Of a stretch of DNA of 53,380 nt, positions 1 to 53,380 are shown piece by piece. Numbering within the stretch: the stretch's first letter is position 1; each line of letters opens with the position of its first letter. This DNA comes from Prorocentrum cordatum. Taxonomy: Eukaryota. The stretch spans positions 62,001 through 115,380 of the forward strand of contig CAUYUJ010000321.1 in NCBI GenBank assembly GCA_963575745.1, given 5' to 3'. The translations under genes were made by a program, and so were the position numbers. The notes under the pieces are model-generated. The model worked only from the letters and a program-made list of their open reading frames with translations, was not told where the DNA came from and did no database searches.

Positions 1-1675
1 ATCATCATCACCACCACCACCATCATCCACATCATCTTCCTCTTCCTCCTCAGCGTCCTCTCCGTCCTTGTCACCCTACCCACACCGTCCTCCTCAATAT
101 CCTCATCATGATCTTCCAACTCCTCCAACTCTTTCTCCTCCTCCTTCCCCACTGCTCCCATCCCGCGTCCTCTCTCCATCTCTCCTTCGAGATCCCACCA
201 TCCCTCCCTCCCTCCTCGGCTTCGTCCTCCTCCCTCCCGTCTCCCTCGCGCCCTCTGCCCTCCCTCTTCTGTCCTTGCGGCCCCATCCTCCCTCCCACAT
301 GTCCTCCCGTCCCGCCCTGGTGATCCCGAGCACTGGCGCTCCCAGGCCGCCCCGACGCCCCCCTCTGCCGGGAGGAGGCGCATCGATCCGCTGACGCCCT
401 CCGCGAGCTTCACCGCAGCGTTGGCGTGCGGCGAGTCCTGGCGCGGCGCCGACAACTGCCCCCAGCGGAAGGGGGCGGGCCTTCTGGGGCCGCGCACTCT
501 CAAACCCGCCTGCCGAGGAGCCAAACGCCACGCGCATGGGCGGGGGAAGTGCGTGGCAGGACACCCGCCCCGAAACCAGCGCACCGCGAGATGTTCGAGC
601 CCTCGGGCTGGGAGAGGACCGGGACGCAGGAGCAAGGAAGAGCAAGGACGCAAGGGTACCCTGAGCAAAGTTGCGCGTCCTTACCAGGGTTTTTGACTGT
701 AAAGGATTCTCGCTCCGAGGGCCGTCGTCGCAACTGCGGAGTCCGCCTCGACGTGCTGGTCACAGCACGTCCCAGGACGGGTCCAGGCGGCGGCCGTGCC
801 GGCGAGGAGGACGGCGACAGGCGGCGGCGACCATGAGCAGGAGGGGCGGGCAGGACGGAGCGGGCGGGGGCAGGGCGGAGGAAGGGAAGGACGGCGACGA
901 CGGCCATGAGGACAAGGGGCAAAGGACGAGGGTCAGAACGATGAGAACGAGGAAGCGGAGGTCGAGGAGGGAAGATGAGAAAACCGACGGGGACAAGGAC
1001 GAGGAGGAGGAGGGGGAGGAGGGGCAGGGAGACCTGGAAGAGGACGATAAAGGAGGCGCTACGCGGGGGAGAAGCATATTATTCAGAGACAAGATGGAGG
1101 AAGGAACAGGGAGGAGGAGGGAGACGGCAGGATTGAGGAGGGTGCAAGGAAAAGGGAGGAGGGAGTAGGTGGGAGGGAGAGGAAGGGAGGAGGAGAAAGA
1201 GTCTCTACGACAGCCCTTGGAGATACTTGAGGCTCATGACACGTCGGGAGTTTCACACGACGACCTCCTGACGTTCAGATCAGAGTGAGGGGGCCGAACG
1301 GTCATTCACTGTCCCTGAATGCGTGGCTGAAATGAGATTCCGCGATGCGGAGTATTGTTATTGTTTGTTTGTTTGTTTGTGTGTTTGGTTGTTTGTGTGC
1401 TTGCTTGGTTTTTTGGTTGGTGTTGTTGATATTGGTGTTGGTGATGGTGTTGATGTTGTGGTGGTGGTGCTGTTGTTGTGAGTGTTGCTGTTGCTGTTGG
1501 TGTTGGTGTTGGTGTTGTTGGTGGTGTTGTTGCTGGTGATGTTGTTGCTAGAGTTGTTCAAAGTGGTGGTGGTGGTGGTGGTGGTGGTGGTGGTGGTGGT
1601 GGTGGTGGTGTTGTTGTTGTTGCTGGTGGTGGTCGTGGTGCTGTTGTCCGCATTGTCGCTGTTTGGCGTCGTCCC

Positions 1676-1865
1676 CCCCGCGACCTGGCCCGCGACTCAC
1701 CCGCGACCCGGCCCGCGACCCACCCGCGACCCGGCCCGCGACCCGCCCGCGCGACCCACCCCGCGACCCACCCGCAGCCGTCACGCGACCAACCCGCGAC
1801 CCACCCGCGACCCACCCGCGGCCGTCCCGCGACCGTACCGCGACATGGCCCGAGACCCACCCGCA
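1676..1865. repeat. 11-bp minisatellite CCCGCGACCC(A/G)
   Basis: Directly visible tandem units. Confidence 0.85.
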
Positions 1866-2399
1866 TTGCTTCATCAACAAAAATCGGCGCCTGCGGCGGG
1901 CCCGCTGTGCAGTTTAGAAAAATTGGGCGCCCGCGGCGGGCTTCTTCAGAGACTCGCAGACTGCAGACGTCCCCGCCGCCCCCGTCACTCTCATCCGCGA
2001 CTGCAGGGTGCCACGTACATTCGCGCACGCTCGCGCAAGTCCCTTTGGCTACTCCAAGCGCGCCTACAGCACACTGACAGCAGCCCATCCCACCGGCTCC
2101 AGCTGCTGCCCAGTGTCAGCTCTTCCAAGTTAAGTATTCCCCTCCTGACTCCACTGAACATGCTACCAACACTTAGCGGACCATCTTCGCCTCCATCACC
2201 TCCTCGCCACACCAGGTAAGCACATACTCCACGTTCAGGCGGAGTATTACTGTGGTCCTGTCAGCTGCGTTCACATGAGTCTAGTTTGCTGGCCACTGCG
2301 CCTGAGTCGGTTGCACGTTTTCGTTAACGCTACGGATTCGATACCAAAGTCTACCCAACTTACCAAGGGACGAGTGGGAAGAGGACACAGGGGTAGTGT

Positions 2400-2600
2400 T
2401 AGGAGGCAACTACTGGGAGGTTTTCGTCGGAAAAATTAAAGAGGATTAAGCCCCATTTGGGGCCGGAATGGGCCTCGGACTAAGCAGGATTAAGCGGGAT
2501 TAAGCGGGATCAAGCGGGAAGAAGCCGGACCAAGCGGGATTAAGCCGGATTTCGGACCAGGGCTAGATCAGAATTTGACCTCCCAGGAGTTGCATCCGAA
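2400..2600. mobile_element. MITE with ~23-bp TIR, 8-9-bp TSD and internal 10-bp tandem repeat
   Basis: TAGGAGGCAACTACTGGGAGGT versus TCGGATGCAACTCCTGGGAGGT; GGTAGTGT on both sides; about 7 TAAGCGGGAT-like units at 2481-2550. Confidence 0.75.
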
Positions 2601-3225
2601 GGTAGTGTAAGTGTGGGAGGGAGGGGGGAAGGAACGAGGATGAACGAGATAAGACCTCGGGAGGGTAACAGGAGAGGGAGACGGAGAGGCACGGCGAAGG
2701 GCCAGACGGGGAAGGCAGCGGGAGGAGCGATAGCAGAAACGGGAGGAGCGAGGGCGAGGAGGGTGCAGACAGGAGCGAAAGGGAAGGACGGAAGGGGGGA
2801 GGGGGGGAAGCATCGGCGCTGCTCGAGGGCCCTGGCCTGAGAAGGGGCCCACCTGGGGTGAGATCGCGACCACCCCCTTGGCTGCCGTCCGCCCAGGGCC
2901 TTCCGAGCCTGGACCTCCGACGTCATGAAACCTCAGAACATACTCGAAAGACACTTGCGGCGGCGGAGGAGGAGGAGGAAGAGGAGGAGGGAGGAGGAGG
3001 AGGAGGAGGAGGACGAAGAGGAGGGAGGAGGAGGGAGGAGGAGGAGGGAGGGAGGAAGGAGGAGGGAAACGTCAAGGCTGCTTTGAAAGACGCTCGCGAG
3101 GTGGGCGCGGAGAGCACGCGCTCGCCCAGGCGCCCGCGACGCGCCCTGCAGAAGCCCGCCCGTGCGAGGAGGCGGCGGGCGCGGCCGAGAGCCTGGGCCC
3201 GCGGGAGCGCCGCGGGGGGCCCAAA

Positions 3226-3524
3226 TCGGGTCGGGCGAAAGGGGAGGATAGCACAGGGGGGTTTGAGAATCAGCTCGTCACTGGTAATGTACACGTTCCA
3301 GCTTCCGACTTTCCCTCCTGATCAAAATTCGGGCCCGGCGAAAAGGGGGGATAGCACAGGGGGGGGTTGAGCATCAGCTCACGTAGCTGATTGTCCCGGC
3401 GCCTCCCCGCGCCGGAGGCGCCCATGTATCGAGGAAGGGGCCCCCTCGGCGAGGCCGAAACCAGCTGCATGCAGCACATTTCGTAACCCCCGCTTTCCCA
3501 ATCCCCCCCTTTCGCCCGGCCCGA
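3226..3524. mobile_element. MITE family A (TCGGG...CCCGA), 5-bp TSD CCAAA
   Basis: 24-bp TIR with a second internal left TIR at 3329. Homologous copies at ~4890-5142 and ~20614-20973. Confidence 0.85.
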
Positions 3525-3639
3525 CCAAAGGGCGCGCGGGGTGCCCGGGAACACCTGGGTCGCGTCGGGGAGTTGCGGCGAAAGATAAAACAACACACAA
3601 AACATGCCCCCAAAGAGGCCAAGAAATACTCAACGGGGG

Positions 3640-4048
3640 TCAAGTCGGGCCTCTCCCCCATACAAGGGGGATGTGCGACGAAAGGTAAAACAGCACACCA
3701 GACATGCCCCCAAAAAGGCCCCAAGAATACAAAAAGCAGTCCCCAGGCTATTTTTTGGGGACGCTTTTTTGCCTATTTTCAGTGTCTTTTTCATGGTTCG
3801 TCGAAACGTTGGGAGGCCTGGAAATGTGCACCAACACCAAGACACGGGGCTGCCTCCACAGGGTGGAGACGATCCTAGAATTCGGTGTTGGTGGAAATAT
3901 TTCGGCCACCTTGGAAGCCAGAATATTACCACCATCACCGAAATCGGGATCGTCTTCCCTGGGTGGAGGCACACCGCCGATACTGGTGTTGGTGTCAATC
4001 TCTAGGACTCCGAAAACTCCCCCTGTAGGGGGACAAGCCCGACTCAAC
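3640..4048. mobile_element. TIR element (TCAAGTCGGG...CCCGACTCAA); related copy at 13646-13806
   Basis: About 30-bp imperfect TIR containing TCCCCCTACAGGGGGA; no TSD resolved. Confidence 0.6.
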
Positions 4049-4176
4049 ACGTGGGGGCCCCCTTGCCCGTGGAGCGGTGCGCGCCCGAGAGAGCTGCACT
4101 CGTGGGCCGAGGCCAGCTCCAGTTTGCGCCGTCCCCGGCCGGGAGCTCCCGCGTCCGGCGTTCCAGCGCACCTCGA

Positions 4177-4433
4177 CGAAGGGGCCCCAGGACACACAAA
4201 TACCTCCTCCTCATCCTCCTCCTCCTCCTCCTCCTCCTCCTCCCACTCCTAGCCCTTTCGATCAGGGTCGGCAGCACCGGCCGTCAGGCCTCTCCAATAC
4301 ACACAAATAAAAGGATTCCCCCTATTTTCCCATATGTTCTGGGTTTTGGTCTTCCCCCCCCCGTTCCCATATGTTCCCATATTGTCCTGGGAGTGGACGA
4401 TGAATTGTGCCTGTGTGTTTGTTCCCCTCCTGA
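4177..4433. mobile_element. MITE family B copy, 5-bp TSD CTCGA
   Basis: CGAAGGGGCCCCAGGACACAC...CCCTCCTGA; homologous to 13808-13970. Confidence 0.75.
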
Positions 4434-5288
4434 CTCGATCAGTCTTGCACCCCCCCCAACACAAAAAAACAGTAGAAGCCACAAACGACTTGCTCGGCAC
4501 GCTTCCTCGTCGAGTTGGGGCAGGCCCCCCGTGCGGGGCCGGCCGCGGTTCGACCGCGCCTCGCTCCACAGCACGTCCACCCATGATTCTCTCGGCGGCC
4601 GTATTGACGGACCGGGGCCTGGCCACCAGCGGGAAATAGTGAGCTCAACAGTCGACGATGACTTGTGACTTGTGTCTGTGCGTTTCTTGTTCTAGGGAAC
4701 CGAACTTTATACACCGATACTTTTTTTCCGGTCCCGCAATGAGATGCGCACAAGAAAACGGGTTCTGGTGTATACGGCATCCTGGTGTATACACGTTTTG
4801 TCGTTTCCAGAGGGAAAACGGAGAAACAAATATACACCACACTACCCCGACGTCGCTTCCGACCCCCAAAAAATCTGGGGATTGAAAAACAGCCCGTCAC
4901 TGGTGATGTACACGTTCCAGCTTCCGACTTTCCCTCCTGATCAAAATTCGGGCCCGGCGAAAAGGGGGGATAGCACAGGGGGGGGGTGAGAATCAGCTCG
5001 CGTAGCTGATTTGCGCGGCGCCTCCCGGCGCTGGAGGCGCCCGAGTATCGAGGAATGGGCCTGGCGGCGGGGCTGGAACCAGCTGCACGCAGCAGATTTC
5101 GTAACCCCCGCTTTCCCGATCCCCCCCTTTCGTTCGGCCCGAAAAGAGAAGAGGGAGGAGGAGGAGGAGGAGGAAGGAGGAGGAAGGAGAGGGGGGAGGA
5201 GGAGGAGAAGGAGGAGGAAGGAGGAGGAAGGAGAGGAGGGAGGAGGAGGAGGAGGTAGGAGGAGGATGAGGAGGAGGAGGAGGAGGAG

Positions 5289-5322
<34 letters not shown>

Positions 5323-6807
5323 AGGAGGAGAGGGGAGGAGGAGGTAGAGGAGGGGAGGAGAGAGGAGGAGGGGAGGAGGAGGAGGAAGGAGGAGGGGGGA
5401 GGAGGAGGAGAGGAGGAGGAGGAGGAGGAGGAGGAGGAGGAGGAGGAGGAGGAGGTGGAAGGAGGAGGGGGGGAGGAGAGGAGGGAGGAGGAGGAGGAGG
5501 AGGAGGAGGAGAGGAGGAGGAGGAGGAGGAGGAGAGGGAGAGGAGGAGGGGGAGGAGGTCGGGGCCCTGGGCGCCCAGGGACACCCAGGTCATACAAGCA
5601 CGAGCCCGGAGGTGTCCCGGGTGCTCCCTCGGAGCGGTCCGGAGCGCGAAGCGCCGGCGCGCGGGTTCACGCGCCCAGGCCCCCCTCTTTTCCAGGGGCG
5701 GGGCGCGCGCGGCCCACGGCCCCGCAGGCTGCACTGCGCGCGCCAGGCGCCCACCCAGGGAGGAGGAGGAGGACGAGGAGGAGGAGGAGGAGGATGGGGA
5801 GGAGGAGGAGGAGGACGAGGAGGAGGAGGGGGAAGAGGAGGAGGAGGAGGAGGAGGAGGAGGAGGAGGAGGAGGAGGAGGAGGAGGAGGAAGAGGAGGAG
5901 GGGGAGGAGGCCAAGACGGCACCAAGCGCGCCCCGAGAGGGCCCAAGAGGCGGTTCTTAGGGTCCCAGAGGGGGGATGCATCGTCATCCCCACCCTCCGT
6001 CGATGGATTGCCTCCAAGATGACCCCATGGGGCACTCCAGGGCTCCCAAGAGGGCCCCAAGAGGGCTCCAAGATGGCCTCAAGAGGGCCCAAAGGGCCCC
6101 AAGAAGACCCCAAGACTCCCCAAAAGAGCCCCCAGAGTGCCCCAAGAGGTGATACGAGGGCTCCCAAGGGGGGGGGGGGGGGGGGGGAGACCGAACACCC
6201 CCCTCCTCTTACCGATGACCTCCAAGAGAGCTCCAAAAGGCCCTCCAAGGCTTCCGAAAGGCCTTCAAGAGGGCCCTGAGACGGAAGACCCCCAAAAAGA
6301 GCCCCAATCGGGACCCCAATACCTTCCAAAACAGCCCCAAGAGGGCCCCAAGAGGATCCCGAGGGAGCAACAGCACCAGCAACACCAGCAGCAGCAACAC
6401 CAGCAGCAGCACCAGCAGCAGCATCACCAGCAGCAGCACCAGAACCAACACCAGCAGGAGCTGCAGCATCATCGGAAGCACCAACAGCAGCCCCAACACC
6501 AGCAGCACCACCAGCAGCACCAGCAGCAGCAGCACCACCACCACCACCAGCAACACCAGCAGCAGCAGCACCAGCAGCAGCATCAGCAGCAGCACCAGCA
6601 GCAGCATCAGCAGCACCAGAACCAGCACCACCACCAATACCAGCAGCAGCACCATCAACAGCATCACCACCATCAGCATCAGCATCAGCGGCAGCAGCAG
6701 CAGCACCAGGATCAGTATCGCTCGGTTCGCCCTTGTTGCCTGCGCTGTTTCACAATGTGAATGCGTGCATATTATCACATCATCCCCTCTGGGCTGGTGG
6801 GGGGGAC

Positions 6808-8225
6808 TTTTTTTATTACAGCCGCAAGCGGAAGCGCCAGCGGCGGAAGGTCGCGAACGGGCCGCGGACGCGACTAAATTACCTAACGCGCGCAGGGCCG
6901 CGGATCAGGCGGCTCACGACAGCGTCCAGGGGGGGCGAAGCCGATGCAATCCAGGTGCCATGACAGCCCCTGAACGGGCATGCAGGTGCGTCCGACAGGC
7001 CTGAGGTAGGCACCGAAACGACCTAGCGCAGCCAAAATGGCGCGATAACGTTCCAACGTCCAGGTGCGGACAAGGGAACGACCCGAGGACGTCAGCCCCA
7101 GCCTGTCGGGTAGCACAGACGACGGAGTGGTAAGTCCAACGAGGATCCCGACGGCGGCAGCGAGCCGCGGCGCCAGAACGACATCAAGGTGTATCATTGT
7201 TCCGAGAAGATTACCACACCGAGATGTTTCAGCCCAGACCCAGCGGGTGGAAGGGCACCTAATGCACGCTACCCGTCGAAACGCGGCGCGTGCACACCAC
7301 AGTGTCACAGCGCAGTCCAAAGAGACGGAGAGCACAGGCGGAACGAGACCGTGTATACCCAGGCAAGTCCCACAAAACCACTGATCCAGGGTCGCGGTAG
7401 GAAGCCGTCCAGCAATGGGAGTCCAGAGGGCACCGATCCATGGAGCCTGAAGGGTACCACAGGCTGACTGGGAACAGGGACCAACGGAAAAAGCTGACGG
7501 CGAGCCAGTCGCAACGCAAGAAGCGCATCCAGGGTGTGGAGCATGAAGACAAGACAGAACATCCACCACTGAGATGCGACAGCCCAGATCCGACGAGTGG
7601 AAGGGCGCAGAAGAGCACGATACACGGCAGACCCCGAGGAGTATGCGCATCTAAGGTGGCCCAGCGATACCCAACCGAGTCGTCTAGCACAGAGGGACGA
7701 GGACGCCTTGTACCCGAGACGTGTCCCTCAGAGCCAATGGATCCAGGGTGACGGCGGAAGGCCGTGCTTCTTGTTTGAAAGGTCCAGGGTGACGGCGGAA
7801 GGCCGATCGTTCGGTTAGAAAGTCCAGGGGGAAGCCAGTGGACAGGCGAGCCGTGGCCCACTGACAGGCCAGGAAGGCCTGGCGGTGAGACAACTAACGT
7901 AGGGCCTGAGGCCGCGAGTCCACTGCGGAGAGGCGGTGGACGGTATTGCCGAAGCGCGCACCTGGATCCAAAGGCAGGAGGTGCGCGCATCGGGTGGAGG
8001 GCGGCAGAGCGCCGCGATTTGGGGCCCGCGGCGCGGCCTGGGCAGCGTCCGCTGGGATTCAGGAAGTGAAACAAGGCGGGGAGAGAGGAGCCGAGTGACA
8101 AGAGGGTGTCGGCCACCGGTGGAGAAAGGCAGTGATGCCAGTGGCAAGTGGTCTGCAGGATGCGCGGTGTCACGCACGGAGCAAACGGTATTACCGAACG
8201 GCACCCCAAGGCCAAGGGTGAGAGA
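6808..8225 (-). mobile_element. 1.4-kb A-tailed retroposed insertion of unknown origin
   Basis: Minus-strand 3' end TGTAATAAAAAAA. Flanked by CTGGT(G7)AC at 6794-6807 and CTGGC(G9)AC at 8226-8241. Confidence 0.55.
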
Positions 8226-8399
8226 CTGGCGGGGGGGGGACGCGCAGCGTCAAGAAATGTGTCTCCAGCACGACGTCCGTGTTATTTCGAGGGAAGCTCG
8301 GGAGCACCAGGGCGCGTTTGGGACGGGCGGGGTGTATGTTACATGTATGCTGCGTGGCCTGAATCGGCGGATCGGAGGGTTCGCCCGGCCGACGCTGGG

Positions 8400-8910
8400 A
8401 CGCCCCGCGGCGGGCCAAACCCAGGGGCCCCCGGGCCTGCCGGGCCAAACTGTGGGGGGCTCTGGGCCCGTCTGGCCACCATGCCTAAAAGCTGGCCCGT
8501 CTGGCTACGTCTCGGAGGCTCCAGGGGCCCGCCCGGCTAAGGCCGGGCCGTTCTGCTAAAGCTGGGAGGCTCGGGGGCCCGTCTGGCCAAGGCTGGCGAA
8601 CTTGGGGGCCCTTCCCGCCAGGGCCAGGGGGCTGCGGGGCCCGTCCGGCTCAGGTTCGGGGGCTCGGGGGCCCGTCCGGCTAAGGCTGGGGGGCTCGGGG
8701 GCCCGTCCGGCTAAGGCTCGGGGGGGCAGGGGCCCCTCCGGTTAAGGCCAGGGGGCTCTGGGACCCGTCCGGCGAAGGCTGGGAGGCTCCGGGGCTTAAG
8801 GTTGGGGGGCTCTGGGGCCCGTCTGCCGGAGGGCTCTGGGGCCCGTCTGGGGGGTTCGGGTGCCCGTCTCGTCCACGGGGGGTCCTCGGGACCTTCGGGC
8901 TAAGGGCAAG
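8400..8910. repeat. ~30-bp GC-rich minisatellite (GGCTAAGGCTGGGGGGCTCGGGGGCCCGTCC)
   Basis: Degenerate tandem units. Confidence 0.8.
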
Positions 8911-9760
8911 GGGCGGCGCGGCGCGTCTGGGAGAAGCTGGGGAGGATGGGGGCCCGCGGTTACGGCGTCTGGCCGAGTGGCACAGAGAGAGAGAGACACA
9001 AAAAGAGGAAGAGAACATGATTTCACGGAGGCCCCCCCGCAAATATATCACTTGGCACGAGCACGAGGATGCCAACATGCCCCAAGAGCCCTCCAAGAGC
9101 CCCCAAAAGAGCTGTAAATGCGTCCCCAAGCGGCTTTCGACAGACATCCGCAGAGAGCCCGAGAGGCTCTCAACACACCTCTGGCCCACAATCCATGCAT
9201 AGTGGCGGGCTGTACTATTGAACTGATTCAGATATCCGTTGTGCGTTGCCACGCAACTACCCTGCCAATGCTGCTTCCCAAACGAGTTTAACGCGACAGT
9301 TTCAGGAAGCCACCAACACCCACCGCCGCGGGTGGGCCTCAGCCGCGTTAGCCTTGACAGGCAGATGACGATGTGATGGCGAAATGGAGGATGGTGAGAT
9401 GCATGCAAAATAGCATGCTATGAGCAGCCTCGCGCATTCCGCTGGTCGATGATGTTTCGAGCAGGGCTCGAGCGCTTGTACTCTCACACAAAGAGCAACT
9501 TGCGCATGAGACGTCCTCGGACAAAAAACGGTCTCGGAGACTCCGAATCAAAAAAATCGCGCTTTCGCTAGAGTGTATCGAACAAACTGTTCCGGAGGGG
9601 AGTCGTACATCAACGCCTCTCATATTCGCTGGACACATCCTCGAAACATCGGTTTCGAAGGGAGCTCCTTGTCTCAAGTAATACCACTTCGCTGGATTCA
9701 TCCTCGACACATCGGCTTCGTACAAGCACACACACTTTCGCCACACACACTTTCGCGAAG

Positions 9761-9892
9761 GATTGCAAAAAAAACAAAGGATTGCAGAAAAACCCAGGAT
9801 TGCAACAAACAAAAAAAAAAAAAAAAAAAAAAAAAACTCGGTTTTTTGCAATCCTTCGGGTTTGTTTTGCAATCCTTCGTTTTTTTGCAATC
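9761..9892. repeat. Foldback palindrome of GGATTGCAAAA units around an A-run
   Basis: Three GATTGCA units face three TGCAATC units. Confidence 0.75.
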
Positions 9893-12552
9893 ATACATCC
9901 TCGGAACAAAAACTCAACGGAGTCTCAACATGGCCCAAGGACATCTCAATTGGGAACGCCCTTCGCGCACTCGACGCCCCACGGACGCCTAGAGGCCCGT
10001 AGCTGCCCCCCAAATCAAACTCAAGGAACTTCACTTAGGCACACCCCTCACGCACTGCATATGCTGAAACGCCCCCCCCCCTCCAGGAACGCAACGACTG
10101 GTGCAGACCTCGCGAAAGCAGCCATTATCTCGAGAAGCCACTGATTGCAAATCTGCATGCGAGTTTCCCCGTCGGGGCCCGCCGTGACTCCCGCTCTGCA
10201 GGCTCAATAAGCTGAATAGCGCAGCACAAACGCGCCGATCGTCTCGGCACGACGACGATGCTGCGTCGAGCTCAATATCTATGTATATATATATTATCCC
10301 TTTGGGGGGCCTTCGGGGTCCCTATGGTGGCTAGGGCTGGGCGCGGCTTGAATAACGGTCCAGGATTGCACATGGGAAAATTCGCCGACCCCTTGTGGGT
10401 CTCTGGGCGTGTGAGATTCCTCCCCCCCATGATCCCCCCCCCATGGACCCCAATCTGGGAATTCACCCCCCCCCCATGGCCGCGTACGGCCCCGGGCCGA
10501 ACGCGGCATGGGGGGGTAGACGGCTCCCCGACGACCCACGAGAGCTCCAAGACGCACCCAAGACAATCCAAGAAGGCCCCCGGTCGCTGAAAGAGCGTTC
10601 CAACACGCCCAAGATGGCCTCCAAACGGCCCAGGACGCCCCCAAGGCGCCCCACAGAGCCTCCAAGAGGCCTCCCACCATGGCGTCGAAAAACGACATCC
10701 TCAAATCTCTTTTGGAAAACGTAGCATGTACGACTCTTCGCCCTCCACGGCGTGAAGACGGCCCAAGAAGCCCCCAAGACCGCCCCATGAGGTTCCCAGA
10801 ATACCCATCGGTCGGAAGAAGTAGGTAGAAACATGAAGTAGGAAGGCGTTGGAAATAGATTGGGTTTCCGCCCGCCTCCTGAAGAGGAAGGAAGAGGGAA
10901 AACCATTCGACTCTTGAAGTAGGAAGGCGCTGAAAGTAGATTGGAATCTGGGAATCCAAAAATACCTACTTTCAACGACCGGTGGGTAGCCCCAAAACGA
11001 CCCAAGGCTCACGGCCATAGGCGCGCCCAATAAGGCCCAGGAGAGCCCCAAGACTGCCCCACGAAGGGCCCAAGAGCGGGGGCCTGGACCGACCATTCGA
11101 GCTCCCCACCCCAAGATGCACCCCAGAGCCCTCAAGAGGCCCCCAAAAAGGCTCCAAGGGGCCCCCAAAGACGCGCCCAAAGGGCCCAAAACGAGCCCCA
11201 CGAGGCTTCAAAACTGCTCCCAAGAGGCCCCCGACAGGCTTCATAAAACGGTCCTAGGAAAGTGACCGGGAAGAGAGCCCCACAAAGCTCCCTGAATAAT
11301 CTGACCCACAACCAATACGCAGTGGCGGGGCAGGCCGAATGCCCCTCGATATTTGACAGCGTGGGAGCCCGCAGAACACCTTTTCTCCTCCTCCTCCTCC
11401 TCCTCCTCCTCCTCCTCCTCCTCCTCCTCGCCCTTATTTCCGCATCCTCCTTATCATAATCGTCGCCCTCCTTCAAACTTTCCTGCCAGGTCCTCCTTCC
11501 ACGGTTTTCGGGTCGTGCAGCGCCATTGCAAAGTCCATCTCCAAAACGGCCACCCGAACGCGCATGATTTGCATGACTTGCATTTCAGGGTGCCGTTTGC
11601 TTGTTTCAGCGCGCGACACACGGCAGTTTCTTTTGGCGCGTGCCACTGCACTGATAAGCCTGCCATGTGCGCGCAGCGAAACCAAGGTTCGTGCAATCCG
11701 CGCACACCAAGACCAATCGGAGCTTCTAACAAGAAATCGATTTGGATCGGAACGAAATGAATCGGAACACCGACGTCGAAATCGGATCGGATCGGGATCC
11801 CTCCTTACCCCGGATGACCTCCAACCTCATCGTACCTCCCGTGGTCCACGAAACCGTATTTTGCTATTGGTGTGTTTTCACCAAATCACTCCTTTCTCAG
11901 GCGCATCCAGCCCACAAGACCTCCCCCGCGCCAATCGCCCCCCGCCCCAACCCGCTCCATTTCATGTTCAGCAAATGTCCGCGCCATCCAAACCGTCCCC
12001 TGGGCCACATCGCCTTCACCCGTCCTCCCGCCAATCCTCCACGCGCCTCTTTTGAATTTCCGCGTGAACCACGCTCCCCCTCCCAGCTGTCCAGGTGAAT
12101 TCTTCCATGTCTTTCCCATATTCCTCGCGTTTCCTCCGCGCCCCCCCAAAACTTCCTCATGTCCGTCCCAGCTTCCCCATGACATTCCCAACTTGCCCAT
12201 GGTCTTCCCAACCCCCCACCTCCGTCCCATCTCCCCCATGTCATTCCCAACTGCCCTATAGTCTTCCCAACTTCCGCACCCCCGCCCCCTCTCCCCCATG
12301 CGCAATCATGTTCCACAGGGTCGCCAAAACTCCCCCGCACGCTCGCCGCCTTCCACACGCCCGCGCATCCTGCTACACCCCGACGCGCATTCCAACATGT
12401 TCTCACCATCTCAAACTAACTTCCCCCATCACCTTCCACATCTGGTTTGCGTTTTTGGCTCCAACAAAGCTTACTGGGAATTGGGGCGTTAGATGCCTCG
12501 ACGCGTTGAACTGTCGCCCTGCCCGCCGTCACGGCCGTGATTGCTTCCTCTG

Positions 12553-12792
12553 CTATGGCACCTGCGGTGTTCGCAACCGAGTTCGTCTGGGCTGAGTCCC
12601 GGATAGGTCCGACAGCATGTCGTAGATCCAGTTGGTCTTCTCGTATTTCGTCATCTTGTCTGTGTTTGAATCAGTCTTCAGCTCTTCAGTCTCTGGTGAG
12701 CTGCCCACAGAAACTGCACCCTTGCGTGCACCGTCCTTCGACATCACAGGCCGACTCGAGTGAGTTATTGATGGGGGACATGAAAGTGACAT
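12553..12792 (-). pseudogene. Short ORF or first exon behind the SL relic, product unknown
   Basis: 79 aa, MSLSCPPSITH...RTPQVP*, non-repetitive; no domain recognised. Confidence 0.35.
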
Positions 12793-12816
12793 AGTGAGCG
12801 AGTTGTATTCGGAAGA

Positions 12817-12833
12817 CTTGAGCCAAACTGGCT
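12817..12833 (-). other. DinoSL relic (16/17)
   Basis: Minus strand AGCCAGTTTGGCTCAAG versus AGCCATTTTGGCTCAAG. ATG lies 24 nt downstream at 12792. Confidence 0.75.
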
Positions 12834-13807
12834 TGACCCGACATGTTTCTTGGTTTCCGTCTTCCCCCCCGCTTCCCATACTTCCCAATATTCCGGGGAA
12901 TCGACGATTACTTGCGCCTGTGTGTTTTTCCCTCCTGACAAAAGGCCCAGGGATGAGGGGGACCAGCTCGTACCCCACTTGCAGGCTCCGCGCAGGAGTG
13001 AGCCAAGACAAGGGTGACGTTTGGTGCTCGGCCTCAGAGGGCCGCGAGGGGGCCGCTCTGACGCGCGGCCCAACCTGGGCGGCCTGCGCTGCCTCCTCTG
13101 ACAACCCTCCTCGCGACAGGGGCGGTGCGGACGGAGGTGACCGGCTCGGGGGGAAGATATATACCCAAGGGCTCCCAACTTCGCGCTTCGCGCAGCGCGA
13201 AGCGCGAAGTGCGAATAGCTTCGCGCTCTCGCGCCGCCTCCCAGGGGAGAAAAAGCAGAACGAAGAGGAATCGGAGCCGAAGTCTGAAGCGCGAAGCGCG
13301 AATGACTTCGCGCCCTCGAGGGCGCCCTTGAGACCTGGAATCGATGATGCATCGCTGACGGATCGACGATAGGCCAGGGCTACCGCATCCGCAAGATGTG
13401 CTGGGCCAGGGCTGGGGCCACCGGGCGCCCTTCGTCGATCGGTGGGCGACTGGAGGACGATGCGCCCCCTGGAGAGAGCCGGGCCACCTGGCCTTCGGAC
13501 TGGCCCACCGGAGGGCGTGCGAGCGGGCCCAGAGCGGAGCGGCAAGAGGCAGGGGAGCCGTGGTATGGACCGCCCTCGAACCGCGCCGGAGGGACCAGCG
13601 GAAAGAACTGGGCCGTCGCTGCCGACGTCGAGGCCCGAGTTAAGGTCAAGTCGAACGTGTCCCCCTACAGGGGGACTTTTTGGGCGAAAAAAAAACTCAA
13701 ACAAAAATGCCCACCAAGTACTCGAAAACCGTCAGAAAATCGTCCCCAGACAATTGTTTTACTACTTTTTTGAATACTCCCCCTGTGAGGGACACGCCCG
13801 ACTTAAC

Positions 13808-13970
13808 TGAAGGGGCCCTGGGACACACAAATAAATACACACAAATAAAAATATCGCCCATATTTTCCTTATTTCCTGGGGTTTTGTCTTCCCCACCACT
13901 TCCCATATTTTCCCATATTTTCTGGGGAATCGCCGATTAATTGTGTCTGTGTGTTTCTTTCCCCTCCTGA
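13808..13970. mobile_element. MITE family B (TGAAGGGG...CCCTCCTGA), 5-bp TSD TTAAC
   Basis: Exact TSD. Other copies at ~12840-12938 (partial), ~14095-14265, 33172-34125 (composite) and ~36366-36520. Confidence 0.85.
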
Positions 13971-14593
13971 TTAACGCGAGGGCGCGGCCACGAAGAGGTG
14001 CGCCGTACGCGAGAGCCCCCGAGGCCATGGCACCAGCGAGGGGGGGGGGCAGCCAGGAGCAGGAGGTCCGCTCGCCGGAGAGCAAGCTGAGTAGCAAGGG
14101 GCCCAAGGACACACAATTAAATGCACACAGATAACAGGATTCCCGTATATTTTCATATATGCTCTGGGTCTTTGTCTCCCCTCCCCCCCACACTTCCCAT
14201 ATTTTCCCATATTTTCTGGGGAATCGACGATTGATTGTGTCTGTGTGTGTTGTTTTCCCTCCTGAAGTAAGCTGAGTAGAAGGAGAGGAGGGTGGTCAGG
14301 CACTCAGAAGGCCCAGGGTGCGAGACGAGGACTGGTAGCCAGTCTCGAGATTGCTCCTACACCCAAGATCGACAAGGCAGGAGGCGATGGCGAGCACAGG
14401 GATGCGCCCTCAGAAACTGAGGGGATCGCGATCGGCATGGAGACAAGGTGGCAACAATCCTGCAATGAGGGCATGTTTCAGGCCTTGTAGATTGGCACGG
14501 AAGGTTCGTGTCGTGCCGACTTCGGCGTTGGTTTCTGACACAGCGGGGATCGCTCCATCTTGAACGATCGGCCGTTTCTGGAATGGCCGCTCC

Positions 14594-14768
14594 TTGGGCG
14601 TGGCTTAATGGGGGGGTCTCAAATGGGGGGGTCAGAAAAGGTCCCCTTCCGTGCCCCTTTCGGGCCCCTCCAGAGCCCCAGGGGGCTCGCTTAGGTACCG
14701 TTTGGGTACCTTCTCGGACCACGCTCGCCACCCCCCCAGTTATGACCCCCCCATTACGCGGCGCCCAA
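14594..14768. mobile_element. MITE (TTGGG...CCCAA), 5-bp TSD GCTCC
   Basis: TIR TTGGGCG..TAATGGGGGGGTC; exact TSD. Confidence 0.85.
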
Positions 14769-15589
14769 GCTCCTTCGAATGGACCGACTCCGGGTCGCCC
14801 GCGGCGCTCCGCGCTGCGCTCCGGCGGCAGGGTCCGCCGCCGGTCGACGCGGCGCGAGCCCACCGCAGGATGGAGGAGCAGGAGGCCTGTCGTGAACCAC
14901 CGAGGAGCAGCCAGGCGCTGTGGGTTGCCAGCCTCGAACGTATCCCTACCCCTAAGACTGACACGCCAAAAGGCGATGGCAATCTTAGGGATTCGCCCTC
15001 AAAAAATAAGGGAACCCCTAAGATTGGCATCGTGATGAGGAGGTGCCCAGCATAGGGACAGGGATGTGTTCCAGGCTGGTAAGTGGGGCCAGTCTTGACC
15101 CGGCCGTGCTCCAGGCGGGGCCGCGCGCGCAGCCTCGACGGGTGCCCGTCGGGTGGGCGAGGCCACAGCTGCGCACTGCCGCCGGAGAAGGAGCGGGAGG
15201 AGGGGCAGGACGAGGAGAAGATAGCTCATACCGTCGGGGCGTTGACCTAAGGAACCCTAAATAAGGAACGAGGCCCCTTTTGTCCACAAGTTAAACTTCG
15301 ATTCCCCATCGGAAATCCAAGGATCCCCTATGAGCGACCCCTTCAAAAGAACTCCCTGCTAAGGGTTCTTTGTAAGGGTTACATACGGAGGATCCCTTGA
15401 TAATGACGCTATACGATGGCTGCGTTAATCTGAATTCCTGCCGAGGGTTCGTCCCTCAGAATTCCCATCACAGGATTCTTCACCAGGAATGCCTCACGAA
15501 GGAGTCCATACCAGGGATTCCTTACTAAGGAGTCCTTACTAAGATGTCCTCAACGCGGATTCTCGATTAAGGAGTCGCCACTAGAGGTT

Positions 15590-15786
15590 ATTACCACCAC
15601 CATCCTCCTCCTCATCATCATCCTCCCCATCGTCATCCCCACCATCATCCTCATTGACACCACTACCATAAACATCAACCTCATCGAACATAACATCCAC
15701 CACATCACCGTCATCATCAGCATCATCAGCAGCATCAGCACCAGCATCGGCACAAGCACAGACATCGTCAACACCATCACGATTCC

Positions 15787-15845
<59 letters not shown>

Positions 15846-16435
15846 CACGCATCATCATCAGCAGCACCAGCATCGCCCTCATGCCCATCGCCTCATGATC
15901 ACCATCATCATCATCATCACCACCATCATCAACAACGGCATCATCATCGTCATCAGCAGCAGCAGCATCCCCTTCATCTTCATCCTCATCAACAGCCGCA
16001 TCATCAGCATCAGCATCATCACCATCATCAACAGCATCATCAGCACCATCATCATCAGCATTCGCATCATCATCAGCAGCATCATCATGATAATCACCTC
16101 GCGCTATCATCATCAACATCAGCATAGACAGCATCGCCATCGTCATCCTGAGCAGCATCAGCATCAACATCAAAAGTAGCAGCATCATCATCCTCATCAT
16201 CATCAGTATCAGGATCACCGATAACATGATCAGAAACAGAATTATCACCACCATCATCATATTCCTCGTTCTCGTCCTCATCCTCATCCTCGCCAACCTC
16301 ATCATCATTGTCAGCATCCCCATCATCCCCACCAATCCCCCCATCATCAGCATCATCATCATCATCACCCTCATCCTCGTCCTCATCACTAATCCTCATT
16401 CTCGTCACCATCATCATCATCAGCATCATCATCAG

Positions 16436-16489
<54 letters not shown>

Positions 16490-16519
16490 GATCATCATCA
16501 TCAACGTCATCATCATCAT

Positions 16520-16569
<50 letters not shown>

Positions 16570-16570
16570 G

Positions 16571-16605
<35 letters not shown>

Positions 16606-16609
16606 GCAG

Positions 16610-16664
<55 letters not shown>

Positions 16665-16693
16665 AGCATCATCATCATCATCATCATCATCAT

Positions 16694-16737
<44 letters not shown>

Positions 16738-17861
16738 CCATCATCATCCCTGCAATCCGAATAGTCATCATCATCCCCATCACGGCTCTCCCTAGCCTTT
16801 CAGAACCAGATGTCACACGTCACAGCCTCCAGCACCGCCTCAAAACGTTGCAACCCCGAATGCTGGGCTGGCGCCTTGGCGTGGCTTGCCGCAGGCATTT
16901 GGATATCCTCGATCATCCTCGTCCTCATCCTCTTCCTCTTCCGCAGCCATCGACCCCCAACCTCCTGAGACCCACTCGTGCAAAATTATCCTGGAACCTC
17001 ATCCTCGGTCCTCCCCTCCCTTCCCCTGTTAGTGCCTGCATCCTGGATCATCAACCTCCTCCGCGTCGATATCATCACTATCATCGCGATCACTACCACC
17101 ACCAGTATCAGCATAATCACCATCATCCTTGTCAGCATCAGCATCAGCATCAGCATCAGCATCGCCATCACCCCCCATCACCATCGGCATCTGCATCAAC
17201 ATCACCATGATCATAATCATCGTAACCATCACCAGCATCCCAATCAGCAACGTCATCCTCATGTCCATCCTCCTCACCATCACCATCATAATCCTCTTCT
17301 TTATCACCAATCAGCATCACATAATCACCAGCAGCACCTTCATTGTCATCATCGTCAACGGCATCGTCATCATCATTGGAGTCCACATCATCATCCTCGG
17401 TCCAATCCCCATCAGGGTCATCACCATCATCGGAATAACGTGGAATACAATCAATGTCATCATCATCCTCGCCACAACAAAAAACGTCATGAACAGCAGC
17501 ATCATGATCATCATCAGCATCATCATCACCGTCATCATCATCATCTGCATATTCCTTGGCATCACCATCATCACCATCATCATGATCAGCATCATCAGCG
17601 GAAACAGCATTATCAGCATCGTCATCATCATCCTCATCACCATCATCAACATCTTCATCATCGACCTCATCATCATAATCATCATCATCAACGTCATCAG
17701 CATCATCATCATCGCTGTCGTCATCATGATCATCAGCAGCAGCATCATCATCATCGTTATCATCATCCTCATCATCATCCTCATCCTCATCCTCATCCTC
17801 ATCCTCATCATCATCATCCTCATCCTCATCCTCATCCTCATCCTCATCCTCATCCTCATCC

Positions 17862-17927
<66 letters not shown>

Positions 17928-17960
17928 CCAGAGCCATCATCACCGTCATAATCACCGTAA
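15590..17960. repeat. Degenerate (CAT)n microsatellite field; also 23180-23505 and 24380-24730
   Basis: Source of the poly-H/I/M/D ORFs. Confidence 0.95.
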
Positions 17961-17964
17961 TCCT

Positions 17965-18705
17965 CTAGAGAATTCGCAGCGATTCCTCAGGAACCATCCA
18001 AGACTCCGCAGGCATCCTCAGGAATTCTTCAGAAATCCTCAGGAATCCTCAGGAATTCTTCGAATCGGTCAAGACTCTCTGAGAAAACCGCAGGAATCCT
18101 CAGGAATCCTTCCGGAATCCTCAGGACTGCTCAGGAATCGTCAGGCATCTTTCAGGAAACGTCAGGCATCCTTCAGGGCTCGGTCAAGGATCCTTCATAA
18201 ATCCTTCGAGGATCCTGCAAAACCCCTGGAATCCTTGAGGAATCCTTCAGAATCCCTAGCCATCCTCAGGAATCCTCAGACATCCTCAAGAACCCTCAAA
18301 AATTCCTCAGCATCGTCCGGAATCCGCTGGAAGCTTCAGGAATCCAGAGGAATCCTCAGGAACCCTCCAGAATCCTTCAGGACCCCCCAAAAGAAACCCT
18401 CAGTAATCATTCTGGAATCTGACAGAGATTCCTCAGAAATTCTCCAGGAATCGAGTCCTGCAAAAAACCCAGGGGACCTTCAGAAGTCGCAAGAAGCCGA
18501 ATGACTCCTTAGGAATCCTTCAGGAATCCACAGGAATCTTGCGGAAACCTCAGAAATTCCCCATGAAGGATTCAGGAATCCTCCAGGAATCGAAAGGAAT
18601 CTTTCAGGAATCCCCTGGCATCCTGCCAGAGTACCCTCAGAACTCTTTTCTAGGAATCCTTCAGAAAGCCGTGAATAATGATTTCAGAATCCTCAAGAAT
18701 CCCTA
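17965..18705. repeat. Degenerate 10-11-bp satellite (CAGGAATCCT)
   Basis: Dozens of GGAATCCT units. Confidence 0.85.
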
Positions 18706-19196
18706 CGAGGCCTCCCTTTCACAAACACGGGCACCCCAAGAGACTCATAGGAGGTCCGAAGGCCCCCCTGGAGGTCCGTTGGGGTGTTGGTGTTGGTGTG
18801 GGGAGTGGACCGGGCTGCCAACGAACGCGTCCATCAACAAATACAACCATTACGACAACAAGCGCAAACAGGCAGAAAACAACTCAAAAAGAATGAAGGC
18901 CAGCGACGTCGCTCAGTCGAGACACACCCGCTAGCTTCGAACATGCAAAATGCAAGCATCGCAAGAAGGAGAAGATGAGGGGGTCGCTAGGAGGTAGCAG
19001 CGGGTTATGAGGTTCGGAGGGCATGGAGCGGAGGGGCGAGACGTCATGCAAAGCCAATTCCGTTGCATACGACCTGTCGGTGCCACACTGAAGGACATCA
19101 AGGAGCGGAGGGGAGAGGCGCCATGCAAAGCAACACATAATTCAGTACGAACTGTTGGTGCAACAGAAAGATATCCAGCACAAGTCAATGTTCGAG

Positions 19197-19389
19197 TCGG
19201 GAGCGGCCAAGAGGGGGGTGTCCAACGGGGGGGGTGCAAATCATGACCGGCGGCATGTGCGCGGCCCAGCGGGGGGGCCAGGGACGTCATGAAATAAGAA
19301 GAGGCGCCATGAAATCTGGGGAAACATCATGGCCCACGCCATGATATTCACCCCCCCCTAGTCATCACCCCTCTCTTTTCCGCCCCCGA
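19197..19389. mobile_element. MITE (TCGGG...CCCGA), 5-bp TSD TCGAG
   Basis: About 50-bp imperfect TIR ending in ATCATG; exact TSD. Confidence 0.85.
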
Positions 19390-19703
19390 TCGAGGGCCCT
19401 TGCAATCAGATGCAGCAGAAGGCCCTTTGAAATTAGACAGCAAAGTTATAAAGGCAGAGCTCAACAGACATGGCCTCTGCAACGCGAGGACGTCGTGCGC
19501 GCTTGCTTCAAAGTGTGCCACGCATTGGTCGGCGCTCGAGTACGTCACACGTCGCCTCTGCCTGAAACCGAATGGCCCTGAACCCCGCCAAGGCGCATCT
19601 CGTATACCCTCTGTCGCCCACCCCGTCCGATGACTCCGGCTGTTCCTGCCGCTGGCCCCATGGAGCTGTCGAACCCTTCCTCTATCAGATCAGACAGGGG
19701 ATA

Positions 19704-19878
19704 CAGTCGGGGCGTTGACCTAAGGAACCCTAAATAAGGAACGAGGCCCCTTTGTTCTACAAGTTAAACTCCGATTTCCCATCGGAAACATAAGGACAAC
19801 CTGAGGCAAGCTGTGAAACAATCAAGGAACACCGAGCCCCTCCCAACAGAAAGGGTTCCTTCTTCAGCGCCCCGACTG
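19704..19878. mobile_element. Tc1/mariner(pogo)-type MITE, TA TSD; truncated copy at 15231-15315
   Basis: TA|CAGTCGGGGCG..AAGGAACCCT ... AGGGTTCCTT..CGCCCCGACTG|TA. Confidence 0.85.
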
Positions 19879-22371
19879 TATGTCGACCCGTATCCCAGGC
19901 TTCGTGTTGTTCTCGAACAGACCAGACACTTGCGGCCAAACCCTGGGATACACGATGGGGGGCGCCCGCCCTCGCTGGGGGCGCGTACCCTTAGCCCCCG
20001 TTGGGGCGCATCCCCAGGATCCCGCCTTGCCCTGAACGGCCACACTCGTCGAGCGGAACTCAGGGACCGGTTGGCGGTGCGCAGAGAGGGGCAGAAAAAG
20101 AGGGGGGGGGGGAGGGCTTCTTGGAGGCATGCTGCTTCCTAGAAGGCGCCTGCGTTCCGCGCCTCCTAGGAAGCAGGGGCGCTGCTGAGCAGCCTTCCGC
20201 CCTCCTCCTCCTCCTCCACCTCGTCCTCCTCCTCCTCCTCCTCATCCTCCTCCTCCTCCTCCTCCTCCTCCTCCTCCTCCTCCTCCTCCGCCTCCTCCTC
20301 CTCCTCCTCCTCCTCCTCCTCCTCCTCCTCCTCCTATCCTCCTCCTCCTCCTATCCTCCTCCTCCTCCTCCTCCTCCTCCTCCTCCTCCTCCCTCCTCCT
20401 CCTCCTCCTCCTCTTCCCTCCTCCTCCTCTCCTCCTCCTCCTCCACATCCTCCTCCTCCTCCTATACCCCTCGCCGCGCGTGGCCAAACCGGGGCGAGGC
20501 AGCGGCAGGGCCCAGGGCCCGAGGCCCGCGGGCGCCTCCCTCGGCGATGCGGGGGGGGGGGGGGCGGGGGGCGGAGCCGCCAGACTGCCCAGCGGTGGCC
20601 GACCAGGCCAATATCGGGTCGGGCGAAAGGGGGGGGATAGCAATAGGGAGCCCAGAAAGGACGTACGCGCCCAGCTATGTACATGAATACGGCCCCTTGG
20701 TCCGCGAGACTGGCCGCGTTACACAAACATTTGCGCAATGCGTACCCTCGAAACCAGCGTAGATTCATGTACGTGTACGTCCTTCTGTTGCTCCTGAAGC
20801 AAAGGGGGGGGGTCAGAATCAGCTCAAGCAGCTGGCTTTCCCGGCGCCTCCCGGCGCCCGGGAGGCGCCTGTGCATCGAGGGGTGGGCCTGGCGGCGAGG
20901 CCGAAACCAGCTGCGTGCAGCAGATTTCGTAGCCCCCCCTTTCACAATCCCCCCCTTTCTTCTTTCTCTCCGAATCTCGACGGACCAACCTGGGCCTCAG
21001 CGGACCTTCCCAGTAGAGACAGGGAGCGACGAGGCCGATACGACGGGACGAACCTGCGACGAAACACAGACCGACGAAAGGACAGACGGACGGCCAAACA
21101 CACAGATACACCGCTCCCAGCCAGAAGGAGGCTCTGGGCTTGGGCAATGACCCTTAGCGGCGCAAGCCGATCAAGCCCAACGTCAGGAGCAACGGAGTGT
21201 GAGAGAACCGCTCCCCATCCCAAAGCCCGAGAGCTAATAGTGGAGAGGAGTAAGAGTCGAGAGACACCACAGTGGCGATTGTTCCTGTCGCCAGAGGTCT
21301 AGGTGTTAATGATCATCATGCGAAATGGGAGGGAACGAGTTCGGCGCACGGCCGGTCTCGCCGCTGCGCCGAGGAAGCGTGCAACCAGTTATACGCCTCT
21401 GGAGCATGCAGCCACACGCCGCCGCCAGACCTGCCGAGACAGGTCCTGGGCCCCAGACAGCAGACGATGGACGACCACGACGACGACGACGACCATGACG
21501 GCGACAGCGACGGCTGCAAGGGAGCTTTCACGCCAGCCCGGGGTCTACGGGGAGAGGGGAATGACCAGCACCACCAGGCCCCCGCAGGTCACGCATGGCC
21601 AGGATCGTGGTGCATGCGGATGCGGCCTCCCAGCCCGCCGGGAGCCGATCAGGTCCACCACCAACCACCTCTGGGCCCAGACTAAGCCTGCGGAGGCTTG
21701 TGGGCACTGATGAATTCGCCTCTCCCGAGCCCAGGACGCATGTTGCGTCTTGGGGGGGCCTTGTCCGCCCTATCGCGCCGCTGAGCGCGTCGGGTCCACG
21801 ACTCATCACGTCGACACGCATCAGCCATGGGACACAAAACGCCACCTACATGACAGGCACGGACACTCGAAGTTACAACGTACAGTCGTCGTGCCACTCT
21901 AAAGAACGAGGCCACGGCGAGCCTCGGCCACGAACAGGTTCAACGAGCTAGGTATCCGGAACGGACCGAACACGAGAGCCCCGCCCGAGCCCAAGACTAT
22001 CCTTTTCTCAACGCCTTGACTGTGAGGGGCGGGCACGGACGGTTGGAGCGGCAGTGCAACCTGCTGGCCATCGCTCGGACGTCCATTCCCTGTGTTTTTG
22101 TTCGGTTTCGTGCGTGGTTGTTTCGCCAAATGATCAAGGATGTTCCTCGATGGTTCTCGCCGAGAAAAAATGCACACGTCAGAGCGATGCCAAGCCGGAG
22201 GGACCCGAGGGCGGAAGAGCACGTGTGTGAACAGCAGATCCGACGTCCGAGGGCGGCAAGGCTCCTGGCGGGCGCCAGCGCCCCGAGGTCACCCGAAGGC
22301 CCCACGAGGCCCAGAGCGGACGGTAGCGCCACCAAAATCGTCGGCCCTTGTGGCGAATGGTTTGGCGTGAA

Positions 22372-22543
22372 TCGGGGATGGACAGACCTCCCTTTAGTAA
22401 AACGTGGTTTGGTGAAAACGACCTGAGACTCAAACCTGGCGGGCGCAAGCCTGGAAAAGAACGGCCGCGGCGAACTCTCGAGAACCGAAAACGGACAATT
22501 CACTAATCGACGTGTCACTATTGGGGGTTCTGTCCGCCCCCGA
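22372..22543. mobile_element. MITE (TCGG...CCGA), 5-bp TSD 4/5; related copy at 34198-34682
   Basis: 21-bp TIR, flanks GTGAA/GCGAA. The second copy shares GAACCGAAAACGG and TAATCGACGTGTCA, with flanks TCGGC/TCAGC. Confidence 0.75.
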
Positions 22544-23202
22544 GCGAAGCAGACGGGTCCTGACGGAAGCGGATCCTGCACCGCAGGGCCTTCCCCCAGG
22601 AGCAGCGTTCCGTCCCGAGCCAGTGCTTGACGAGATCGCGGCCCACGGAGGGCCCCGAGGGCCCGAAAAGCGGGCCAAAGCCTCCGAGACCCAGTTCCCT
22701 CAGAACCCGCTTGCTTCATGGCGAAGGGTGTCTGGGGCTGGGCGGCGGCTAGCGGCTGCAGGTCTCCGGTGATGCCGCGCGGGCTGCGTATGAGCCCGGG
22801 GCAAACCTTCAGGCCCAGGAGCCGAGCCCTCGCCTCAGTCTCGGGCGCGGCCAGGAGGTGGCCCTGGACCAATTGTGCCCTCAGGATTCCCAAGGAGGCC
22901 CCCACGAGGGGGAGGAGGAGGGGGAGGGGGAGGGGGAGGGGGAGGGGGGGGGGGGGGGGGCCCAGTGGCCCCAGGCCAGCGCGAGAAGCCTGGGACACCT
23001 TGGGCCAGGAGCACCTCTAGCAACCCCCCGGACGCCCGCTGACCCTGCCGTGGGTCGAGCGGCGGCGGCGGCCTCTGGGGCGCCAGAAGCTCCAAAAGGC
23101 ACCTCTCGTGCATCTCCACGGTCACGAGACCGATTTCAGACCTCCTCCTCCTCCTCCTCCTCCTCCTCCTCCTCCTCCTCAGCATCAGCATCAGCATCAT
23201 CG

Positions 23203-23278
<76 letters not shown>

Positions 23279-23293
23279 TTCATCATCATCATG

Positions 23294-23374
<81 letters not shown>

Positions 23375-23383
23375 TTCATCATC

Positions 23384-23503
<120 letters not shown>

Positions 23504-23535
23504 GTCCTCGTCCTCGTCCTTGTCCTCGTCCCCTC

Positions 23536-23579
<44 letters not shown>

Positions 23580-23769
23580 TCTCCTCCTCTTCCTCCTCTT
23601 CCTCCTCCTGCTCCTCCTCCTCTTCTTAGTATTAGTGTCAGCCTTGTTAGTAGCATAATTGTTGTTGCTATTATTATTAGTATTCATAGGATCAGTATCA
23701 TTCGTATTATTTTTCTGTAAGTATGAATATTATTGTTATTAGTATGGTTCCTCTTATTCCTTGTATTCC

Positions 23770-24665
23770 TCGTCTTACTCTTCTTCCTCCTCCTCCTCCT
23801 CCCCCTCCTCTTCCTCCTCCTCCTCCTCCTCCTCCTCCTCCTCCTCCTCCTCCTCCTCCTCCTCCGCATCCTCCTCCGCCTCCGCCTCCGCGACCGACTC
23901 GCTTCCGCTCCGCCTCCGCCTCCGACTCCGCCTCCTCCTCCTCCTCCTCCCTCCGCCTCCTCCGCCCTCCTCTCCTCCGCCTCTCCTCCATCAACCTCCT
24001 CCTCCTCTCCTCCGCCCTCCTCTGCTCCGCCTCCGCCTCCGCCCCGCTACCGCCTCCGCCTACGCCCCCGCCTCCGACTCCGCCTCGCCACATCCTCCTC
24101 CCCCTCCTCCTCCCCCTCCCCTCCCCCGCCTCATCTTTCCTCCTTTTCCTTGTTTATTCTCCTCCTCCTCCTCCTACGCCCTCCTCCTCCTCACCCCTCC
24201 TCCTCCTCCTCCTCCGCCTCCTCCTCCTCCTCCTCTCCTCCTCCTCCTCTCCTCCTCCTCCTCCTCCTCCTCCTCCTCCTCCTCCTCCCTTCTCCTCCCC
24301 TCCGCCTCCGCCTCCTCCCCTCTCCTCCTCCTCCTCCTCCTCCTCCTCCTCCTCCTCCTCCTACCTGATCCTCCCTCCTCCTCATCATCATCATCATCAT
24401 CAATCATCATCATCATCATCAGCATCATCATCATCAGCATCATCACATCTCATCATCATCATCATCATCATCCATCATCATCATCATCACATCATCAGCA
24501 TCATCACATCATCATCAATCTCATCATCATCATCAGCATCGTCATCATCATCATCAGCATCATCATCATCAGCATCATCATCATCTTCATCATCATCATC
24601 ATTTATCATACATCATCATCATCAGCATTCATCATCATTAGCACATCATCCTCACCCATCATCAG

Positions 24666-24706
<41 letters not shown>

Positions 24707-25096
24707 GCAGCAGCATCATCATCATCATCATCCGCCTCCTCCTCCTCTTCCTTCTCCTCTTTCCTCTCTCCTCTCTCCTCTCGCCTCTCGCCTCTCTCCT
24801 CTCTCCTCTGTCCATTATCATCTCTCCTCTCTCCTCTCTCCTCTTCCTCTCTCCTCTCTCCTCTCTCCTATCTCTTCTCTCCTCTCTCCTCTCTCCTCGC
24901 TCCTCCCTCCTCTCTCCTCTTCCTCTCTCCTCTATCCTCTCTCTTCTCGTCCTCTATCCTCTCTCCTCTCTCCTCTCTCCTCTCTCCTCTCTCCTCCCTC
25001 CTCTGTCCTCTTTCCTTTCCTCCTCCTCCTCCTCCTCCTCCTACTCCTCCTCCTACTCCTCCTCCGGCCTCCTCCTCCTCCTCCTCCTCCTCCTCC
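23770..25096. repeat. (CCT)n/(CAT)n/(CTCTC)n pyrimidine-rich field 5' of the LINE; (CCT)n resumes at 31686-31968
   Basis: Directly visible. Similar (GAG/CCT)n tracts at 5150-5560, 5760-5910 and 20200-20463. Confidence 0.95.
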
Positions 25097-25118
25097 TCCG
25101 TAGCCATTTTGGCTCAAG
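25097..25118 (+). other. Dinoflagellate spliced leader, perfect 22/22 copy
   Basis: TCCGTAGCCATTTTGGCTCAAG matches the DinoSL consensus DCCGTAGCCATTTTGGCTCAAG. Confidence 0.97.
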
Positions 25119-25251
25119 GTTGGGGTTAAACCTATCCTTAACTTCCCAACCTCCGCTCGAGCAGCAACAGGTGCATGCGCCCCGCGCGCCCCCGCGGTCC
25201 CCCTGGCCTCACAGTTTTGGTGGTGAAGTTTCTTCATCTCGTGTGTCAGCC

Positions 25252-26699
25252 ATGGCAGACCAGCGCGCCTTCCATCAGTGCAGTAACCCGCAGTGCTCAG
25301 GATGGATCTGGGCAAATCGGCGGGCACAATTTTGTGGGGACTGTGGGTCCCCTTTCGGCAGGGCAGTTCGTTTTGCAGACCCCAGCCCCCAAAGCCAAAC
25401 CGGAGGCCAAGCCCCACGCCCGTGGCCCCCCAGGCCACGGGCGTTGGGGCAGGCGCTCTGGCAGCCGCCCTCCCCCCCCTGCAGGCGTTGGGGGAGGGAG
25501 TGGGGGGCGCCAGCAATCAGCCCCCCCAGCAGCGGCAGCGGCAGCAGACGGAGGAGGAGGAGGAGGAGGAGGAGGAGGCCCAGCAGCCTCGGCTGCTGCC
25601 AACAGCAGCCCTGATGCTGTCACCTTCGCCCAGGACCACCTCTCATTCCTCCGTCGTTCAGGACTCGACCAGGAGCACCCCCTCATCAAGGCAGCTACCC
25701 AGGAGCTTCAGCAAGCCAAACGGGCGGCTTTGGCATCGAGGAGCCTGGGGGAGCAAACTACGAGCCTGGTTGATCAGTTGGATGCCCAACGGAAAAAGAG
25801 AGCCAAGTTGGACGCCAGTAATAAGAAGTTGTTGGAACAAGTTGCCCAGTTGCTCGAGCAACATTCAAAGGGCGAACAAGAGTTCAACAAGTGCGAACAG
25901 GAGATCACGGCTCTCCAGGCTCAGCTTACTGTCACGAGGAATGCAGCAGCAGCAGAGCTTTCAGTACAGCAAGGAGTTGTTTCCTTTGTCCAGTCTCACC
26001 TCCCCACTCTCCCTGGGTATCAGCCTACACAGGTCCTCCAGGATGCTATGGGGGTTATGGTACGAGAGCTGGAGCAGGCCAGGCAGTTGCAGCAGAACGC
26101 AGCAACAGCCGCAGCAGCCCCAGCAGCACGGCCAGGAGGAGGAGCAGGCGGAGGAGGAGCCCCAGGAGGAGGAGCGGCAGAGACGGCAGCAGGGGCGGAC
26201 GGAGCACAGCGGAGAGCGCCTCCCGCCGCGCCCGCCGCGCCCGCCGCCCCCGCGGCGCCCCGCGCCGACGTGCCTCCGCCCGCCGAGCCTCCACCCGAGG
26301 GGGCAAACGCGGCAGGGAGGGCGGAGGGGCAGGGAGCGCCAGAGGAAGGCCGAGGAGCAGCAGGAGGACAGCAGCCGCAGCAGCAGCAGCAGCCTCAGCC
26401 TTCCCTCCAACCTCAGCAGCCTCCGCCCCAGCAGTCAGCAGCAACGGCAGCCCCAGCAGTGGCAGCAGTCAACGGCGGTAACGGTGACGGACTTAATGAC
26501 CCTATTCCAGATTCCCCAGCTGAGATGGATGGTTGAGCTCATGGATCAGGCCGATGCCACTAAGAAGCGGAGCCTGGCAGCTCACCTTGAAAAGCTGGTC
26601 CAAAGCATGGAGGGCAAGTCCGATGCTGACGAGGCCATCCTCAAGAGACTCCGAGTGCATCGTGATGCACTTCAGTCGGCTGGCCCGTCAGGTGGGTAA
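25252..26699 (+). pseudogene. LINE ORF1: N-terminal C4 zinc-ribbon-like motif, coiled coil, Ala/Pro/Gln linker
   Basis: ATG 25252 opens MADQRAFHQCSNPQC...FCGDCG. A shift in the C-run near 25475 leads to a heptad-rich segment (LVDQLDAQRKKRAKL...EITALQAQL). A second shift near 26530 leads to ...QSAGPSGG*. Confidence 0.75.
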
Positions 26700-27410
26700 T
26701 ACTAGCCTCAAGGTTGTGACCATAAACGGCAGCTGCTGGAGGGCAGTAAAAGATTGTGTCACCTCTCCTTTTGCAGGACCCGTCGGCATTGTGCTAGCGC
26801 AAGAAATACGCCTCTGGCAACCAGAGGCAATAACATCGGCTACTACATGGGCCAGCTCTCAGGGCTGGCATGCTATCGTCACGCCAGCTCGCTCGACAGA
26901 CCAAGAGCGCCCCTCGGGGGGCACCGCGATCTTGATTCGAGCAGGTCTTGACTTAGGTGGTCGTTCTACCACACTACCTCATCTTCGTTCTACCACACTA
27001 CCTCATCTTGAAAGTCCCCATCGCCTGACAGCAGTTGCTGTGGAGGCACCTGGATTAGGCCAGCTGGCAGTTGTTTCGATCTATCTCTATGACTCGGAGG
27101 GGATGTCTCAGAGAAATGCCCAGTGGCTAGCAGCAGCGGGAGAGATCCAGCAGCAGTGCCAGATGCCGATGATGATGGGAGGTGACTTTAACCTTACTCC
27201 GACCACCTTGTTGCAGTCAGACTTTGTGGTGAGAGCGACAGTTCGGATTCATAGTACTGCTAAGCCCACACATGTTGCCAAGACGAGCAGGTCGATCTTG
27301 GATTAGTTTCTCGTGTCAGAAGCCTTGGATGACAGAGTGGTAGAGACCAGCGTCCTTGAATACCCCCTGGCCCCGCACAGAGTAGTGCAGTTGGAACTGA
27401 AAAGTGGGCA
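26665..27410 (+). pseudogene. LINE ORF2 APE endonuclease domain
   Basis: Motifs VVTING, VLAQE, SGGTAILIR, VVSIY, GGDFN, ILD*F (stop where an aromatic residue is expected) and PHRVV. Confidence 0.9.
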
Positions 27411-28117
27411 GTTTTTTATTCCAGTATTGCAGCAGCCTCAGCAGCTCCCCCGCGGCTTCCCCTTCGGCCCTCCCCTGCAGCATCTTCCTTGGACGGCAGC
27501 GACGGCGGCGATGAGTCAAGGCGGAGGAGATGTTGTTCACAGAGGAAGGCGAGGTGGTCAAGCACAGCATGGCAACCAAGCAAGCAGCCCTGGATGCCGC
27601 GTACCAGGCCCTGGTCCAGGACATGGAGCAGGCAATTGCTAGGAGCACGGATACGCAACTTCGTCAACCGCCTCTTCGCGGCAAACCTCCTACGGTGAAA
27701 TGGGCCCCCGCCACGGCCTTCCAGAAGAAGCACCAGAAGTCTTGGGTTTGGGGCTCCCTGGCGAAACCTCTGATCTGGCTCAGGGGCAAAGCGCAGGAAA
27801 CTAAGGCCTTCTTCGCGGGCAAGTGCAACGAGATTCGGAACCAATATCCGTATCACCAGGTCACGCCGCAACGAAAATATCACGAATTTCGGTGTCAAGA
27901 AAGTGTGACCAGCATTTCCAGATATGACGTCAACTGGGCCTTAGAAGAGGTTCAGTTCCCGCCCCAGCAGTTCAGCAACTCTGGGTCACTCCAGCAGGCC
28001 CTAGATACGTTTAGGAACCTCCTGCTGGCCATCGGTCTGGACAGCCAGGCCGGGTGCCTCAACGCCGAGTTGGTCGATCGCATGTTCGTTGATGTCTTAG
28101 ATGAGCTGGAGGAGTAG

Positions 28118-29580
28118 CATCAGCCAGGGGGAGAGGCAGAGCGCCAGCGACAGCAACAAGCAGTGGAGGGACTGGGTGGCCGAGGCCATGCAAGGAGGAG
28201 CGGGTAAAGCACACGCCTACTCTCGCAGTTCCCCCCCCCCCTGGCAGCCGCAGGCAGTTAGGCATGGAGGCAGGTGGTCAGGGAGGCCCAGTCACCTGCT
28301 GCAGGCCGAGGCAGGTAGGTTGCAGGAGCTGTGGCAGTCCTTATCTCACGAAGGCCCACTATTTCAGGGAGCCCCAGATGAAGAGCCGCCGTCACCACTA
28401 CAGCCTCAGCAGATCCTTGCAGCTGCCAAAACCTCCCCCAAGACCACAGGGATGACTTGGCACGTTTTTCACCCAGTGCACTTCAAAATGATTGGCCAAG
28501 TTGGGCTGGAGCTAATGGCTACCCTGTTCAAACTCGTGGAGGCCCTCGGGGCCTGTCCCACTCCGCTGCGCGCTGTTCTGACGGTGATCATTCCGAAGCA
28601 CGAGAAGACAGGCAGCCAGCCCCAGTACAGAGGTATAGGCATGCTCCCCAGCCCTTACAGGTTATGGGCACGCACTAGGCAGCACGTGGCCAAGTCTTGG
28701 GAACAGAACCACAAGATAGGGTTGTTGTGCCACCAATCGGGCAGGTCCATTTGTGAACTAGTCTATATGCAGGCCTTAAGTGCAGGAAGAGGACAGTACG
28801 TCAACCCCGTTATGCACACGGGCACGATCATGTGGGATTTAAGCAACTTTTACGAGCATGTGGACAGAGAGGACCTGTTCAAGAAAGCGCTCCACAACAA
28901 GTTCAGCACCCACATTTGATCGGTCATTCTTAATCAGCATAAGTCTAGAAGGTTAGTGTCGTTCTCGTCTATGGTTACCGACGTGGGCTACACCACCAGG
29001 GGCATCCCAGCAGGCGACAGCTTCGCCACTTACCTCGTTCAAATTTATTGCATCAACGAACTAGACGCCTGGCAGTCTCAGCACAGCATGGTGCAGCGTA
29101 GCGTCGTCATCGATGACTTCCTCCAGCAAGCTCAAAGCAGTTCTGTGCTGACGGTGCTGACAAACCTGACAGATGCAGCCCATGACATGCGACAGGTGAT
29201 CGAATTAGACCTACAGTGCTCTGTGGCCGATCACAAATCAGTAGTCCTTGCTTCTTCCGAGAATTTGCAGTTGCAGATAGTCAAGGCCCTTGGAACCAAA
29301 GGCGGACAGGCACTAGACTCGGCAGCCAACTTAGGCATCGACTACAGCGCTGGGCGCAGCAGAATGTACAAGAAGTACAGTCCTACAACAATAGGACGGC
29401 ACGCAAAGCTGCGCATGCGCCTCTTCAAACTCAACAGCCTTCGAGAAGGAGGGGCTACCATCAGTAAGCTGTACTCAGGTGGGTTGCAGCAGGCAGGATA
29501 CTACGGGACGGAGGTTGTAGGAGCGGATGACGGAGAAGTGAGGGCTATTCAAACCACGTTTTTAAAAGCATGCGGCCAAG
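28118..29580 (+). pseudogene. LINE ORF2 reverse transcriptase domain
   Basis: Motifs IIPK, YRGIGMLPSPYRLW, WDLSNFYEHV, RGIPAGDSFA, VIDD, HKSVV and NLGIDY, in non-LTR RT order. Confidence 0.92.
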
Positions 29581-31513
29581 ATGCACCACCAGGTCTCGCT
29601 CCCTCAGCCTCCTTATCCTCAACGACCCCACCTGGAAGGTAGCATGTGGCCCATGCCTGACGTGGGCAAAAATTGTTTGGAGGGCAGCAACAACCAATGC
29701 AGGAGGCTGGACATTGCCTCAGCTGCGCGATTTGGTGGAGCCAATTTTTAAAGCCCCCCCTAAGAGATGGACGGAGTCCCGGGGCCCTTTCGGAGCTTGT
29801 CTGTCGTCTCTCGGAAGGATTGGGTGGAAAGCGGTAAGCCCTTTTAAGTACCAAGATAAGGACGGCAGGACCTATATCCTCACCTCCGTGTCGCCCACGC
29901 TCCTCTCCGCAGCGCTACAGAGAGCCTGGAGGGACAGGCTGGTGGAGCAAGCGAGCCAGCGACTGGGATGGGTGGAGGATCAGGTCTGCGTCTCTGCTGC
30001 CCTTTCCATCCTCCACTCCCACTCTCGCCCTCCGCGCGAGCGCTCCATCCTCCTCGCCTTCCTTCCCCAAAACATATGGACCAAGTATGGTCTCAGCGAG
30101 GCAGGCTACGAAGTAGATACGAAATGCCCATGCGGGCACCAGCAGGATAGTATGCACCATCGGTTGTTTGAATGTGTGCTTTCGGCTGCGGACCGCAGCG
30201 AAGACTTAAGCTTTGAAGATAAAGAGACTCTCAGGACTGCCGATTGGGCTCACTTGCAGGCCGGCCTAGGAGTTAAGGATACCTTCGACAACCAGGCTCC
30301 ACCAGGGCTTGGTCTGGAGGAAGCGACGCTGTGGGCGGTTGACCCTCATACCACCCCAGCCCAAGCCCTGCAAGGTGAGCTGTACCTTGACGGCTCCTGT
30401 TTTAAAGACGGTCCCCAAAGTCACCATCGAGCTGGATGGGCCGTTGTAGCTCTCGACCCCATTTCGGGCGAAGCCCAAGCGGCCCTCGCGGGGCCAGTGG
30501 GACGCGAGCTTCCGCAAACGTCGCCTGCCGCCGAATATCTTGCGGCGCTCGCGGCTGTCAGATACGGCAGCAACATCACGTATCTTGTTGCTGACTACTC
30601 GGGCACGTGCAAGCTGCACGACCCAACATTGTCCCATAGGAATTTCTACGCTGGGATTAAGCTGTTAATTAAAGGTAGTCCAGGCTGGCATCGAGACCTC
30701 AGCCTAATTAAGGTCAAGGCGCACCAAGACTTAGACAGTCTGGAACGCCACACCGACGAATGGAGGAAGGCCGCTGGCAATGCCGAGGCGGACAAATGGG
30801 CGAAGTGGGCTGCCAACGAGCTGGCCAAACCCTCACCCGCCGAAGCGCAGATAAGTGAATACAGGTTTAAACTTTTGCAGCGGTTCCTCAGATATGTTTG
30901 CAAGGTCTTGCCAAAGTGGCCTCCTGTGGCCTCTTCGGCTGGAGGCAAAGCTCTGGCCAAACCAAGCAAGTCAAATTCCCCTCCTGTGGGGGCCGCCGCC
31001 GCCCCAGGCTCCAAGCCCGTGCCTCCTCCCCCCCGTCCTCCCGCTGCGACTCGGGGTGCTGGGGGTCTCCTTGTGCACGATTGGGTCTGGAGTCTGGGAG
31101 GCTGGGTGTGCAAGCTTTGTAAAACCCGAGCCTTGACGGACCATAGTAAAGAATCGAGGCTCAGTGAGAAGTGCACTGGCAGTTCTCCTTTGAAGACTCT
31201 CGCTGCAGACAGCCACGGCCACAAGCTGGTGGTTGCAGATTTTGCAACAGGAGAGAACTTTATCATTGCTTGTCAGATGTGCGGTGCTAATGCTGTGTCG
31301 AACCCACGTAACTTGACCTCTCCGTGCCCTGCGCAGTTTGCTGAGTGTCAGAACCGTGGAGCCCGATATGCATGGCAGCAGATCTGCAACGGCAGACATC
31401 CCAAGAAGTCGGGAGTTCAGCTGAATGGTGTTATCCCTCTTGACCAGCTTATGCTCTCTTTAGCTGAGGAGCAGGAGCGGGAGGCGGAGGTGGGGCAGGA
31501 GCAGGAGGGATGA
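29570..31513 (+). pseudogene. LINE ORF2 C-terminal part: CCHC-type finger, RNase H, Cys/His-rich tail
   Basis: CPCGHQQDSMHHRLFEC; RNase H motifs LYLDGS, AGWAVV, QTSPAAE, VADY, KVKAH and GNAEADKWA; then HDW..WVCKLC and HGH..CQMCG. Confidence 0.9.
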
Positions 31514-32140
31514 GCTCTCCTGCCGCCCGTCCGCCGCGGCCGCCAACAGCAGGCGCACCGCTCCCGCGCGCGCCCCCCCCTTGCAAAGGGTAGTGGGGCA
31601 GCGTAGCAGAGACACAGACGCTGCTAAGGTTTTGGGTTGGGTCGGTTCGGCCAACCCTCAGCCTTCCTTCCTTCTTACTGCGTGCTACTCCTCCTCCTCC
31701 TCCTCCTATTCCTATTCCTCCTCCTCATCCTCCTCCTCCTCCTCCTCCTCCTCCTCCTCCTCCTCCTCCCTCCTCCTCCTCCCTCCTCCTTCCTCCTCCC
31801 TCCTCCTTCCTCATCCTCCTTTTCCTCCTCCTCCTCCCTCCTCCTCCACTCCTCCTCTCCTCCTCCTCCTCCTCCTCCTCCTCCTCCTCCCCTCCTCCTC
31901 TCCTCCTCCTCCTCCCTCATCCTCCCTCCTCCTCCCCTCCTCCTCCTCCTCCTCCTCCTCCTCCTCCACAATTACTCAATATGAATACTACTCTCCGTCT
32001 TCCCCCGATGGCGGCCTGAAAGTAGCCGACCCCCCCCCGGCGTCCTGCTGTTTTACACACAGGATTCCCGGGAGTTGGGTTTTCGCCTGCATTTGTTCAA
32101 AACGCTGCTCTCGCCGAGGCGCCGGCCTCATTTTCGGGCC

Positions 32141-32293
32141 CCGCTCGTTCCGAATCGTGCTCCCGCTGCAGCGCTGGCCTCATTTCCGTGCTTCCGCTCG
32201 TTCCGAATCGTGCTCCCGCTGCAGCGCTGGCCTCATTTCCGCGCTTCCGCCCGTTTCGACTCGTGCTCCCGCTGCAGCGCTGGCGTCATTTCC
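32141..32293. repeat. ~53-bp tandem repeat, about 3 copies
   Basis: CCGCTCGTTCCGAATCGTGCTCCCGCTGCAGCGCTGGCCTCATTTCCG unit. Confidence 0.85.
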
Positions 32294-32832
32294 CGTGCCA
32301 TGCCACAGCACACGCGCACACACGCACACACACACACACACCACCACTACCACCACCACCACCACCACCACCCCACCACCAACCACCACCACAGCACCAG
32401 CACCAGCACCAGCACCAGCACCAGCACCAGCACCAGCACCAGCACCAGCACCAGCACAGCACCAGCACCAGCACCAGCACCAGCACCAGCACCAGCACCA
32501 GCACCAGCACCAGCACCAGCACCAGCACCAGCACCAGCACCAGCACAACCACGCACACACGCACGCACGCACGCACGCGCACCACCACCCACTAGTCCGC
32601 GGATAGAGAAAATCAGCGCCATGGTAAGGGATGGGAGGGAGGGGTAGGACGTCAGATATGACGCGCGCGCACCTAGCTTGTCCTCCCTCCTCCTCCTCCC
32701 TCCCTCCTCCTCCTCCTCCCCCTCCTCCCCTCCTCCTCCTCCTCCTCCTCCTCCTCCTCCTCCTCCTCCTCCTCCTCCCTCCGCCTCCTCCTCCTCGCCC
32801 TCTCCGCCGTCCTCGCCCAACAGCTGCGTCGC

Positions 32833-35800
32833 ACTCACTCCGTCTCGAGGATGCTGCCGTCGGGGGCGCTCGTGACCCTACGGCAGCAGAGGGGGCAGCA
32901 CTGCCGCTTGCCGCCCCAAGCCCGCCCGCTCTCTGACAGCCACCGGGCCGCACAGAGAGAGTGGAACGCGTGGCCACAGGGCCCGCCGCCGCGCTGTGCC
33001 GCGAATGCTTTCCTCTGGCGTGCGAAGGCATGCTCACGACACAGTGGATTTGTGCTGCGACGCCTCGCGGGGGTGGCGCCAGCCTGTAGTTACTGACTGC
33101 GCGTGATGTTGGGACTGGCTCGTTTCATCTCTCGCCTTGCAGTTATCGTGCTGCGCAAGGAACGCTGAGCATGAAGGGGCCCTGGGACACACACACACAC
33201 ACACACACACAAGTAGTCACAAACAACAGGACTGCCCTTATGTTTCCCCATCTGTTCTGGGCTTTCGCCTTCCCCCCCACCTCCCTGACCACCTACCAAA
33301 CCACCCCAACCCAACCCGAAGACCCGAATTTGACCCGAATTTCGGGTTGGGGAGGGGGTACGGGTTCCATGTGTCTTTTCGATGTTCCCCGACCCCCCTC
33401 CCACTGGAAATGGAGGGCAGATCGGGGCCTTCGGGTTGGGTTGGGGTGGTTTGGTGGGCGGCGACTCCCATAGCTCCCCATCTGTTCTGGGGGGGGCATC
33501 GACGATGCACTGTGTCTGTTTTGGACGCCCGACATGGGTACCGAAAAAATGGGCACGATGCCCAACAACAAATGTTGTCCCAAACCAACAGCGGCCGCTG
33601 TTGGGCAGGCGGCCTCCCTGTCTCGAATGGACACAGGCCGCGGCGGCGTGGACAGCGAGCCCTGTTCAAAGTGAACAAGATCCGCTGTTGGGCATCGTAC
33701 CCGTTCTTTCGGTACCCATTTCGGGCGTCCAGATCTGTGGTTCTTGCCCCTCCCGAGCGCGCGAGGAGTGCGAGGGGGGCCGCCTGGCCACGGCGGGCCC
33801 CGGCCGCGGGCAGAGGGCTCCCCGACCACCGGGCCCGAGGAGCGGCCCCACGGCCAAGGAGCCCCCGTCGCGGCGACGAGGGGGGCCCCGATCTCGGCCC
33901 CGGCCGTGGACGAGCCTCCCCGGTGTTCTGGGCATTTCGTCTTCCCCCCCACGTACCACAGCTCCCCATCTGTCCTGGGGCACCGACGACGCACCGTGTC
34001 TGTGGGGTTCTTGTCCCTCCCGAGTTCTGGGCATTCCGTCTTCCCCTCCCCCACTTCCCACGGCTCCCAACATGCCCTGGGGCACCGACGATGCACTGTG
34101 TCTGTGGGGTTCTTGTCCCTCCCGAGAGCGCGAGGAGTGCGGGGGGCGGCCCCACGGCCGGAGCCCCTCACTGCACCGAGGTGGCCCCGACCTCGGCTCG
34201 GCGGTGGACAAGCCTCCCTTTCGCAAACCTCCCCGTACAGGGCAGTGTTATTCTATACAAAGGATCTGTTTTTTTTTAATATATAAAAATGGGATGTTCA
34301 GTACATGATCCACCTGTGAACAAATGTATGCATGAACTCATCGTTGCCTCTAATGCTAAATCCCTGCATGTTTTAATACATGATCCGCACGCGGAGCATG
34401 TATTAAAAACGGCACTGTAGTGAATACGGCCTGGAGACGCCCTCTCGCGAACCGAAAACGGCCAATTCTTTAGTCTGGAGGAAAGAGAACTGTACACATG
34501 CACCGATTCTGGCCGGGCCCACCCTGAGCCCAGGATCGGTGCATACGCCATCCTGCCTTGGCCAGGAGGGCACATGCACCGATCCTGGGTGCCAGGATGG
34601 GCCAGGCCAAGATCGGTGCCTGTGCATAGTTCTCTTCGCCCGATAATCGACGTGTCAGGGTAGGAGGTCGATCCACCTTCGATCAGCGCATCGGCGGTGT
34701 GGGGAGGGATGGGCGGCTCGAGGGGGGGAGCCTCGGGCTGGCACCTGCGCTGTGTCGCCGACAGGTCAGCGGCAGGCCCCCGGTGGCGAAGCCGCGTGTT
34801 CCTGGACGGAGGGGGGCCGTCGTGCCCGTCGTGCCCGTCGGCGATGGATGGGCGGCTGAGGGTGGGCACTTCCCCCACCGAGCCCATCCACCGCTAACCT
34901 GGAGTGTGGGCCTTTGTCCGTTCCTGGCGGGCCTCCGAACTTGTTCGGTGGCAACCAGTTGCTCTCTGGAGGCCTCTGGATTGAGCAGGGGCCGACCGTC
35001 CTGGCATTCCTGTAGTCCTACCACGGAATTCTCTTAGAGCCCAAAAATGTTCTAAGAGCAAAAAAAATGTTCTTAGAAAATAATCCCGATTTGCTAAACC
35101 AAGACAGGCTCCGCAAGACATGTGCCAAGAACAATTCGTGGGAACCACAAAAAGTTCTTAGAACATCGTCTGGTAGGACTATAGGCACGCCAGGACGCTT
35201 CGCCACTGCTCGAAGATGCTCTCTGGAGGCCTCTGGGGAGAGTTCGGAAGCCTTGCGGAGACCGTCCGGCGGTGCTCTCGGGTGCTGGGGAGGGGCCCGC
35301 TCGCTGCGGCACGATGGTCCAGACCTCCCTGGCGCCACCGGGGCAGTAATGCACGCGTTGCTCTGTCCAGGTCTCCGAATGTTGGGCCCTCACCGTCTGA
35401 ACACCATCGTGCAGAACAGCTGACTACGTACCAGACCACCCCAACCCAACCCGAAGACCCGAATTTCGGGTTGGGGGGGGGAAGGGTTCCACACGTGTTT
35501 TTGCGATGTTTCCCGACACCCCCCCCACTGGAAATCGAGGGTAAATCTGAGCCTTCGGGTTGGGTTGGGGTGGTTTGGTGGGTGGTGAACAGCAACTTCA
35601 GCGTCGGAGACCCCATACCCACAGCCACCCACCAGCATTTGGACGCTGCTTGCCCTTACTGAGCATCCGGAGACCTTTGGAGGTCTCACTCCAAGCCACC
35701 CACCGGGCGCCCCTCCTCCCAGCCACGCACAGCAAGTTGGCGGATATGCGCGGCAGCGCAGTTGCACAGCTGCACAAGCGTCTCCTCCGAGCCCACGTCG

Positions 35801-37220
35801 TCAATACAAATAGCACACTGGTCGACGCCACAATCGCCAGCTTGGACAGTGGAAAGGGATGAGAAGGCGGGGCTCGTGGTGCTATCATCCTGTGGCTGCA
35901 GCCGGAGCATAATAAAGGAGCTACTGCTCACTCCCTGCTTCATGAACCTCGACCCCAGCTCGTCGATATCGCGAAGCCAGTTGGCGCCAGCATTTTTGGG
36001 AGGTCTGGCTCAGGGGTCGCCAAAATTGAGCAGGGACCGACCGACCCGGCATTCCTATAGTCGTTCCAAGAAATGCTCTTAGAACCCAAGAATGTTCTAA
36101 TAATAAAAACAATGTTCTTAGAACATAAACCCCATGTGTTAAAACAAAACAATATCCGCCAGAAACGTTCTAAGAACATTTCGTGGGAACCACAAAAGGT
36201 TCTTAGAACATGGCTCGGTGGGGCTATAGGCGGGCCAGGACGCTTCGCCGCTGCTTGACAAAAGCATTTCTGGCCCTTAAGGTGTCCCCAGCCTCGTGCG
36301 CCAGCCGCGCCAGCCCGGACCCCCCTGTGGGGCCCTCTGGGCCCCGCGGGGGGAGCTCTGGACATTAAAGGGGCCCCAGGAGACACAAGTAAATGCACAC
36401 AAATAAAAAGATTCCCCATATTTTCCGACATGTTCTGCCCACACTTCCCATATTTCCCCATATTTTCCTGGGGATCGTCGACAACATGTGTCGGTGTGTT
36501 TCTGTTCCCTCCCGACTGCAGACATCCTGGGGCCTCCCTGGGAGCACCCTGCAGGACGCCTTCCGGGCCAGGAACCCGCCTCCGAGAGCGACCCCTGGCT
36601 GGTGGACACCCTCATCACCAGGGCGCCGGGCCGCTGGATCTCCTCCAGGATGGACCAGTAGCCCGTGGCCCCGTTCACGCGCGTGACGAGGCAGCCGGGG
36701 CGCAGCGCCCGCTCCGGGTGTGCCCTGTTCCACTCGCCGAGGAGGCCCCGCTCCTCGATCGCGACGACCACGGCCCCCTCCTTGGGGCGCCCGAGTTATC
36801 CTGGGCAACTCGGGTCCGGGGTAACTCGGGTTCGGCTTCCCGAAAAAAAGGAACCCGAGTTAGCCCTGACCCGAGATACCCCTGATGATTTTGGGGCTCT
36901 GGACGCCCGAATTATCCGGGGTAACTCGGGTTCGGATTCCCGAAAAAACGAACCCGAGTTAACCCTGACCCGAGTTACCCTTAATGATTTTGGGGCTATG
37001 ACTCCTCGCTGTTGCCGAGGGCAGCGCCGAGGACGTCCCCCGGGCGCTTGAGCACGTCCACGGCGAAGCCCTCGGGCGGCGCGGCGGCCGCCCCGGACGC
37101 CCGCGCGCCCTCGCGGCCGAGGCGGCCGCACCCCTCCCCGGCGAGCCCGGGGGCGGGCCCCGCGGCGCCCGCCACGGGGTCGCGGCAGAGGCCCTTCCCG
37201 AGCGCGGGCGTGGGGCCCAT
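32833..37220 (-). CDS. Multi-exon PDZ-like + RING-H2 protein (putative E3 ubiquitin ligase); boundaries approximate
   Basis: Exon ~37220-37005 (FAVDVLKRPGDVLGAALGNSE). Exon 36780-~36600 (EGAVVVAIEERGLLGEWNRAHPERALRPGCLVTRVNG). Exon ~36008-35770 (...DQCAICIDDVGSEETL). Exon ~32990-32833 (PCGHAFHSLCAARWL...CCPLC...ILETE*). Joined they give C3H2C3. Confidence 0.8.
33286..33464. mobile_element. MITE family C, 5-bp TSD CTCCC, nested in a family B element
   Basis: TIR core ACCACCCCAACCCAACCCGAAG; exact TSD. Confidence 0.88.
33520..33733. mobile_element. MITE with ~48-bp TIR, 5-bp TSD TCTGT, nested in a family B element
   Basis: TTTGGACGCCCGACATGGGTACCGAAA... versus TCTGGACGCCCGAAATGGGTACCGAAA...; exact TSD. 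Confidence 0.88.
35421..35588. mobile_element. MITE family C, 5-bp TSD ACAGC
   Basis: Same TIR core; exact TSD. Confidence 0.88.
36026..36258. mobile_element. MITE family D (TTGAGCAG...CTGCTTGA), 5-bp TSD CAAAA; second copy at 34981-35213
   Basis: About 35-bp imperfect TIR; the two copies align along their length. Confidence 0.85.
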
Positions 37221-37252
37221 GGCCTCGGGGAGGCCTGGGCCGGGAGTGTCTG

Positions 37253-37428
37253 TGACTACCTACCAGACCACCCCAACCCAACTTGAAGACCCGAATTGGG
37301 ATCGACTTTCGGGTTCGGGGGGGTACGGGTTCCATGTGTTTTGTTCAGCGTTCCCCGACCCCCCCCACTGGAAATCGAGGATAAATTTGGGCCTTCGGGT
37401 TGGGCTGGGATGGTTTGGTAGGTGGTGA
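37253..37428. mobile_element. MITE family C, 5-bp TSD GTCTG
   Basis: Same TIR core; exact TSD. Confidence 0.88.
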
Positions 37429-37905
37429 GTCTGGGGGGGCGGTAGGACTGGGGAGGGGCAGAGGTGCCCTTCTCGGGCCCCAGTGGCCCCCCTCTGGGGC
37501 CCCCACGGGGCCCCTTTGGGGGGGGGACCTCTCGAGGGCCCCTCTTCGGCAGCCCTCGCTGCCCCGCCTCGTGCATCGCCCCCCCCAGCACGCGCCCCCC
37601 AAAGGCCGGCTGGATGGGGGGGGCAGCTGATGGCTGTCGCTCCTGGCTGCGAGAGCGTCTCCAGCTCGCTCGGGCCAAGAAAACTGCGGAGAGGAGCGGA
37701 GGCATGACGAGGACGAGAGAAGAGGGAGTAGGAGAGTGCGAGGGATGACGGGAGAGCAGCTGGATCAAAAGGCCAGGCCGCGAAGAAGCAAAGCGTGTCC
37801 GAAGGGCTACCCTATAGATCAGATAAGACTAAAAGTTGGCATATTTATATAGAAGTTAACAACACATGGAAATATTATCAAAATGCCGGGAAGTTAACAA
37901 AACCG

Positions 37906-37997
<92 letters not shown>

Positions 37998-39667
37998 GAC
38001 ACAACGCCGAAAAATTTAACAAACCAGGGCAAGTTATCAACGTTAAGTTTCGCTCGTGCGTCTGACAACTTTTGTGTGTCAGAATGATAACTGTTTGGTT
38101 GTATGATATTTTTTTGTCGGGGCTGTGTTTATCAGCGAATCGTTCAAAATGTGTGTCTGTGTCGTTGCATGTGTGTTGCATGTTTGTTGCAGTTTCGTTG
38201 CATTTTCGTTGCAGTTTCGTTGCAGTTTTGTTGCAGTGTTGTTGCAGTTGTGTTGCAGTTTTTTGTGCAGATTTGGTGCAGATGTGATTGCTGCTTGTTT
38301 TGCTGTTGTGACGTTGCTAATCGTTGGGGCCCAAACTTTCCAGGGCGATCGGGCGTCGGAATGTGCGAAACGTTTGGAGTATCCAGATGTTTGTGCTTAT
38401 TTTTTTCCAATCGCGTTTTTCATCCTCCTCATCATCGCCATCATCATAATCATCATCATCAGATGCATCAGCATCATCAACATCATCATCATCATCCCCG
38501 CCCCGATCCTCGTAATGATCCTCCTCTTCCGCCTCCCCATCATCCTCCTCCTCGACATCCTCTCAATCATCCTCCTCTTCCTCCTTCTCTTCCGCCTCTT
38601 GCTCCTCCTCCCTCGTCCTCCTCCTGCGGCTCCTCCTCCTCCTCCTCCTTTTGCTGCTGTTCCTCCTCCTCCTCCATCCTCTTCCCCCCTCCTCTTCCCC
38701 CCTCCTTCCTCCTCCTCCTACCTCCTCCTCCTCCCGTTCTTTGTTTCTCCTCCTCCTCTTCCTCCGTTCCAGCTCCTCCTCCTCATCCTCCTCCTCCTCC
38801 TCCCCCCCCCCCTCCGCCTCCCCGGCCGCGCCTCCTTCGGGCGGGCGGAGCGGCGGAATTGGCACTGATGGGGGCGACTCGGGTGATATGTTGAAGGATG
38901 GGGGCGCTGTCTCGCAGGCTCAGTTCTGGCGTGTACCTTCAGGGACACCGTCACAAGTCACGCAGAATGTGGTGTACCTCCAGGGGCCCCGTGTACCTTC
39001 AGAAACCCCGTGTAACTTCAGGGACCCCGTCACGCGTCACGCCGTGCACCTTCAGGAGCCTCGCGTGCACCTTCAGGGCCCCCGTCGCTAGCCGACCGTG
39101 AGATATGAGATATGACATTTAGAGCCCACCTACAGAGCTTTCCTCTGGATCTTGCATGTAGAGCGCACCTTCCGATCTTCATACACAACCCCCTCCCCAC
39201 ATCCTCCTCCGCGTCGTCGTCGCCCTCCTCATCCTCCTCCTCCTTCCTTGTCGCCCTCCTCCTGCTATCCTCCTCCTCCTCCTCTTCCTCCTCCTCCTCC
39301 CCTCCTCCTCCTCCTCCTCCTCCTCCTCCTCCTCCTCCCCCTCCTCCTCCCCCCCCTCCTCCCCCTCCTCATCCCCCCCCCCTCCTCCTCGTCCCCCTCA
39401 TGTGTTTCTACATGCGCAGTGTTTAGAATGTACGTTACATGTCGGGCCTCCCTCACATTTTCCCGCGTCAACTGCATGTTCATGGCAACGTGCTGGAACA
39501 CGCAAGCTGCGTTCCACAATCGCGCTGTAACACGCAAGCCGTGTTCCACAATCATAGAATATAAACGCTGTGACACAACAATCAACTCACAATCAACTCA
39601 GATCAAATTCCCACAGTCAAATCAAACTGTGACACAATCCGCTGTGAATCAAATTCCAACAATCAAA

Positions 39668-42666
39668 TCATATCTCTATCCATTCCCACGGTGGCGCGGC
39701 CATGCAATGCAAACCAGACAGATACTTCCCGCTGCATGTGAAACCGACTGTGTAAGGGCTATTTCCAACAACGCACGATTGAAGAAGCTTCTTTGCTTTG
39801 GCCACCATATCCTCCCCTGCATAGCACCACCCACACCTTGGATCCAGGTATTGCGCCTGTATCGCGCTGTGCGCCGAGCAATGTGATTTGATGGCAATGT
39901 CGAAGAGCTTGTAGGCACGAGACTGAAACTGGGCAGCACACGCATTTTGAACAACAAGATAATCAAACACGGACTTGGCATATTGACTAGCATCGGCTCC
40001 TTGCAGTACGTAGGTTCTTTTGTTTCTATCTAAAATGATGTCGATTTTGGCGGAGAGCTCGAGCGCAGCTGCCACCGCCTGGTGTTCAAGCAAAGCTGCG
40101 TTCTTGTGCTTGCCCCACATGATCTTAATAATTGAGAGAGCGTGATCCACCGCCGCTCTACTGTGGAAAATTGCCAACCTTTTCCTCCGGAACCCGGGGG
40201 GTCGCCCCCCCCAACCCCCCCGAAAATCCCCCCCCCCTGCTGGAAACCCCCCCCCCCCCCCCCCCTCCCCCGCAAGAACCCCCCTCCCCCTAACCCCTCC
40301 CCCCCCCCCCCCCCTCCCCCCCTCCCGCTCGAAACCGGGGGGGGGTCACTCTGGTTCGAACCCCTGCCCCCCCCCCCGCTCCGGCCCCTCCGAGCCGAAA
40401 AAAACCGGGGGGGGGTCCACTACCGGTTCGAACCCCCCCCCCCCCCCCCCCCCCCTTTTTACTCACCGTCACCGCCAGCAAACGACTCCCGGTCCCCACC
40501 ACCGTCCGCATCACATCCCCCACTGGTGTTCCCAGCACACAACTGTCCTCACCACCGCTGTCCCCACTGGTTCCACCACCGCCCCTACTGTCCCAACCAG
40601 TGGCCCCACCACTGTCGCACTGTCCCCGCTGTCCCCAGCACTGTTCCCACCACGGTTCCACTCTCCCCACTGTCTCCACGGCCCCAACCACTGCCCGACT
40701 ATCCCCACTGTCCCCACTGTCCCACTGACTCCTCCGCTGTCCCACTGAGCTGTCCCACTGTTCCCACCACTGTCCCCACTGTCCCCACCACTGTCCCCAC
40801 TGTACCTCTGTCCCATTGTCCCACCGCCGTCCTCGCCACCGCCTTCACCACTGTCCCCACCACCATTGTACCCTCCACTGTCCCACTGTTTCCACCTCAT
40901 TCCCATTGTCCCCACACCACTGTCCCCACCACCACCGTCACCACCACTGTCCACTGTCCCCCCCTGTTCCCACCATTGTCCCCACCACTGTCCCCACCAC
41001 TACCGTCCCCACCACTGTCCCACTGTCCCACTGTCCCCCACCACTGTCCCGCTATCCCCTCACCACTGTCCCCACCAACACCGCCCCCACCACTGTCCGC
41101 ACCCCCACTCGGTTTTCGAGGGGGGGGGGTTCGAACCGGTGACCCCCCCGTTTTCGACCGGAGGGGGGGGGGGGTTTCGAACCGGTAGTGACCCCCCCCC
41201 CTTTTTCATGATGATCAGGGGGGGGGGAAGGGGTTCGAACCGGTAGTGACCCCCCCCCGATTTCCCGAGTGGGGGGGGGGGGGGGGGGGGGGAGGGGTTC
41301 GAACCGGTAGTGACCCCCCCCGGTTTTCCGCCAGCAGCGGTAGAACACGCTCTTTCTAATAATTGGAACCAGACATCTAGTTGTTTGTGCCTTTCCTCGC
41401 AACCGAACTGCATATTCTGCTTTTTCTTGAACATGGAGAGCCGCAAATCTGAATACTTGGTATGGCATGCATGTCGTGTGTATCCGCTCATAATCTCATG
41501 CTTCAGCTGATCCATATTCCTTTTAGGGGAACCAGGTAATACTTCGTGGGTGAGCAGGTGCAATATGCTTCCAAGGAGAAATTGGTCTGTACCCATGTGT
41601 TTTACATGCATTACGTCTACGGACAATGCGAAGTGCGTCACCAACATGAACAGGATGTTTGTTCGGAAATCTGGCATTGAAAGCAGCTGTTCCGTGAACG
41701 CGATCGAGCCAACGCGCATTCTCGGAAAGCCCCCACCAAGGAAGCGGACTCGCATTGGCAGGGCAAAGGGCGCACGGGATGTCAGCTGCATGATTAGGAA
41801 GGTCCAAATCCTCACTCCAATATTTCAAATCACCATTGAGCAACCAGAGACACGCACGGAACCCACCAGCTAAAAGTTGGCCAGCTTTCGGCGATCCTGC
41901 AGGCCAAACACCTTCAAATAAAGCAAGAAAGGACGCGATCAGGCGCCTCCAGAACGCATGTTTTGAAGCTTTTGGGAATATTGACGTGGAAACGGAATAG
42001 ATCATGAAATTCGTTGTCAGCGTAGCGCCTTTTCCCGGCAAGCTTGACCACGAGAAAATTGTATACGATTTGGCCCATGCCTTTCCGCATCCACTTACTG
42101 GCACGGCGTCACCGTGCAACGACAATGGCATGAATCTTGATTTCCAATCGGCAACTCCAGCCATGAGATGGTCTGGCATAGCTGGGTGCCCACTGGCTGC
42201 CATCGCATTCCAAAATTCTTCGATACCTGCACCAGAATATACACTCGAAGCAAACATGTTTGGGTACTTATCGTACAGCGCCGAAAATATTTCACGAGGC
42301 CAAAGGAAGCCCTGGGTCTTCTGCGCCACAACCGATTACCCTGGGCCCACCGCAACTGGAATCCGCTCGACGCTTGGCTTCTCGAACGTATAACATTTTA
42401 GCAGGCCAATCAAATCGCGATTGCAATTGTTAGCGCGTGCCCCATGTGTACCAATAGACGAAAACTCCTTAAGTGCGGCCAAATCGCAATCACTACTCAC
42501 GCGAATCGAATCAATAATCTCAGGGGGAATGCAATCGCGAGCTTGGTTCAGAATGTTCTGAAACGTTAGTTCTCGGACCGTCGCGATGTCTCGGTGGGCC
42601 GCCGCCGCCAGCTTCTGCACCGTCTGAGGAAACATGTCACCCCAGCACCACATCTGCACCAACTCC
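39668..42666 (-). pseudogene. CACTA/CMC (EnSpm/Plavaka-like) DDE transposase, disrupted
   Basis: Ordered motifs PLSLHGDAVP, FSWSS, NGDLKY, CALC, DVMHVKHMG, LRGKA, KLF..IKSH..AH and PRCGWCYAGED. Stop at 42336, frameshifts near 41640 and 41425, and an insertion at 40134-41356. Confidence 0.65.
40134..41356. mobile_element. Non-autonomous TIR element with 8-bp TSD inserted in the transposase
   Basis: TSD TAATAATT at 40126-40133 and 41357-41364. TIR GAGAGAGCGTGATCCACCGCCGCT versus GAAAGAGCGTGTTCTACCGCTGCT. Removing it restores in-frame LVPIIKIMW. Confidence 0.92.
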
Positions 42667-43068
42667 TGGGGGGGTGGATGGGGGAGGGCGGGGGCGGGGG
42701 AACTCAGGGCGCGAATTACCTACCCCGCTTTCGCTCCCACGCAAAACCGAGTCATGCCACGCGCCTCCTCGTCAAGCGGCCTGGCCAGCGCAGGCCGTAG
42801 TTTGGCGTCGCGTGGTACCTCTTGGGGGCGAGGGCTGTCAAAAGCGAAGTATGTTTGTTGTCGCCCTGGAAACTGGCGTTGGAGGAGCGGGAGGATGGCG
42901 GCGATAAGCCGAGGCAGGTGGAAACGGAGGATGAGGGGGATGAGCAGGATGAGGAGGAGGAACAGGAGGAGGAGGATGAGAAGGAACAGGACGAGGAGGA
43001 GCAGGAACAGGAGGATGATGCCGAGGAAGATTGCGATAGGATGGGGGGGGGGGGGGGGGGGGGGGGGT

Positions 43069-43127
<59 letters not shown>

Positions 43128-43402
43128 TGGGGGATAAGCGGGAGAGGCAGAAACCCTGGGCAAGACAGTTGGAGACCCGTTTTTGCGGTTGGAGGTGGGA
43201 GGCATACGAAGATGAAGTAGGTGAGGAGGAAGGGCTGCTTGGTTGGAGGGCGAGGGTATTCCACCAAGCTGCTGGAGGCGCTGGATGTCGCCGTAGTAGC
43301 AGCTGCTGATGCTGCCATTGCCCTATGCCGAGCGCCTCCCTTGCGCCGTCCTTTCACCAATCCAATGTGGTAGTTCACAGCGAACAGGGATCTGGAAAGC
43401 TC

Positions 43403-43425
43403 CTTTGAGCCAAAATGGCTACGGA
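43403..43425 (-). other. DinoSL relic (21-nt exact plus one inserted A) upstream of the transposase region
   Basis: Minus strand reads TCCGTAGCCATTTTGGCTCAAAG. ATG at 43318 opens MAASAAATTATSS...LTYFIF, followed by GTATG. Confidence 0.93.
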
Positions 43426-44035
43426 GATATAGCCTGAAGCGCCGCATGTTCAAACATCTGGAATATGTAAGGCTGCTTGGTGCACCAGAGTCTGGAAATC
43501 TGTAATCTGAAACACCGTAGTCTGAAGCGCACTGGAACATGGAAAGCTGATTTGCGTTGAGATGCAGTCTGGAGCGCTGCAAGTTCAATCGCCCACTTAT
43601 TGTCGAACTGCAGGGCCCAGGATTGGGAAAGGGAGGGCCACGAGATCGAGGTAGCCGTCAGATGCCCCATCCTATCTACCTGCAGAGCATACCTTCAGAG
43701 CTTACCCTCAGAGCCTACCTCTCAGAGCCTATCCCCAAATATCATGCACACCATCCTTGCCAACGACTGTCCCCAATGGTGACCTTCAGATCCTACGTTT
43801 ACATATTACCACTGAAAACATACATGGTCATCGCCCTGTTTACATGGAGAGCTGGACGTCAGAGCCTACCTTCAGATCCTGTAGTCATGGCATACCTGTC
43901 AGAGCTTACCTTGAGGGATGTCCGACGACATCCCAGCTTATGCTTATCCCCAGGTATCGCCAGGGCTTGATTTCAGAGCCTGTCTTCTGAGCTTGCTCTC
44001 AGAGCTTGCGTTCACAGCTTGCAATTATGGCTACT

Positions 44036-44142
44036 TCAGAGCTACCCTCAAAGCTACCTTCAGAGCTACCTTCAGAGCTACCTTCAGAACTACCTTCAAA
44101 GCTACCTTCAGAGCAACCTTCAGAGCTACCTTCAGAGCTACA
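44036..44142. repeat. 12-bp tandem repeat TTCAGAGCTACC; degenerate copies at 43675-44010
   Basis: About 9 units. Confidence 0.9.
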
Positions 44143-44658
44143 TCCAGCGCACTCCCGCCCCCACATACCCATCGCTGCGTCCAAATCGCCCTCCCGCGAA
44201 AGAGAATGAGCTGAGGCGCGCAAGCGACATCTTTTAGATCACGCCGCCGCGCTGCGAACTCCGCGGGGCGCGCAGTGCCCGATGGCGGGCTCGATGTACG
44301 TGGAACTGCCAGATGGCAGCACACGTAATCCCAATTAATGTTGACGCCGATGGGCACAATACTTCACACCTGCCCGACCCACGACGCAGGCGACAACTCT
44401 CTTGGACAAAGCAATAGAGAACACGATGGCAGGGTGCGCGCGTAGGGAACATGATGGATGAGTAGGTTGCGTGGGCAGGGTGCTCGAGTAGAGTGCGCGA
44501 GCAGGGGTCAATGATGCATGGCAGGGCGATGCAGGGTGTGGGAGTGATGCATGGCAGGGCGCGTGAGTAGGGTGCCTGGGTAGGGTGCAAATGGGGCGAT
44601 CTGGATGAGAGGGGTGCGACGGGGGGGGGGGGGGCGACGGGGGGGGGGGGGGGGGGGT

Positions 44659-44701
<43 letters not shown>

Positions 44702-45184
44702 GGGGGGGGGGGGCTACACAGTGTGTACCAATGCATAGCATATGCCATGTTCTGCCTGGGCTGCAATTATTGCAAAGGAGTGCACTTCTGACTTAGGCGA
44801 TTTGAAACAAAAGCATGAAAAAAAACCAAACCTACACGCTCTTGTCACCGTCACGCGTTATGCAACACTCGCACATGTTGCCACATCTACGATACACGCT
44901 GTCACCAGCATATGATGGCACAGCCACATGTGTTACCACAGTCGCATACTACATGTACCGCACTCGCTGACAATCGCCAATGGTCATCAACATAAGAATG
45001 GCTGGATACGGCACAAATGCAAAAGCATGTCTACACACACGAAAGTGTCGTTGCGTATACTGCACGTGGAATTATGTAACACTTCCTCTTCCTCCTCCTC
45101 CTCCTTTTCCTTATCCTCCCCCGACTCCTCCCCCTCCCTTGCCCCACCCCCCTCTATAGTTATCGTGTAAGCACCGTGTCTGCT

Positions 45185-45721
45185 CTACTGCTTGTTGCCC
45201 CTCTGCTGCTTCCCCTTGACGATCATCTGCAAGCGAGGCGTCTCCTTCCAGTGGTTCCGCATCGCCGTGGTGTGGTTGTCGAAGAGCATCTTCGCCTGGC
45301 GATCAACGGCAACATACATAGTCTCACATTGCCCCGCGTCCCCATCTTGATCCTCCCCACGCCCTTGCAGTGAGCGCACCGTCGTAATGATAATCACACT
45401 TACAATAACCCGCGTCATCACCATAACCATGTTACCGTCAAACCACCCCCCAATAAGCATCATCATCATCACCGTCATCGTCATCGTCACCATCATCATC
45501 ATCGTCATCGTCATCGTCCGCATCATCGACATCATTATCGTAATCATCGTCATCATCGGTGCCCGCCAACATCGCTGAACACCGCTGTACTCACATACAA
45601 GAGCAAAGCAAACAAGCAAACGTGCGTTGCCTGCATATGGTTGATCTTCTCCTTCTTCGCGTTCTTGCCGAAGCGCCCGATGGCGGCCAGCTCAGCGGCG
45701 GCCTCCGCCCCTATCTCACGT

Positions 45722-45768
<47 letters not shown>

Positions 45769-46689
45769 GTATCTCACCCTCGTTGCCTATCCATCTTCTG
45801 CGCGACTACTCCCCACCTCGCTCCTACACCTCACCCTCGGTGACGAGCGAAGATTTTTTCCGCGCCCTGGCGTCTAAAGGAACCATCCCGTGTCTACCTG
45901 CAGCCCCAGCTTGCCCAGCGTGTCCTCGCCGCTGTCCTTGTCCTTGCCGCTGTCCGTGCCCAGCGCCAGCTCGCCCTTGCCGCTGTCCTTGTCCTTGCCG
46001 CTGTCCGTGTCCAGCGCCAGCTCGCCCTTGCCGCTGAGCTGCTCCCGCGTCTCCTGCTGATGTTGCTGCGCCCCGAGCTGCTCCTGCTGGTTATGTTGCT
46101 GCTGTGGTGCTGCTGCGGCTGCTGCTGCTGCTGGGGCCCACGGGTGGTGCTCCGCTGCGTTCCTGTGCTTGCCCTTGCCGCTGTCCATGACCAGCTCCAC
46201 GTCGCCCTTGCCGCTGAGCTGCTCCTGCTCCATCGGCCGCTGCTGATGCGCCCCAAGCTGCCCCTGCTGCCGCTGCTCTTGCTGCTGGTCGCTCGCACCG
46301 CCAATGCCCTTGCACTTCGACGTCAACAACTTCATCGCGTGGATCGTCGGGCGAGCCTTCCTGGGCGGCGCGACGCGCGGCGGCACGACGCGCGGCGGCA
46401 CGACGCGCGGCGCGAGGGGCGCCCGCGCTGGGGGCCGCAGCAGCGCTGGCGGCGGGGGGCACCGCGGTGGATGCGGACCCAAGAGCGCGGGCGGCGGGGG
46501 GCACCGCGGTGGATGGGGAGCCAAGGGCGCGGGCTCTGGCGGTTGCGGCGGAACCAAGGCCGCGGGCTTCGGTGGTGGCGGAGGCGGGGGCCACCACGGT
46601 GGACGCGGCACCGACTTGGTGGGCCGCTGCTTGACTGCCGCCTGCGCGTACTGCTTCGGCCGCAGATAGGGGGGCGGCATTGGGGCCAT
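45185..46689 (-). CDS. Pro/Gln-rich hypothetical protein, probably multi-exon, possibly a pseudogene
   Basis: MAPMPPPYLRPKQ... with repeated QLSGKGELALDTDSGK units. Further exon-like blocks near 45712-45630 (IGAEAAAELAAIGRFGKNAKKEK) and 45365-45185. Confidence 0.5.
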
Positions 46690-46706
46690 CTTGGAGCCGG
46701 ACCTTC

Positions 46707-46727
46707 CTCGAGCCACAAGGCTACGGA
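46707..46727 (-). other. Degenerate DinoSL relic (19/22)
   Basis: Minus strand TCCGTAGCC-TTGTGGCTCGAG, 17 nt before ATG 46689. Confidence 0.75.
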
Positions 46728-47099
46728 AGAGTGTGGTGATGTTCGTGGACGTTCGAGGTTGTTTCATTCCGTTTGTGCGTTTGTGTCGGCATTCGATGTC
46801 CGTTCCGTGATTTCCGATGTTCGTCAACGTTCGATTTGGTTTCGTTGATGTGTCGTAGATGTCAGATTTGCGTTGGCATTCAGATTTGTTATTTTCGGTT
46901 CTCGTCAGCTTCGGCGTTCGTTTATTCGAATCTGGCCACGAGTGATGGCGGCGGGACGAAGGGCACGGGAGCGAGAGGGCAAGGGAGGTCTCAGGAGGGG
47001 GTCGAGGAAGGAACATTGGGGGCGAGGGGAGGAGGGGCTTAGGAGGGAACGCTGGTGGAGGGAAAGGGCGGGGGTAATGAGGTGATGGAAAATCAAACA

Positions 47100-49900
47100 A
47101 CTTGAGGACGGGGGGGTCCCCTTCCCGCCGATTGACCTTCCATGATCTGATCGTCGAAGATGCTTGGAAGCTCGATCTGCAGGGCCTCCGACTCCGCGGA
47201 CGCCTCCATCGCGTCGCTCACGAGGAGGCCGGCCGCGCACTCGGCCTCGTTGATCGCCGGCATGAGGTCCTAATAAATGGCAGCATTAATAACACATTCG
47301 ATCTAGATAGCATGGGGATACAATAAGGCAAACAACATCGGACTCGTGACACCCACGGTGAGTAGCAACGAATGAAACAATGCAAGCTCCTCCGCATGGC
47401 GAAACGAGGTATTGTATTAGACAGAACAAAAAAACTATGTATGAGATATTCCACCACACGAAGAAGACCACATATATCATGGTGATCAACTCAACCACAC
47501 GAAACAGTCAAGACATTCGCTTCATCAATGTAGTACATATTGGTTACATTGAAGTAGGTACTCATACATCGCTGATATTGCATCCTTCCGTCATCGGTCT
47601 GCATCCCCCTCACCCCCAATGCATACTGCAGTAGGCTCTTTCTGGTAGGGGAAGTTGCCAGCCGCAGAACCAGAACTCGAACTCTTCTCTGGGATGTCCC
47701 ACGTGAACATCTTGATCGCCTGCTTGGCCAACTCCGCCTGCTCCTTGCTCGCTTTTTTCCGGCCCTTGATGCTAAAGGAGTGCCTCGCCCAAACAACAAT
47801 ACTCAACTGTGTGACAAGGCGCGCAGTCCAACCACCCGCCTCACCCATCATGTACTAATATGTGATACGTTATCGTCCCGATGCTGAAACATCATCTCAG
47901 TTACCTCTCCATATCAATCAATGTCATTCCCCCCATCGGCACCACCGCACTCATGCCGTCCCCGTCTGCTACATGCCCTGCCCATCGTGCCTGCTGCCGT
48001 GCGTTTGCACAGTGCGCGATGAGCAAGAAACGCAGTGCTCAACTTTGCCGACCGTCGTGCGATAGAATTCCCCTTTCTCCTCTGCCTCCTTGAACCTCTC
48101 CTCGTCGCCCCCGTAATACATACTTATGAATTGCAGAGTCGGGGGCGGCAGTTTCTGCTTCTCGCCCTTGTGCTCCTCGTACTTTGAATACAAGTCCTGC
48201 GGACGCGCATCTGGTCACACTGGGCCACCTTCAGCGCCCACGAGGAAGATGGGGAGGCGGAAGAGGGAAGGACCTTCAGCGCTACCTTCAGAAAACCTTT
48301 ATCGCACCACTGTATATTCAGAGCCATCTCGAGCACATCGCTCATGAGGAGAACGAAAGGGAGGAGGAAGAGGGATGAACCTTCAGTGCTACATTTAGAA
48401 TTAGAAACCACTATCGTCCTACTGTTATATTCAGAGCCAACTGCAATATCAATGCAGATTAGGAGGGGGTTGCACGACGATGAGTAACGCGGAAGCACGC
48501 ACCGACATCATATTGCATCGTGTGGTACACAAAATAAGCATGATTGGCAAAAGTGAAATAAATAAGCAATCACAGAAGCATGACTCCTGGAAGTACTCAG
48601 AGTCAGTATTCAGCGCCAGCGCGCCGTCTGCGTTGAGCTGCACCGCCCCCGCGATGAACTTCTGCTCTTTTGCCCTCCCAAGCCCGCGCCCTTATCGATG
48701 CAGGAATGCGCCCGTGAGCTCTTCGCACGATACTTGTAGTCATTTCAAGATTCTCTCCCTATCCGTACACATACGCATGAATCTGTCGAGCGTGGGTCAA
48801 CGCACAAACTACACCTGCATTCGCCCATGCATTGGTGACCCGTTACACGTGCATCCAACCTATCCCTCCCCCCACCGTTTCCCAAGGCCCTTTCTGATTT
48901 TGGCTAGCTGGTCCATCAGCGCGTCAGGGATCTCGCCGCTGTGCGCGTTGAAGAACCGAACCTTCCTCCTCCTCAGTTTCTCAGTGTCCTGCAACTGGCG
49001 GCCGTTATGGCATGCCAATTGATGCCCATGGCCTTAACCGCCCCCCCGTGAACCATGCTTCCCCAATCTACACATATTCGGAATTAGATGCGCGCGTACG
49101 AACACAGTGGCACATATTCTCATGCATTACGAATGATGTGCAAACAGCGACACGCATTATCATACAGCCACAATGAAATGCGAACAGCATGACACATATT
49201 ATCATACATTACCAAAGAAGTGCTAACAACGACACATATTCTCACCATATAACTGGCATGCGAACCACGTTACACCTATTCTTGCACTTTGGCACTGAGC
49301 CCGTTCAAACCAAATAAAACATAATACGCTGACAGGCTGAAGATAAGCTCAAAGATAGAAGTTGGACCCCCCACCATCATCTTCAGCAGCAGCGGCCGCA
49401 GCGGGCGTCCGCAGCGGGAACATGCGCGCGGGTTTGTTCTTCAAGATCTGTCCTTCTTCATCTGGATCGCAAGCAGCTGGCCGCTTACCAACGACAGCAG
49501 GTTTCTTGGTCAAGGGTGCGTCGTCCGTGCCCTGGCGAAAACGGGGGGAGGGGGGGGACAACAGGAGCAGGACAACGTATTGTTTCCATGATGGTGCTTG
49601 TGGGCGTCATGTTTGACATGGCACATTCGAAACAATGCGCGACAAAGCAATCGCGTACTGCAGATCATCACAATCATGGCATTCCTCCCCGCTCCTACAT
49701 AGTCCTGCCTACCTCCTCTCCTGCGCCGCAGCAACGCAACGCGCTCCTCCTCCTCGTCGGCCACCTCCGCATCATCTTCAGGTTCATCATCATCGTGTGC
49801 GGATTTCTTGTTCATCGCCTTCTTGACGCGCTCCTTCCAGTCGTCCATGTTCGCGGCCAAGTCCATTTGTTTGGGCGCCGCGCCGCGCTCTAGCACTCTG
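47100..49900 (-). CDS. Multi-exon hypothetical gene (about 7 short exons), product unknown
   Basis: Protein-like blocks separated by AT-richer spacers near 49900-49720, 49530-49350, 49030-48890, 48680-48585, 48195-48030, 47790-47630 and 47270-47100. Confidence 0.5.
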
Positions 49901-50304
49901 CAGGAAAAGAAACTGGCGGAATCATGGCGACAATAATGTGCAGAGTGTAACATATCTGGAATGTGATGCAATTCGGCGTTGGCGACTTTTGACAATGAAC
50001 AGAATTCGAAGCATCAACGCACTACATTCATATCACATGCCACACGTCTACACATTGAAGCCACCCTGACACTGCGACGATCAATACCGAGGCAACGATT
50101 GAGCATCCTGGAGCGGCTGCGAAGGTAACTGCACGATATGAGGCCTGCGACTTACACGTCGGAATACATGTGGGTCCAATCGTCGCGCGATCTCGTTCTC
50201 ATGACTTACTCGAACTACAGCGCACCGCGTGTAATGTGACACCGTTGCGATATCAACTGCGCACACATACACGATATATAGCTACAGTTTCGGTGAAGTT
50301 TCAA

Positions 50305-50860
50305 TCAAATTGCAACAAAACTGAAATATTCGGTTTGCAGTTTCGTTGAGAGTTCAAGAACACCGCAACGAAACTGCAACGAAACTGCAACAAAACTGCA
50401 ACAAAACTGCAATGAGTTCTTGCAGTTTCGTTGCAGTTTCGTTGCAGTGTAGTTGCAGTTTCGTTGCAGTTTCGTTGCAGTTTCGTTGCAGTTTCGCTGC
50501 AGTGTTGTGGGGTGTGCTTAAAACCTTAATAATTAATAAACGTTTCATACTACCACATAAAACGGCAACAAAACTGCAACACAACTGCAACAAAACTGCA
50601 GCAAAACTGCAACACAACTGCAACAAAACTGCAACAAAACTGCAGATTCGCGTTGCAGTGTTGTTGCAAATGTGTTGAAACTGCAACAAAACTGCAACTC
50701 GGTCGGTGCAGTTTTGTTGCAGTTGTGTTGACAATTCAACAAAACTGCAACTCGTTCGTTGCAGTTGTGTTGCAGTTTTGTTTGAAATTCAACAAAACTG
50801 CAACTCGTTCGTTGCAGTTGTGTTGCAGTTTTGTTTAAAATCAAACAGAACTGCAACTGA
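50305..50860. repeat. 11-bp (TGCAACAAAAC) arrays in alternating orientation; related array at 38160-38280
   Basis: Forward and reverse blocks form two large hairpins. Confidence 0.88.
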
Positions 50861-51665
50861 AATAATTCAGATTGATTGCGTACTGGGTTGACATTCCTTA
50901 TTACTATAAGTATGAATGGCTATGTGAATAGACGTATGTATTTGCTACGATATGGTATGGGGTGCGATCGAACATTGCAATGAAGGCATGAGTTCTCTCT
51001 GGTGCGCGCGTGCTGCTATCATCCTGACTGCTAACCATTCGAAACAACGTGGGACTTGGAAACGTAAACGTCAGCGTGTCAGTTGGCCCAACCATGACAA
51101 AGTTACGCTCGAGTGCATACTCGAAGAGAATCAGCCGCATAACGCGGAAGCAAATACCATGTCGAGAGCACCAACCCCGCGTGTCTGAATTGAACTTGAC
51201 GAACCGCTGCAAGCACACATGCATGATTGAACACGTTGCCCATATCCGCAAACGCAACGTTCCTTTTGCAGCGAGGCAAGCACACAGCCCTGAACGATGC
51301 ATCACTTGGACGCCGCACGCCCATCTAAACCAGGAGACCCCGTATCTCCCGAACCATATGCATGCGGTATAAATAGCCGCTTCTGGAGCTTACGGGCACG
51401 CGCTCGCGGGGTGGAAATGACGAGGGGGAAGATGAGGAGGCGGGGGCAGTAGGGGCTGAGGATTTGCCCGATGATGTCATTATCCTAAAGGTGATAAGGG
51501 GGACGGCAAATAGGGAGTGATAGGAGGGGGGCGCATCGATACCAAATTAGCTAGTCAATGGCCTGATCAAACAATGCCGACCCATCCCTCTGGCGACGAG
51601 CCCCCATATTCATAAACCTTCCTTCCGAACCAAAAGGGGAAAGAAATAACCGCACTACGCATTAC

Positions 51666-52071
51666 CTAGGCATCCATAGAATCGTCATGCTGCGCAAGCC
51701 TCTCCTCGAATGCGTGCATTTCGACGTCTATCGGGGCTATGAATTCTTCGTCGGAAACTTCATCGTAATCGTCACACTCACGAGGCAGAGTCGCCGTGTC
51801 CAATGCAATTTTTTGAAAGCCGGTCGTGTAGCACTGCCACATAACCATGTCGCATGTCGCGGCGTTGTCGTTCACCTTCCCCAACCACGCGGCAAGTGCA
51901 TCGCAAACACATGTCCTGCCATGATTCACGTATCCACACACCCACCCACCCACTCACTCGCTCACTCACTTACGTACGCGCACTCTTACTCACTCGCTCT
52001 CTCACCAACTCTCTCGATCACACACTTAACGACGCACTTGCACTCGCACACCAGCAACGCGAACAACAACA

Positions 52072-52140
<69 letters not shown>

Positions 52141-52347
52141 GTGCAGCACCTGCCCACGCCCAGTTGGGCTACATTCGAAAACGGTACCACGCTGAGTTGG
52201 AAGATGAAGACGCCTCGCGCCTGCCGAGCGGGCATGGGCAAATTGGGAGGAAGGGGGGGGGGCATGAGGGAAGGGCGGGTGAGGGGGAGGGAACGGGGTG
52301 GGAGAAGGAGGGGAAACAGCGACCGATGAGGACGATTGAACGGAGGG

Positions 52348-52380
<33 letters not shown>

Positions 52381-53380
52381 GGGGCGGGGCGAGGGGTGGG
52401 GGGGGAGGCAGGGGGGCGACGCGGAGGAATGGCGGACAGGAGACGGGAATATGACGACGGGACGAGAAAGAGGGGATGGCGGAGGACAACGGGGAAGGAG
52501 GGTGGGTCACACCATGCATTTCAAGCGCGAAGCGCCCTCTCCTCTCTCTCCTCTCTCTCTCTCTCTCAGTCTTCTCTCTCTCTCTCTGCCTCTCGCCTCC
52601 TATCTCTCTCTATATCTCGTTGTAATTCGGCTGTCGCCCCCATCCTACATCTCATGGCTCTACAATTCCTCTCTCTGCTCCGCCCCACCCCCCCCCCCCC
52701 CCTGCCATGGGATATCGGCGGGGACCAGCCCGTTATCTTGCGGCCGTGGGGGACCTCAAGTGGACGCGCATACCTTTGAGTGGTGCGTGCGCAACAAGCC
52801 CCCCCCCCCCCCCCCCCCCCCCCCCGACGCCCCCCGCGCCCCCCCTCCCCCGTGCGGCGCGCACTTTTGAGGCGTAGTCTGCACGTTCTTGGCGGCGCCC
52901 ACCTTCTCACGATCGAAGTCCAACTGGGCGAACGGGCGCGCGATTAGGGGGATGAGGAAGGACGCGCGGCCTGGATGAACACAATAACGGCGACGCGCAA
53001 TAGGATCAAGAGCAGGAGACGACATGACCAATTCCTTGTCACTTCCCTCCTTCGCGCCGTCGTTCGTGCTAGTCCCACCCGCCCCCCATTAATCAACCTA
53101 TCAATCAACCTCCATATCAACCAACCTCCTAGTCGCTGTCACTTCAAGCGCCGCGGGTGGGGAATGCAAGGATCGGCCCATGTGCGAGAACTCGGTTTTC
53201 TGGTTCTGAAAGATTTTCATGAAGTGTTGTGAATCACGCTTGCGCTTGAACTTTGTCAAGACCATCATGCCGCTCGCTTGGTTCCGCTTGTAAATGTCGC
53301 AGGGGTAGGTGCCATGAAACTCGAATAACGTCCTCTCCAACAATTGCGAACCAACACTGCGGTGGACCACTATCGCAAAG
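51666..53380 (-). CDS. 3' part of a multi-exon hypothetical gene running off the window
   Basis: Exon-like blocks at 53380-53150, ~52975-52865, ~52775-52705, ~52240-52140 and ~51920-51666 (acidic C-terminus ...HDDSMDA*). Confidence 0.45.

Follow-up and report, generated by a model that had tools for sequence, protein, structure and literature searches.

A LINE with a complete dinoflagellate spliced leader at its 5' end, probably copied from a trans-spliced message

Background

Relics of the spliced leader in genomic DNA are the accepted mark of retro-copied dinoflagellate genes. Slamovits and Keeling (2008) reportedly described such relic-DinoSL retrogenes and attributed them to the recycling of processed cDNAs. 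Several retrotransposons offer points of comparison: the 5' end of L1 is formed by an internal promoter, the elements SLACS, CZAR, CRE and NeSL-1 occupy a fixed site in SL RNA genes and are flanked by both halves of the gene, and Kibi, Koshi, Waldo and Mino are LINEs that target microsatellites. An mRNA-recycling model for the leader relics of retrogenes is outlined in passages of three sources (PMC12014239, PMC7245778, PMC5585692), and a passage of one of these gives the mediator of reverse transcription behind the leader-tagged retrogenes of dinoflagellates as unknown (PMC5585692). The trypanosome element L1Tc is described, in passages of two papers, as transcribed from a 77-nt promoter of its own, Pr77, into RNA that stays unspliced (PMC1874656, PMC8190864). 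Long cDNA reads of dinoflagellates, DinoSL-primed or cap-selected, have been produced (PMC8045281, PMC7245778). A literature search yielded no description of leader-headed LINEs. The element reported here, in a 53,380-nt stretch of a Prorocentrum cordatum contig (hereafter the window), is such a LINE.

Features of the element

The element and its flanks are arranged as follows (positions are those of the window).

24730..25096, no strand assigned: upstream flank, a pyrimidine microsatellite, (CTCTCCT)n followed by (CCT)n
25097..25118, + strand: spliced leader, 22 nt, exact match
25119..25251, + strand: 5' UTR, 133 nt, opening with GT followed by a hairpin
25252..26699, + strand: ORF1, with a Cys-x4-Cys...Cys-x2-Cys motif, a low-complexity stretch and a coiled-coil-like part
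26698..27513, + strand: ORF2 part 1, predicted APE-type endonuclease, with an in-frame TAG at 27304-27306
27566..29558, + strand: ORF2 parts 2 and 3, predicted linker and reverse transcriptase, with frame shifts near 27516 and 28111 and a TGA at 28917-28919
29534..31513, + strand: ORF2 part 4, zf-RVT-like zinc knuckle, RNase H-like domain and Cys-rich C-terminus, with a frame shift near 29575
31514..31685, + strand: 3' UTR, with a hairpin at 31626-31665
31686..31969, no strand assigned: downstream flank, a (CCT)n-type microsatellite of the same kind as upstream

The LINE unit opens with the complete 22-nt dinoflagellate spliced leader, TCCGTAGCCATTTTGGCTCAAG (25097-25118, + strand); as in relic-DinoSL retrocopies, the leader is part of the genomic sequence and heads the copied unit. 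The 21-nt core of the leader occurs exactly, and only once on the + strand, in the window, and in 100 shuffles no match with three or fewer mismatches arose; the 22nd base, the first letter T, is likewise present in the sequence. The TCC at 25097-25099 is common to the leader and, by repeat period, to the CCT repeat; only the 19 nt at 25100-25118 are therefore securely leader, and the TCC may be a junction microhomology. That three of the 22 leader bases are explicable by the flanking repeat counts against the explanation of origin preferred below. Apart from this ambiguity of 3 nt, the first-pass annotation, which had described the first 22 nt as a perfect DinoSL followed by a 133-nt 5' UTR with only microsatellite upstream, agrees with the sequence: the leader ends at 25118, ORF1 has its first ATG at 25252, and (CTCTCCT)n followed by (CCT)n extends to 25099. 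The upstream microsatellite was presumably the target of insertion, and presumably provides a ready polypyrimidine tract in front of the AGs of the leader.

GT and a hairpin of 32 nt (25119-25150) come directly behind the leader. A GT and a stable hairpin also follow the leader in the SL RNA genes of the loci L126, L127, L133 and L139, which counts against the preferred explanation.

The unit at 25097-31685 is classified from its sequence as an APE-type LINE, with an ORF1 and an ORF2 predicted to encode endonuclease, reverse transcriptase and RNase H. The earlier call of a LINE is borne out by the domains of its relatives, by their alignment and by a profile match. Exo_endo_phos, RVT_1, zf-RVT and RNase_H are present in the full-length relatives P0010, P0015 and P0018, which are encoded on metagenome contigs of 5-6.7 kb and align along 26698-31408 (28125-29558 with the reverse transcriptase region of P0010, P0018 and P0015), and a search with the piece 29531-31510 yielded 1197 relatives (E<=1e-3). 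Human LINE-1 ORF2p was the best match among solved structures (4e-13) for a profile built from 12 relatives; P0015 as a single query gave no match in a PDB search. Within the window, Exo_endo_phos matched 26524-27306 with an E-value of 1.3e-4 and 22.3 bits, slightly below the curated cut-off of 24.5, whereas the aligned endonuclease parts of P0015 (39.4 bits) and P0018 (27.7 bits) scored above it. The broken reverse transcriptase pieces gave no reverse transcriptase domain match in Pfam; RVT_1 is carried by P0015 and by the ORF2 of the contig L142, described below. ORF1 produced weak hints only in Pfam.

ORF2 ends with a stop codon at 31511-31513, and the element itself at about 31685, followed by (CCT)n up to about 31969, which could be tail or target. 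Since both flanks are (CCT)n, a target-site duplication is not delimitable. No poly(A), a mark of retrocopies, was found at the 3' end on inspection of the 3' UTR and the flank; a mature mRNA template should have left one, and its absence counts against the preferred explanation. A blastn comparison of the element with the window returned the self-match and two low-complexity matches of 43-49 nt only, with no second copy and no terminal repeats; when the two ends of the element were compared with each other, the best local alignment was a GC-rich 18-mer, no better than in other parts. The remaining 76 ORFs of the window matched no Pfam family at 1e-4, and the Rfam search gave sub-threshold snoRNA noise in the microsatellite only and no SL RNA family.

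Decay and copy number

The copy at 25097-31685 is dead, a point that the first-pass annotation did not mention. It is interrupted by two in-frame stops (27304-27306 and 28917-28919) and by five frame-breaking indels (near 25380, 26524, 27516, 28111 and 29575). Contigs from four public DNA runs were aligned to the element; the contig pieces listed over it include none within 25097-25159, the nearest piece of run X1 beginning at 25160. Relative to the window the contigs have 11 additional nt at 25379/25380, one nt less at 27516, one less at 28111 and one more at 29575, and each of these four differences restores the frame kept by the protein relatives. The absence of these four indels from the run contigs indicates a multi-copy family. 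Among the 382 contigs of run X1 on the element, 26 matched at 99% or more, 91 at 95-99%, 120 at 90-95% and 145 below 90%. Compared with the contigs of runs X1 and X4, ORF1 of the window lacks 11 nt at 25380 and has a surplus of 4 nt at 26524. Assembly errors may account for some of the 1-nt frame shifts, which leaves the extent of decay uncertain. The 5' end was seen for one copy of the family only, which counts against the preferred explanation.

A second leader-headed LINE

An intact, distantly related leader-headed LINE is borne by L142, a contig of 9.1 kb that contaminates a bacterial MAG. Its order is (AG)n, leader (117-137), an ORF1 with a RanBP zinc ribbon, an intact ORF2 of 2536 aa (with the domains Exo_endo_phos, RVT_1 and RNase_H) and again (AG)n. 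Its reverse transcriptase is only 23-25% identical to that of the window. No GT follows its leader, which is single, and an older relic behind it was not significant (446 of 2000 shuffles score as well).

Further copies were sought in several collections. Neither the ORF1 protein nor a two-sequence ORF2 alignment had a match in viral_contigs, and a 24-nt pattern from the 5' UTR had none in genome_contigs and viral_contigs. The sole match of the ORF1 protein in metagenome_contigs (L001), on a high-GC bacterial contig, was rejected as false. A protein word search with the translated leader, UTR and start of ORF1 found none at near lengths and none among 66 longer candidates, and a search for further LINEs in five contaminated MAGs returned only L142 itself and one weak match.

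Origin of the leader

The leader-headed LINE is probably the scar of a LINE mRNA that was trans-spliced and then fully reverse-transcribed. A different source of the leader is proposed by the main rival explanation, in which the LINE was fused with an unspliced SL RNA and 25097 to about 25159 would represent exon plus intron. The GT directly behind the leader (CTCAAG/GTTGGGG), the hairpin next to it and the total of about 63 nt, which is near the apparent SL RNA length in L126, L127, L133 and L139, point in this direction. However, no U-run follows the hairpin in the window, whereas the six SL RNA gene copies at those four loci have CCTTTTT-like runs; these copies start with A and have GTAC, in contrast to T and GTTG in the window. 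The hairpin region showed no sequence likeness to the six copies, the comparison genes being those of other organisms. In addition, the sequence upstream of the window's leader is microsatellite and not gene flank, no SL array is present in the window, and the leader of L142 lacks the following GT, so that a fusion of this kind appears decidedly unlikely. An insertion at a specific site of an SL RNA gene, in the manner of SLACS/CZAR/CRE or NeSL-1, would explain why one end of the element carries a leader, and nothing more; the 5' end has the leader in full, (CCT)n borders the element on either side and the endonuclease belongs to the APE type. The first-pass annotation had noted that no remainder of an SL gene is visible at the 3' flank, and indeed neither a part of the leader nor of an SL RNA gene was detected there, nor a second + strand leader match. 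An SL RNA gene insertion is contradicted by this 3' flank and by the type of endonuclease, and is regarded as extremely improbable. Repeats and long homopolymers abound in the window and invite misassembly, and the architecture might accordingly be an assembly chimera or a chance junction of a leader relic with a 5'-truncated LINE; yet the junction is clean, an ordinary UTR reaches the start of ORF1 133 nt on, and the same architecture recurs in L142, from an unrelated assembly, which makes such an artefact or accident very improbable.

The leader might also renew itself. In this scheme, which was put forward in the first-pass annotation, a promoterless family would depend on read-through transcription entering from external sequence, and trans-splicing at the final AG of each member's own genomic leader would give back exactly one leader per generation. 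The single perfect leader of the window with no relic behind it, the long polypyrimidine tract directly upstream and the similar state of L142 (one leader, no significant relic) are consistent with this. On the other side, the last acceptor would be AAG, whereas known relics begin at leader position 8, the acceptor used being the UAG at positions 5-7, according to passages in PMC12014239 and PMC5585692, and L132 carries a leader with two 15-nt relics. According to the same passages, re-splicing normally takes the AG at leader positions 6-7, and a relic of 15 nt stays behind (PMC12014239, PMC5585692); with this acceptor the 5' end would be lengthened in each round and not restored. Older leader relics were not detected in the 5' UTR of the window (1491 of 2000 shuffles score as well), and the lack of a relic behind its leader fits a leaderless parent or use of the last AG alike. 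Renewal at the last AG is considered rather unlikely.

A trans-spliced and fully copied RNA, as proposed in the first-pass annotation, is the best reading because the LINE starts with the leader, no SL-gene insertion is seen and L142 starts alike; trans-splicing as the source of the leader and as a rule of the family, and a service of the leader to the element, are what we infer from this. The template RNA would have borne the 22-nt leader because LINE transcripts would be trans-spliced like other dinoflagellate Pol II messages. The reverse transcriptase of the element would have copied this RNA up to the capped end or stopped one to three bases short of it, and the end of the cDNA would have been joined to the target, possibly via the TCC microhomology. 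The product would have been a full-length copy in a (CCT)n microsatellite, which has since died. The leader might serve the element: its cap could allow translation, its AGs could act as acceptors behind a polypyrimidine tract in a copy that is read through, or it could supply a TTTT/TTTG core-promoter motif, as proposed for retrogenes.

Comparison with known systems

As in relic-DinoSL retrogenes, a genomic leader is found at the 5' end of a retro-copied unit whose template was presumably trans-spliced. In contrast to them, the window element would have copied its own message and not a host gene in trans, and has the full 22-nt leader, no truncated relic and no poly(A). With L1-like APE-type LINEs it shares two ORFs, an APE endonuclease followed by a reverse transcriptase, the lack of LTRs and many diverged copies; it differs from L1 in its RNase H domain, Cys-rich C-terminus, lack of poly(A) and a 5' end set by the host leader. 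The trypanosome elements L1Tc and ingi are likewise LINEs in a host with all mRNAs trans-spliced; unlike L1Tc, the window element bears the leader of its host. SLACS/CZAR/CRE and NeSL-1 also adjoin spliced-leader sequence, whereas here the whole leader is present at the 5' end only, between microsatellite flanks.

Leader-headed LINE copies would imply that LINE messages are trans-spliced and that leader-capped RNA is copied right to the end by a LINE reverse transcriptase, whereas the LINEs of trypanosomes have retained a promoter of their own; LINE machinery thereby becomes a concrete candidate for the making of leader-tagged retrogenes. The dead copy in the window is one more instance and no proof of dependence on trans-splicing. 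As a tentative and on balance doubtful generalization, dinoflagellate LINEs may have given up the internal promoter altogether: read-through transcripts of diverged lineages, among them this family and that of L142, would obtain a defined, capped, translatable 5' end from the host leader, the leader with its AG acceptors and TTTT would be carried to new sites, often microsatellites, and the LINE enzymes, capable of copying leader-capped RNA completely, would be the makers of the leader-tagged retrogenes.

Like Kibi, Koshi, Waldo and Mino, the window element is embedded in a single microsatellite that borders it at either end, and so is L142, in (AG)n; unlike those LINEs, the window element and L142 were each seen here as one copy per family. 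Pyrimidine tracts on the + strand make up 3.7% of the window.

Leader and flanks

The 22-nt dinoflagellate spliced leader (SL, DinoSL), TCCGTAGCCATTTTGGCTCAAG, lies at 25097-25118 on the + strand of the window, in which its 21-nt core has one exact + strand match; none of 100 shuffles held a match at three or fewer mismatches. The first-pass annotation had described a complete leader heading a LINE, with a 5' UTR of 133 nt, only microsatellite upstream and no SL-gene remainder in the 3' flank. All of this holds: the ATG is found at 25252, the 5' flank is a pyrimidine microsatellite only ((CTCTCCT)n, then (CCT)n), and after 31685 a (CCT)n-type repeat restarts, reaching about 31969, with neither leader nor SL gene there. 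Poly(A) is absent at the 3' end. Judged by the repeat period, TCC at 25097-25099 could equally be leader or repeat, so that 19 nt are securely leader; the TCC may represent a junction microhomology.

Classification of the element

The element (25097-31685, + strand) was divided into stop-to-stop frames and compared with Pfam, which returned weak matches only (Exo_endo_phos, 1.3e-4; zf-RVT, 1.2e-3). Among 1.84 billion representatives, the piece 29531-31510 had 1197 relatives at E<=1e-3. Full-length relatives (1551-1637 aa) have the domains Exo_endo_phos, RVT_1, zf-RVT and RNase_H, and relatives align in changing frames along 26698-27513, 27566-27817, 28125-29558 and 29534-31408. A profile of 12 relatives matched human LINE-1 ORF2p best (4.4e-13), with R2 proteins weaker. 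Neither terminal repeats nor a second copy was found within the window. From the relatives' domains, these alignments, the LINE-1 match and the lack of terminal repeats, the element is classed as an APE-type LINE with RNase H. Its first reading frame is as follows.

25252 to about 26699, + strand: ORF1, with a four-cysteine motif and a coiled-coil-like part (Pfam hints weak)

Decay of the copy and its family

In-frame stops occur at 27304-27306 and 28917-28919, both inside stretches aligning to relatives, and the frame changes near 25380, 26524, 27516, 28111 and 29575. Compared with the window, contigs of two public DNA sequencing runs (X1 and X4) have 11 additional nt at 25379/25380, and those of X1 lack one nt at 27516 and one at 28111 and gain one at 29575; each of these differences restores the frame kept by relatives. 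At 26524 four letters of the window are absent from one contig of X4 and three of X1, a difference which by frame arithmetic alone would extend ORF1 to 26699. The three single-base changes lie outside long homopolymers and could be assembly errors; even then the copy is defective and dead, given its two in-frame stops and the frame changes of 11 and 4 nt.

The X1 contigs matching the element (382 in total) were at least 99% alike in 26 cases, 95-99% in 91, 90-95% in 120 and below 90% in 145; in the eight longest X1 pieces 121 of 4024 letters differ. Pieces of the element also occur in three metagenome runs, and this together with the spread of identities shows a multi-copy, diverged family. 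Among the run contigs listed none crosses 25097-25159, and the leader head is known in this family from the window copy. No other copy was found by ORF1, UTR pattern or ORF2 alignment in viral, metagenome and genome collections.

Leader-headed sequences in other assemblies

An exact 21-mer scan of bacterial and archaeal assemblies yielded 20 loci. One contaminant contig of 9096 nt, binned into a bacterial MAG (L134/L142, G001:C12:1-9096), has the following layout, 5' to 3'.

(AG)n repeat
117-137: leader
UTR of 93 nt
ORF1, with a RanBP-type zinc ribbon (1.6e-7)
ORF2, uninterrupted, 2536 aa, with Exo_endo_phos (5e-9), RVT_1 (5.4e-11) and RNase_H (1.3e-5), and an N-terminal extension of roughly 1150 aa ahead of the endonuclease
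short A-run
(AG)n repeat

With just 23-25% identity between the two reverse transcriptases, this layout thus describes an intact, distantly related LINE from another source, with the same leader head and likewise inside a microsatellite. That the window LINE has no poly(A), and that it and L142 are each flanked by one kind of repeat on either side, suggests that priming takes place at or in microsatellites, each family being represented by one copy. A repeat directly abuts the leader in L121 (1-59, GT-rich), L124 (1-52, (TCA)n) and L136 (1-55, (GACA)n), whose ORFs gave no Pfam family beyond one weak WW match; ordinary sequence precedes it in eight contigs (L123, L125, L130, L132, L138, L048, L050 and L085). 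The three repeat-abutting loci, with the window LINE and L142, hint that retro-copies often land in microsatellites.

Origin of the leader

The window LINE is best read as the scar of a LINE message copied to its end, as the first half of the earlier interpretation had proposed: the message would have been trans-spliced, hence the leader at its 5' end, and then reverse-copied completely. Insertion into an SL gene in the manner of SLACS or NeSL elements is contradicted, since the window LINE has no leader or SL gene at its 3' flank and its endonuclease is APE-type. A head derived from an SL RNA gene or from a chimera with SL RNA would account for the GT and 32-nt hairpin which follow the leader, but is improbable. 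In L126, L127, L133 and L139 the 21-mer scan picked up six copies of SL RNA genes (two each in L127 and L133); in all of them the core is preceded by A and followed by GTAC and a hairpin, with a CCTTTTT-like run about 35-42 nt past the exon. In the window, T precedes the core and GTTG and the hairpin follow it, the U-run is missing, and the sequence does not resemble that of these genes. Against a chimera stand also the microsatellite upstream of the leader and the lack of GT after the leader in L142. Some small probability is retained, since the genes used for comparison belong to other organisms. Apparent SL RNA genes were seen in these four contigs and in L137, all binned into bacterial MAGs.

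The second half of the interpretation, re-splicing at the last AG of the leader so that the same 5' end is regenerated, is unproven and not supported by what is known. According to PMC12014239 and PMC5585692, splicing uses the AG at leader positions 6-7 as acceptor, so that relics (truncated genomic leader copies) begin at position 8 (CCATTTTGGCTCAAG). Locus L132 has the leader followed by two position-8 relics. No relic was detected behind the window leader (1491 of 2000 shuffles reach at least its score), and a relic-free copy fits equally a parent whose DNA had no leader and splicing at the last AG. The TTT(T/G) motif of relics has been proposed as a retrogene promoter (PMC5585692), which would be another possible use of the leader for the window LINE. 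Full-text literature searches, together with passages of PMC12014239, PMC3229502, PMC8045281, PMC7245778, PMC3942190, PMC11453091, PMC5585692, bioRxiv 10.1101/2022.04.12.488082 and PMC6616646 (Results), yielded no statement on LINEs starting with DinoSL; the leader-tagged genes given in supplements might include some for reverse transcriptases.

Additional observations

The following further features were recorded in the window.

43404-43424, - strand: second leader copy, one mismatch (ends CAAA), ordinary sequence before
12817-12842, - strand: GGGTCAAG then CCAGTTTGGCTCAAG
37904-37999 and 52069-52140: A-runs
43038-43134 and 44617-44710: G-runs (C on the other strand)
13884-13971, 14178-14265, 33937-34024, 34039-34126 and 36429-36516: repeat family D20 (about 88 nt, five copies, 60-85% identity)

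Downstream of the second leader an ATG follows about 90 nt on, opening an Ala/Ser-rich ORF which continues into a C-run of roughly 100 nt; this unit is likely a retro-copied gene. By its sequence, 12817-12842 resembles a degraded row of leader relics before ATGs, and would be the third sign of retro-copying in the window. The homopolymer runs (about 70-100 nt) may have arisen as tails of retro-copies or as artefacts of long-read assembly. In a 209-kb bacterial-type contig (L129:4950-5080) a 21-nt leader lies between two copies of the same 19 nt (TTTTGCTTGCAGGCGTGAG) and may be an artefact of primers or of assembly.

In IMG/VR contigs, mostly giant-virus MAG bins (L002-L120), 134 distinct exact matches to the leader were counted, and all but four of these (130) lie in AT-rich contigs (GC 14-37%). 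Among these 130, A precedes the leader in 126 and the 30 nt upstream are very AT-rich in 120, where motifs such as TTTTTATTTTTAAATATAAATTTTA recur; for 117 the sequence reaches far enough downstream, and in 105 of those an ATG-ORF of 100 aa or more starts within 200 nt. It seems that a dinoflagellate leader is encoded in the genome at genes of giant-virus-like, or otherwise AT-rich, genomes.
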